This document shows positions 1 through 64,000 of a DNA stretch of 64,000 nt, piece by piece. Position 1 is the first letter of the stretch. Every line of letters starts with the position of its first letter. The translations under genes and the position numbers were made by a program. The DNA comes from a virus. Taxonomy: Duplodnaviria; Caudoviricetes. The stretch lies in IMG/VR virus record IMGVR_UViG_3300033463_000010, positions 96,001-160,000 of that record; one strand, given 5' to 3'. The notes under the pieces were generated by a model, which saw nothing but the letters and a program-made list of their open reading frames with translations, made no database searches and had not been told where the DNA came from.

Positions 1-19
1 GGATGTCCCCCAGGCACTT

Positions 20-451
20 ATGACGCACAATAAATACGACGTATGGGCGTATGCGGACGAAATCAAGACCCTGCAAACCGATGGCAGAATCCTGCCCGAT
101 ACGGGTGACTTTATCACCAGGGACAACGTAAGCTATTTTGCGGTCATTTCGGTGTCCGACTACATTTTTGATTACGACCCCGACAATTACTATGAAAATG
201 TTATTGCCGAAGTCACGCTGAAAGACGGAACCAAAATCCCGTTTGACGTTCCCGTGTTCAAGGACCCGAAAGAAATTTGTCACCCGCACACGCTGTTCTA
301 TAACGGGAACCGTTATGTCATTGACATTATGCCGAACAACGACGACCCGACCCACAAAGACAATTACAGGGCGGTAATCCGTCGCTGCAACGGACCCGAA
401 TCCCCTGTGTTCGTTTACGGGGAAGTGTTAGCGTTCTATCAAGAGAAGTAG
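20..451 (+). CDS. hypothetical phage protein
   Basis: 143-aa ORF; next gene starts 4 nt after its stop. Confidence 0.7.
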   Translation: MTHNKYDVWAYADEIKTLQTDGRILPDTGDFITRDNVSYFAVISVSDYIFDYDPDNYYENVIAEVTLKDGTKIPFDVPVFKDPKEICHPHTLFYNGNRYVIDIMPNNDDPTHKDNYRAVIRRCNGPESPVFVYGEVLAFYQEK

Positions 452-454
452 CCT

Positions 455-1063
455 ATGCCTAGAATTACCGAAACAATCACGATTACCTGGCACCGCTTTG
501 CCGAAGAAAAGCCCGAATACCGCAGGGACCTGTGGGTTATTCCCGAAGACGCAACGAAACACAACTACATAAAGGCTGTGTTCCTGGAAGACAATATCGT
601 TTACCCGATGGTGGATTTGGACCCTATCTTTCCGACGAAGCAACAGAAACTTCTTTGGACATACAAGGACCAAATCATTTATGACCGAAAACCCGAACGC
701 AGCCCCGCACCTTTGCAGAAGCCTTATGATACCCGCCTGTTGGAGCTGCTGCATACGCTCCCCCAGGAAACCCAGGACAAGTTCCTAGTCATAGCCACCA
801 ACTATGCCGACCGATACTGCGAAGAATACGACATACACCTGGAAGAATTTAGGCGTATCGGCTACCTGCGACAGTTGAGCAAGCAAGTGTATTGTGCGTT
901 GAACACGAAGTTATACTACGACAAGAACCACGACCCCCAGGAAGTAAAGGACATTTTTGAAATTGCCAACTACTTCCACTCAAAGTTTACCTGGCTGCTC
1001 AACGATAACATTATGCAGCGTTCCAAAGGATTGAACGCCCCGTTGGAGGAAATTCCGCTATGA
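455..1063 (+). CDS. hypothetical protein with N-terminal 'W-x-x-F-x-E-x-x-P' paralog domain
   Basis: TITITWHRFAEEKP resembles the N-termini at 3919, 13626, 17226 and 53875; ATGA overlap with next gene. Confidence 0.75.
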   Translation: MPRITETITITWHRFAEEKPEYRRDLWVIPEDATKHNYIKAVFLEDNIVYPMVDLDPIFPTKQQKLLWTYKDQIIYDRKPERSPAPLQKPYDTRLLELLHTLPQETQDKFLVIATNYADRYCEEYDIHLEEFRRIGYLRQLSKQVYCALNTKLYYDKNHDPQEVKDIFEIANYFHSKFTWLLNDNIMQRSKGLNAPLEEIPL

Positions 1064-1365
1064 AACGAAAGACACCTAAAACCATAGACGCAGAGACCCT
1101 GGTGTTAAGTCCGCTATCCACTTTCACGTTCAACCGCAGCGGGCGATACCTTGTAGCCCTGGGCGAAATACTGCCCCCGCCCTGTTCGTCCGTGTATCAC
1201 CCCGACCAACAGGGCGAAGTCAATACGACGGGCGGTCTGTGGGAAGCCTGGTATGACGCAGAAAGCCCCTGCTCTATCCGTATCGTGTCAAACCCGAAAG
1301 AACTCACGCCTATAACCAACGTGACCGCCTGGGCGTTCCTGGGAACTTCCAGGAAGCCCGAATAG
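1060..1365 (+). CDS. hypothetical protein, paralog of 6501..6863
   Basis: shared GRYLV...TA(W/Y)AFLGT motif. Confidence 0.7.
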   Translation: MKRKTPKTIDAETLVLSPLSTFTFNRSGRYLVALGEILPPPCSSVYHPDQQGEVNTTGGLWEAWYDAESPCSIRIVSNPKELTPITNVTAWAFLGTSRKPE

Positions 1366-1543
1366 GAAAAACAGTAATATATTACCATTTTTCGTCACAC
1401 GGGTTTTTGCCCGACCAAACCCGAAATGTGCAGAAAAACTGCACATATTTGGCTTTGGTCCCCCGATTTTCGGCTGTTCAAGTAAAAATACAGGTCATTC
1501 CGCAGCTATCTAAAAATCTTGAAAATTTTTTTTGAAATACCTA

Positions 1544-1572
1544 TTGACAAAGATTAGGTAATCTGTTATATT
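1544..1572 (+). promoter_or_regulatory. sigma70-type promoter TTGACA-N17-TATATT with TACCT-N13-AGGTA inverted repeat
   Basis: tacct-aTTGACAaagatt-aggta-atctgt-TATATT, then ccac..accgagga and ATG 1604. Confidence 0.9.
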
Positions 1573-1603
1573 TAATGCAGAGCCACTTAAAACCGAGGAA
1601 TTT

Positions 1604-2254
1604 ATGATTAGCATTATCAAAGCAGACCGTGAGAACTATTCGTTCCTGCTCAAAGTCGTCCATCACAACCCCGACCAACTTTATGAAATAGCCGAAGCTA
1701 TTATGGCTGAAGGTAGCAGTAGCGTGTATGAATGCGGGGATTATTGGGTAGTCATTCCTAACGATGACTATACCACCTTTGACAAAATGTCCGCTGTAAT
1801 CCACGGTCTTATGGACAAATATAATGACAAGGCTCCTGCTGTCAATGAAGATTGGCACTACAAGTTTGAAGACTTGAATCCCGTGTTTGCTTCCGAAATC
1901 CAGGGCGGTATGGACCCGAACGACGAATACTACCCCCGTCAGCAGGTGGACGCTGCCATTTGCGAATTGGACGCACACCGCCTGTGCTTTGACACCGACC
2001 GCAAGTATTATACGGAGCAATACGATAACGCCCGCAAGCGTTGGATGGATTACGAAAACCGCCTGCTGCACAGCAATTACAGGCGTAGCTGCCGTATCGT
2101 CAAGGATTGTCGCAGGAAACTGTTGGAATGGAAGAACCTCTGCACCATTTTCAGCGACCCGAAGGCTCTTGAAGTAGCCAAAGCCAAAGTAGCCCTGTGG
2201 ACCAAATGGGAAGCCCGTTGGGTTGAAATTTCTCACCGTTACATTTGCTTCTAA
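1604..2254 (+). CDS. hypothetical early protein
   Basis: directly behind promoter and ccgagga RBS. Confidence 0.8.
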   Translation: MISIIKADRENYSFLLKVVHHNPDQLYEIAEAIMAEGSSSVYECGDYWVVIPNDDYTTFDKMSAVIHGLMDKYNDKAPAVNEDWHYKFEDLNPVFASEIQGGMDPNDEYYPRQQVDAAICELDAHRLCFDTDRKYYTEQYDNARKRWMDYENRLLHSNYRRSCRIVKDCRRKLLEWKNLCTIFSDPKALEVAKAKVALWTKWEARWVEISHRYICF

Positions 2255-2265
2255 AGGAACCCGTT

Positions 2266-2718
2266 ATGAACCAATTCAAGTTTTCCGACGAAATCCTGGC
2301 TACCTGCACGACCCAGGAAGAATCCCTGTTCCATATTAACCCGAAACTGTCCTGGCGTGAAGACCTTACCCAAAAGCAGAAGCGTCAAATCGTCAACGCT
2401 GTAAAGACGTTCGCAAAGGACTACGTGTTCTATCAGCGACATATTAGCAGCGTGAATATGAACTGCGACGCATTCTACAAACTCAAATCCCTGTCCTGGT
2501 CAAAGGATTACCCCGACCAACTGTGGGCTGAATTTGACATTGTGAACGTGCATAAGGACCGTGAGGGCTTCACGATTACCTATGAATCCGACCACGACCT
2601 CATTGACCCGAACCCGTTCCTGGGTAAGCCCGTCCCGCTCGCCCAATACAAAAAGACCCTGTTCAACCTGTTCAACTGCATTTCCCGCAAGACCCTGGGA
2701 AAGAACGTCTGCTTCTAA
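2266..2718 (+). CDS. hypothetical protein
   Basis: aagga RBS before the MNQF ATG; start adjusted from ORF track. Confidence 0.7.
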   Translation: MNQFKFSDEILATCTTQEESLFHINPKLSWREDLTQKQKRQIVNAVKTFAKDYVFYQRHISSVNMNCDAFYKLKSLSWSKDYPDQLWAEFDIVNVHKDREGFTITYESDHDLIDPNPFLGKPVPLAQYKKTLFNLFNCISRKTLGKNVCF

Positions 2719-2730
2719 AAGGAAAGCCCT

Positions 2731-3138
2731 ATGCTACCCGAAATCGGAACCATTGAAATCGCTGACTGCCTGGTGTATGACCCCGACTCTGTTGAGGATT
2801 ACGTCGCCAAACTTCAAGCCACTATCGCAGACCTCCAGGCGAAGCTAGACGAACGTGACAGCCGTTATGTTATCCTGCGTAGCGACGGCTTCTACCTTAT
2901 GAGCCTTCGTCCTACGGGGTGGGGTCGTGGGAACTCGCAGACCTGGACCCGAAAGATTGAAGACGCTGCCCCGTGCCCTTACGAAGAAGCCCAATCCGTC
3001 CTGGCGTTCCTTGACGAAATCCGTATGCCCCTGGACGGCTCCACGTTCCAGGCTGTAAAGGTCCTGCCGAAAGATAAACCAAACCCGCCCCTGTCGGTCC
3101 CGACCGTGGGCGTAGAACCTATCCACAAACCACTTTAA
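2731..3138 (+). CDS. hypothetical protein (Y-x-x-x-x-V-D/E plus coiled-coil family)
   Basis: aagga RBS; YDPDSVEDYVAKL resembles 28651, 44293 and 60415. Confidence 0.7.
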   Translation: MLPEIGTIEIADCLVYDPDSVEDYVAKLQATIADLQAKLDERDSRYVILRSDGFYLMSLRPTGWGRGNSQTWTRKIEDAAPCPYEEAQSVLAFLDEIRMPLDGSTFQAVKVLPKDKPNPPLSVPTVGVEPIHKPL

Positions 3139-3151
3139 GGAACCCAAACCT

Positions 3152-3481
3152 ATGTCCGATACAAGAGAAAACGTAATCGTAATTAGACCCAAAGCGGAAC
3201 GTCCCGTTGACCCCTGGGTTATCCGTATGGACCGCATTTCCGCATACCACCCTAGCATTGACCCCGACACAAAGGACCGCTTCCTGGGACTCCTGGTTGA
3301 CGGTCAGTTACTCCGTTTCAACGAAAGCAACCACGAAGCCCTGTTGGTTGACAACGACAACCACAAGTGGGCGGTCGTCCCCTGGGACCAGGCTCATATC
3401 GCTATCCTGGGGCAGCTCGCAGACCAACGCTTCTACACCGAAATCGCAGTGCAGGACGCATTAAAGGAACAGCACAAATGA
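3152..3481 (+). CDS. hypothetical protein
   Basis: aagga RBS, operon packing. Confidence 0.7.
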   Translation: MSDTRENVIVIRPKAERPVDPWVIRMDRISAYHPSIDPDTKDRFLGLLVDGQLLRFNESNHEALLVDNDNHKWAVVPWDQAHIAILGQLADQRFYTEIAVQDALKEQHK

Positions 3482-3686
3482 ACTCTATCACCGTTACGGG
3501 CATTCTGCTCATTGTCGTCGGGCTTTACGCCTACGTCCGTGGCATAGCTATGGGCAAGCCTATCGTCAAGCGAAACACGTTCCTTGAAATCGGGGCTATG
3601 CTTGTAGGGGTCGCAGGCTTCTACGCTTTCGCCCTGGGCTTCTTTTTCATTCTCTTGCAACTCCAATAAAGGGGGACGCATTACCT

Positions 3687-3947
3687 ATGTGCGAATTTTG
3701 TAATCCTACTGAAAAGCTAAATCAAAAGCCGATAGTCACGATAGCGGATGCAGCCGAACAGGAACCGTGTTGCAGTCGCTACGGGTATATCGTCACAAAC
3801 GAAGGTCTGCTGTTCGTTCTTCACGGGGAACACGTAATGTCGGCATTACCCGCCAAGTTCTGCCCAATGTGCGGGGAAAAACTAGGGGTATGGCAAAATT
3901 CAAAGAAGGAAACAAACTATGTCCGAAAACCATTGGAAATCCTTTAA
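3687..3947 (+). CDS. small Zn-ribbon protein (CxxC...FCPMCG family)
   Basis: MCEFC...KFCPMCG. Confidence 0.75.
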   Translation: MCEFCNPTEKLNQKPIVTIADAAEQEPCCSRYGYIVTNEGLLFVLHGEHVMSALPAKFCPMCGEKLGVWQNSKKETNYVRKPLEIL

Positions 3948-4290
3948 CCATTCCCTGCCCGAAGACGGAATACCTATTCGGGTAAAGGAATCTCCCGCCA
4001 AAACGCCTATTCTTATGATACGGCACGGGAAAACCCTAAAATACCAAATCCAACCCGACGACCCCTGGCAGGGTGTGGGCGTGTTCACGGAATATGTCTT
4101 CTCGCACTGCGTATGGTGCTACGACTCCCAATACACGCCCGAACCACTACGGGACAACAACCCGCCCATATTCCCGCAGGAACACTTCCTAAAATGGGTC
4201 ACAATCCACCGTCCGCAGACGTATAACGAACTGCTCCGTGAATACAACGACTTCTGCAAGGACAACCCCGAACAGGCTAACAATTTATAA
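3919..4290 (+). CDS. hypothetical protein (W-x-x-F paralog family)
   Basis: aagga RBS; HWKSFNHSLP. Confidence 0.7.
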   Translation: MSENHWKSFNHSLPEDGIPIRVKESPAKTPILMIRHGKTLKYQIQPDDPWQGVGVFTEYVFSHCVWCYDSQYTPEPLRDNNPPIFPQEHFLKWVTIHRPQTYNELLREYNDFCKDNPEQANNL

Positions 4291-5307
4291 AAGGAAACAA
4301 CCACCTATGAACGAAAAGACCAAACAATCCCTGGACACCGCCAAAGCCGAAAAAGGCTCTCTCATTTCCAAAAAGGACTTCGTGAACGTAATCAAGGACG
4401 TGTTCTCGCCCAAAGACCCGCTCCCGAAATCCGAACCCGCCCCCGAAGAATTTGACAACCCCTACCTCGGCTACGAAATCCGTCAATCGCAAAGGCGTTT
4501 TGACGCTAACCCGTTTAGGGTCCTGCTCCAATGGTTCGGTGCCGACGAAGAAAACGGCTACGTCGTCCTGTTCAACCACCTGTTCGGGAACGGTGGCACT
4601 GCAAAGGACTTGAAAGACATTCTCAAGAAAGTCCACAAGGAACAGGAATACTTCCTGGTGGGCATACCCGAAAATTTCTAAAAGGACAACCCACGCCTAT
4701 GCCCCTGTTTATTTCCAAGCAAGCCGAACGGGACTACTACACGCTCCGTCGCACGATGGACCTGGCACAGTTCAAGAACGACCGCCCCCTTATTGATTGG
4801 TGCGAGCGGTTCCTTGCACTGTTCCGTCCCGTCCGTGAAATCCGAACAGCCCTGCTGCTCCCGCACCACCGCAAATTGGACTTTGAAGACCTAATCCCGA
4901 AGCAGCCCCCGCTAATCACGAACGCTGCGTGGCTGCTCCCCGAAGACTTCAAGAAAAAGTATTGGAAGACCTACCCGACCAAACGCTAGAGGAACCCCCT
5001 ATGTCACCCGAAACCGTAATCCCCTTAATCATTATCGTCTGCGTAATCCTGGCGTTCGCCCTATACAGCCGTGAGCTGCACAGGCAAATCGCCCGCCAAA
5101 AATACATACGCTGCATTTACAGGTTCAAGGTCTATGCACTGCTCACGTCCCTGCGTGACGACGTGTATTCAAAGACCTACTCCCGCTATTGCAGGCGTAT
5201 GGAAAAATGGCTCTCGCTCGCCAAACAATACCGCTCCAAAATGTAACCGATAGGGCGTTTCCGTCCCGCAACCCCGAATACATCTGTAAAAATTTTATGA
5301 ATACCTG

Positions 5308-5336
5308 TTGACAATACGCAGGTATTTTCTTATATT
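5308..5336 (+). promoter_or_regulatory. promoter TTGACA-N17-TATATT flanked by aatacctg/caggtatt inverted repeat
   Basis: direct sequence match; aaccac..ccgagga leader follows. Confidence 0.9.
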
Positions 5337-5373
5337 ATGCCCAGGAACACAACCACAGCCGAGGAAACCCCCT

Positions 5374-5575
5374 ATGAAAAAAACCGTATTGGCAAATCAC
5401 CGTTGACAACCCACGCTTCGGAACGTCTAGTGGCGAACTCGCAGAAACCCGTGAAAAGGCTCTCGCCAAATTCTTCGCTGCCGTAAAGGAACAGACCCCC
5501 GACCAAACCGTTCGCCTATACGAAGTGGGCGAATGCGGTTTCGTCCGTCCCGAATACACAGTCACCCGAAAATAA
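5374..5575 (+). pseudogene. 66-aa early gene interrupted by one extra A in an A7 run after the ATG
   Basis: promoter, RBS and ATG present; deleting one A gives MKKPYWQITVDNPRF...EYTVTRK*; as written it stops after 10 codons. Confidence 0.65.
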
Positions 5576-5627
5576 CCTATATTTCCTACCGTATATTCCC
5601 CAACTATTTCCAAAGAGGAAACACCCT

Positions 5628-6014
5628 ATGCCCTACAAATTCAAAATCAAGACCCACGAAGCCCGATACAACAGCGATGCCGACCTGTTTGACCAACTCT
5701 ACGCCCAAAGCCAGGAACTCCGCAAATGGCGTAAAGGCGAACTCCCGTTCAAGAAAGCCACGGGTGCCATTATCAAGGCTCTCTCACGTCGTATCGGTCC
5801 CCGAACCGCACACACCGCTTTCAAGAGCCGTGGCGTGAAAGACAGCTACGACTACCTTATGGCTAACTGTATGGCTGAATACGCTGCCGTCGCCTGCCTG
5901 GACAAAGGCGAAGACTTTATCAAGTCCTTCCTGGACGACAAGTCCCAAACACTCCCGAACGACGTGTGGGACAAGGCTGCAAAGCAGTGGATTGACGACG
6001 CAAAGGACCTGTAA
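5628..6014 (+). CDS. hypothetical protein
   Basis: gagga RBS, 128 aa. Confidence 0.75.
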   Translation: MPYKFKIKTHEARYNSDADLFDQLYAQSQELRKWRKGELPFKKATGAIIKALSRRIGPRTAHTAFKSRGVKDSYDYLMANCMAEYAAVACLDKGEDFIKSFLDDKSQTLPNDVWDKAAKQWIDDAKDL

Positions 6015-6057
6015 CACATTCAACACAAAACCCCGCCCTACACAGGCATTACCCGAA

Positions 6058-6093
6058 GCCCCCGCCACACACAGGCAGGGGCTTCTGTCATAC
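6058..6093 (+). terminator. GC hairpin, duplicated at about 6737-6772
   Basis: gcccccgcc..ggcaggggc-ttctgtcataca and gccccgcc..ggcaggggc-tttgtcataca. Confidence 0.5.
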
Positions 6094-6123
6094 AATCCCC
6101 GCCAAAAACTTTGCAGGTTGCTA

Positions 6124-6152
6124 TTGACAGCTACTAGATAATTTGTTATATT
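6124..6152 (+). promoter_or_regulatory. promoter TTGACA-N17-TATATT with AGATA box
   Basis: followed by caaccac..accgagga and ATG 6189. Confidence 0.9.
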
Positions 6153-6188
6153 ACAGGTATCAACCACCCCAAACCGAGGATATACCCT

Positions 6189-6494
6189 ATGACCCAAAAC
6201 CCCGTGGACGCTCGCATTCTGCACGAAAAGGCACTGAAAACCGCTAGTGCCCTCAAATACGTCGTAGTCCCCCTGGCGGGCAACACCCCACGCCCCGCCA
6301 CTTCCATTCAACCCACCGACGACGCTGCCGACATAGCATTCGGACCCACACCCTGCGTCTTCACCCTGCCGACAGCATACGAACTCGTCCGAAACTTGAA
6401 AGCGACCAGGGGGTTGGTCTGCACCTGTATAACAGAAGTGCAGTTCCACGAACTAGCCTTGAAATCCTACGCAGACACCACATATACGGAGTAA
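6189..6494 (+). CDS. hypothetical early protein
   Basis: behind promoter and RBS. Confidence 0.75.
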   Translation: MTQNPVDARILHEKALKTASALKYVVVPLAGNTPRPATSIQPTDDAADIAFGPTPCVFTLPTAYELVRNLKATRGLVCTCITEVQFHELALKSYADTTYTE

Positions 6495-6500
6495 AACAAT

Positions 6501-6863
6501 ATGGCACAATCCCCGCTCCCATACACTTTCCGAACCCAAACCATAACCCTTATCCCCATAGAATACTTCAACGTCTGCTGCGACGGGCGTTACCTCGTCT
6601 TGTTCAACGGCTCCATACACGAAGCCCGATACACCCATTCCGAAACAGCGTTCCGTCTGCTCAAGGACCCCGACAGCCCCATACCGCCCTGGAAAATCAC
6701 AGCCTACGCTTTCCTGGGCACAACCCTTAAAACACAGCCCCGCCACAAGTCCAGGCAGGGGCTTTGTCATACAAACACCCCGCACACAAAAACGACACAC
6801 GAACAAAAATCCCCAAAATCCCATAAACCTACAACAACACCAATACAGGCAACGCACATATAG
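6501..6863 (+). CDS. hypothetical protein, paralog of 1060..1365 (C-terminal extension doubtful)
   Basis: GRYLV...TAYAFLGT; tail runs through hairpin and low-complexity DNA. Confidence 0.6.
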   Translation: MAQSPLPYTFRTQTITLIPIEYFNVCCDGRYLVLFNGSIHEARYTHSETAFRLLKDPDSPIPPWKITAYAFLGTTLKTQPRHKSRQGLCHTNTPHTKTTHEQKSPKSHKPTTTPIQATHI

Positions 6864-6983
6864 CCAATACCTTACACGCCAATACACACCTATACGCATA
6901 CGCCCTATACCACATACGTGACTCTCACGCATTAGCCCTATACTCGCACACTCCCCCTATATCACCCATACGCACCTGTGTTA

Positions 6984-7016
6984 CTCACTATCCCCTGGCT
7001 CACTATCCCCTGGCTC
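6984..7016. repeat. 15-bp tandem repeat (ctcactatcccctgg)x2
   Basis: exact duplication in a C/A-rich intergenic region. Confidence 0.9.
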
Positions 7017-7427
7017 CACATTCTACCCTAGCTGCTCGCCTGTGCCCCTATACGGAAGCCCGTCCGCTACCCCTGGTCCGTCACCTTTCTATGACACCTG
7101 TCACCGTTTTATGACACGTCCCCTGGCTCTTATTCGGCTCTTGCGGACCCGCTTACCGTCACGCAGCACCCCCGCTGCTCCCGCTTACAGAGGGGCGGGT
7201 GGGGCAATTATGTCAATTAGCAGAACTATATCAATTATATCAATTAGCATAATCCAAAAGAATAATCTATATTGTTGGCGTAAGGTAAAGTGTTATATAG
7301 ACCTAAAAACCCCCGCCCCCGAAGCCCTGCTGTCGGAGCGGACAAGTTAAGCACCCCTGTTCGGGTGAGTCCATACAACTTAACGTGTATGGCATAGGAC
7401 CCGTGCATACAAATGAATTGACAATAT

Positions 7428-7736
7428 ATGACAAATCAAATTAGCACCACGGACCTGCTCGCACTCGCACTTGTGCGTAGCGGTCTGCACACGCTCCCGC
7501 TTGAAAGCATACACCGCTACGGCTTACGGCTTGTCACGAAGTTGGGACAGGACACGGGCGAACGTTGGACGCTTCTGTGGGGACGACGTTACCTGGAAGC
7601 CGTGACAGCCCTGTTCGTGCAGGTGGACGACGAAGTAGCCGAACTGCAAGTGGACACGGATTCCCTGGGCAAAGTGTTGGACGGGATAGACGGAAAGGTG
7701 ATTAGTGCAGCGGAGGAATTGGAATGGGTGGAATGA
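7428..7736 (+). CDS. hypothetical protein
   Basis: 102-aa ORF downstream of an AGGTA-N6-TATATA element at 7283-7299. Confidence 0.6.
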   Translation: MTNQISTTDLLALALVRSGLHTLPLESIHRYGLRLVTKLGQDTGERWTLLWGRRYLEAVTALFVQVDDEVAELQVDTDSLGKVLDGIDGKVISAAEELEWVE

Positions 7737-8144
7737 TTACGATAGCGTTCGTGGCAGCTTTCCTTTATGCGGGGAAGCGACTGTTCAGCGTCAAGGATTG
7801 GGGCGAGCAGCCCAGGACCCGCACACGCATAAACGGTGTGGACGTTGGGGCGTATAAGCGTTTCCACGAAAAGCACCAGGGACCAGGAACGAAGTTCCAG
7901 CCCGTCCCGAAGTAACGCTGTGCTTTCCTGCACAGACTGACTTGCTACGGCAAGCCTGGGCACCCCTGCTAGTGGGGGGGGTGCCCTAATCGTATGCGTG
8001 GAGCGTGTATTAGCGTTTTGTTCGGTGTGCTAATACATAGCATAGTGATGTGATAGCATCTTGACTTTAATGCTAATTGACATAGGCAGCGTGTATTAGT
8101 ATATTTTCAGTAGTGCTAATTCACTTTAACCATAGAGGTTTATT

Positions 8145-8480
8145 ATGGGCAGAACATCCCCGTCGCAGAAGTATGCTGCGATTTCGTCAAGAATAGCCGA
8201 GGGCATTACGATACTTTACCCTAGTGATGTTCAATTCTATTTGAACTACTGCAATAAGAATGGGATTACGCCCATTCCCGTGACAGAAGACCCCAACGCT
8301 ACGCCTGTCCGTGAAAATGTAAACAGGGTAAGATACACGGATATTATGGACCGTCTAAATAGAGGGCGTAGTATAGACGCTGTGGATTATCAGTTCTTGA
8401 AGCGGTATTGCAAGCGTATGGGCTTGGAATTACCCGTAGTGGAATCCCGTATGCAATTTTGGTTAAAGAAGGGGGATTAG
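8145..8480 (+). CDS. hypothetical protein with internal repeat (D-x-Q-F..Y-C-x-K/R-x-G, twice)
   Basis: gagg RBS; DVQFYLNYCNKNG and DYQFLKRYCKRMG. Confidence 0.7.
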   Translation: MGRTSPSQKYAAISSRIAEGITILYPSDVQFYLNYCNKNGITPIPVTEDPNATPVRENVNRVRYTDIMDRLNRGRSIDAVDYQFLKRYCKRMGLELPVVESRMQFWLKKGD

Positions 8481-8481
8481 T

Positions 8482-8856
8482 ATGGTTAGGACAAGAAAGG
8501 CTTACAGCGAGCTATCGGACAGGGCAAAGCGTCGCCAATGTTTTAGAGGTTCTGTTGCGTGGAAAACATTAAAGGGACAAATAGCCCATTTGCAGAATAA
8601 TAAATGTTTCGTTTCGGGCAGACCACTTACGAACAGGGCGAACTTGCACCATTTGGATTTGGACCCCGAACATTACGAATACGTGGAGGATGCGTCACGG
8701 TTTGTTTACCTATCTGCGGACATACACGATGCAGTTCACACGCTGTTCAAGTGCCCTGTTGGGTGGAAGAAAGCCCTGGAAAATTTGGCTGTGGTTCTAC
8801 AGCGTATGGACGAATTGAACGGGCTAGTGGACGGGAAGCCCGTAAAAGAAAAATAG
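8482..8856 (+). CDS. small HNH-like endonuclease
   Basis: W...CFVSG...LHHLD...L...HDAVH spacing typical of phage HNH proteins. Confidence 0.65.
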   Translation: MVRTRKAYSELSDRAKRRQCFRGSVAWKTLKGQIAHLQNNKCFVSGRPLTNRANLHHLDLDPEHYEYVEDASRFVYLSADIHDAVHTLFKCPVGWKKALENLAVVLQRMDELNGLVDGKPVKEK

Positions 8857-8865
8857 GTGGAGCAT

Positions 8866-8895
8866 TAAAAGGATAGCCAGGGGCTATCCTTTTAG
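8866..8895. terminator. hairpin taaaaggatagcc/ggctatcctttta, possibly bidirectional
   Basis: 13-bp inverted repeat right after the HNH stop. Confidence 0.75.
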
Positions 8896-8904
8896 TTTCA
8901 CAGG

Positions 8905-8945
8905 CAAATTTATTATCATTTACATAGTAAATGATAATAAATTTG
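8905..8945. repeat. perfect 19-bp AT-rich inverted repeat with 3-nt centre
   Basis: caaatttattatcatttac-ata-gtaaatgataataaatttg. Confidence 0.95.
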
Positions 8946-9389
8946 GTCCCCTTTGGCAAGGGTCCCTTTTGTTACTTTTTGTTTACATTTCGCTACCGTA
9001 AGAAAAGCACCGCCAGGACTATATGGCGAATCCTGGCGGTGCCCCTGGGCGAACGTGATTAGCTACTCACGACCGCCCGTGTGTTTGGGCGTGTGACCGC
9101 CCCTGCTCGCCCGCTGTAAAACAGCGTTCGCCACCGCTTACGTTCGGTCAGTATGATTTGAGCGTCACTGCCCGTATAGTGGGCAGGATAGGCTTACCTG
9201 GGTTACGGTCCCTACGTCTAGGGAATCTATATGAAAATATAGTAAAATCTACGGAGATTTTACTATATTTATCTATGTAGTATTCAAGATAAGCAGTTAG
9301 TGGTATTTCTGTTAATCTTATACCTTTGATGCTCACAGTTGCGTTAAATACCACAATAGACGTGACTGTGGGCATTTTTGGTAAACACT

Positions 9390-10430
9390 ATGGATGTCAC
9401 ACAGTATGGTGCCGAAACCGTCACATACGCTCACGTACACGCATTATTGAAGACTCTAGGAAATCGTAGTAGAGATTTTATACGATGTTTTGATATAACT
9501 TCTATATGGTGCTACAAGTATGCCTATATAGTTTTACAAGGCTTTCTCCCACGGGGTCTTATAGCTTGGGAACAGCATCACATTGTCCCTGTATCTTATT
9601 ACAGGTCTATTGGTTTGCCGTGTAGTAGGCGTGACAGACTAATATGCAGGAACAATCTTACAGAACTTACAATAAAGGAACATATATTCGCCCACTACTG
9701 TATGGTCAACTGTTGTACGCATATTAAAACGAAGCGAAAACTAATTAGAGCGTTTTATATAATGTTTTATGGCGTAAGCGAAGGCAATCGTGTGTATAAC
9801 GAACTCTGTGGCACCCCATACTTTATGGCGTTTGCGACTATCACAGAACAACAGGTTTTGGGTCATTTAAGTTCCGTTACATTTGCCAGGAAACCCAACA
9901 ATTTGGTTAAACGACAGATTGTTAGGGAATATCACAGACACCCTAAATACCCGATTGCTATTATCTATTCCTCGCCATTATCTATATATAGGGCATACGT
10001 AAAACATTATAACCCGCTAACTCTAGTTAATAAAAACTATTGCAAATGGCTATCACGTGTATTGTGCATATATGCAAGGTATGTGCGTATGCTTGCAATA
10101 GAACTTGCAGTAAAGAAGAATGTGCGGTTTAGCGACTATATACTGCGTCCTGTCCCTATAGCATACAAAACTAGGTTACTATCTGTTGACGTGTGCCATA
10201 GATTGTGGCGTGGGTCGGTCTTCGCTACATTAGACTATATTGATACCTATTTAGGTGCATCCCCAATCCCGATAGAATTAGAAACCCCGCATAGCCCTGT
10301 AATACAGTTAGGGTATAACGGTGGACTACCCTCACAAAAACCTAAACGCCCTATACGATATGTCCGACATATACTAGATACTGTTGTTTGTGACGAACCA
10401 CTTGTAATGCTCCACGGCTGTGGACTATAA
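9390..10430 (+). CDS. HNH homing-endonuclease-like protein
   Basis: EQHHIVP...NNLTELTIKEHIFAH motif; AT-rich with atypical codon usage. Confidence 0.65.
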   Translation: MDVTQYGAETVTYAHVHALLKTLGNRSRDFIRCFDITSIWCYKYAYIVLQGFLPRGLIAWEQHHIVPVSYYRSIGLPCSRRDRLICRNNLTELTIKEHIFAHYCMVNCCTHIKTKRKLIRAFYIMFYGVSEGNRVYNELCGTPYFMAFATITEQQVLGHLSSVTFARKPNNLVKRQIVREYHRHPKYPIAIIYSSPLSIYRAYVKHYNPLTLVNKNYCKWLSRVLCIYARYVRMLAIELAVKKNVRFSDYILRPVPIAYKTRLLSVDVCHRLWRGSVFATLDYIDTYLGASPIPIELETPHSPVIQLGYNGGLPSQKPKRPIRYVRHILDTVVCDEPLVMLHGCGL

Positions 10431-10505
10431 GCGTAAATCTTGCGTAATGCAATCACGTGGTCGCAGTCCCACGCACATAGTGTCCCTAGTATTTACTATA
10501 TACGT

Positions 10506-10537
10506 AAAAGCCCCGCAAGGAATCCCTGCGGGGCTGT
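10506..10537. terminator. terminator at the convergence of + and - gene blocks
   Basis: aaaagccccgca..tgcggggct; U-tract on - strand. Confidence 0.8.
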
Positions 10538-10582
10538 AAGAAGGAGAAAATAGGACACACATTATCCTACACCAAATATAAC

Positions 10583-11445
10583 TTAATTCCGATTCAAGCG
10601 GTCGTATTCCCTACGCAGCACGTCGTATTCGTGCTGCTTACTGCTCAATTCCCGTTGCAGGTGCCTGTTCATATCCACCAGGTTATCGTAGCCCTGGCAG
10701 CGTAGCCTGTATTTCCTGGTCCGCTGCACCAGGTCCCGCATACGCCTGCGGTCCGACCCGTGGGTGAACATACACCCTAGCGTAAAGGCGACGAACGCCA
10801 CAAACAGATAACTCATTTGTCCCCCTTGCGTTTGGCGAATGCGTCAGCCCCATAGTGGAATTTGTAGTATAGGTCCATTCCGCACTTCGGGCAGACACAA
10901 TCGTAGTTGCGGAGTTTGTCATAGTCGCACTTCGGATTTAGGCACTTCATTGTCGCCCTCCCGCTTACGCAGCATCTTACACAGCATAAGGTTGTCCCAT
11001 TTCAGTTTGTCGTTTTCGTGTTCCAGGTCACGGATTTGCTCACGGGCGTTCCTGTGGGCGTGTAGGTAGCCCAGGGTCCAACAGCAAAGGACGCTGACAC
11101 CCATTTGCCAATTATCCGTCAGTATGCTCCAAATAGCGTCTGTCATTCGTCCCTCCCCGTCGCCATCTTGTGAAACGCCCTGGCTTTCGCTTCCCATTCA
11201 GCAGCCTTGTGCTTCCAATCCTTGACTTCCTCTTCTAGCATTTGAACGTCGTGTTCCGCACACAGGTTGTCCTGTTCTAGTTGCGTATTACGCTCCCGCA
11301 GCAAACGTATTGTTTCGTTGTAGTCTTCGGACGCACCCCGCAGCAACTTGCGGTAGTGGCTGTCTTGGAAAAAGCGTCCTATCGCATACCCTAGCATTAG
11401 GGCATACACGCCCGCCAGGATATTCAATCCAACATAGTCTATCAT
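10583..11445 (-). CDS. three small N-terminal-TM plus coiled-coil proteins (10583-10816, about 10919-11146, 11143-11445)
   Basis: hydrophobic helix ending LG(C/Y) followed by heptad-like tails. Confidence 0.55.
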
Positions 11446-11820
11446 AGGTCCTCCAGGTTTACAGGTTCAAATTTCATTACGGGTTTCTCTAGCCCGAACG
11501 CACGGGCGAGCAGGTCAGCCATTACCAGGCTTGTCTTTCCCACTAGCGGATAGCCACTTTCGGGCGGGGGTGTGTTCGGGGCGTAGCGAACAGGCGTTTT
11601 TCGGGTGTCAATTTTTGGCATATTCTAGGTAATCCCTTATATTCATAGTTTGTGTGTAAAATCGGTAGGTAGGGTTTTTAACTTGTAAGCAAGGGCAGGC
11701 GGGGCGGGGGGCGTTGTTCGCCTGCCATAAATATAACAAAATATCTAATACAATACCACGCCCCCGCTAGAAAATCCGCAGCGTATCGGAAGTGAATATA
11801 ACACTTTACCCTGTGCAGTG

Positions 11821-12087
11821 CTACTTGAACCCGCAGATACGTTTTATAAGGGACTTGCAGTCGTCTGTGCAGGCGTAGTAGCAGCAATCCCCGACCAGGT
11901 TGGGATTAGAGCCGTGGTTTTCCATAAGCCCCTTTGTGACAAGTCCCTCGCATATCACGCCATCGTTTGACGTGGGCTGTGTGCAGAAGTGGTTACGGAA
12001 GGCGACCTTCCCGTAATCGTAGCCTAGCGTATGTTTGATAATGTCAATTTCGGCTAGGGATAGTTGAATGTGGTCCAGGTCTAGCAT
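11821..12087 (-). CDS. hypothetical phage protein (RNHFC motif)
   Basis: behind TGTTATATT element at 12115. Confidence 0.65.
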   Translation of the reverse strand: MLDLDHIQLSLAEIDIIKHTLGYDYGKVAFRNHFCTQPTSNDGVICEGLVTKGLMENHGSNPNLVGDCCYYACTDDCKSLIKRICGFK

Positions 12088-12605
12088 AGGCGGTTGAGCG
12101 GGGGTTGCAGGTGGAATATAACAGATTACAGAATGCCCCGACGTTCAACGGTTCGGGCATCCAGGGAAAAGGTGGCACCGCAGACGGAGCAGCGTTTGAC
12201 ATAGACGGGTTTGCCCGTGAGCGGGTCCATACGGGGCTTCACGTCGCCCGCCAAATTGGAAATAACGGGCTTGACGGAGTCCTCGGAATTGCACAGGGGG
12301 CAGCGGGTCCAGGTGTGTGAGAGTTTCATAGGCAATATAACAGGTTATCTAGTAAAGGGCACAGTCCACGGGCGACGTGTCGTCCTGGGTCCAGGGGACA
12401 AGCCACCCGTCGGGACCTGTGACATACTTGACAGCGGGGGTTAGTTTCGGGAAGTAGCCCCACCTGCCGTTGTAGAACCGCCATTCGGTCTGTGGCGGGT
12501 CGGGGGTTTCAAAGTTGGGGTCCTGGTGGACGGACCCTGGGTCCCAATCGCCCATAGTGTAGTTTCCTTGTAATGGTGACAGTGTGTCGGGGTGGATATA
12601 ACAGT

Positions 12606-13988
12606 TTACCTGCGGTATTGTGCAAGGTAGGTGGAGTTGACGGCTTGTTCCAGGGTTTGCCAACGGGCGTATTTGGCTTCGGGAATGGTGACGGCAAATG
12701 CGTTGGCAAGGACTGTGGCGAGTTCGCCAGGTGTAATGGGAAATTCGGACAGGCGTGAGTTGGGACCTATGCCCTCGGTTGAGCGTAGGAAGCGGTCGGC
12801 AAGGTAGTCTGTGACGTAGTGCGTGATTTCGCAGCCGTCGGCTACGATTAGCTTGTCCTGTATATGGTCCTTGCAGCAGTGGAACGATGCAGGGGACCAG
12901 GTAGCCTGGAAGCCCGTATGCTTGCAAACGACGAGTGGCGTGTAGCCGTCGTGGTTGTAGTCAAGTTTGGCGTATATGCAGTCAAGGCAGTTCATAGCTA
13001 GGGAAGTTTTTCGTGTTCAACGAAGTGCAGGATAATGTCGCAGGCTTTTTCCAGGTCGTCGGACTGTGCGAACTTGGCACTGTAATCATACACGAAGTCG
13101 CCCGTAGGGTGTTCCAGGAAGACTGTGGTGCCGTCCGTAGTGACGAGTATGTATTGCCCGCTGAACAGGTCCACGGAACCCTGCGGGAGTGGCTTGGCGT
13201 TTTCGGGGAGTGACACAATGCCGTCGCCCTGTTCAACGAACTGCCGTGTGCTGATGCGGTGCGTGTTTCGGAGCAGCAGCGGGCGGGTGTCGCCTGCAAG
13301 CCGTTCCTGGAGCCTGTCAAAGATACTGTCTATCGTAAAAGCCATAGGTCATTTGAGCCATTCGGGTTTGGGGAAGTGCGACGAATAGGTGATTTCGTCG
13401 GTTTCTGTGGATTCAACTTCGTGTGCGTCGTCCCAATAGGTCCGCAGGTCGGTTCCCGTGGGCAGGTAGCAGACGATAATCGCAGCGGTGAAATTGTGGT
13501 CTTCGTCCTGGGTGTAGCCCGTAATCCAATAGGGGCATTGGATAGGCTTGAGCGATTGGAGCGGGCGGGGGTCGTCCACGGATTTGGTCTTGAAGCGATA
13601 GCGTGTGTATGACATAGGGTTTTCCTTATTGGATTAGGGTGGTTTCGGCTTTGGAAACGTGCCCGTTAATGTCAACCGTCCTTTCGTCGTCGGTAAGGTT
13701 GGCAAGCCGTTCGTTAAGTGCGTCAATGGCTTCCTGGGGGACGGGTCTGTTCGTATTGTGCGACGGCAGGTTTGAATACGTCCAAAATACCAGGTGCTTC
13801 GTGTAGGGGTTGAGTTGCAGGCATTCGCCCGACAAGGTGTTCTGCGTGATGATACCGCACAGTCGGCTAGACAGCATAGCGTGGACGGGTCTGCGGTTGT
13901 CGGGTGAGTAGAAGTAGAACGGCTTGTCAAATTCGGGAACCTGTTCCTTGAACGACTTCCAGGCGTAGGGCTGCTTTTCTGTTGACAT
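12606..13988 (-). CDS. operon of four hypothetical proteins (12606-12995, 12998-13345, 13349-13615, 13626-13988)
   Basis: 2-10 nt spacing; promoter element at 14013 and ccgagg RBS. Confidence 0.7.
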
Positions 13989-14027
13989 AATACCTCGGTA
14001 TGGTTGAAAGTAAATATAACAAATTAT

Positions 14028-15214
14028 CTAACGGTCGTCCTTGACGCAGCAGGGGGCGTTGTCAAGCAGCGGGAAGCCCCCGCAGTAGAACGGGCGGTGT
14101 TTTTCTGCCTGTTCTTCCACCCACCGTTCAAAGAACAGGGTGTTGTTCGGGAAGCGGTAGCGGAACGATTTGTGCAGGTCGGAAAAACCTACGTTGCACA
14201 ATATGTCGTAGGGGTCCTGGTCGGTCTTGCTCAAAAGGACATACTTGTTCCGTGGGTAGTTGAAGAATGACACTTTTTCAAGTCCCCATTTTTCTTCGGG
14301 CGTGTGCCAGGGATATACCCAGGTTTCGGTCCCGTCTTCGGACTTGAAGAACTTTATGCCTGGGTAGTTCTTCTCCAGGATAAACTTGAACGCTTCTTCG
14401 GTCATTCGTCGGCTCCCTGGAAGCAGGACGGTATCGGGTCGTCAATGTAGTTGGCTGAAAAGTCGGGCTGCGGTGGTCCGAACTGTTCCACGATACGGGA
14501 CACTTCGGCTTTGGCGATTTCGTCGGACATTTCCGTGCTTTCGTCGTAGCGGGCTACGATTAACCCGTTGTAGCGGATAAAGGCGAGCATACCGTAGTCT
14601 TCAACCAACGTCCCACGGGGACGGCAGAATTTCGCTTGATGCAGGGTCGTATAGGATTCAATGAACGTCCCCAGGGGGCACGTTTCTTTGGTAAGGTTGA
14701 ATTTGGCTAGAAGCAGGTCCAGGACCTTGAGGGCTTTTTCGTTCGGGGTCATACGTTTTCCTTTTGTTCGGGTTCGTCATCATACGGGGGGTTCGGGTGT
14801 TCTTCGCACCATTTGGCGAAGTCGCCCATTTGCTGCACGATAACCTTTTCGTCTTCTTCACGTTCCCGTATGAACTTTTGAAGACCACGTTGGTTATACC
14901 TGCACCCTAGTTCGCCTTTGGCGTTTTCGTAGATATAGTCTTCGTTATCCCCGAACAGCTTGCAGGTCGGGTAGTTTTCCTGGTAATCGTAATCTTCGTA
15001 GGGGCAGTTCTTACAACGCATATCACGGCTTCGTTACAATGTAGTTTATGCCGTTGTCGCAACGGCAGGTGACGTAATCCCCTGTTTTGAGTTCCATATT
15101 GGCTGCGGGGTCGTATTTGGAGCGTCGGGCGATTAGCTCTATGGAGCCTGCTTCTACCAGGAACAGGTCCCCGTCCGAATAGCGGATTAGTGCTTTGAAT
15201 GAGGTTGAAGTCAT
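14028..15214 (-). CDS. operon of hypothetical proteins (14028-14405, 14402-14752, 14749-15021 Cys-rich, 15023-15214)
   Basis: ATGA overlaps; 14749 resembles 54833 (MxCxxCPY..C..F..GC..N). Confidence 0.7.
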
Positions 15215-18134
15215 AGGCGAATATAACAGTTTACCTTGTTAGGGGCTAAAAATTTTTTTTGGGCTACCTGTTACGGTAGGTTCTTTTCAATGTAGTAGTT
15301 CCCGTTATGCTGCACGAACCCGTCGGGGCAGGTCAGTTTCCAGGATTTGTCGCTTCCGAACAAGTCGGTGAAACGGTCCAACTTGCAGCCGTGGTGCTTG
15401 CCGTCCTCGGTCGTATAGGTCGTCGGCTGTTCGGGACCGTCAGCCTGGGTTTGTTTGCGGAGCATAATCATAGGGACTACGCAGAGGCTCCAAAACAGGA
15501 CCACGGCAACTGTAATCGCTGTGGTGATTATAATTCGTTTCCAATCTAGTTTCATAGATGTGTTCCTCGGTTGTGGGTTAATAGCCTTTGCCACCGTGCT
15601 TGTCGGCTTCGGGGTTGGAAGTCACCCACCCCGTATGGTTGCAGTGCAGAAGTTCACGGCAGTCAAAGCAGATTTTGTGGTTCGGGTCCACGGGCGTGGC
15701 GTATGCCCCAGGCTTCCCGCAGACTTCGCAGATTGTCGTATTTTCTTCGGGTTCGGGTAGTTCCGCTATCGCAAGGTTTATACTTCCTTGCGTAAGGTCC
15801 ACGGTTTTTGAACCATACACGTCGTTGCGGGAAATCGTGATTTTGTCCGTTTCGCTAGTCTGCTCATACAGCTTTGCGACGTAATAGTAGCGTAAGGGGC
15901 TGTCGCACATTTGGACGAAGCCCTTGATTTCCCAATTATGGTCGGGGGTCATAGTGAACGTCGGGGGGCTAGACATACAGCTTTGTTTCAGCATTATACC
16001 TCTTGCCACCATATCACGGATTTTGTTGCCTAGATACGTGACGGCAAAATCCGCACGTTCCATAAGTTCTTGCAGGTCGTAGGCTTCGGGGCACTTGTCG
16101 TAATCTATTGTCATATAAAAACCGACGGGGTTAAAAGTGAATATAACAGGTTATCTAGTCTAGCAAAATCGGTGCAAAATTTTTTATGTCACAGTCGGAC
16201 AATCCATTATTCCGCATCGCTTTTAAAAGAATGCTTTTACCCTTTGGAAATTCCTGTAGTTCGTGTTCTACATATAGACGCAGTGGCAGGATTTCAAATC
16301 CATATAAATGGGTTAGAACCCAAAAGCCTTTTTTAAGTAATGCTTGGCACAAAGGGAACATCGGTTGGGCAATTCCATCCATTTGTTCGCAGATTGCGTT
16401 ACTGTGCATATATTCCCTAGTTTCTATTTGGACTTCGTTTGGAACTTGCGGGTGAAATTTGATTAGTATTTCCATATGGGGTTTCCTTTTAAATTTAAAA
16501 AAGGTTGAAAGTGAATATAACAGGTTATCTAGTATTCCGTAGAAACGTAGAAGTTTTGACCGCAGCGGGAGCAGTGGACCTCGTATTCTGCGGGTGTGTC
16601 GTCGGTAGCGGGGCGTGTGCAGTCGCTTTCCCAAACGGAGCAGGTTTTACCGCAGCACGGACACCACGCTTCCATATCTTCCTCGTTAAGGTGTGATACC
16701 ATACTCATAGAAAGTAGCCCCCTAGTGCAGCATTTTGTCCAATTTGAGCAGGAACGCTATGCCTTGCGTTAGTTCCATTTCACAGAAGAAATTCAGCAGA
16801 TATTCCTTGTTGTATTCAAGGAACCCTGCTATGGGCTTTGCGTGGGCGAACACTTTGGGACAGAACGACGGGAACGACATTTGTTCGTAGTCTAGCTTCT
16901 TTGACCGTTCGCTGTCTGCAACTATCTTTTCTGCGGGAAGGTATCGGTTGAGCCAGGTAAAGGCGTAGCGGATAGCCTGTTGGACGTGTTCTTCCTTGAC
17001 GTATTTCCAGGTTATGTATTGTCCTAGACCTAGCGTAAGGGTCACGTCGTCGGCTATGGTGCATTCTATGTGCTGATGGTCGGGGCTGTATTCTTCCTTG
17101 ACTATAAGACGGGCTACCGTCCCGCCATCTTCGGAACGTTCGTCCGCTTTCAGCACGACGCAGTTGGGGTATTCAGCCTGGATTTTGTGGAAAAATGTGA
17201 ATAAGTCAATGGCATCGCCCATAGGTTATTCCTCGGTTTTAATGTCTTTGTCGGGATAGCACCAAAGGTGCGTTGTAAGTAGTTGCCTGTAATGGGACAC
17301 GGGCAGTTCCCCGTCGCTTGAATAGATAACACGGTCGTGGAACTTGTGTCGGCTTGCGTGTTTCAGCGGTAGGTCCTTTCGTTTGAGCAGGATAGTTGAA
17401 TTGTCCTGCGGGACTTCCTCTTCAAAGCTACGCCAGGTTATAGTGCAGTGTTCGGTCTGTCGCATACGGTGTTCCTATGTCAGCAGGACGTGGAATGAAC
17501 GGATTACGAAATACACCAGGTAGATTATCGCAGCCAACAGAATGACTACGGCAAGACAGCAGCCACAGCCCTTGTCGTCCACGCACTCCGTATCGGAGCA
17601 GCAGAAGATAAAGACAAGGATAGCCACAATCGCTGCCGTGGCTAGACCGTATTCAAGGGGCGTAATCATTTGCGGGTCCTACGTGGAGCCTTACCAGGGT
17701 TAAGACTGTGTTCAAGCGGGACCAGGGCGAAGCCCTGGTGGTCTGTCAAGATATGCCCCTTTGAGCGGGCTATGTCTATTGCACTGATTTGTGTCATAGG
17801 TGCGTTACCATTTCATAATGTTGCGAATGAACTCACGCTGTTCGGGGACGTATTCGTTCAAGATTCTTTCCCTGCGAATGCCTTCTATCACCCCCAGGGT
17901 GAACTGTGCCAGGACGATTAGGAACCCTGCGATTAGGTGGACGTAAAGCGGGCACAGGAGGGACCAATGCCACGGCAGGGCGGTTACGGACCATACCTGG
18001 AACTTGCCCACTTCGGCAAAGTGCAGGATTACCGCCAGGATTGTGTAAATGACCGTGAGCGGGAAAAGTTTGGTTGAGAGTTTGGACAGAATGTTTAGGA
18101 ACAGTGTCATTTTGGTTTTCCTTTTGGTTATGGG

Positions 18135-18785
18135 TTAAACAGGGGCGTTTCCAAACGGTCCCCCATAGATTAAGGTTTTAGGTGTCTTCGGTTTGGTTTC
18201 AAACAGTATGTCAAACAGGTAGTCCCGCCTTACGCCTGCGTGTTTCTCGCACATTCCGTAATGTTCCACGGAGTAAAGGGCGGGAAGGCTGCAATTACAG
18301 ACAAAGCAGGTGGCACCCCCGAAATCTTTGCGGTGGCGGTCTTTGTATTCTTCGTAGGTTGGTAATGTCGGTATAATCTTGCGGGCATCGTCCTGGACCC
18401 TTCTCACGTTGTCGTCGGGCAGTTCGTCCAGGTATTGTTGAATTTTGGCGAACGGCATACCCTCGGTAATGAGCCGTAAATCGGCAACCGTTCTAGGCAG
18501 CAGGCAGTTCATTTTTATAAACAGGGTCATATCTTCCACGGACTTGAAGTCTTCACGGTCTTCCACCAACTTGCAGTGGTCGCCCAGGGTCCTGTGGACC
18601 ATATAGCATTTGCCTGTATTTAAGCCGATATACCATTGACGCTTTAAGAAATTCAACAGTATTTCGTCGGTATCTTCGTAGGCGTAGGTGTGGTCTATTT
18701 CCACGCAGATACCGCAGCAGAACAACAGGTTAATGATGTTGAATACTGCGTCCCTGGTCTTTTCGTCCCAATGAATGATAGTCAT
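18135..18785 (-). CDS. hypothetical early protein with C-terminal CxxC..CxxH
   Basis: directly behind promoter 18818-18846. Confidence 0.75.
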   Translation of the reverse strand: MTIIHWDEKTRDAVFNIINLLFCCGICVEIDHTYAYEDTDEILLNFLKRQWYIGLNTGKCYMVHRTLGDHCKLVEDREDFKSVEDMTLFIKMNCLLPRTVADLRLITEGMPFAKIQQYLDELPDDNVRRVQDDARKIIPTLPTYEEYKDRHRKDFGGATCFVCNCSLPALYSVEHYGMCEKHAGVRRDYLFDILFETKPKTPKTLIYGGPFGNAPV

Positions 18786-18817
18786 TTTCCCTCGGTGGTT
18801 GTGGTTTTACTATACCG

Positions 18818-18846
18818 AATATAACTAATTATCCAGGCGGTGTCAA
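18818..18846 (-). promoter_or_regulatory. promoter TTGACA-N17-TATATT (regulon member)
   Basis: tacct-aTTGACA...ggata-attagt-TATATT; aaccac..ccgagg leader. Confidence 0.85.
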
Positions 18847-19869
18847 TAGGTAATCTAACAAAATACCTAGAATTTTAATTGTATCGGGAACATAGGGTTT
18901 TCGGGGACGGGGCTATCGCCCAGGACGATATAGGCAGCGACAAAGAATGCCGTGAGCAGCATTCCGATTGTAGTTAGTCGGGCTTTCAATGACGTAATCG
19001 GGTCAAAGAAAATCGCTAGGCAGGTCAAGCCGATTGCACCGCCCAATAGATACATAATGTCGTAAGTAGTCATTGGGCTAGTCCTTTGTTATACGGAGTG
19101 TAAACGCTTCGTCCCAACGGGAAGCACCCACGGCACGGACGTAGCAGCCGTCCCGTTCCTGGGCGGGCTTTTTGAAGCGGGCGTGTTCACAGATATACTG
19201 CGTCTTCGTTTCACGGATTACGGGGTATCGGGCTATCCCGCCTGCGACAAACGGATTGTTCTGTTCAAGGATTTTCATAGTCTTTTATCCAGGTCTGTTT
19301 CGGCAGGGACTTCAAGAATGTAGTAGTTGGTCTGCTTGAAGTCACCGCACGGGGGTTGCTGTTGGTCTATGGATATTTCTATCCTGTCGTTATAGGACCC
19401 GCTGACCGTTACGGTCATAACCAGGTCTTTTCGGGCTTCGGGGTTGGTTATATGGACTATCATTGTAAAGTTCCTTTTACGTTAGCATCGGCAGAATGTT
19501 CGGGTTTTCCCTAACGATTTCGTCGTGGATTTCCTGGAACGTTTCCATTAGGGTTTCTTTGGCGGGTAGTCGGGAATAGACTAAATCGTGGAAATTGATT
19601 AGGCGGTCCCTGGTTATGAACCTGTGGTCCATAGACTGCGTGTCTGCGTGGACGTGGACGTTCGGGTAATCAAACCACCAGGTAAACATCACACTGCCGA
19701 TTTCAACGAAATTCCAGGTCCCACGCCTGCAATCGGAGCAGGCATAGTAGAACCCGTTGCGTCGTTGCTTCCCGCAAATCGGGCAGCACGGGAACGGCTT
19801 CAGCTTTCGGGTTTTCGGAATGGACCTGTGACGCTTTTTCATTGGGTTGTCCTTTTCGGTGAATGAAAC

Positions 19870-20532
19870 TTATATCGGAACAGTCTTGCAGAGTTCCTTG
19901 TTTTCGTTGGTCCATACGAACCAGGCGTGACACATAGTTGTCGCCCAACGGCTCCCGTGTTCGTCGGTAGGTTGCCCGTTGTTCCAGGTAGCCATACGCT
20001 TTGCGAACGGGAAGCAGAACTTGGGCGGGTGGTCAATAAGGAACTGCTGTCGCTTGTCGCCTTCCCAAAATTGGATTTTGAGAAAGAACGCCAGGTAGCC
20101 TTTCGGTGCCAGGTGCTTCAAGCATTTTTCTGTAAATTCCTGGGCGAGCGAATACGGGGGGTTTGAAACGATTAGGTCGTATTTCGTCTTCGCCATAATC
20201 GCCAACGGTTCATAGAGCAAGAAATCCTGGACCCTGGTGTTCGGGTAGCCACGGTCCACAAGGTCAATAAACACGTTCCTAGCATCCAGGGAATTTTTGA
20301 GCGAATGCGTGAAATAGTCTAGCGTGGCTGTCGCTATGTTCCCGTTGCCTACGCAGGGTTCCAGGAATGACCTGGGGGTGAAATCTTGAAAATCGGGGTC
20401 ATACGTGCAAAGTGCATTAAACAGAGCTGCTACGGCTTTCGGGTCAGTAGCGTAGAAATCATTTTCGGTTCGGTAGCCTGCCGACGGGTTGCCACCTGCA
20501 AGTTGGGCACCCGATAGGGTTGGAAATGCCAT
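19870..20532 (-). CDS. amino DNA methyltransferase (N6-adenine/N4-cytosine), SAM-dependent
   Basis: DFYAT, FLEPCVGNG (motif I), NPPY (motif IV), AWFVW. Confidence 0.9.
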   Translation of the reverse strand: MAFPTLSGAQLAGGNPSAGYRTENDFYATDPKAVAALFNALCTYDPDFQDFTPRSFLEPCVGNGNIATATLDYFTHSLKNSLDARNVFIDLVDRGYPNTRVQDFLLYEPLAIMAKTKYDLIVSNPPYSLAQEFTEKCLKHLAPKGYLAFFLKIQFWEGDKRQQFLIDHPPKFCFPFAKRMATWNNGQPTDEHGSRWATTMCHAWFVWTNENKELCKTVPI

Positions 20533-20564
20533 AAGGGTTCCTTGATTAGATTTTGTCCTGTATG

Positions 20565-20593
20565 AATATAACTAATTACCTGGTCCTTGTCAA
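20565..20593 (-). promoter_or_regulatory. promoter for the methyltransferase; second AGGTA-N6-TATATT copy at 20599-20615
   Basis: TTGACA-N17-TATATT. Confidence 0.85.
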
Positions 20594-21048
20594 TACCAAA
20601 TATAACAAAATACCTAGATAGGGTGCTGAAATAAGCCCCGTGGTCGGGGCTTTGTTATACGTTACTTCAAGACTTCGGATTCAAGCCACGGTTTCAGTTC
20701 TACGTCCCACCTGTCCCCGAAAGTCGTATATTCAATATCTACTTCTTTCGGGTTCATTTTTAGAATGTGCGACGGAACGTTCTGTCCCCAAAAAGTCAGC
20801 GGGTATTCCGTGTTGTTACAGATACATTTAGTAGAAACAATCGGCTTGCCCGCTTCTTTCTTTCCACCCAAATGAACGTCCCAATGTTCGGTCTTCGTCC
20901 CGTCGGTAACGTCTTCTATAAGGTGACAGCCACCCCCGTGCGGGAGTTGCAGGCAACTGCGAATAGCGGACATAACCTTTCGGATAAATTCCTGCTTCGT
21001 TAGGTCGTTGGATTCGTGTATGCGGATTTTTAGGGACATAGCGACCTG

Positions 21049-21957
21049 TTAGTTGGAGCGGTAGCAGTAGTAACCGCACGGGAGTTCAATTTCCTTGCCG
21101 TCGTAGCGGGCAAGTTCATTGGCGGGACCGTCGGCTTCGGTTATGGCTTCAGCAAGAGCATCCAGGTCCACAAGGTTATTTTCTTTTATGGCTGTATTAA
21201 ATTCTTTTTCGCCAAAGTTATCCTTGAACCACTGAATGTAGTCATCGCCCCAATCTTCAAGGCATTTTTCAACTGCATCTTCTTCGTCAATGTCGCCAAA
21301 TTCTTCCTTGTAGCGTTCGGGTTCGCTTTCCTTAATATCATTCACGTAAAATTCAGCGTCTTCACGTTGAGCGTCTTTGAACCAATCCACGTCAAGGAAC
21401 TGTTCAATGCCACCGAGGTTATCAAAGTTAAGACCCGTAATGCCGAGGTCGTCAAGAATCTGCTTAACACCTTCATTAGAGGCTTCTTCTGCGTCGCTGT
21501 AATCGGCATAGCAGTAGTATTCTTCGTCACCAAAGGTCACACAAATGCCGTTACCAGGTGCATAGCTTTCAAGGGCTGCGTCTTCGTAGTTATTGCCTGT
21601 TTCTTCGGCAAGTTCCTTGACCATAGCCTTTACTTCGTCGGATTCGTCTTCAAGGGCTTCGTGCTTGCGGGACTTGTAGGCTTCCATAGCCTTCTGCATA
21701 GAGCATTCCTTCTTTTGCAGGCTTTCGTCCGTAGAGCGGGAGTAAACCACCTTGCCGTCGTCCACGGAACGCAACTGCATAGCAACAAAAGCCTTGCCCT
21801 TGTTGTCTTCAATCGTGCCGTCAATGAGGTCCTTACGGATAGTCGGGCTGTCGTCAACGACGGCTGCTCTTGTGAGAACGCTTGTCGGTTCATAGTTCGG
21901 GTTAAGGGGCTTGAACTCCTTCATATCCCCGCCTTTGTAGTAAACGTAGCATTTCAT
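21049..21957 (-). CDS. highly acidic protein (possible DNA mimic)
   Basis: Asp/Glu-dominated C-terminal two-thirds; aaggag RBS; own promoter at 22073-22101. Confidence 0.7.
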   Translation of the reverse strand: MKCYVYYKGGDMKEFKPLNPNYEPTSVLTRAAVVDDSPTIRKDLIDGTIEDNKGKAFVAMQLRSVDDGKVVYSRSTDESLQKKECSMQKAMEAYKSRKHEALEDESDEVKAMVKELAEETGNNYEDAALESYAPGNGICVTFGDEEYYCYADYSDAEEASNEGVKQILDDLGITGLNFDNLGGIEQFLDVDWFKDAQREDAEFYVNDIKESEPERYKEEFGDIDEEDAVEKCLEDWGDDYIQWFKDNFGEKEFNTAIKENNLVDLDALAEAITEADGPANELARYDGKEIELPCGYYCYRSN

Positions 21958-22072
21958 AATTACGAAACTCCTTTAAGTTGTTTGTCCGTAAAAATAATAA
22001 AAATTCGGTAGGTAGATAAATTCGGTAGGTGACTTCCTGCGTTTCTGCGGGCTTCGCTGCCGTCCTGGTAAT

Positions 22073-22101
22073 AATATAACAAATTACCGTGTAGCTGTCA
22101 A
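22073..22101 (-). promoter_or_regulatory. promoter TTGACA-N17-TATATT with about 110-nt leader
   Basis: direct match. Confidence 0.85.
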
Positions 22102-24735
22102 TAGTAAATCTTAGATTTTTTTCAAAAATTATTCGTTGCGGTAATAGTCCCGCAGGCTGTCGTTGGAAATAGCATTCACAATTCGGTTGCGTAAAGCCCG
22201 TTCACGGTCGCCTACGCCACACTCCAAGTTAGCCACTTCATACCAGGCTAAAATAATGCCTATGTCACCATCGGTAAGGGACAGCTTGTTCTTTGGGGGT
22301 TCACGCTTTGGCGGTTCTTTCGGGTGGATTAGCGTGAGCGGGTAGATTAGAACGTCCAGGATTTTTTCAAGAATACCCATTACAAGAGTTCCTTTGGGAA
22401 CGGGTGTTCCTCAATATCAATCGTAAATCCGTGAGCAGCGGGTTTTCGTGCTTTCGGGATTTTCATTTCAATGGTGCAGGGTTCCACTATTCCAGGGATT
22501 CCCTGGAAAATGACACGCCAACTTTTCGGCTCATATTTCGGAGCGTTCGCAGGCTTGAAGTTTTTCGGTTTTTCAACTTTAATGCACATAGAGCTAACCT
22601 CGCTTGCAGCATTCGTCGGGAAAGTTTAGGGCACATTCAAACACGCTGTTCGTCACGGGCTGAAAGTGCTTTCAATTACGGCACTTGTCTTTCGGGATAT
22701 ACTTGACTGTAGCCTGGGCTTTGATTTCACGGGGTTCAAACATATTACACCTCTTGAAGTCTAGGACCAATGCGGGTGTCAGCACCCTCGGTAACACGGT
22801 AAGGGATTTCCAGGGCTGCTGCAACCTTGTTCACGATTTCAGCGTCATATCGCCAGGTTGTCCCGAACGTGCTGTGGTCCGCAATCGTTTGAAGTTTGTA
22901 GATACACTTTTCTGCCAACAGCTTTACTTCGGCACCCTTGATTTCACGACGTTGGCTTTTAGACATAATACCCCCTGGGTTAAAGCGTCAAATCTAACTT
23001 GTTCTTTTCGTAGCATTCGTCGCATACACGGTAGGTGTAAAGACTACCAGGAAGCCTGCGGACCGATTCGGTTTTCAGTCGGCAATACATACAGGGCTTT
23101 CCCTTGCGGAAAAGGTTCTTGAAAAAGACTTTGATTTTGTTCATAGCGGTTTTTCCTTTTGTTGGTTAAGGTTGTATTTTTTGCAAATTGCTTTATACAG
23201 GCGAACGCCACAGTGGATAGTGAGCGTCCCCAGGTTGTCTTCAACGTAAATCGCCCTGTTCCACCTGTGGAGTATTCCACGCTTGAAAATAACGGGGTTC
23301 GGGTCTGCCGTTATCTTCTTTGCCGTGTCCAGGTAGGGTTCCAGGTAATGCAATTCGTATTGTGTGCTAGACTGCGACACGGTAATAAATCCCTTGCCTA
23401 CATAACGGACCACTCCGCATATCGGGGCATACGTGTGGTCCGTGATATGGGCTTTATGGGCATACGTCATAATGTCGCTCATTTCGGGGATTCCTATATG
23501 TATAATCGCTTCTCGCCACATATTACTTTAACGGTCTAAAAAATATCCCGCCTTCTTCGTTAGCAGAATCTATCAATTCCACGGGATAAATCCTGGGCTT
23601 TTCATTCGGGTCCGTAACCAGGCTCATAGCCAGGAATGCTTTTTCCCTTGCTTCAAGCAGCGAACAGGTGAACACAGTGCAGTCTTCAATTTTTTGGAAC
23701 GGGGACGGCTTCCATTTCTTGTCAGCGTCCAGGTAGCTGCTTTTCCCGTCGCATTCCTTTACAAGAATGAAACGACGATTCGGGGGTTCAATGTTCAACG
23801 GGGCGTTGATTACCACCGTAGGCAGGTCTTCCATAGGACCGTCGGCAAACAAGATGGCTTGCTGCTTGTAGGTGCCGTCCGTAAAGTCCGCAGTAATCAA
23901 GTAGGTGTGCCAACCGATACGGCTGTCATCGCAGTAGAAACGGCATTTGAGCGTGTCAAGGTTGAACGTATCTTCATACACGTTCTTGATATGGTCTTTG
24001 AGTTCTTGAAGTGACTTGACTTCTACCATACGCTCCATAGATTCGTGGAGCGTGAAAAAACTTCCCGCAGGGCGAATACGCATTATTTCACCTCTTCTTT
24101 TAGATACATAATTGTCAACCCGCCAAAGCGGGATTTGTCCGTAAGGTTTGCCCCAACTTGCCAGGGGATTTCAATACGGACAGTCTTAATGTCGTTGCCG
24201 TCATATTCCTTGCAATAGCTGTCAATGTCATTATTGATAAACGTATTGGCTGCTTCTTCGGTGGAATGCTCCGTGACCGTCCGTATGCAGGGGTTTTCTA
24301 CAAGAGCCTTGTATAAGGGATTGTCAACCCTTTCGCAGCGTGTAACTCTAAACATATTGGACCCCTAGAAGTTGCGGACATACAGGTGGAACTTTTCGTC
24401 CTTGCTTTCAAACGTAAGCGTGAACTGCTTGTCGTCGTCACGCAGAAGCATAATACGGATAGAATAGAACAGGTCTGTGACCTGTTCCCAGGTGTCGCAT
24501 ACAAGAATTTCGTGGGGGTTGGCATAGTAGCCGTCAATGCTTACCTTGTTCGGCTCAAGGTTTCTAATCGCACTGCGGAGCTGTTCAAGAACAACATCTT
24601 TCCAGGGGCGTGTCGGGTCCGCAACGAATTGGAATTGAAGCGGGTTGTTGTTTTTGGTATTTTCCCAAACACCTGTGAACATTTTTACGGGAACGTGCAT
24701 TTGATTATCCTCGGTTGTGGTTTAACTTCACCCTA

Positions 24736-24764
24736 AATATAATAAAATACCTGTGTGCTGTCAA
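24736..24764 (-). promoter_or_regulatory. promoter with aaatacctgt/acaggtattt inverted repeat
   Basis: direct match; drives 24365..24700 through aaccac..accgagga. Confidence 0.9.
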
Positions 24765-24794
24765 CAGGTATTTCAAAAATTTTTAATTTTTATT

Positions 24795-25199
24795 TTAGGG
24801 TTCTGCGTCGTCAAAATGCCCGCAGCCTTTGATACGCTCCCCGCACATAGGGCAGAACTTGATAGCCACCGCTACCCAATCGCCATTCTGCGTATATACG
24901 GACAGGTAGTTGTCTTCGTCAATGAAGGCTTCGTCCTTTCCCCTGTCTGCAAACAGTGGGAACCGCTTTGCTTCTTCATTGGTTTCGTGGTCGCAATACT
25001 CACACATAGGCTAGAACTCCAACTTTTGCCCGCACATAGGGCAGAACTTGATTTTGATAGAGTGCAGGGCGAAATCCCAACCGTCCCTACGGACCGCAAG
25101 CCTGCCCGTATTCATTAACCGAAACAGGTCGCTGCCCTCACCGAAATCTGCTCCCGCCTGTAATCCGTCTTTATGGGTGGTCTTGCAATACTTACACAT
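24795..25199 (-). CDS. two tandem Zn-ribbon proteins (24795-25007, 25011-25199)
   Basis: MC(E/K)YC...IKFCPMCG. Confidence 0.75.
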
Positions 25200-27105
25200 T
25201 GGTAGCCCCCAGGATTTCACGGAACTTCGCCACGGCTGCGTCGTTCAAGGTTTTGTATTTCATACACATAGCTTGCATTTTGGCGATAACGTCTTCTGCG
25301 GATATTTCGGTAAGTTCTGCAAAGAACGGGATTTCGGTAATCTTTTCGTTGGCGACACGCTTTGAAAGTTCTATGAACCCGCCCTTGATTTCCACGGACC
25401 ACGGAGTTATTTCGGGAACCGTGTATGCACTGTCAGTTCCTACAAGTCTTCCCGACAATCCGAGAGAGTCGCCTTCCTTGCCAACTTCCTGGATTAGAAC
25501 GTAATTGTCCCAGGGGTTGTCTTTTAGGACAAACGTCTTACCCACCAGGCATTTCCTGTAATGACCCAAAATGTCAAGGCACAGCTTTTCGGCATCCAGG
25601 TTCAATGCTGTGCTTTCACCCAGGGACGCTTCTAACTCTTTTAGCAGTGCGTCTTCGGCAGCGGTCCGCTTCTTAATCTGTTGGAGCCTGTTTAGAATGT
25701 TGGCACGTTGCACACGGTCGGGTTCGTAGATTCGTGTTTTAAGGTAATCGTGATAAACCTGGTAAGCCGTGATTAGCTCTTTTGGTGTTTCAATCATAAT
25801 CCTATCCTTGACTTTCTAATTGTAATATAGCACCAGGGCTTTTATTTTCAATTCGGGAGTTCGGGCAGTTCAAAAGAACTTCCAGGACGACTGCGAGCAT
25901 TTCCTTTAAGTTTTCAAACGAATAGGTATGCTCCCACAGTGAGAACCCAATACGGTATTTTTCCAGGCGTTCTTTAAGCGGTTCCGTGATAGGCTTCACT
26001 AGGGATAGGTCTTCTTTCCAATCGGGACCGTAGGAAAGGATTCGGCTACCGTGGATTCCTTCTTTCGTTGCGGTGTTTAGTGTCACCTTGCCGTTGTGTT
26101 CCACCAGGTCTTTCGCAAAGCAGGCTACCGTCCGCAGGTCACACAGGAACCTGCCCGTGAACGGGTCCCCGTGCTGTAACAGACCGTCCAAACGTTGCTT
26201 CCGTTTATGCAGGGCAACTTCAACGTCGGTCATTACTCTTGTGGTTTCTTCGGTTATTTGCTGCATACGCTATTCCAGGTCAATTTTTTTGCAGGTGTAT
26301 TCGTCGCCTGTCTTTTCGGGGTTCCAGGTGTAGCACAGAATAGAGAAATGCGGACCGTCGTCAAGGACAAACGTAATGAACGCCACGAACTGTTCAAGTG
26401 CTTTCTGTTCATACAGCGAAATGCGTGTAGGAACTTCGGGGAACTGCTTTGCGATTTCGGCTTTGCAGTTTTTGGTCGTGGTGGTCATCCATTCCTTGAT
26501 AGTGTCGTAATTGAACTCTTTGGGGAGTTCCATTTCATAGGCAATCTTGACGATTTCTGTAATAGCTTCAAATTTATTTTTCATTTTTCTGTTCCTTTGT
26601 TTCGGATTGTTTCTTTTGTAAAACGTAGTTTATGCACCTGCAAAGAATAGCCCCGCAGGTTTGGAATGACTCAACGCTCTTATCGTAATCCTGGACTTGA
26701 TAGGCTGCGAACGCTTCTGCCATTTCACGCATAAGCATATTGTCGGCACATTCCAGGTCGGAGCGGGAAATCGCCCGTAAGGACATAAGCCACGACCCCG
26801 CCTTTTCGTTCGTGAAGTGCCTACACAGAACAGGCTTTTCTAGCAAATGCTGTTCTAGCTTTTTCTGTATTCCGTCCACGCTACTTGTGTAATCCATTTT
26901 GAGCCTTCTTTTTCAGCAGAGTTTCTTCACGCTTGATATGCTTGCCAATATAGCTTAAAATATACTTGTTACATTCAAGTGCCCCGTCAAGCTGCGGGGC
27001 TTCCCAGGAACAGCAGCAACGTCGGTAGTTGTATAAATTCTGCCGTTGGTTATCCAGGGCTTTCTTGATAGTCTTCAAAGTTTTCAAGTCCATAGGTTGT
27101 CCCCG

Positions 27106-27693
27106 TTAGAAAAGTGGTTCGGTCCGTTCTTCAATGTATTCAACAGCCTGGATAATCAAGTCAAGCCAAACACGGATTCGCTTCAACCCCTTAATCTTTG
27201 CGTTAGGGTCCTTAATAGCCTTGTCCTTTGCGTAATAGGTGTCAACGGGTTCCTGGAACGGCTTACCGATTTCGTTGGCGATAGCCTTGCAGGTGTCGTG
27301 CCACAGGCTGCTAGAATATGCAGCTATGGTCCCAAGCGGACCCGCAGCGTCGCCCAGGACCTTTACTTCCGCTAGACCCCTTTGGGCAGGGTCGGAAATG
27401 TTAGTTTCAAAATATATAAACGCAGCGATTACAGCGTCCATCCAAACACGGACCCGCTTCAATGAACGGACCTTAATGTTTTCGTCGTTAATGGCTGCGT
27501 CTTCCCTGTAATACTTGTCGGCAGCGGTGAGCAGCTTTTCGTTGTCGTAGTTGTTTACGCCATCGGAGTAGGCTTCCCACAGTTTAGGCGTAAGGACCAT
27601 AAGGACCCCAAGCGGGTCCGCAACATACTTGCCCGCAATCTTGTTCTCAACGTCACCGCCCTCGTAAAAGCTATACTTTTTCTTCTGTTCCAT
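27106..27693 (-). CDS. hypothetical protein with two internal repeats
   Basis: YYREDAAINDENIKVRSLKRVRVWMD and YYAKDKAIKDPNAKIKGLKRIRVWLD; start moved to MEQKK (aagga RBS). Confidence 0.75.
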   Translation of the reverse strand: MEQKKKYSFYEGGDVENKIAGKYVADPLGVLMVLTPKLWEAYSDGVNNYDNEKLLTAADKYYREDAAINDENIKVRSLKRVRVWMDAVIAAFIYFETNISDPAQRGLAEVKVLGDAAGPLGTIAAYSSSLWHDTCKAIANEIGKPFQEPVDTYYAKDKAIKDPNAKIKGLKRIRVWLDLIIQAVEYIEERTEPLF

Positions 27694-30600
27694 TTTCTTG
27701 TTCCTTTGGGTTATCCAGGCTATTAAGATACCAAGCATACCTCGCAGCGTAGTGCAGGATAATATCAAAATGCAGGGCGTAGTTCCTTGTCTTCTTTGCG
27801 AATCGCACACCCACGGATTGCCCGTTAATAAAGCTGTCGTATTCGTTAGGGGGCATATCCTTTGGTGCCAGGTCGTTACGGATTCCGTCCTTGCCAATGT
27901 AAATCTTGAACAGCGGATAGCCGTTTTCCACCTTGATTTCAAACAGCGGGTGCGACAACCAATAGACGACTGTGAAACCGTCGTCACCGTCTTTTTCTGT
28001 AATGAACCGCAAGGCGTGACAGAAGCGGGCATAGTTTTCAAGGCACCACTTTACAGACGACGCTTGCTTTACACCGTCGTAGCCTGCGAACTCATATCGC
28101 ACACCGCAGTCGTGCGGGTTGATTTCGGGGAGGCTCTTTAAAATTTCAATAACGCTCATAGTTTGTTCCTTAATTATACCACGCTAATTTGCTTAAAAAG
28201 GCACGGGCTTCTTCGGACGAATTAAAACAAAGTTTTCCGTGGCGTTTAGAATGCCACTCACCCGAACCGTCCTTGCTAATGCGGGTGTCCTTATAATGAT
28301 GCCAAAACCTTTCCCACGTATGCTTATGCTGCGGATAGAATTTTCCACGCTTGTAGGCGATACGGTGCGAGTTGTTCACAGCCAGGAACCATTCGCCCAT
28401 AATGAGCTTGTAAAGCGACGAGCCTATACCCCAACAAATGATTCCGAATAAAGTGGCTAGGCAGCAAATGATTACAATTTCAATCATAGAAACCCTTTAC
28501 TTGATTTTGTGTTTCACATAACATTCGGGGCACACTGTAACTTTGCGGACGCACACCGTCCCCAATTCATAAATCCTGGCAACCGCCTTAATGGGGTGCT
28601 GCGTAGGCTTACGGCAGTTCACGCAGATATTTGACGAAAACAGACCCATATTACCCCTGGTTGCCCGTATAGGCTTTCAAGATTTGTTCCAGGTAGTCCA
28701 TATTTTCCAGGCACAGGTCTTCGGCACGTTTCAGTTTATCGCAAAATTCCTTTATGCTCCAATGACTATTAGGGTGTTTAGCCAAATAGAATTGAACATT
28801 GAAATAGCGACAAATGTTCCGACGTGCGGACCATAACGCCCGCTTACGCATAAGTGCGTTAATGTCAGCTTTGCCCTTACTTTCGGACAACAGGTTATAG
28901 CGGTTCTTCCACCGTGCAAGTTCCTTTTTAGCCCCGTCCTGCTGTTGTTCCATTTGCGAAATGAGCAGGTCCACGTCGTCCTTGTAATAGAACACCGTAG
29001 GTTCTTCCCAGGTCTTCTCTTTTTCATTCACGACGCAAATTCGTCTTGTCCGTAAGTCAGCCTTATTCATTGGTTGCCCCGCTTTGCCCGATTAAGGTCA
29101 AATTCCATTTTGGATATGATAGCTTTGAGTTTATTGTTTTCGTTACGCAGCTTTATATTTGCCCGTAACTCTTTGTTGAATTTGACCCGATACTTTTCAA
29201 GGTTCCCAAGCAGCGACTTGTTTTGCTGTTCGGAAAATTCCAGGGCTGCTGCCCATTCCTTTTCGGTCATAGGTCTATTCAGCTTCAGTGTCTTTATCTT
29301 TCTTTTCATTTTCTACCGTGTCTTCGGGGAATGCGTCAAACAGTTCGTTGGCGAGCCTGTCTGCTATCGTGATATTTTCAATGACCGTTGCAGTTTGCAT
29401 AGGGTCGTCACAAATACAACTCTTGCACAGCATAACCGCACTTCTCAAGTCCCACAGCTTGTTATACAAGTCCATCGGACGCATATCCATTTGTGCGTCG
29501 TAGGCAGGCTTGCTGACAGTGTAGGCGAATTGTTCCGTGGACGGTTGTATATCCATTTCATAGATATGGACTTCCCTGGAGTTGTGGGAACCCTTCCACT
29601 GCAAGGCAATTTTTTCGGCTGCTTCCCTTGACGGTAGCCCGTCAATATGGTCCATAGCTGCGGGAGCGTTCCCGTATGCGTCGCTGATTGTAAATAAAAT
29701 TCCCCACATAGTTAAATCCTCGGCACACGCTTAACACGCTTTACTTTGAGAAGTCCCAAACGCTTCTTTGCTTCGCAGCGTTCACACAGCGGGTGATATT
29801 CGTTTGCATAGAACGCCTCCCCGCAATTCATACAGTCATACCAATTATCTTCACCATTGAGCCACGCCATAGTTATTTACCTCTTGAAAGTTTATCGCCA
29901 CACAACGGGCAGAATTTGAATTTGAAAACCGCCATACGGTCCACGAACTGCGGGTCGCCCTCGTTGTTAATTACATTAAAATAACCCTGGTCGTCAAGGA
30001 TAGCGTCAATATCCTTGTCCTGGGACTTGATGGACGATTGCGTTTTACACGGACAAAGTTTTTTAGTCATACGTTACTTACCCCAATTTTCGCCAATATA
30101 CTTCTTTACCATATTCTTGTCGTAGTGGTCGGAACCCGTGCAGATACATTCAAATTTGCAACGGCAGCAATAGTGCCAATCGCCACGGTAGGGACAATTT
30201 TTCATAGTTTTGTAGTCGTCGGCAAGTTTGTGTGGGTGCGAGTCCCTTTGCTGCTTTTTAGACAGCAGGTCTTTCAGTTTAGCCGTCACGCTTAAAGCAG
30301 CCCAATTCTGTTCGGGCAGGGACTTTATAATTTCCTGGGCTTCGTCCACGGTCAGTTCCACACAGATAATGTCTTGCCGTTGCTGCATAGGCTATTCCTT
30401 TCCGTCCAAAATCTTGCTTACCTTAAAGTCAATAGCAAGGATTAAATTCAAGCCTACACCCGATTGCAGGGGGCTGAGGTGGCAAATACCGTAGAACAGG
30501 TCGGAATGGTTCCACCCAAGCGATTCCCGTTTGGTCTTGATGGCTTCTACCAAGTGTTTAGCAATGTCGTCCACGTCCTGTTCGGTAGGTTCATTGTCAA

Positions 30601-32142
30601 TGCTATATGGCAAGGTGTAGGCTACGTCACAGGTCTTTTCGTTCCGCAATTCAAAAAAGAAGATATGGGGATTGTTGAGGAGGTGGTTATAGCGGTTCAT
30701 AAAGGTGTTCCTTATAGTTCGGGGTTACTTGCCGATTTCTACACAGTGAAATCTGTGTGACAAATCTACCTGCCACACGTTGCCTTCAGCCCTAAAATCC
30801 TTGACACGGTTTTGAGCGACGAAAGAATGACCTGCTTCAATGCAAGCCTTTTCGGTCTTGAAATAGTGAATGACCGTAGAGGTCACAGGGGAGTTAGGCG
30901 TAATCTTGCCGTTGGCTCCCAATAAAGTAAACAATACTAAAACCCACATAATTATTTCCTGTTAAAAAGTATGATTAAACTAATGACTACCGCAAGAAGG
31001 GCACAGGCTAGGTTATGTGACACAATCCCGACGGTTAGGGCTGTCGCCATAGCCATAAGTGTAGCTGCAACTTGCACACGCCTTGCGGTCCACCAGGATT
31101 CCTTGACTTCCCGTTTCGGTGCTTCGTGGAACAATCCGTTCTTCATAGCACAACCCAGGCAAACGCTACGGGGCTTACCGCTTGCGAACGTTTCACCGCA
31201 AATAACGCATTTACGGGTTTTGTTGTAGTTCGGGAACTTGCGGTCAAATTCCGCTTTAAGTTTCTTTTCGTCTAAATTCCAACCGTCCATTATTTCTTAC
31301 GCTCCCAATGGTTTGGGGACACTTCTTCATATCCCCAAGATTCAAAAAGTTTTCTAGCATCTTCTGTGACGGCAACAGAAATAAATCCTGTTACGGGTCT
31401 TTTGCGTTGTATCATCTTGGAAGCCTCTATAATGGTTTCCTTGATGCTTTTCTTGATAGGTTCGGCAATACCTTTGCCGTCGTTAAGTTTTTCTTCTGTG
31501 AAACTCATTGTTTTTCCCATTGGTCCTTTGCTACTTCAACGTAGCCATTTTCACGGAGCATTTCTTCGGCACGTTTCTTGTCCTGCTCACTGTGACAAAA
31601 GATAGTTCCACGGTTAATATCTACGGGACCCTGGTTCACTTTTACAAGCGTATCGTGCATATCCCGCATAGCCCCGATAATCTGTTCAACGGTGGGTTCA
31701 GTCCAACTTGTCGGGGTAGCGGGCTTCACCAATTTCTTTTTTGAGTTTGAGGTATTCATTCCACTTCTTTTCCATTTCGGGGCTGCACCATTCGTTATGC
31801 GGGACAATCCTGTAAGTCACTTTGCGTTCCACAACCGTGAACGGGCACTTGTCAGTGGTTTCAGTCTGCGAGCGGGTCTGCGTGAACACGTCCTGCAAAG
31901 TAAGGCAGGTCCACATAGTCGGTGCATTGGGGTCGCTCCCGAACTTTACACGATAGTCAATATCGGGTTTCTTGTATTCAACCTTTTCCGAAGCGGGGCG
32001 GTCAACGGTAAACGATTCAAGCAACTTTACAAGGTCTTTCTTGAAGACGTTTACGCAGCTTCCCGTGAAGTAGGTTCCCCCGTCTTCACGCTTATAGGAA
32101 AGTTTCTTTGCCTTCGGATTGTGCGTAAGCTGTTTAAGCAGT

Positions 32143-32856
32143 TTAAGGATTTGTTCCTTTTCGGTCGTTCTCATTTGAGTTTTCCTCACGGGCTTTTAAG
32201 GTTACGTGGCTGTTTACTATTTCTTCTAAAACAAACTTCAAGTATTTATAGTTTTCGTTCGTTACGTCTTCCCAGGCTACGGGCGTAGTGAAGCACACGA
32301 CACCAGGCTTTACGCTAGTAGGCAAGAACAGGTAATCCACCGTTGCGATATAGTAGCGGGCATCCCCGATTTCCGACCATTTACCGATAGAAAGGACTTC
32401 TTTCTTGCTGTCGTAGATAACGTTAATTCCCTTGACCTGTTGGTTAAGAAGTCGCCATACACGGGTAATGCTCCACGTTCTGTCATTGAGTTCGTCATAG
32501 ACACCCGTAGCAATTTTCTTGATTTGGCTACAAAACAGTGCGTAGTTACTGCACGGGTTCGGTATCGCCAAAATGGTCCCGTCGTCAAGCGGGACGGAAT
32601 AGGTCCCAACGTCTTCGGGGTGGAATGTCATATCCTCAATCGGGAGCTGTTCATACCAGGGCGAAAGACGCTTACCGCACATAGGGCAGAAGTGAATCCC
32701 TAGTTGGAGCGGTTCGCTTTCGTCGTAATTCACACGCATAACGGGTTCGCCCGTGTTTTCGCTCACACCGATTTCCACAAGCGACGCACCGCCCAGGGAA
32801 TTTCTAGCCAACGGCTTGAACAATCCGTTATCGTTCTTTTCACAATACTTGCACAT
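32143..32856 (-). CDS. Zn-ribbon (FCPMCG) domain fused to an unknown domain
   Basis: MCKYC...HFCPMCG N-terminus. Confidence 0.7.
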   Translation of the reverse strand: MCKYCEKNDNGLFKPLARNSLGGASLVEIGVSENTGEPVMRVNYDESEPLQLGIHFCPMCGKRLSPWYEQLPIEDMTFHPEDVGTYSVPLDDGTILAIPNPCSNYALFCSQIKKIATGVYDELNDRTWSITRVWRLLNQQVKGINVIYDSKKEVLSIGKWSEIGDARYYIATVDYLFLPTSVKPGVVCFTTPVAWEDVTNENYKYLKFVLEEIVNSHVTLKAREENSNENDRKGTNP

Positions 32857-34057
32857 TGTAAAATCCTTTAATGGGTCCTATGTTAGATATAGCACAACAA
32901 CGACAATTAGATAGAATGCGAACACCACCAATCCTGGGTGATTTCGCCCTTTTCGGGAATGTCCGACAGTTTCACAACGTAGTCGTCCAGGGGTGCCGTG
33001 CCGTCCGAATTGTTTACAGTTACGACGGCACACAGCCCGTCGGCAGGGTAATACCCCACTGACACTTCCCCGAAGCTAATGCGGGGTTGTAGCTTCTGTT
33101 CTACCTGCCCGCATTCGCCCTGGAATTTCAGCAGTGCTTTATTTAGCTTCGGGTGCTTCATAGCTTATTCACGGATTCCACCCACTTTTCGTAGGCTTGA
33201 ACCGCCTTGTCCTTTTGGCGTTTAAGGTGGTCTGTGGCTGCGTCTATCACGTCGGTAGGCATTCTATTGCCTGGGACAAAAGAAAGCCCCTGGTAACGCC
33301 TGGTGGCACAGAAAGACGAGAAATACTCAACCGTGGGCGGGTTCTTTTTGACCTTGCCCATATATTCGTGAAATTCCAGGCACTTGATTGCCACGTCGTA
33401 ATCCAACATAATGTTGTCGTTCTGTTGGTAAGCCTGGAACACACGCATATAAATGGTTTCACAGGACGTTCCGTCGTAACCGTAGCCGTGGCTAGTGGAC
33501 TCCGTGAATTTAAGGACCACGGGGTTATGCTCCGAAACGGTCCGCATAAGGTCTGCAAGTTCAAGCAATTCCATAGGTAGCCCCCATTAGCACTTGAAGC
33601 CGTGGCTTCTCAAAATACCATAATAGTGTTCGGCAAGTTCCAACCATTTCTTGTGGTGCCTTGCATAGTCGGTATGTTCCTTGAAAAGTTCGGCTTTCTT
33701 TTCATTGTTGGATTCCATAAGGTATTTGCCGAAAGCGTCGTCGCTGATACGCTTCGCTTCCTTTGCTTTGAGCAAGCAGCGTTTGGCGTTGGAGCGGTGC
33801 GAAACGTCCTGGGCATAATACATTTCGTATCTGTAGTGCTTGACGGTTTCTTCCACGCAGTCTGCATAGGCGTTCATACCAACTTCAAAAGCGGAACGCA
33901 TACCGTCAAGCATAATGCCCGTGAGTTTCTTCCAGGCACTTTCGGTTACAGAAATCCCCAAGCTAGTCAAAGCACCATACAGCCTCCCGCAAACTTTCGT
34001 GTAGGGGGCTTCCATCCTATTTACGGCATTCTTTACAATTTCGTTGCGGTCCATAGT

Positions 34058-34603
34058 CTATACCTTGTTGTAATGTTCCCAAATATCACGGGCGAAATCC
34101 ACCCACTTGTTGTAGGTCATTGACTTCGGGGCATACGGTTTATACAGGGTTTCAAAAAACGGTTCCCAACCCTTTTTAGCGATTACACGGACTGCCGACG
34201 AGGACAGGTCACGCAGGGGTGCAGGGCTAGGGATAAAGATTGTCGGGTATTCACCGTGGGAAATGTTATAGTTGTAGCCCGCCATAGGCATTTCCACGTC
34301 CAGGTCTATTGCAGAGCGAACGCCTCGGATTAGAACGATACGGTCCGCAACGTCGGTCATAGCCATAAGTTCGTCGCAGTAGTCGCAGATAAACCCGCCC
34401 GTGTGTTCGGGCTTAATCCAGGTTGCGTCCTGGACCCATTGGGCACGTTTTTCTTTGGGGACGCTGTATTCCTTCTGCGGGTTGTCCGCTAAAACGATTT
34501 GAACCATATCGTCGCCAAAGATATGCTTTGCCGTTTCAATGACTGCGATATGCCCTGCGTGAATAGGATTGAAACTTCCTGCATAGACAGCTAGTGTGTT
34601 CAC
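34058..34603 (-). CDS. coaD: phosphopantetheine adenylyltransferase-like protein
   Basis: AVYAGSFNPIHAGH, NPQK, IRGVR..D...E..MA..N, LSSSAVR; GTG start overlapping the upstream stop. Confidence 0.8.
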   Translation of the reverse strand: MNTLAVYAGSFNPIHAGHIAVIETAKHIFGDDMVQIVLADNPQKEYSVPKEKRAQWVQDATWIKPEHTGGFICDYCDELMAMTDVADRIVLIRGVRSAIDLDVEMPMAGYNYNISHGEYPTIFIPSPAPLRDLSSSAVRVIAKKGWEPFFETLYKPYAPKSMTYNKWVDFARDIWEHYNKV

Positions 34604-35967
34604 TTCTTTGCTCCTAAAATAAGATTGATAACCTGTTCCAAACGCATAACGTCCTGGTCCGTGAGTTTGTCCCACGGGACTGCGGGTTCCACTTGAACAA
34701 TCTTGTCGCCCTGCTTCTCAATGGACGTGTATGCTGCAAAGTCCGAAGCAATACGAACGTCCTGGAAATAAATTGAACTGATAATGAAATCCTGGACCTT
34801 GAAAGTTCCCGCAGGGAATTTCGCAGTAAGGTATCGGTAGAACTTCAACAGGTTCCAACGGGGAATGCCCATATAGTCAATGTTGGCGTTATGCCATTCC
34901 GTATCGCCACGCAAGCGGACCTTATACTGCCCGATTTCCAACGGGTGCAAGGGTTCGTTTTCCTTGTCAAGACTGTAATCAAACGAGTGCATAACAGTGT
35001 TGAAGTTGTTAGTGTCAAGCAATTCGCCCTTGCCGTCCGCAAGCCACATAGCGACTTCCCAATGCGTAGGGACATCGGATTGCGGGAGCGTGAACGGTGC
35101 TTTCGGGTGCGGACCGTGGTGCATTTTTTCAGTGCTGTTAGCGATAAAGTCTTGCGTTCTTTTGGCTGACATTCGTTCTAATTCCTTTTCTGTGAATAAT
35201 CCCTTTATATGGTTTGCAGCGTCGTCAATTTGTTTGGGCGTAATGCCCCGCCACGGACAATACGTCCCCTTTGCGAGCAGCACCAGGTTTTCGTCTGCTG
35301 CGACTAACCCCTTGTGACTTTCGCACATAACAAGAATGCGGTCGTGGACCTGGTTGCCATAGTCGGGGACGGTTGTTTCCGTTTTGTCACGGACAATGTA
35401 TTCGTCCCCTAAAATGGAAACCAACCTCGCATAATACTTGTCAAGATTCCAGGTGTTAGCGTTGGCGGTGTCAAGCCAACGCATAGCACACCTAACAGCG
35501 TAATAAACGTCCCTGTCAATAACACGTTCCCAGTGAATGTAGTTGTCCCCGTATTCGTTACGCAAGCACAAGATATGCTCCGTAGCCAGGATTATGCAGT
35601 TTTGCCCGCTTGTCAGTTTTTCGTTAGACCGCTTGTCAGCACAGATAACCAGGAGGGTCGTGGGAAGTTCTTCAATGCTTTCAGCCTTGATAGCGGTTTT
35701 TACATAGTCCTTAAACTTCTTAAAATTCCACGGGGGTTCCGCTAATCCGTTGGCAACTGCGATAACGTCGTGCCCGAACATTTCCTTTGAAATGTTGGGC
35801 GTAAAGGCGATACCTTCGGGAACGTCGCTGCCGTGAATGCAGCGGAGCGAATGGGTCTGCGGAATGCTCGCATAGATTTTTCCGTAAGTGGCTTTGTCGT
35901 TGCACTCAACGTAGAAATCGTCTTCGTCCGTTTGGATAATGCAGTATTTGTAATTGTAAGTAGGCAC
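34600..35967 (-). CDS. large multidomain hypothetical protein
   Basis: 455-aa ORF. Confidence 0.8.
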   Translation of the reverse strand: MPTYNYKYCIIQTDEDDFYVECNDKATYGKIYASIPQTHSLRCIHGSDVPEGIAFTPNISKEMFGHDVIAVANGLAEPPWNFKKFKDYVKTAIKAESIEELPTTLLVICADKRSNEKLTSGQNCIILATEHILCLRNEYGDNYIHWERVIDRDVYYAVRCAMRWLDTANANTWNLDKYYARLVSILGDEYIVRDKTETTVPDYGNQVHDRILVMCESHKGLVAADENLVLLAKGTYCPWRGITPKQIDDAANHIKGLFTEKELERMSAKRTQDFIANSTEKMHHGPHPKAPFTLPQSDVPTHWEVAMWLADGKGELLDTNNFNTVMHSFDYSLDKENEPLHPLEIGQYKVRLRGDTEWHNANIDYMGIPRWNLLKFYRYLTAKFPAGTFKVQDFIISSIYFQDVRIASDFAAYTSIEKQGDKIVQVEPAVPWDKLTDQDVMRLEQVINLILGAKK

Positions 35968-36149
35968 GGTTTACCCCCCGCAGACCGTTGTGGCGTTAGT
36001 TCTTACGCAGAGTTCGCCTGGGTTGTTCGGGTTCGGCATAAGCATAGGTGCAGAAAATTTAGGTTCCTGTTGAGTTTCAGCGGGCATACCCTTGTCGCTG
36101 AATCCGTGATTAAAGAAACAGAAATGCTGCGGAAAAGTTTCGTTCATAA

Positions 36150-36446
36150 TTACCCCTTGTTGTTGTTTTCCTGGATTTTCTTAATGTAGTCCTGGTAGCT
36201 GTCAAGGATTTTCTTTTCAATACTGCTCTTGACACGCTTGTTATTGATATTGACGATTTCGGGTTCCCACTTGCCTCTAGGATAACCCACGGCAATCTTG
36301 CCGTCGTCAACGTCCAAAATTCGGAAATCCTTTAAGGTAAGGACCCCGTTAAACGTGACGATTACATTGACAAGCGTGTTGTTAATATGCCAATCGGGTT
36401 CAAACCTAATGTTGGTGATTTTGAGTGCGGGATTTCTTTTAGCCAT
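36150..36446 (-). CDS. SpoVG-like nucleic-acid-binding protein
   Basis: KITNIRF...VTFNGVLTLKDFRI...G.IAVGYP...I...IEKKILDSY matches the SpoVG pattern. Confidence 0.65.
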   Translation of the reverse strand: MAKRNPALKITNIRFEPDWHINNTLVNVIVTFNGVLTLKDFRILDVDDGKIAVGYPRGKWEPEIVNINNKRVKSSIEKKILDSYQDYIKKIQENNNKG

Positions 36447-36485
36447 TGGACTATCCTCGGTTAAAGTGGTTGGTTGTCTAGTCCA

Positions 36486-36514
36486 AATATAACAAATTAC
36501 CTGTCGGCTGTCAA
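36486..36514 (-). promoter_or_regulatory. promoter with perfect 12-bp inverted repeat caaattacctgt/acaggtaatttg around -35
   Basis: direct match. Confidence 0.9.
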
Positions 36515-36812
36515 CAGGTAATTTGATAATTTTTATTATTTTTGTTCCTGGATAATTTTTGAAATTTCCGAAAGGCTTCTAGGTTTCGGGAGTTCGCAAA
36601 TCTGCTGCACCGTCTTCGGGGACAACGCCTTTACGAAGCCCTTGATATGGAACGTGAAGTCGGGGGACATATAGATTGTGCCTTCTTTTGTGTTTCCACG
36701 AACTACGGACAGCCCTAGAATGCCGTTACTGTCAGTGACGTAATCAAAGGCGTGTTCGTCAACGTCTAGTTCGTGGATTACTGTGTCGTGGCTCTTGATT
36801 TGCAGGAACATA

Positions 36813-37286
36813 CTAAAAATCCCCCTCGGCAACTTGCAGGCACTTGAAGCCCAATTCCCTCCATTTATTAACCATAGAATTTCTGTCTTCCAGGATAAAC
36901 GCCACCTTGTAATCGGGGTTGCGTTGCAGATATTCGTTAAGCAGTTCGGGCTTAACTTCGGTGTCGTGACGCTTGTCACCGTCGTCACGGTAAAGGATAG
37001 GCAGACCCATAACACCGCCACGGTTATAGCGGAAATTCGGCATATTGTCACGGAGCCATTGACGGGTAGCGTCATTGGTGCTTCTGCGACGACCCGTGCA
37101 GAAAACGATACCGTAAGAGTCCGAGAGTGCTTCTACAAGCCTTACCATTTCGGTAATGGGCTTGTCCTGCCCGCAGGCTGCGTAGAAGCCGTCCCAATCT
37201 TTCGGCTCTTTGGAAAGATACTTCGCTGCACGTTCCGAAGCGTCGGTAATCGTGCCGTCAATGTCAACTACTACAATACTTCTCAT
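36813..37286 (-). CDS. HAD-family 3'-phosphatase (T4 PseT/Pnkp phosphatase-domain-like)
   Basis: VVDIDGT, TGR, R..D...K, EDR...V..WR.LG..CLQVAEGDF. Confidence 0.85.
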   Translation of the reverse strand: MRSIVVVDIDGTITDASERAAKYLSKEPKDWDGFYAACGQDKPITEMVRLVEALSDSYGIVFCTGRRRSTNDATRQWLRDNMPNFRYNRGGVMGLPILYRDDGDKRHDTEVKPELLNEYLQRNPDYKVAFILEDRNSMVNKWRELGFKCLQVAEGDF

Positions 37287-38857
37287 AGTTATTCCTTTTT
37301 GGATTGGTTGGTTAATTGTTCCATAGCTTCTTCAAGGGACAGGAACGGTCCGAACTCAAGGTTCAAATCCTTGCAGTGCTGCTCCGTTGCGTCGTGGAGC
37401 GACTTTACCAAGTTGTTGCATTGGTCCCTGTTGTGAGCCTGCACAATGAACCTGTCAACGCATATAGACGATACGACGCTGATTTTTGGAGCCAGGGCGT
37501 TCTTTATGAACGTCCACATCCATTTGAGCAGCGGACGGTTCGCAGCCATAACCATAAAGGTCAATTCGGATTCGTCCGTAATAATGTTGAAGCCCCGCAT
37601 ACTAGCCCCGCTTCCAATAGTTTTTCTTGAATTTGGAAAGTTGGGCTTTGGCGTTCTTGTGGGCGACGGCTGCTTCCTTGTCCAAACCCTGCAAAGCAAG
37701 TTCAAAGGCTTCACGGGTGGTTTCATACAGGTTGCAGGTGCCTTCAAGCCAAACAAGTTCCTGGTTGAACTTGATACGGTAATTTCGTATGCAGTAGTGT
37801 TCGGGGTTGCGACGGTGCAACTTTATAAGGATTTTTACCACACGGTCGTGAAAGACGGTCACGGCTTCTTCTACTTCTGCGTAGCGGTCAAGGGTAAGAA
37901 TGGGTTTAATCATAGGTCAAGTTCCTTTACTTGTTTACCCGCTTGTGCGGGTGGTGTTTTGGTGCGGACAGGTGCTTGTGGGTGCGTTCCATATCTTCAA
38001 CGAAAGCCCGTGCCCGCTGCGGAGTAGCAGCCGTAGTGTCTTCCAGGTCAATATGGCTCAATCGCATTTCCAGGCGGTTGTAGAAGCGTCTTTCACTCTT
38101 TGTGTGCGACATTACCCTTCCCCTTGAAAACGTCCCCAAAGGGGCACTTCTGTGGCTTGCCGATAAGCAGTCGTAGGTCCTGCTTCCACGAATCGTCAAT
38201 ATCGGGGTTCCTGGCACCCGCCAGGGACGGGGGGACCTGCATATCCACCGACGCAGTGTATCTAGCCCGTTCGTAGGTTATATATTCGTCCGTGGCTGCA
38301 AACAGTTCGTTCGCTTTCGTGAGCAGGTCCTTTTCATTAAAGAACGTCGCTATGAAAGAAGTCCCGCAGACCCCCGAAATAGACTGACAGCCGAACGGGT
38401 GGTCGTCCATATACTTACGCATCCAGGCGAGCGTTACAGAGTTCCTGCATACGGCATTGAAAGACAGGTGCGGTGTGTCCAGGATAACTGCAAATTCAAC
38501 GGGGTCTTCCCCCATAGTTGCGTAATGCGTGACTACCGCAGCCAACGTCAATTCTTCGGGCGAAAGCGAACCCTTGCAGGCGTTGTTAATCTTGTCTTTG
38601 ATTTCCTGCGGTAAATTCGGAGTGCGTTCGGGCATACAACCTCACTTCGGGCTTATAGGTCTTTTTAAGGACCTGGTTCTTTGCGTATTCCTTGTCAAAA
38701 TCAATAATTGCGGTTTCCGCTTCGGACGTGACATAAACACGTCCGTCGGGCAGACGGAAATAGTAAGGCTTCGGACGCATTACCAAATCCCGTAATGCCC
38801 CTGGGGGCAGCATTTCCAGGAAATGTCGGCAGATAGGGCAACCCATACGGAACCCCC

Positions 38858-39229
38858 TTACTGCCAATCTTCACAGTAACGCTTGCGGAGCGTTCCCAGG
38901 GTTTCTTTAAGGGGCTTCACGGAAATGTCACGTTCGGCACGAAGACCGAACTGCCCACGGGCTGCGAAAACGTCCTTGAGCGAAATGGAGCCTAGTTCAA
39001 GACCGTAGCCCAGGGTAGCTGCCCCGAATACGGTCATATCTTCGGAGGGCTGCGTCTTTGCGTCGTCGGCAAAGAAGCTGTCGTCTTCAAGAACATACCA
39101 GGTGCAGGCTGTTCCAGGGAGGAAGTATCGGGCAATAACCCTCTTTTCGTCCCTGGGGGTGCCGTCCGTGGAAGCATACGGAGTCTTCTTGAGAGCAGCA
39201 ATAATCGGATTGGTAAGCATTTTTTGCAT
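38858..39229 (-). CDS. DUF2958-like protein
   Basis: YFLP...TWYVLE...FG......ELGSISL...ERD. Confidence 0.7.
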   Translation of the reverse strand: MQKMLTNPIIAALKKTPYASTDGTPRDEKRVIARYFLPGTACTWYVLEDDSFFADDAKTQPSEDMTVFGAATLGYGLELGSISLKDVFAARGQFGLRAERDISVKPLKETLGTLRKRYCEDWQ

Positions 39230-39265
39230 AGGATTTATCCTCGGTTTGTGGTTTCTTATGCCATA

Positions 39266-39294
39266 AATATAACTAATTACCCAACACCTGTCAA
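39266..39294 (-). promoter_or_regulatory. promoter (regulon member)
   Basis: tacct-aTTGACA..gggta-attagt-TATATT. Confidence 0.9.
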
Positions 39295-41296
39295 TAGGTA
39301 ATTACAAATTTTTATTAAAAGTTGAAACCGTATTTCGCAGCGTCTTCAAGGTATCGGTTCCAACCGTCTGTGAAACGCCAATTACGGTGCTGTTCCTTTG
39401 CCAACTGTGCGAAGTAGCAACTAGCCCAGGATATTTTCAGCCCTAGCGATTCGGCTACGTTTCTCAAGCGGATTTCCCACCAAACGTGGGTGCTGAATGT
39501 CTTGTCAAACCAGGTCTTCATACAATGCCCTTTGGGTTCATAACCCCGATATAGTCAATAATGATAGGTTCGTCGCCTGTAGGAACATACGCAGGACCCC
39601 CACAATCGGGTCTAGTCGGTTGCGTAGCCGTATAGCACTTTATGTTCCGTCCCTTTACAATCTTTCGCAGGGCTTCCCAGGTTTCGTTCAATTTCTTGCG
39701 TGTCATAGCAGCTCCCTAAAAATTCGTTTCGTCAACGGTCCCGAAACAATTAGCCATTCGTAAGCACTTCTTTTTGGCTATAATCATTCGGCTAATGAAA
39801 TGAGAAAGGCTTACCCGTGAATTTGGGTGCTTCTCAAAATACGTGGAATAGTCAAAATACTTGCAGGTCTTCGCACGGGAAACCCATAGGGCAAACACAA
39901 TCTTTTCAACGTCCTTTATTCCGCAGACGTGCGTCTTGCCCATAAATTCGTCCGAACGGTAAGTAGGTATAGGCAGCTTCATTAGAGAACCCCCTTGTCT
40001 TTGAGTTTGTCTTCGGTATTTCGGGCATTCCAATAGTTCGCAAGAGAGAGCAGAATGACTAATACCCCGAACGCTCCCGAAAGCATAGCTTCGCTGCGTT
40101 CGCCTTCCAGGATATGCCCCAATTCCTGCAAGAAATAGATACCGCCCCATATGATTGCCCACGCAACCCAAAACCGCTTTCTAAACTGAAAAAAGCTGTG
40201 TGCCTTGCTGCGGACCGCCACTTCGGGCGTAGCGTCAAGAATGTCGTTAATGCGGGCAGACATTTCTTCCTGGTTTTCAACAGTGAACACGAAACGCTTA
40301 CGCTTTATGGCTGTAATTTCCTTGACATTCTTTTCCTGCATTAACTTGTGGAACTGCTCCGTGATATACTTGCGGTTGCTAGATACCTCGCAGCTATTCG
40401 TGTCTTCATAGACTTTCGTAAAGATTTTAATTCCCATTGTAGCCCCTTTTAGATTTGGCAAGCGTTTACGATTTCCTTGACAATCGCTTCTTTGAGTTTG
40501 TCAGTCCCCCATACGGACTTCACGTTGAAAATGGCATCGTGGATTTGGGTCCTAGCCTTTTCCACAGCGTCGGCTTCGGACTGCACGTAAATGTAGAGAA
40601 ATTCTTCGCCAATCATACCCAACCCAGGCGTGAGCGTTACAAGGTATTCGGAACCGCTCAACCACGAACCGTGATAAATCCCACAGGGCGTTCCGTGGTG
40701 CTTTACCAGGTAGCTTGCGTTTAGCATTTGAGCGTTGCTAAAGCAGTCCAGGTGTCGGAAATGCTTACGGATAATATGCACCAGGAACTTGTAGAATGCT
40801 TCCAAGTGTCCGTTATAGAACGTAAGGAAAAACTTGTCCTTACTCACTTCCCTGTATTTGAAAAGTTTTGCGTAGGTGGCGATTTCTTCGTCGTTCAAGA
40901 TTATTTCTTCCATACCTATGCCTCCCATTCTTCGGCACAGTCGTCGTAGGTGTATTCTTTTTCAACCATACACAGGCGGTTGTCTTCCTTTGGTTTAAGG
41001 CTGTTCATAATCATTTGTGCTGCAACATCCGTGGAAGACTTTTTAGCGGGATGCTCTTGCGAAACTAATTCAGCACGAACAGAGCAATAGTCGTCCCCCA
41101 TACAAACGTCTAGGAACATTTCACAGTCAGTCTTTTCCCAACAGACAAAGTTGGGGAACGCATCAGCTACAACTTCCTGGAACGTCTTGTTCGTCACGAA
41201 CGTATCTGTGTAGTCTTGCTCAACTACGTGGTTCCTTTCTACCGTGAAATGAATCTGCATTCTTATATCCTCGGTTACGGTGGTTGTTCTACCGTA

Positions 41297-41325
41297 AATA
41301 TAATAAATTACCTAATTACCGTCAA
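41297..41325 (-). promoter_or_regulatory. promoter TTGACG-N17-TATATT (regulon member)
   Basis: aaattaccta/taggtaattt inverted repeat; drives 40916..41260. Confidence 0.85.
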
Positions 41326-41462
41326 TAGGTAATTTTAAAATTTTTTTGAAATAATTTTTCAAACCTACTTTACAGACTTGCAGGGTATTTCCGATAATCT
41401 GTATGTGTGGGGGCAATCCCGACCGCCCACAAGAGTCGGGGTCACTTTTAAAGGATTTTTAT

Positions 41463-41579
41463 ATGAAAAAGAACATTGATGCACTTGCAGCCGAATACGT
41501 CCTCCGCTTGATTTTCAAGGGCGAAAGAAACGCAGAACAGTTTAGAAAGAAAACCCAGGCTATGCGAGTGCGGGAGTAG
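41463..41579 (+). CDS. possible 38-aa antisense-orientation protein
   Basis: aagga RBS; MKKNIDALAAEYVLRLIFKGERNAEQFRKKTQAMRVRE*. Confidence 0.4.
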   Translation: MKKNIDALAAEYVLRLIFKGERNAEQFRKKTQAMRVRE

Positions 41580-41935
41580 GTTCGTCCTGCGGGAGCGTCG
41601 GAGTTTCAGCAGGAACCGTCGTCGCTTCCGTGTTTTCCTGGCTGTGCTTCTTCTTATAGAGCCAGGTGCTATACGACATACCGTGAATGCGTTTGAACTT
41701 GTCAAGCCATTTGCGTTGCCGTGTAACGGGCTTTTCTGTGGGAGGGTTAAGGACTATGCCATACCTGGCTAGGTCCTTTTCTGCGTGTTCAGCTATCCGC
41801 TGTTGGAGTAGCTTGTAGAAATTTACGGGTTCGTCTGCCATATCGTGTTATCCTTGTCGGGAGTTTATAATAAATATATAACAATTTACTATAATCTGCC
41901 AACAGGTAATCCACAGAATGCTGTCAAAAATGTAG

Positions 41936-42022
41936 CGGAGCGGGCAGGATTCGGACCTGCGGTGAGCAAAACCCACGGCTCTTTAGCAAAGAACTGCCAT
42001 AGACCAGCTAGGCGACCACTCC
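41936..42022 (-). tRNA. tRNA-Ser(GCT)
   Basis: cloverleaf, long variable arm, anticodon loop TT-GCT-AA, G73; T-loop TCCGAAT; no encoded CCA. Confidence 0.9.
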
Positions 42023-42033
42023 AAAAATGTTAG

Positions 42034-42116
42034 TGCCGATTGCAGGATTCGGACCTACGAAGACTTGCGTCGGGTGATTTACAGTCACCTGCCTTTGACC
42101 GCTAGGCTAAATCGGC
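42034..42116 (-). tRNA. tRNA-Tyr(GTA)
   Basis: ggtga-CTGTAAA-tcacc, long variable arm; T-loop TCCGAAT. Confidence 0.92.
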
Positions 42117-42124
42117 ATTGTTAG

Positions 42125-42198
42125 CTCTACCGCCACGATTCGGACGTGGACTCTCAACGCTTAACAGGCGTGGGTTTTACCAATTAAACTACGGCAGA
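42125..42198 (-). tRNA. tRNA-Asn(GTT)
   Basis: acgc-CTGTTAA-gcgt, G73; T-loop TCCGAAT. Confidence 0.9.
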
Positions 42199-42205
42199 AT
42201 AATTC

Positions 42206-42279
42206 GGGGAAAGTGTGGGAGTCGGACCCACCTCACACATACCGTGATATGTGCAGTTCACCACGACGCTAAAGTTCCC
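42206..42279 (-). tRNA. aberrant tRNA-like element, undetermined anticodon
   Basis: T arm gtggg-TCCGACT-cccac; even-sized anticodon loop (cacat-ATCACGGT-atgtg); mismatched acceptor stem. Confidence 0.55.
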
Positions 42280-42292
42280 AAAAATGTTTTCG

Positions 42293-42401
42293 TGGACACC
42301 CTCCGATTTGAACGGAGCGTTCCGTAATACTTTCGCAGCGTCCTATCCTTTCTTTTGGCGTTTTGCGATACCTTACGGCAGGTCCCGTAGCCACGGTGCC
42401 C
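42293..42401 (-). ncRNA. 109-nt tRNA-like RNA with G3:U70 acceptor and a long irregular helix in place of the anticodon arm
   Basis: GGGCACC/GGTGTCC-A acceptor, T arm ctccg-TTCAAAT-cggag, helix CCGTAA/TTACGG plus TCGCA/TGCGA. Confidence 0.7.
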
Positions 42402-42412
42402 AAAATGTTTCG

Positions 42413-42485
42413 TGGAGCGTATCGGACTTGAACCGATGACCTCCCGCTTGCAGGGCGGGCGTTCTACCAACTGAACTAACGTCCC
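42413..42485 (-). tRNA. tRNA-Ala(TGC)
   Basis: cccgc-CCTGCAA-gcggg, G3:U70, T-loop TTCAAGT. Confidence 0.92.
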
Positions 42486-42489
42486 ATAG

Positions 42490-42562
42490 TAGTTCCATAG
42501 GGATTCGGACCCTAGTCGCTAGGTTGAAAACCTAGTGTCCTAGACCACTAGACGATGGAACC
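42490..42562 (-). tRNA. tRNA-Glu(TTC)
   Basis: ctagg-TTTTCAA-cctag; T-loop TCCGAAT. Confidence 0.9.
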
Positions 42563-42574
42563 ATAATTTGTTCG

Positions 42575-42649
42575 TGCGACGGGGTGGATTTGAACCACCG
42601 ACACGAGGATTTTCAGTCCCCTGCTCTACCAGGCTGAAGCTACCGCCAC
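42575..42649 (-). tRNA. tRNA-Phe(GAA)
   Basis: gga-CTGAAAA-tcc; T-loop TTCAAAT. Confidence 0.93.
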
Positions 42650-42658
42650 ATAAAGGCT

Positions 42659-42692
42659 AAACAAAAAACCACGTTGCTTGTCGCAGCGTGGC
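42659..42692 (-). terminator. intrinsic terminator (attenuator) between leader peptide and first tRNA
   Basis: gCCACGCTGC-gacaa-GCAACGTGG-TTTTTTGTTT. Confidence 0.85.
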
Positions 42693-42725
42693 TTCCTGTT
42701 TAACCCTTGAAAAACACTTGGAATA

Positions 42726-42812
42726 TCACCACGACTGCGAATACGCAAAATAGGCTTCGGCAAAACTAGCCTCGGCTTCAAAATAAAAGTTATTTGCGTA
42801 ATTCTTGTTCAT
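42726..42812 (-). CDS. tRNA-operon leader peptide MNKNYANNFYFEAEASFAEAYFAYSQSW
   Basis: translated by hand (below ORF-track cut-off); AGGA RBS 8 nt upstream; composition matches downstream tRNAs. Confidence 0.85.
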   Translation of the reverse strand: MNKNYANNFYFEAEASFAEAYFAYSQSW

Positions 42813-42835
42813 AGTGATTTTCCTATACGTCGCCT

Positions 42836-42864
42836 AATATAGATTATTCGGGAACCCGTGTCAA
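42836..42864 (-). promoter_or_regulatory. tRNA-operon promoter TTGACA-N17-TATATT (lacks the AGGTA box and inverted repeat)
   Basis: direct match. Confidence 0.85.
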
Positions 42865-45261
42865 GGGGTTCGTCAAAATTATTTTTAGCCGTCCGTCTTG
42901 TCGTCTAGCTTCGCCTTGATAGCCTGCAACGCTTGACCTTTCGTGTAGTTCAACAAAGTATCTGTCTTTTTAAGATAACCGCCAAACTTGTTCAACATAC
43001 AGTCCGTGCATTCTTTCGCAAACTTTGACAGGCACCGCATTGGTATAGTCCCGTCGTCGTCCAACCAATCTATGAGTGCGACGGCACATTCTTCAAAGAG
43101 CCTGTGCTTATACGTTGTTGCAAGCATATTCGGGTCAATGTAGTTGTATCGGGACCACACGGCACCGATTATCATACGGACCGTGCGAACCTTTACTATA
43201 CGGGTATAAATCGGACCGTATCGCCAATCCGCTCCCGTAAGCACCCATTCGTTTTCTGTTGTGAAATCCATATTAGTCCTCTACAACTTCCACGTCCGTG
43301 AAGCGACATAAATCCTTTCTCACTTTTCGGACTTCCATATACAACATATCCTTGACCCACTTCGGCAATTCCTGGGGAACCCCCACGGTCAGTCGCAGTA
43401 GGGTTTCTTTACGCTGTTCGGAAGCCATAGTCCCTGCAACTTTAACGATTTCGTCAAGTAGCTTGTCCGCAATCCTGTTCACGGTAGGTTCAAGGGCTTT
43501 CTGCACTAGACGCTTCGCTTGTTCCTTGACATAGTATTCGTCTTTAAATGACTGCGGGTCCACACCGTAGCTTACCTGGTCATACGGTAGGTGCTTCCAC
43601 AATTCTTCCAACGGATATTCTACGTTTGGTCCTTCCATAGATTACTTGTCCCAATCGGGGTCGTGTTCGGGTTTATGCAGCAGCCCCATTTCTACTGCTA
43701 AATCGTTGTAAACGTCGTCAACCGTGCTGCGGACGGTATCGCACAGCCTGTCAGCGATTTTATTGAAGTAAGTCTTCATTTCCTTTGCGGACGATTCACG
43801 GACGGCATTCACGGGGCTATCCGTCATTCCCCAACAGCCTGTGAACAAAGTTATATCCTTTACTTCCAGGACTTCTTTAACCAGGTCGCCCAACTTGTAG
43901 CCAAATTCGGGGTCATACACTTTGCCCGTATTCAACACGGTAAGGATAGGATTTCCGTTGTTCACATTCAATCGGAAAAACTTTCGGTTACTCTTGGAGC
44001 GATACAGAATGCTAGGCTTAATCTTTGCCATAATGCTTTCTTTTAGAGCGACGGCAAGTTCCCGCTTCAACTGTTCTTCTCTTGTAAGGTTATTAGCACC
44101 CATACTGAAATCCTTTAAGAAATGTGATACTTGCACATAACGTAAAGCAGGCTGATTACAAGGGCACTGATTACGGTAATGCTCAACAGGACAACCGCCT
44201 TGAACGGCTGCTTTCGGGACGCTTCCAGGTAACGACCGTGTTCATATTCCAGGGCTGCGTAAATGCTTGAAACAAGCAGGTAGTCGTCCTGGCTATCGCT
44301 GACACTGTGGGCACGATACTGCTTGAACGCAGCTACACCTTGTTCGTATTTGTTTTGCATTTTGTGTTCCTTTATTTGCAATAAGTTCACGGTAAGACAA
44401 GCCGTTCCGAACCTTCGTCCAAAAGCGGAGTTCCTTTAACGCATTGGCAGGGTCCGTATTGTCGTGTTCGCACAACTTGATTTCCTTTTCGTATAAGTAA
44501 CGCTGATATGTAGCGAACGCTAATTGCAGGCGGTGTAACGCAGCGATAGCGTCGTGGCGTTCCTTGCGAAGTTCTGTGCGTTTGCTGCGGAAATAGTCAA
44601 ACATTTCCGACCATTTCTTGCGTTCGTCAAGGACTTGTCGGGACAAGTCGTCAATGATTTTTTCAACAAGTTCGGCAGGGTAGAAATCCACGTATTCGTG
44701 ACGATAGCCCCCGTGTTCGTCCAAATAGAAATTGCGTTTGTGCCCCTTGAGGCGGTTCATAGCTAATGTCTTTACAGGCATATTACTTTACCCCCTTTTC
44801 ATACGGTATGTCCCGCATAAATCCATTTTCGCCCAATGAAGTCAGCGGGCGATACAATTCAGTGTCAATGCCGATTTCCTGGGCGATTTCTTTTGCAAGT
44901 TGCCATTCGCTGCCCTGTTCGCTGCCGTCAGTGGACCACCTGTCAATGACCCCGGGCTTCAAGCAGACGACAAGCCCCGCCTTTACTGCGGAATCAAAAT
45001 CATTGTCGCCTGGGTGCGTCCGAAGACCCCCGCAGTCCGTGATACCTAAACCCTTGTAACAGTTGCAGTCAAAGTCAAGCGGTTCTTCGTCACCGCCCGT
45101 AAACTTCAAGGTGAAAGTCTTTTCGTCGTGGACGAACGCACAGCGAATTTTCCTTGCTTTGGCTGCACGGACGAGCGAACGCATATCCTTACAGAACTCT
45201 TTTGTAAGCGGGCGTTCACGTTGTTCAATGTTAATGTCATAGTAGTTACCATACATAGCGA

Positions 45262-45867
45262 TTACCCCTGTGCGATAGCTTTTTGCTTCTGTTCAACAAA
45301 GTTCTGCGGGAACACGACACCCTCCAGGTCCTTTGCAGCCTGCATAGCGTCGCCCCAATCAAAGGACGGCTTACGGGTCTTTCCCTTGTTTTCGTCCGAC
45401 GGCTTTGACAGCAGGTCCGCTTCTTGCAGGAACATATAGGACCAGGCTTCCATCTGCTTTTTCAACTGCTGCTTCAACTTCTTTTCGTATGCGTCCTTGC
45501 GGGAGCGATACATAATCATAAGTTCCCGCAGGATTCGGCTGTGGCAATCATACATAGCGTCGTCCATAACCGTTTCAACGTAATAGTGCTTATTTCTGCT
45601 GCCCTTGTAGGAATAAATGTCAAATTGGTCCTTTGTCAAGTGCAGGCGTTCGTAGAAGTATTGGACCACGACCTGCAATTCCTTTCGGGTATAGTAGCCG
45701 AACTCACGCATTTTGCTAGTCCCCGTCACTTCGTCCAGGGTAATGCCGTATCTAGCGATTAGCCTGTCACGCAGACGGATAGCGTTTGCACGTTCGGGGT
45801 CCGATTCGTCGGAAACTTCAATGCGGTATTGCAGGTCACGAAAAATCTTCAAAACTTTGGAATCCAT
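45262..45867 (-). CDS. DUF2786-like N-terminal domain protein
   Basis: ERANAIRLRDRLIARYGITLDEV. Confidence 0.55.
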   Translation of the reverse strand: MDSKVLKIFRDLQYRIEVSDESDPERANAIRLRDRLIARYGITLDEVTGTSKMREFGYYTRKELQVVVQYFYERLHLTKDQFDIYSYKGSRNKHYYVETVMDDAMYDCHSRILRELMIMYRSRKDAYEKKLKQQLKKQMEAWSYMFLQEADLLSKPSDENKGKTRKPSFDWGDAMQAAKDLEGVVFPQNFVEQKQKAIAQG

Positions 45868-45889
45868 AATAAAATCCTTGTAGGGGAAA

Positions 45890-45915
45890 TAGGCGGGGCT
45901 GCTGTGCCCCGCCTG
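45890..45915. terminator. GC hairpin aggcggggc/gccccgcct
   Basis: 9-bp stem after the stop of 45925..46710. Confidence 0.6.
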
Positions 45916-45924
45916 GGGTGAAAC

Positions 45925-46710
45925 TTACTTGGCACGGACCACGATTACACGGATATGCCAACAGACGATATTGTAACCGCCACATTCAATGGAGCGAACT
46001 TCACACTTGCCTGCGGTGCCCGTGAGGAAGCCGTTAATCACGGCATAGCCCTGGGTGCCCGTAGTGACTTCAAGACCGCTGTAATCTTCGGTAGCACCGA
46101 TATAGGACTTGATACGGTGATGCAGGTCCTTGACAAGTGCCTGGGCATCTTCTTTGGCACGAATGTCAAGTTGTTCGTCGGTGGCTTCGGCAACACGCTT
46201 GAGGCTGTCCTGCACGTTCCACATACACTTGCCCTGGGACTTCCAATAGTCGTAGTTGCTCCACTTGCCTTCTTCCTTTAAGGTCTTGATACGCACAACA
46301 GCAATATCCCTGCGGGTCTTGTATTCGTAGGCGAAAGCCTTTGTCAAGTCAACTGCGTAGTTTTGGAGTGCCTGCGGGATAGACTTGATTTCGGCTTCTG
46401 CGTCAGCCTTTTCCTTGCGGAGTCTTTCAAGTTCCATTTCGTCGCTAGTGATTTCACGGGTCCTGCGTTCAATGGATTCACGGGCGTTGTCGGCAGTAGA
46501 AATCGGACCGAAAGCCAATTCCCAATCGTTGAACATCGTGTGGGCGTTGTGAGAATCGTTGCCGTCACCGACATAGGTGTAGCCCTTCTTCGCACACTTC
46601 GCAACAGCGTTGTTGAAGCGGACCTGTGCCTTTGCGATAGCGTCCTTATTCTTTTGAATGCGGGCGTAAGCACGTTCAATGTCTTTGTCAATGGTGCGGA
46701 TATTTCTCAT
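45925..46710 (-). CDS. coiled-coil early protein with C-terminal GGYNI..H.R motif
   Basis: start reset to MRNIRT behind promoter 46755-46783 and accgagga. Confidence 0.8.
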   Translation of the reverse strand: MRNIRTIDKDIERAYARIQKNKDAIAKAQVRFNNAVAKCAKKGYTYVGDGNDSHNAHTMFNDWELAFGPISTADNARESIERRTREITSDEMELERLRKEKADAEAEIKSIPQALQNYAVDLTKAFAYEYKTRRDIAVVRIKTLKEEGKWSNYDYWKSQGKCMWNVQDSLKRVAEATDEQLDIRAKEDAQALVKDLHHRIKSYIGATEDYSGLEVTTGTQGYAVINGFLTGTAGKCEVRSIECGGYNIVCWHIRVIVVRAK

Positions 46711-46754
46711 TTTGGAATCCTCGGTTGAAGTGGTTGTCTTTCCTTTACGCCCTA

Positions 46755-46783
46755 AATATAACAAAATACCTAGTTGTTGTCAA
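46755..46783 (-). promoter_or_regulatory. promoter with aaaatacct/aggtatttt inverted repeat
   Basis: direct match. Confidence 0.9.
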
Positions 46784-47432
46784 CAGGTATTTTAAAAATT
46801 TTTGAATTTTTTTCAAGGTCGCCCACAGCGGTGTCGGGCGAGAACTGAATTTCTGCGTCTAGCCCGTTCTGCAAGTTCCTGGGCTTCCCGTTTACGCCTG
46901 TTGTCTTCCCGTCTGCGACGTTCCGCTTCCTGCTCACGTCTGCTACGGGCTGCACTATCCAGGCAACAGATTGCAGCAGCCCCGAACATAGCTATTCCTC
47001 CACGCAGGTAAAACTAACAGGATAGGGGTAGCGTTCCATATTTTGATTGTAGGCTCCCGCCCTAGTGCTTTGATAGTCCGTCTTGTTCTCAATGGAACAC
47101 TTGATTTTCCTGGGCTTTTCAACAGGAATTTCCTGCTTTATGCAGACGGCTTTCAAGCTAGGGTGCAGGGAGCTGCGGGCAGCTTCGCACTGCTGTAAAT
47201 CCTGGAACGTCAAGCGGGTGTCAACACCCCCTTGCCCTAGATAGACGATAACCAGGACGAATATGGTCTTAATCATAAAGTTTACCTACCCTTATTTTTA
47301 GATATGATTTTTTGTAAATGTCGGGATATTCCTTGCATATTTCGGCAACCTTGTTTTCAGCAGATTTCCTAGATTTGCAAGACGCTAGATACCTATGGGT
47401 TCCACCCGATTCGTCAAACACGTTGTAGATTT

Positions 47433-47633
47433 TCACGGGGCTTCCTCCACGACTTCGTAGCTGTCTTCGGGGAGCAACCGCAGGGAACCCCAGGTGCCCT
47501 TGATATGACCCTTATCGTCAATATGGGTCACGGTCCCAACCTTGCCGATTAGGTTCTTTTCGGAAATCGGCAGGGAGCCGTCGGAGTCCGTGGCGAACCC
47601 CAAAATCCTAATCTTGTCGCCAACCTTTACCAT
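47433..47633 (-). CDS. DUF4314-like SH3-fold protein
   Basis: VGDKIRI...GTVTHIDDKGHI..TWGSL.L.P.D. Confidence 0.6.
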   Translation of the reverse strand: MVKVGDKIRILGFATDSDGSLPISEKNLIGKVGTVTHIDDKGHIKGTWGSLRLLPEDSYEVVEEAP

Positions 47634-49610
47634 ACGTGATACAGCTCCCCATATTCAGCACAGCATTTTACTTCGTTCCAAATTTGGTCCGAAATTTCTT
47701 CAATTTCGGGGTGCTGCTGAAAGGCTTCCCAAAGGGGCTTCGGGTCGTAACATACGTCCACGGGCTTTTGGCAGAACGCAACGATAGCTTCGGGTGTTCC
47801 TTCGGGGAACGTGAACTTGTCGTCACGTTCGTGGACCTTGCCGAACATATACGTCGGGTTGATAAGGCTCTTTTCAACTTTCTTTGCGTCTTCAACAAAC
47901 TGCGAATTGAGAACGGCACCGAAGCACTGTGTCGCAATTTTTTCAACTTCTTCGTAATAGCGGGGATAGCTTGAGCTACCGCCCCAACTAAAATCTACTC
48001 CCATACCTATGCCTCCTTTTCGGGATAAAGTTCTTTTAAGTTCTTACACGCTTTGGCGATTTGCATAATCCTGGCTAACTTGTCGTTGTATGCCTGCATA
48101 GCCTTGATAGATTCTGCACGTTCGTCAAAGTCTTCCTGGTTCAAGTCTGCGTCTAGCACGGCTCCCGATTGGGCAAGCACTTCGGCTGCATACTCAAACA
48201 GACGCTTGTCAATCTTGTCGGGGTCGTCCGTCGTCAAGTGGACGATTGTTTCAGCCCCCGTGTCCCTGGTGTCTGCGAAACAAAGGACTGACACTTCGTA
48301 GGACGGTTTCTTGTCAAAGAAACCCGTGCGGTTCCAAATGTTAAACTGAAACTTTACAGCGTTGAACCTTTCCCTGGAATAGTCCCCTACAAGGTAAGTG
48401 GACGGTTTGTCGTAACAGTCCATATTCCAACCGTTACCGCAGTGACCGATAGGGACCAACGCCTTTTCATTGGTTATCCTATACCAAACGTCAAAGAAAA
48501 ACTTTGAAGTCCCGATACGTTGGGGTCCGAAAATTTTTTCATTCTTGCATACGTCGTGCATAATCAAATCCTTACGGGTAAATGTCCATAACAAGCGGGT
48601 TTCGCTTGTAGCCTGGTCCCGAAATATCCCCCAGGATATACGTGACAGTAAAATTCAGCATTTTCAAGAAATGCGGGGCGAACCTGGGTAGGTCCGAACA
48701 TTCGTCCTGGTAGGCGAACTTCTTACGGGAATCCCCGAAGATAATGTCCGAATAAATCGGGAACGCCTGGTGTGCGTCAACGGGGTTTAGCCCACACAGG
48801 CTATCCAATCGTTTCAGCAAATCCGTAACGTCCGCAGGCGTGAGAATGAAACGCCACTCTTCGTTCTTCGGACGCAGTTTGTAACCCTGGCTCTTGTCGG
48901 ACTTGACAAGGGACTTCCTGTGACGATTGAGAAGCCATTGAGCCAAAACCTTGCTGCGGGAACTTCCCGTGTAAAGGTGCGGTAGCTTTTCAATAGAAGC
49001 CATTTCCTTGAGTGAGTTCACCTTACGCATAAGCGAGAACCACTTGTCAAACTCCGCAGGGGTCACGACCTTGTAAACAGGGATTTCCTCCTTGACGGAT
49101 TTAGCGGAACGCTTACCGTCAAAGACCTCATCCCATTCACGGTTGAGGCGTTCCGTGTCTGCGTCAAACACGGACTGATACTTTTCGTAAAGTTCCTGCT
49201 GATACTTGTCAAACGCATCATCAGCCTTTAAGTAGTTCTTAAAGGAATGTGCGTCCACACGATACCAATAAATGCTGCTGCCCATATACTATACCTCCAG
49301 GCGGTCAAATTCCCCGCCCTTGTCACCCCAGGCTACACCTGCGAACTTTTCCACCCAGGGCTTTTCCGATACAAGCGTAGCCCAAATGTGGATATAGAAC
49401 TTCTGCGTGGAACCCATAGTGAACGTGCGGTAGAAACACCCGCTGTCAGTGACCTTGTAGCCAAAGCCCTTCAAGCGTTCGTATGCTTGTTCAAGCGTAA
49501 TCCTGTTGAACCGCAGTTCCGCAGCCAGGTCTTGTGCGAAAGAAATAAATGCGTCCTTGATTGTGGACATTGGTATATCCTCGGTTAAAGTGGTTGTCTT
49601 TCTACCGTAA

Positions 49611-49639
49611 AATATAACAAATTACCGAACTGCTGTCAA
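49611..49639 (-). promoter_or_regulatory. promoter (regulon member) driving 49289..49570
   Basis: TTGACA-N17-TATATT; caaccactttaaccgagga leader. Confidence 0.9.
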
Positions 49640-49829
49640 TAGGAAAATGAAAAATTATTTCTTTTCTTTCAACCAGGCAACGTTGCCGTCCACCATAACC
49701 TTTTTCGGGTGTAGCAGACATTTGGTCGCTATGGCATCAATCGCAGACGTAAGGACGCTATTCAAGCCTAGTTCCTGTGAAGTAGAAAATTTCTGTTCTT
49801 CAAATTCAATTTCAATTTTCTTTTTCATT

Positions 49830-50684
49830 TTAGTTTTCCTTTGTTATTCGGTTTCTTGTTTTAGGGTCCAACGGGATATTCGGGAATTTCGTTATATTCC
49901 ATTGGGCGGGTTCAACTATTCGGCACCAACGTCGGGGAGTGACAAATATATCCCCGTTAAACAGGTCAACTGTTCCGTCGTCCCGTTTAATTGTTTCGTT
50001 GACATCGCAAACCGTGTAATATCCCTGGGCAGTCTGCACCAGGATTTCGCCACGCTCCGTAGCGTCGTGTTTAGTAGGCTTTACGTCCGCATATTCTAGC
50101 CATTCCGTATAGTGGCAATCCGAGGTTCTTCGGACATACCAATTCATTCTTGCGACCCTGGCGATTTCACCCAGGGGCGTTTGCGGGTCATAGCCGATAG
50201 TGTGCTTTTCGTGCCGAAGCATATTGCAGATAGCGTTGACCGTCCGTTGGTCCAGGGGTTGTTCCCACTGTTCCGTGTTTTCGGTCCCCGTCGGTTTCGG
50301 GGTTAGCTTGTTCTGCATAACCGTGGCACCCTGGCGGGAATACACCGAAACGCATTCCTGCGGGATAGTCTTGAACGTCCCCTGCTGCGTCCTTATGTAA
50401 TAAACGCCCTGCGGGATTTCCTTGTAGTCCTTATAAACCCTGTCGGGCTTTCGGGACTTGTAGGCTTCCCAACCTTTGATAGTTTGGTAGTAGAAAAACA
50501 TCGCCACGCAGGTATAGATAACCCACAGACACGAATTTTCAGTAATCACCATACACGCTAGGCATTCTGCAAGTATCGTCGTTAAGAGCGAACTTACAGT
50601 AAGACAACCGTGAAAACCTTTTGCTAGGAATATCCCGCAAGTGGCTGCGGAAATGACTGTGAGAATTATTGTGATTTCTAGCAT
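49830..50684 (-). CDS. membrane protein, paralog of 50950..51576
   Basis: N-terminal TM helices then Y..Y...P...Y motif. Confidence 0.7.
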   Translation of the reverse strand: MLEITIILTVISAATCGIFLAKGFHGCLTVSSLLTTILAECLACMVITENSCLWVIYTCVAMFFYYQTIKGWEAYKSRKPDRVYKDYKEIPQGVYYIRTQQGTFKTIPQECVSVYSRQGATVMQNKLTPKPTGTENTEQWEQPLDQRTVNAICNMLRHEKHTIGYDPQTPLGEIARVARMNWYVRRTSDCHYTEWLEYADVKPTKHDATERGEILVQTAQGYYTVCDVNETIKRDDGTVDLFNGDIFVTPRRWCRIVEPAQWNITKFPNIPLDPKTRNRITKEN

Positions 50685-50949
50685 AGTGTTATCCCTTATA
50701 GACGGTGGCTGTCAAAGCGTTCGCTAATTTCGTCAAACCGCTGTCGGCAGTATTCAGCGAAGTCGCCTAACGACCATTCCTTATAGACAAATTCTTTGGA
50801 CTTGTAGTCCCCGTAAGCCCGCAGCCTCCATTCGTTGTCGGGATTGCCACAGAACGCCTTTGCGTCGGCTTCGGTTTCTACAAACTTGATAGGGTCACTT
50901 GTCATTACGTGACCGTCTTTGCAGTGTGATTCAACATACAGTGCGAACA

Positions 50950-51576
50950 TTACTTACCCCTATTTTGTTGAATTGTTTTGAGTTTTCCTAGCAGGTCCAC
51001 GACTTGTTCCCTGTTAGGCGTATTGGCTAACATAGCTTCCAGGTTCTTTCGCTGTTGGTCGTGAAGCGTGTAGCCCGTAGCGTCCAAACCTTTGGCGGTA
51101 TCTACGGTTTTAGCTTCGGTCTTCGGCTGTTCCTTTTCGGCTTCGTCCTTTGGCTTGTAAGTGACCCTTGCCATAGCGTGAATGTAAACCGTTTCGCCAT
51201 TCTTGTGAGCCTTCTTCGCTTCGGCTTCGGATAGGACGATACACTTGCCATACTTGCCGACCTTGTAAAGAACCTGGCGAGGAACGTCCAGGTAGGTCGG
51301 GTAATACTTTCGGGGCAGGTATAGTTCAAGCAGGAACATTATTCCGCTATATGCTCCTGCAAGCCCGAAGGCAAGCATTCCCTTGAACGGACTCATACCT
51401 AGCACAGCCAGGAACCTTGTAGGGTCCGTAAACCCATACACGATAAACGCAACTACATACAGCAGCGTTAGGACACGGAACACGGACGTGCCCCTGTAAA
51501 GTCCGTTGCTCTTGCAGATTTCAGCGACGAAGACAATGAGCCACGCCACGATAACGAAAGTGAAGCCTACTACCAT
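50950..51576 (-). CDS. membrane protein, paralog of 49830..50684
   Basis: 3 TM helices, YPTYLDVP..VLY. Confidence 0.7.
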   Translation of the reverse strand: MVVGFTFVIVAWLIVFVAEICKSNGLYRGTSVFRVLTLLYVVAFIVYGFTDPTRFLAVLGMSPFKGMLAFGLAGAYSGIMFLLELYLPRKYYPTYLDVPRQVLYKVGKYGKCIVLSEAEAKKAHKNGETVYIHAMARVTYKPKDEAEKEQPKTEAKTVDTAKGLDATGYTLHDQQRKNLEAMLANTPNREQVVDLLGKLKTIQQNRGK

Positions 51577-52252
51577 TTTTAATCCTTTGTTTGAAGTTTC
51601 TTACCCTTTGACTTCTTCGGGGAAATGTCGTCCCATTCCTTGCGGTGCTTCCTATGCCACTCCACAATATCCCACAGGTAGGGGTTCTGTTCAAAGATTT
51701 CTTCGCAAACCAGGTCCTTGCGGTCGTGGGTTTCCAGGTCGTCCAGGAACTTGCAGAAACGGAGCAGGTAGGTTCGCATAAGTTCGTCGCATTGACAAAC
51801 CCTGCTTGCTGTCGGCAGGTCGCTGCGGGTCCCCAACTTAACTTCACGGGCGAAGTTTTGGAAGTTGGTAAATTCCTGCACGTATTCCAGGACTTCCCAA
51901 ACACACAGTTGTGTGCCCTCCAGGAACTTTTTAGTCAAGAACCTGGGTGTGCCCTTATGCTCGCCCGCCTTGATAGTGTCGGCAGACAAGCGTCTTCCAA
52001 GAGCGAACATACTGCCCCGCATAGTGCTAATACGGTTTTTGTATCTGTTCGCCTGGATTTGGCTAATCGAGGGAATGACCCCCAGGAAGTAAGGGGGTGC
52101 GTTTTCGTCCATTTCGGACATTTGACAGAGAAGTTCCTTTACGAGAAGTGCCCCTCTGTCGGATTTCAAGATTTTCTGCATCGCCCCGTATTCTTCCAGG
52201 GTTACGTTTTTGATATTGGAGTCCTTAAAAAGATTACTCATAGAGTTGCCCT

Positions 52253-52585
52253 TTAATTGAATTGACGGACAATCCAGGCGGGGACCAATACGTGAGTGCC
52301 TTCCTGGAACGAACCGTCGGGGTTGACATAGAAATTGTTGGTGATAACTTTGCACTGCGACTTCGGAGCATAGTAGAAGCGTCTGCTGCACTTGCCATCC
52401 TTAAAGAGTGGCGTGTAGTCAAAGCACCAGGCTTTTTCAGTTTCTTTGCAAGCCACTTCAACCCAACAGTCAATGTCGCCCAACTTGACCTGTTCCATAA
52501 CGGGCAGGTTGTTAAATTCATTAAAGAACTTGACCCAATCGGCAGTTGTTTGGATTTTGTCAAAGCATTTAAAGTTGCACTTCAT
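52253..52585 (-). CDS. hypothetical early protein
   Basis: start MKCNF behind promoter 52626-52654. Confidence 0.75.
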   Translation of the reverse strand: MKCNFKCFDKIQTTADWVKFFNEFNNLPVMEQVKLGDIDCWVEVACKETEKAWCFDYTPLFKDGKCSRRFYYAPKSQCKVITNNFYVNPDGSFQEGTHVLVPAWIVRQFN

Positions 52586-52625
52586 TTTGCTATCCTCGGT
52601 TAAAAGTGGTTGTCTTTCTACCGTA

Positions 52626-52654
52626 AATATAACAAAATACCTAATCGCTGTCAA
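52626..52654 (-). promoter_or_regulatory. promoter (regulon member)
   Basis: TTGACA-N17-TATATT with aggta box. Confidence 0.9.
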
Positions 52655-52672
52655 TAGTAAATTGAAAAAATT

Positions 52673-53036
52673 TTAATGAAAATACCGCTTGAACTCCGTG
52701 CGGGTGTTCTTCACCTGGAAGACTCCCCAACCGTATGTAGTTTCCCGAAGTATCTTGTTATCGTAGTCGTGATATTCCTTGTATCTGCGACGGTATTTGT
52801 CAAAGTATCGTTCCAGGGCGTGTTTGGAGTTTGCAGCACGTATTACCGCATTAGGTTCGGCACTGTCCCAAAAAAAAGCCGAAAAGCCGTTCACTTCTAC
52901 GGATTTCGTAAACGTCCCAGGTCCGCATTTTCTTACGAAGTCCCTTAAAGTAGTGCCTGCTATCATACGTGAACCACAGGGCTGCTCCCGTGATAATCGC
53001 CAGGATTGAAAGAATTATGACTGCTGCGAGCCACAT
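52673..53036 (-). pseudogene. N-terminal-TM protein split by one extra T in a T8 run
   Basis: removing one T joins ...RLFGFF to WDSAEPN...KRYFH*. Confidence 0.6.
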
Positions 53037-53882
53037 ACGTCCTCCGAAAGTTTACGTCCGCATACGGGACAAAAGTTAATCGTGACTGACACTACTGAAT
53101 TGCCGTCCTTGTTGTCTATGACTGTTAAGAAGCAGTCGTGTTCGTCGTCAACGGAATGCGTGACAAATAGTTCATAGCGGTTGTCCCCGCCCAGGAACAA
53201 ATCCACCTTTGCCCTGTCTTCACGGTTACGGGCATCACCATTAAATTCTTCGCAAAACTTACACATCCTGGGACTTCTCACGTTCACGTAATTTAGCCGA
53301 TTCTTCCCATTCAACGTTGGGGTCAAACTTCGGGTAGTTTTCAATTTCTTCTTCGCTCACTTTCTGTTTGAACGTCAATCGGGCATACTGCCGACATACG
53401 GGGCAGTAGTCGTTTTGCCAATCCATAAGGCTGTCATAAGCGATTAGGGATTTGCATTTTCCGCATTTGTAGAGTCTGTTCCACAGCATTTCTTATACTC
53501 CCTTAAATCACGCCCGCACATCGGGCAAAAGTTAATCGTAGCACTTTCGTCGCCATAACACTCTATACGAAAACCCGTCGGGCTTTTATACAGGTGGAAG
53601 CGGTCGGTGCAGTCCCAAAAGTCTTCCCCGCTTATATCCCTGCCAATATCACCAATCAATTTTTCGCAATACTCACACGCCATTATTCGCCCCCGTGAGG
53701 TCCCTGCCACAGACGGGACAGAACTTGATTATGGCATAGATAGCACCCTGGTCCGCATTCAAGGAATACACCCCGTCTTTCGTGCGGTCAATGTAAATCC
53801 TGCTGCAAGACTGTTCCCCGCTTATATCCAGGTCCACGTTGTATTCGGGCAGCGGGTCGTTATGTTCACAATACTTACACAT
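53015..53882 (-). CDS. cluster of Zn-ribbon proteins (53015-53266, 53259-53489, 53444-53683, 53673-53882)
   Basis: CxxC...(F/Y)CP(M/V)C motifs. Confidence 0.75.
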
Positions 53883-54488
53883 TTGTTTTTACCTCGGTTT
53901 TATAGCACCATTTCCAGGAACCGCTAGACTTCACGTAACGGATTCGTCCCTTGTAAAAGAAATGGAACCCGTCTTTGTTTGCCCCGTCCTGGTTTCCATA
54001 GTTGCACATATACACAGTAGTTGACGAATCAATGAACCCGTCTTTCGGGGGAGCCACATAAATCCAAACGTCACATTTCGGGCGTTCTTCGTCAAATGTC
54101 TTCCAGGGTATAGTCACGGTTTCGGTAATCATTTCAAGCAGTCCCCATTTGCGTAGGGGTCCACGCATTCAATCGTGATTTCGTCTTGATAGTGCGTGAT
54201 TACGTCCACGATACGGAATACCCCGTGCGTCGTGTTGACATACACTTCTGCGTCCAGGTTTAGTGCGTGACTTAATTTATTTAGAAGTTCGTGTCCGTCC
54301 ATTTTTCTTTTCCTTTAAAGACCAGGCTATGAATGCGTCGCTACACGTTTCGTATTTCTGTTCCTTACGTTTGCCGTCTGCATAGCAGAACGACTTCGCA
54401 GGGCACGTCTTACAGTTTTCGTTCATTACGGATTCAATGAGCCTGCTAATGTTCTTTGCGTTTCTTACAAAGTGCTGCAAGTTGTTCA

Positions 54489-54836
54489 TTACTGCTCCCA
54501 GGTGATTACAAAGTATTTCTTACCAGGCTCCGCACCCCATTCGGGTCGTCCTGTATCAATGCGGATTTTCGGTTTCTTGAACACAAGCCGTCGGGACATA
54601 TCGTCTTTCTTCGGATAGCTCAAGGTGAACACAAGCGTGTCAAAGTCCTTTCGGATTTCAAAGTAAATGGACCCCGCAGGATTAAGCCACGGTTGGTTAG
54701 GGTTCTTTTCGTAGCACAGGCGACTATACCAAAATTCTTTCAGTTCCCTGTATTCTTCAAGTTTGACCCCGCTCTTAATAAGGTCAAACCATTCCTTTTT
54801 CAAGGACAACGTAAGTGTGGTGCTTCTTTTTCTCAC
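54489..54836 (-). CDS. ASCH/PUA-like domain protein
   Basis: LTLSLKKEWFDLIKSGVKLEEYRE...W..RL; G..EWGAE....YFVI. Confidence 0.75.
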   Translation of the reverse strand: MRKRSTTLTLSLKKEWFDLIKSGVKLEEYRELKEFWYSRLCYEKNPNQPWLNPAGSIYFEIRKDFDTLVFTLSYPKKDDMSRRLVFKKPKIRIDTGRPEWGAEPGKKYFVITWEQ

Positions 54837-56822
54837 AGTTCAATCCCCATAGAGGCTTCTAGTTCCTGGTCTTTCAAACGCTTGTATTTAGCAAGTGTCC
54901 GTAAATTGAAAATGCAGCCCTCTTCGTCTTTTCGCAACCTATCGTCGTCGGGGAAATCATTAAAGACTTCGCAGTATTCGTCTGCGTCTTCTAGCCCCAC
55001 TTCGTAGCGGTGATACGGACACTTGCTGCACTTCATACGCTACACCTTACGCAAGCATTCAGCGTCAAAGTAGCCACGGTAGCCCTGCAAGAACACAACT
55101 TCGTCCCCGCTGCAAGCCTGGAATGAATCGCCACGGCAGGACCACACCTTGCCCTTGTTGTTTTCCGCTTCCAGGCAGTCAACCATTTCTACCTGGTCGC
55201 CATCGTGAAATTTCGGGGTAAATTCTTTTTCGGTTTTCTTTGCCATTTTTGTTTTCCTTGTTGTTGGTTTAATACGTTCCCGAAATGCTAGTGATTTCTT
55301 GCATCGGGAAATCGTGTTGTTTCAAATAGTCACGGCAGCATTCACACAGTCTAACCGTGCGAAGTTCCTGGCGGTCCTGGATTTGGACTCGTTTGTGGTT
55401 GTCGCCTGTCCCACGTTTCCCGCACTTAAAGCATTCGTAGATAGGTTCGCCATTGGGTGCAGTTGCTACTACCATATTGATATTCCTTGTTAAGCCTTTA
55501 TATGAATTTTGTCGCTTCCGAATTGACGTGTGATACGGACGGGACGTAGTTCTTTTACCCAATATACGCACCCGCAATTACGGCACCAATATGCCCTGCT
55601 GCCGTCATATCCGCAGCCGACTACCTTACGCTCGCAGGAACTAGGACAGTCACAGGGCTGCTTCAATTCTGTAATCTTGTCCCAATCGGGGGCTTTACGC
55701 CAATCTTCGTCGCTTACCATAATTACACTCCAAATTTACCGCCAAAGAATGCCTTGAACGCTTCAAAATTTTTAGGGATTTCCCATTCCTTGTGCGGACG
55801 CTTCACCCTGTCTTCGGGCTGAATTTCACGACCGCATACAGGGCAGAAGTTAATCGGCATTTCAAGCGTTTCGTTCTCAAAGTAAACCCGCAGATTACCG
55901 TATTGGATATTAGCCCCGTGGCGAAGCAGTTTCTTGCCTACCAGGGTTATGGGGTTATACTTGCAATACATACAGGGTTCTTTATTCACGGGGGCACCTC
56001 ATTTAAGGTTCTTGAACGGGACCCATTGAACGTCAATACGGTTTCGCTCAAAAATTTGGTCCGTTAGATACACCAGGCACGGATAAGCCGTAGGATAGCC
56101 GAAAGCCATATCCCTGCAAGCCTTCTTCGTGTAGCCGTGCCCTACGGCATACAGGCTTTTGTCAAACCCGCTTTGCGTTTGGCAGTAGAACAGGTTCCCG
56201 AAGATACGGAAACAGTTGGGCTTCATTTTGTCGCCCGTGGGCTGTGCCCGCAGAAACGTTTGGCAGGACTGTGCCAGGGCTATGAGCATAAGGCTACGGG
56301 ACACGTCCTCGTTGCGGAACTTGAAAGCGGACTGCGTAAGGTCTAATCCCTGGTTGAACAGTCCGACCTTGCCGATGCCCTTGAACTTCTTACGGTCCAG
56401 GTAAATAATGTCACTTTTTGGAATTTCTTGCATTTTGGCGGTCCTCGTATTTCTTGTAAGCCTTTTCAATTCGGCTAACAGCGTCTTCCAGGGGAATGTT
56501 GCCCTTGACGCTATCACGACTAGCTTCTTCGGGAGTAAGGAAATCGGCCCCCATAAATTCGTAAAAACCTAGCTTATGCCCGTAGGAACCGTGGTGACAG
56601 ATTACGTCACCGTCGGACCACGGGAACGTAACAGCGTCACCGTGGTTATATACCTTGCCTAGCTTGAACGGGATATTCTTTTCTTTCAGCTTGTCCGTGA
56701 GCCGTGCGATATACGGGGCACCGTTGAAGTTCTCAACGTTGCCTACTATCGTCATAGCCATAAGGGATTCAAGCATATCCACATCGGCTTCGGTCATTTG
56801 TTCTTTTGCCATAAATACTCCA

Positions 56823-57137
56823 TTATCTGCGGAAAGCATAGTTCAAGGGTTTGTTCAACGACCACATATTCAGCACGGGGTCATACGGGAACGCCACGCC
56901 AGGATTTGCCCTGCGGATGCTCTTGATACGTGCTGCGACCTGCACCTTATGAATGCAGTCAAAGAACACGAACTTGTAATCGCCATACGGTAAGGTCCAA
57001 TGCTTCGTGGAACCGCCACGCTTCTTCATACGCAAGTAGCTGTCGGCTGCTTCAAAGCCCAGGTCCTTGTAGAACTGCGGAACGGTATCATAACCTTTGG
57101 CGGTGAGCCATTTTGGAATACGGGCGGTTTTGGGCAT
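56823..57137 (-). CDS. hypothetical basic early protein
   Basis: start MPKTA behind promoter 57179-57207. Confidence 0.75.
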   Translation of the reverse strand: MPKTARIPKWLTAKGYDTVPQFYKDLGFEAADSYLRMKKRGGSTKHWTLPYGDYKFVFFDCIHKVQVAARIKSIRRANPGVAFPYDPVLNMWSLNKPLNYAFRR

Positions 57138-57178
57138 TGAGCTATCCTCGGTTAAAGTGGTTGTTTCTTTACACCCTA

Positions 57179-57207
57179 AATATAACAATTTACCTAGTCC
57201 CTGTCAA
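57179..57207 (-). promoter_or_regulatory. promoter with tttaccta/taggtaaa inverted repeat
   Basis: direct match. Confidence 0.9.
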
Positions 57208-57234
57208 TAGGTAAACTGAAAAATTTTAAAAATA

Positions 57235-57270
57235 AAAATGCCCCGCAGGTCGTGAAATCCTGCGGGGCAC
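57235..57270 (-). terminator. intrinsic terminator
   Basis: tgccccgcagg...cctgcggggca followed by a T-run on the - strand. Confidence 0.85.
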
Positions 57271-57287
57271 CCAACCACCCCTAGCGG

Positions 57288-58045
57288 TTACTTTTCACCC
57301 AAAAGTTCACGGGGAATCCACTTGCCCGTTCGGGCACGGTGGATATAGTTTTCGGCTTTCTGCAAGTCAATTTCCACGCTGTCCTTGCGACCCACACGAA
57401 GGATATACTTCAAAGCAGACGCACACAGGAACTTTTGCGTAAGCGTCAACTTGCAATCCATTTCCATAAAGTTTTCCAGGATAGCAATAGACTCAATGCC
57501 TAGCTTTTCTAGTCCCTTATAGTGCGAGGGGTCCGTGGCTTTCTTGACCTGCTCAACGGCTTCATTCGGTTCACTCATTTTTTCGTTCCTTTGGTTAATA
57601 ATGGTTTCACAATTATAGTACTTTCCTAGCTCCGTGAATACTAGGGCTTTCAACCGCTGCACGGTTTTATCCGTAAGAATGTCGTCTAGTTCGTTGAGCG
57701 TTAGGCGGTGCTTGACGGGTTCGGTGTGTTCTACGTCTGCCGTCCACGACTTGCCCAATTCAACCATAGCACGGTCCGTGTAGCTAAATTCTAGTGTAAT
57801 CTTATGCGGGTCCTTTTCACGGGGACCCCCCAACACATTCAAGGTGTCCGTCCTGTAAAGCGTTATCTTGAACGGGTTAATTAAAAGACCGTCATTCTCA
57901 AACACGCAGAGCCAATTCACGTCAAGGTCCTGCGTATGGTATGAAACTACGTCCTGGACGTATTTGGAATGCTCCAACACGTCCTGCAAATTGAACAGGC
58001 GTATGTTTGGATTTTCCAGGTATGTCTGTATAAACGATTTAGCCA
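57288..58045 (-). CDS. protein with C-terminal DUF3310-like domain
   Basis: PSHY...IESI.ILE...KY..R.G.K....DL.KA..Y; start uncertain. Confidence 0.7.
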
Positions 58046-58482
58046 TTACTGCGGTTCCCCTGCGTGGCTTGTCTGCCACGATATATGGATTAGTTCGTCC
58101 TTGTGGTGCGTGTCGGGAACGATACGGAACCCACGGCTACGAAGCGAATCCTTGACGGCATTACGGTATTTCTTTGCGTCCACATACTTGAAGTAGGTGT
58201 TTTCAAAAGCCGAGGTGTCAACCGTCACTTCACATTTACGGTCTTTCGCAGCATCGTCTATGAGAGCTAGGACCTGGTAAAGCATTTTGTTGGCGTGTTC
58301 ACGGACTTTCTTGTGCATAACTTTCTGTGCGGTCTTCGTCACTAATTGTGCTTCGGCACAGGTGTAATTCTTGATACGGTCCCGTTTCCGCTTATAGTAT
58401 ATAACCCCCAGGACAATGCCTACGGCTATAAGCAACAATACGGACGTTACCGCAATCAAGAATACAGGTGACGCACACATAG

Positions 58483-59340
58483 CTAGGTCTTGTCCTTGAC
58501 AACGTAATCGTCAATGATTACGGGGTGAACATACACTGTGGAATTGGAGCTACCTTCAAACGTGATAACCTGGTAGCCAGGAATAGGAATAGCTACGCAG
58601 TCCTTTGAATACGGGTCAATTTGACACTGAATGCCAGGGCATACGTGCATATTGACATCTACCCCGTCAAGCCTGCTGTTAATGGTCGTAGCGTTCACAG
58701 TGGCTAAATGGTGGAAATGCCCACAGAAGTATTCAAAAGTGTAGGGTGCTATCAAGTCGCCCACTTCTGCGGGAAGCAGGTTATCCTTCATAAAGCGGTG
58801 ATACAGGCGGGAATTTTGGAACGGCTTGTGCGTGAACAGCAGCGTGTCTGCCGTGTTCCACTTGTTTTCCAATACGTGAGCAGCAAGTTTGGTAATGCCC
58901 TTGTAAGGGTCCACCGTTCCCGAATCCAGGACAACAAGCGTCTTGCTGCCAACAGTAGCAAACAAGCACTGACCGCCAACGTCCTTGAAACCGTCGGTCT
59001 GCTTTAAGCCCCACTGCAAACAGGGAAGAACTTTGCCTGCTACTTCTGTAAGGATTGCACGGTTGTCGTGATTCCCAGGCGTGACAAGCAGCGGGGACTT
59101 TTCGTCCTTGCGAAGTTCAAGTGCGTCCTTGAAGACCTTTTCGTAACGTTCACGCTTTACGTCGTCGGAAACTTTCGGGTCGTCGTCAACAATGTCGCCC
59201 GTAATCACGATAGCGTCGTAACCCGTAGGCAGTGTCTTTTGGGCACTGCGAACAACTGCGTCCCATTGGTCAGCAGTATCAAATTTGCCGTCGTAATCCG
59301 CACCGTAATGAATGTCGGATAGCTGCAAAATGTTATACAT
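58483..59340 (-). CDS. calcineurin-like metallophosphoesterase (CpdA/Icc-like)
   Basis: LSDIH, TGDIVD, PGNHD, HKP, GHFH motifs. Confidence 0.9.
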   Translation of the reverse strand: MYNILQLSDIHYGADYDGKFDTADQWDAVVRSAQKTLPTGYDAIVITGDIVDDDPKVSDDVKRERYEKVFKDALELRKDEKSPLLVTPGNHDNRAILTEVAGKVLPCLQWGLKQTDGFKDVGGQCLFATVGSKTLVVLDSGTVDPYKGITKLAAHVLENKWNTADTLLFTHKPFQNSRLYHRFMKDNLLPAEVGDLIAPYTFEYFCGHFHHLATVNATTINSRLDGVDVNMHVCPGIQCQIDPYSKDCVAIPIPGYQVITFEGSSNSTVYVHPVIIDDYVVKDKT

Positions 59341-59558
59341 TTAATCCTCGGTTGTTAAATGGTTATCCACCCATTCGGAGCCTAACAGGACGGCAATAGC
59401 GTAGTAAATGCCTTCTTCGTAGCCTGCACCAAATGAGCGTTCGTCCAACGTGGGGTCCTTTGCGGACGCTATACGGAACGCACTAGAACCCTCACGGATA
59501 GTCTTGTAGTTCTTTACGGAGTTGAGCAGTCCCGTAACTTCTGCGTCCGTGACCTGCA

Positions 59559-60032
59559 TTACTTCTTTGCCTTTTTCGGGGCAGCAGCCTTGACGGTCTT
59601 GTAGGTGCCGTTACTCCAAACGAACTTGTCACCGTAATCCGTCACGATTGTAAAGTTCTTGACATTAGACAACGGCTTGTTATCCACGCCCAGGACGTTC
59701 GGTTCCTTACGGACAATATCAAAGCAGAAGCCGAACATACTTTCACCGATTTCTGCGATTGTCTTTGTGTTAATGTCAAAGTCAAGGGCTACGGTCTTCG
59801 GATAGATTTTGAACTTCACGAAGCACCTTACGGACTTCTTACCCACGACAAGCGTATAGGGGATATGGAGCATCACTGCGTCTTCAGTGCGTTCCTTGAT
59901 TGTGGCGTTGGTATAAAGAGCCAGGGCGTGAACACACAGGTTGCCTACTTCGCTAGAAGCAGCCTTTTTAGCACGGGGCTTCTTCGGGGTGGCAGTCTTT
60001 GTTTCAGTCTTGGGGGCAATCTTTTTAGCCAT
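59559..60032 (-). CDS. protein with Lys/Ala/Pro-rich basic termini
   Basis: MAKKIAPKTETKTATPKKPRAKKAA...KAAAPKKAKK; aagga RBS. Confidence 0.7.
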   Translation of the reverse strand: MAKKIAPKTETKTATPKKPRAKKAASSEVGNLCVHALALYTNATIKERTEDAVMLHIPYTLVVGKKSVRCFVKFKIYPKTVALDFDINTKTIAEIGESMFGFCFDIVRKEPNVLGVDNKPLSNVKNFTIVTDYGDKFVWSNGTYKTVKAAAPKKAKK

Positions 60033-61894
60033 AGGTTTTCCTTTGTTAAATAGTTTTCTAATACATATATAGTCGCTTAACGTCATAATTTGCGAGCGGG
60101 TATGCTATCCGAGGATAACGCCCAGGCGACTACACCATCCAGGCGGGTCCCGTCGGGTCGTGCCCAGGTCTTGTTCCTGCGGTTGTAAATACCCTCTTCA
60201 ACAAATCCGTCGGCACTTTTTGTTAGGACTTTTAGAACTTCTTTATTGGGTGTTCCCCAGGCAACGGGGACCCACTTAATCTTCATATTGGTTTCTTCTT
60301 GCATTTATACTCACTTGTTTACTAAAATGCCCGTGGGGGCGACTCGGTAAGTCACGGGTGTTTAGGTGTTTGAGAATAGTGCGGTCGTCGCACTTGCCCC
60401 CGTAAGGCTAATATCTAATCGTTGTATCGCTTTTGGAAAGCCTGCAACAATTCCTTTGTTTCCATAAGTTCCGATTTCAACGCTTTGTTTTCTTCCTGGA
60501 AGCGTTCAACTTGGGACCCGCAATCCGTATGAGGCTTTCGCTGCAAGTCCCACAGGTTCTTTTCAAGGTCCGTAATCTTTTCTTTCATTCGCAGAATGCA
60601 AGCGTCTTTTGTGTCCGCAGCGTCCTGCAACTTCTTGATAGTTTCGTCCTTTGATTTAAGAACTTCGTCAACGTCGTCCTTTGCGTAGCAGAAGATAGCC
60701 CCGTCGCACGGGTTAAGCATTTTCTTCTGTGGGATAGCACAGATAAGTTTGAGTTCGGTCATAGCGGGTTCCTTTAATGTTTGCGGACAAGCACCAGGCG
60801 AAGCATAATTTCGGAATCAATCGGCTGCTCAATACAGGGCTTGCTGTTTTCCAGGGTTGCACCTAGACCGCCACGCAATCCAAGCAATCCGAGGGTCCCG
60901 TCGTCTTTCATTCCCCAGGTTCCCAAGAGCGATTCGCTCAACGGGTTATCCTGGCTAATGTCTTGGAGCATAGCGGGTCGCCACTGCGTTCGGAACTTCT
61001 TAATCACACGTTCGGCAGCGGACCTGGTGTAGTAGGCGTGACCCGTTTGGAGCGAATAATCAATCCCAGGCATATCATCGTCATAAAGGGTTTCCTGGTA
61101 TTTCGGTCCGTCAATCTTCGGATAGATATACGCTTTCAAAAGGGACTGCAAAGAACGGCAGGCATAGTCAATGGCTCCCGTAATCTTGCGGAGTTTGTTA
61201 TCGTCAATGCCTGCGATATTTGTGGCTGCGTCGGTAATGTCCTTGTTGGTCTTACGCAGCGAATGAGAAATCTGTTTAAGTCTGCAAATGTTTTCCATTA
61301 AATGCCTCTATTGTAGTGAATTGTATATAAGGTTCCACACCATATTAACCACTTCTTGTTCTTCTAGGTAATCTTGCTTGGAGGTTCAACATTCGTTCCT
61401 GCCAACTAATCAACGCATTCTTTTTTTTGCAGAATGTCATCCACGTCTTTCGCTAGATAGGCACGATGCTCAATACCATTTATTTTTATCGGATATGATT
61501 TCAAAGTGTCGGTTAATTTACTCATTTTAATCCTACCATCGTAGCATATTGATAAAGAAGATAAAACGGGGTCCTCTTGATTTGTCGCCATAGCGTCTAA
61601 ATTTTTCTGCACGGTAGGTTTCACCCCCGCTAGGCAAATACTTAAAATCACGCATAAACTTGGAAAGTTCGTGTGCATATTCTTTCAACAATGCCTGTCT
61701 TTTCAATAAGTTATCCGTGCGACGTATAACCTTTGAACGGAAGGCTAATTTTTCAAGACCATCAAAATAACCTTTAACATATTTTTCAAACTCATTCATT
61801 TAGGACCTCATATAAACAGACTTGATTGGGCATTGTATATAATCCCATATTATAGATATAGTCGGTTAGCGTAAACAGCCGTTCATATCACGGG

Positions 61895-63133
61895 CTACCC
61901 ACACTTTAATGTTGTGCAGGTTTCCTGCTTCATAGAACCACTACTTTTTAGGTCTATCACTAGACGGTCATCCATAGGCGGGTTCTCCCCAGGCTTACTT
62001 TCGGGTGGAACGCACCCTACGTCTAAAAGTCTTAATCCTTCATCAAGTATGTTCCTGGCTGCGTTTATATCCCTGTCGTGATGAACTCTACATTTAGGGC
62101 ATACCCACTCACGAACATTTAGTGCCATTGATGACATTACGTGTCCGCAATGGTTACAACGCTTGCTAGTAGGACTCCACCTATCCACTACAATAAGTTT
62201 TCGTCCATACCAACCGCACTTGTATGACAGCATAAACCGTATCATTGAGAACGAACAGTCCGATACGGACTTGGCTAGGCTATGGTTCTTGAGCATACCT
62301 CTAACGTTCAAGTCCTCTATGCAGATTATGTCGTTCTCCCTAACTAGCCTTGTTGTCAATTTATGAAGGTAGTCTTTTCTTCTGTTGCCTAGTTTTTCAT
62401 AGGCGGTAGCAAGTTTAAGCCGTGCTTTCTCACGATTCTTGCTGCCTTTAGATTTCTTTGAAAGAACTTTCTGTAAATGCTTTATACGCTTTTCGGAGTT
62501 CTTCAATAAGTGCTTGTTTTCAAACTTTTCACCACTTGAAGTGATGATTAAATCCTTAACACCCAAGTCAAGTCCTACGCAACTACCTGTATGTTCGTAT
62601 TCTTGAACTTCTACATCGCAGCATACAGACACAAAATACTTATTTGTGTTCGTCCGCTTAATAGTTAAGTTGCGGATTTTCTTGATTTTAGACAAATCCA
62701 GGTTCTTGTAATTTCTAAACCTAACCCACTTGATTACAGGTATGAATATCTTGCTGTCCTTGAACAGTCTATCGGGTGTATTAGGCATTGAAGTGTTATG
62801 ATACTTACCTGCGTGAGTCTTTTTCTTGAATTTAGGAAAGCCTATATCCCCACCCTTCTTCAAGGATTTATACCAATTCTTGAACGCCCGTTCTAGTTCT
62901 ATTTTAGCATAGTTTAGGCATTGGCTATCTACTTCTTTCATCCAAGGGTAGAAGTCTTTGAGCGAACTCCAATTCGGACTGAAATTCTTAACCCCATAAT
63001 CACGATACAAGGTAATCTTCGTATTTAACATAGCATTATAGGCTACACGTTCAGCACCGATGCACTTATTAAAGAACACCGCTTGTGCTTTCGTAGGGTT
63101 TAGTCTTAACTCTATGCCTTTTGTAACTACCAT
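61895..63133 (-). mobile_element. tnpB: solo IS200/IS605-family TnpB (IS1341-like) with overlapping 3' omegaRNA region
   Basis: N-terminal LRLNPT..Q..F....G..R..YN, RuvC GLDLG / IEDL / DRDINAARNI, CxxC..CxxC; no tnpA nearby; AT-richer than flanks. Confidence 0.92.
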
Positions 63134-63296
63134 AAAACAAAAATCCTGTCGCTAATTACGGTAACGACAGGATAACACCCTTGCGGGTATTTTTGAAACT
63201 CAACTGTATTGTCGGAACCGTAATTTCCTGCCATAAATATACATAAACCTTTCAAGAAATACAAGTAGATTTTAATAAACTTTTATGCACCATAGT

Positions 63297-64000
63297 CTAG
63301 TAAGCGAACGTGTGTAAAAGGTATTTGGACAGGTCTTCGTTTTCGGCAACATTCTCTTTATGCAGAATGCCCTTTTTACACAGGACCCGATAGGTGTTGA
63401 ACGACAGGCTGTGGCGTTCTTCAAAAAGCCTGCTTGCCTTTTCAAAACTGCTTTCGCCCCTGTGGACCTTGTTCTTACGCAGGGACGGGTTGTTAATCAC
63501 CGTGGGCAGCTTGCCGTCCACGTAGTTTTTGAACATTCCACGCAGACCCCTCCAGGCGTTTTCTACACGGGAGCGGGACCAACCCTTTTCCTTGTAGAAC
63601 TTGTTATAGATATGGGACTCTGTGAGAATGCCACGGGACCGCTGCCGTGCAAGCGACAAGTGCTTCACAGGCTCACGGTCAAGCCTGCCCTCGCAGAAAT
63701 CCTTGAATATCTGCAAGGCATCGCCACGCAGGGCACGGATATACGGGAGCATAGCTTTCGGGTAGTCGTGACCTTCTTCGGTCCCGTCGGAAAGTTTCTT
63801 GCTGTAATCTTCCAGGATATACCCGCAGGTCACGTCGGAAATGTCAATCGGGTCGTCGTCGGGTTGACGCTCCGTAGATTCGGAAATATCCCGCATTGTT
63901 TGAATAGGCGTGAGGGCGTTGTCGTCGGAACACGCAGGATTGATAGCCTTTCTAGCCCACGCTTTGCTTTTCTTTGCAGCGGGCTTCTTGACCTTTTCAA
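63297..64000 (-). CDS. hypothetical protein, 5' end outside the window
   Basis: frame stays open from 63896 to the window edge. Confidence 0.7.
   Translation of the reverse strand, partial: EKVKKPAAKKSKAWARKAINPACSDDNALTPIQTMRDISESTERQPDDDPIDISDVTCGYILEDYSKKLSDGTEEGHDYPKAMLPYIRALRGDALQIFKDFCEGRLDREPVKHLSLARQRSRGILTESHIYNKFYKEKGWSRSRVENAWRGLRGMFKNYVDGKLPTVINNPSLRKNKVHRGESSFEKASRLFEERHSLSFNTYRVLCKKGILHKENVAENEDLSKYLLHTFAY

Follow-up and report, generated by a model that had tools for sequence, protein, structure and literature searches.

A leader peptide matched in composition to the tRNAs encoded downstream suggests ribosome-mediated attenuation of a tRNA array in a rumen phage

Organization of the locus

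The DNA analysed here (the window) is a stretch of 64,000 nt, positions 96,001 to 160,000 of the viral record IMGVR_UViG_3300033463_000010. The complete record measures 213,231 nt (47.7% GC), has a 255-nt end overlap and, by profile matches, encodes a Gp23-type major capsid protein, an amidase, RecA and a family A polymerase. The source is a large rumen phage, and DNA almost identical to it is present in gut metagenomes from cattle, sheep and other sources. The locus is absent from the cultured phages searched; the nearest capsid matches are ~30% identical. A related contig and a TnpB homolog come from assemblies labelled 'Clostridia bacterium', which may reflect binning; some ORFs we take to resemble Fibrobacter lipoproteins, and a Pfam search gave no match for them. 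The window itself contains an IS605/TnpB-family gene (61895-63133, - strand), of which an 87%-identical paralog lies elsewhere in the phage genome.

On the minus strand a promoter, a 28-codon ORF and an intrinsic terminator precede six canonical tRNA genes, interspersed with two optional tRNA-like elements (Table 1). An earlier note, made from the sequence alone, had described promoter, AGGA site, ORF, terminator, tRNA order and both non-canonical elements, and every one of these was recovered at the positions it gave; the two elements are optional among relatives. Genome-wide, seven tRNAs were called: the six of the array plus a distant tRNA-Met. Just 20 nt separate the promoter from the end of the upstream gene, which encodes 128 aa; searches with it gave no viral relatives and, among proteins, near-identical ones only. 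Downstream of the array all relatives carry a 93-aa gene (41841-41560, - strand; 51-99% identity) with a promoter-like site of its own at 41902-41873. Between array and gene no terminator was called on the array strand, and the product has no match in Pfam, PHROG or Atlas.

Table 1. Features of the leader and tRNA array in the window.
Feature	Position	Strand	Remarks
Sigma-70-type promoter, TTGACA-17-TATATT	42864-42836	-	11/12 consensus matches; best in a 4-kb scan
RBS AGGA	42824-42821	-	Part of segment 1
RBS/start codon (segment 1)	42809-42824	-	Arm of the protector hairpin; predicted to pair with 42734-42720 if untranslated
Leader ORF, 28 codons	42726-42812	-	Sensor codons ~4-21 are confined to Asn, Tyr, Ala, Phe, Glu and Ser(AGT)
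Final four codons, stop codon and following 6 nt (segment 2)	42720-42740	-	Forms the protector with segment 1 or the antiterminator with the 5' arm of the terminator
Intrinsic terminator (segments 3 and 4, U tract)	42659-42692	-	Stem 42692-42668; U tract to 42659
tRNA-Phe(GAA)	42574-42649	-	ARAGORN and Rfam
tRNA-Glu(TTC)	42489-42562	-	ARAGORN and Rfam
tRNA-Ala(TGC)	42412-42485	-	ARAGORN and Rfam; C at position 33, U in all relatives
109-nt tRNA-like RNA (optional)	42293-42401	-	No Rfam or ARAGORN call
Aberrant tRNA-like element (optional)	42205-42279	-	Anticodon loop of 6 or 8 nt, i.e. not 7 nt
tRNA-Asn(GTT)	42124-42198	-	ARAGORN and Rfam
tRNA-Tyr(GTA)	42033-42116	-	ARAGORN and Rfam
tRNA-Ser(GCT)	41935-42022	-	ARAGORN and Rfam; reads the invariant AGT sensor codon

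All six tRNA genes (41935-42649) lack an encoded 3' CCA, so a CCA-adding enzyme is needed; several have the T-loop TCCGA or TTCAA in place of TTCGA. The anticodon arms of all six differ greatly in sequence from one relative to another, the pattern expected under nuclease evasion. The 109-nt RNA combines D-like and T arms with an acceptor stem that bears the alanine identity elements G3:U70 and A73; a long stem-loop replaces the anticodon arm, an arrangement that recalls the tRNA-like domain of tmRNA without the message. Identity as a tmRNA was rejected: the genome has no RF00023 match, ARAGORN called none, and the element is only 109 nt long. It occurs in seven other loci (L028, L059, L061, L066-68 and L070), with one compensatory acceptor pair, and a search of viral contigs for this Ala-acceptor RNA gave no match. 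A full tmRNA is encoded in one related phage (L029, about 890-1245), ~2.4 kb upstream of the array. The aberrant element is confined to near-identical strains and folds no better than shuffled sequences (z = -0.56). Two kinds of ORF interrupt the array in relatives: one of 265 aa between tRNA-Ala and tRNA-Asn (L058:3070-3867, L060, L089), with a weak PHROG match to HNH endonucleases, and one of 221 aa that replaces both of these tRNAs (L074:1194-1859, L079) and has no family match. Both are likely to be homing-type insertions.

Composition of the leader peptide

Twenty-four of the 27 residues that follow the initial Met (N4, Y4, A6, F4, E3, S3) are amino acids of the downstream tRNA set; the six commonest residues of the leader are exactly those of the six canonical tRNAs. 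Codons 4-25 specify no other residue and codon 16 is AGT: a recount agrees on each of these points with the earlier note. The same six amino acids account for 33% of the phage proteome, which gives the leader composition a binomial P of 3e-9. Among 173,893 stop-free stretches of 27 codons in the genome, at least 22 in-set residues were found only where the stretch overlapped the leader ORF, and from 38,760 sets of six residues the tRNA set alone covers 24 leader residues (1/38,760).

Conservation among related leaders

Related leaders were found via the 93-aa downstream gene, contig look-ups and DNA patterns, and amount to 15 distinct sequences with a mean identity of 79% (lowest 67%). All 15 keep the promoter hexamers (one as TTGCCA), 13 bases of the spacer differing by 51% pairwise, and all retain the RBS, an open frame of 27-28 codons and the terminator. 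The only Ser codon of the sensing region is AGT in 15/15 leaders, and the Ser tRNA always has the anticodon GCU. Fifteen changes were counted in codons 4-23: ten are synonymous, three exchange Tyr and Phe within the set and two lead out of it. The synonymous excess (at least 10 of 15) has P = 4e-5 to 6e-4, and divergence at codon positions 1, 2 and 3 is 0, 7 and 17%. The sole indel within the ORF is an extra in-frame Phe codon in the window; beyond the stop codon indels of 1-4 nt are common. Judged by these substitution patterns, the leader reading frame is under purifying selection.

Selection on the frame could also act on the peptide itself, as a functional product or as a ligand-sensing arrest peptide of the TnaC, ErmC or SpeFL type, in which residue order matters and not codon supply. 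Residue order in the core is indeed strongly conserved and the changes are chemically conservative; the in-set substitutions, being Tyr/Phe swaps, are equally expected of a functional peptide (P about 0.1). This explanation leaves the identity with the tRNA set unaccounted for, and the in-frame Phe insertion of the window is tolerated. In arrest peptides the arrest motif is usually C-terminal; here the C-terminal residues are the most variable part (32% pairwise) and follow RNA pairing (below). We consider it very improbable that the peptide as such is the object of selection.

All six tRNAs are present in the same order in 12 related loci, and one further locus is cut off after tRNA-Phe. The tRNA bodies have often been exchanged for alleles of only 51-68% identity, with anticodons and order unchanged; thus it is the anticodon set that persists. 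Two lineages have each lost two tRNAs. In one (L044-47) tRNA-Asn and tRNA-Tyr are missing, and the leader retains three Asn codons and two Tyr codons (three in sister sequences). In the other (G001/L079) the 221-aa ORF stands in place of tRNA-Ala and tRNA-Asn, neither of which has been relocated elsewhere in G001, and the leader peptide is identical to that of the six-tRNA locus L062. Recent losses are thus not mirrored in leader composition; that both losses look recent is suggested by leader DNA nearly identical to that of six-tRNA sisters. Loci that retain the tRNAs behind a leader of unrelated composition, which the earlier note named as a ground for refutation, were not found among the relatives; the two lineages with losses, however, keep almost the same leader, so that over short times the match is not followed.

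An exact leader-start pattern matched viral contigs 12 times, always by chance and at sites without tRNAs. In a search for a host attenuator from which the leader could have been captured, a strict leader pattern matched, across 185,579 genomes, only a syntenic contig of phage type. A diverged host copy may have escaped this pattern.

Competing helices in the leader RNA

The 181-nt leader folds far more stably than shuffled sequences (z = -8.2). The earlier note had proposed that the last four codons pair, with one bulge, with the 5' arm of the terminator; we find 12 base pairs, interrupted by a single bulge, between 42740-42728 and 42692-42681 (about -20 kcal/mol). For the window, pairing of equal quality is reached by only 0.3% of stretches drawn at random from the genome and by 0.05% of shuffled ORFs. 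A second helix, which had been missed, joins the RBS and start codon (42823-42809) to the end of the ORF (42734-42720). Added to antiterminator and terminator, this protector hairpin completes a three-state switch of the trp type.

The consequences of ribosome position were modelled on the window sequence by masking ribosome-covered bases and computing the probability of the terminator. The predicted probability is 0.98 for the untranslated leader, ~0 while any of codons 2-21 occupies the A site, 0.5 for codon 22, 0.93-0.98 for later positions and 0.98 at the stop codon; ribosome footprints of +6 to +15 nt move the predicted edge of read-through by only a codon or two. The range of codons 2 to ~21 coincides closely with the approximate codons 2-20 suggested before. 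For all relatives displayed, the untranslated leader is predicted to form the terminator with a probability of 0.96-0.98, and 70-100% of the terminator arm would be captured before the 3' arm emerges. At full equilibrium the terminator is predicted to win in most relatives, and read-through there therefore requires a kinetic trap or control.

The end of the ORF falls into four sequence classes with differing last residues, each of which pairs best or near best with the terminator arm of its own class. Scored by a matrix of duplexes, no other of the 24 permutations does as well as the cognate one, and with only four classes the chance is 1 in 24. The residues at the ORF end thus follow RNA pairing, which explains the off-pattern final codons (Q, W and TCG) in the way that the earlier note had supposed. 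Tests on shuffled sequences gave 0.05-3% for the window and modest values for single relatives (0.5-21%: 0.005-0.09 for pairing and 0.05-0.21 for synonymous recoding). RNAalifold, applied to a MAFFT alignment, recovered protector and terminator; the antiterminator is not scorable in this way, its arms shifting register. Compensatory changes in the terminator occur at columns 151, 152, 154 and 156 of alignment A1, and in the L044/L062 lineage an insertion at the RBS/start codon accompanies the change in segment 2. One recombinant (L073) has a mismatched, weak protector helix; its antiterminator and terminator are still cognate. A sheep-rumen RNA contig that ends at 42663, within the U tract, was not counted: only one study yielded it, and the tRNA-Phe repeat is a point at which unitigs break.

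Could the terminator simply end upstream transcription, or act as a fixed leak, the tRNAs being made by constitutive read-through or with the help of a phage antiterminator protein, and ORF and pairings being incidental? The proximity of the upstream gene end, only 20 nt before the promoter, and the equilibrium preference for the terminator in many relatives are in keeping with such an arrangement. Against it stand the conserved promoter, purifying selection on the ORF, co-varying alternative helices and the match in composition, and we regard it as extremely unlikely.

Matched leaders before other phage tRNA arrays

A blind survey covered 45 tRNA clusters (some duplicated). They lie in 29 viral loci, retrieved by tRNA patterns, whose only resemblance to the window's phage is in their tRNAs. 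Most of the 45 have no matched leader. In one locus (L040; oriented position 385, - strand) a 25-codon ORF with Leu, Ser or Asn at 16 of 24 residues precedes a Leu-Leu-Ser-Ser-Asn array (P = 5e-7). Another (L026) has three leader-terminator cassettes, at 1556, 9355 and 11082 (+ strand), before the sets Arg/Leu/Gln, Lys/Ile/His/Val and Tyr/Pro/Ser/Trp/Cys; the second and third of these were combined from adjacent clusters after inspection. The three leaders match their own arrays at 12/25, 14/26 and 14/29 residues versus 2-5 for the other arrays. All leaders of these two loci are followed by a terminator, and an antiterminator folded in only one. L018 has a weaker candidate for a composition-matched leader with terminator before its tRNA array.

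These leaders bear on a further alternative, namely that the locus is a real attenuator that senses general slowing or uncoupling of the ribosome, through any block to elongation, the codon match being a historical trace. Read-through is predicted from a stall anywhere in codons 2-21, and the leader has hardly changed in the two lineages that each lost two tRNAs. Those losses look recent, however, the leader DNA being almost as in six-tRNA sisters; moreover, the six-way match has been kept over 15 leaders despite exchanged tRNA alleles, and the different arrays of unrelated phages are preceded by differently composed, matching leaders. A sensor of general slowing is improbable on this evidence.

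A model for conditional tRNA supply

Very probably, the locus is a ribosome-mediated attenuator of the trp type: a six-input OR gate with product feedback, whose output is the set of tRNAs that it senses. We infer that the 28-codon ORF is translated while RNA polymerase transcribes the leader. Where decoding is fast, the ribosome would reach the last codons, the terminator would fold and transcription would end before tRNA-Phe. Where charged tRNA for Asn, Tyr, Ala, Phe, Glu or Ser(AGY) is short, a pause in codons 2 to ~21 would leave the end of the ORF free to take the 5' arm of the terminator, and the six tRNAs would be made. Left untranslated, the leader would pair its RBS and start codon with the end of the ORF, and the terminator would form. 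Since the tRNAs produced would relieve the stall, a negative-feedback loop would result in vivo, and synthesis of the tRNAs is probably restricted to times when their supply to ribosomes is short. The logic of stall and read-through was already that of the earlier note; the complete and conserved anatomy, the selected frame, the co-varying antiterminator and the folding model are consistent with it.

To a stalled ribosome an absent tRNA and an uncharged tRNA look alike, but tRNA synthesis cures only absence: loss of tRNA would thus be the likelier selective trigger. Amino-acid starvation, one of the purposes suggested previously, is unlikely because extra tRNA would not cure it. The likeliest trigger would seem to be loss of tRNA bodies during infection, by a tRNA-cleaving defence of the host or by general RNA degradation, and the source could be either host immunity or the phage's own takeover. 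Tentatively, and with a little less than even confidence, we propose that codon-matched leaders are the phage's detector of tRNA-destroying host immunity, that each tRNA block is an on-demand, self-limiting replacement kit, and that leader composition records which tRNAs are attacked in the host concerned.

The reason for tRNA genes in phages is a matter of decades of debate, in which codon compensation is set against replacement of tRNAs that have been destroyed (PMC10264068). If the leader senses decoding of exactly the codons that its tRNAs read, phage tRNAs would be a conditional response to shortage, and a leader fusion would report directly what opens the supply. Matched leaders could also predict the tRNAs destroyed by host defences and help to annotate tiny ORFs missed by gene callers.

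Comparison with known systems

Defences that destroy tRNA-Tyr, and rescue by phage tRNAs, are documented: the tRNA-Tyr of T5 counters retron-Eco7 (PMC11555353) and a phage tRNA counters PARIS (PMC11464382); evasion through the anticodon loop has been hypothesized for phage tRNAs (PMC10264068). The present array may likewise replace host tRNAs destroyed by defence nucleases. Those cases, however, are explained by a strong promoter or a resistant sequence, whereas supply from the present locus appears conditional; the string 'attenuat' is absent from PMC11555353.

The cryptic trn operon of Anabaena PCC 7120, a TrcR-repressed tRNA array induced by translational stress (PMC8421152, PMC10272220), is the nearest regulated tRNA array and is similar in that a normally silent array is switched on under such stress; PMC8421152 makes no mention of attenuation or a leader peptide. 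It differs in using a protein repressor at initiation, with no codon-specific sensing described. T-box riboswitches sense tRNA charging and control a terminator; they bind uncharged tRNA directly and have no ORF. The phage leader is ORF-based, and identity as a T-box was rejected, there being no Rfam match at E <= 1.

Known leader-peptide attenuators include multivalent ones, such as thrL and the ilvGMEDA leader, and the attenuator of the pheST synthetase genes. The pheL leader is treated in PMC3082878. With the attenuators of amino-acid operons the phage locus shares a promoter, a short ORF with control codons matched to the downstream genes and, by computation, protector, antiterminator and terminator helices, and it is likewise predicted to read through on stalling and to terminate without translation. 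Unlike them, it is phage-encoded, has six inputs that are interleaved and not in runs, targets tRNAs in place of biosynthetic enzymes, transporters or a synthetase, and would relieve the stall directly through its output. It works like the trpL, hisL, thrL and pheST leaders but stands outside their strict families because its targets are tRNAs. No published description of attenuation of tRNA genes was found in a search that was thin on subscription journals. An attenuator with tRNA output would appear to be a new form of ribosome-mediated attenuation, one in which the mechanism gains a further class of targets and the product truly feeds back on its own synthesis.
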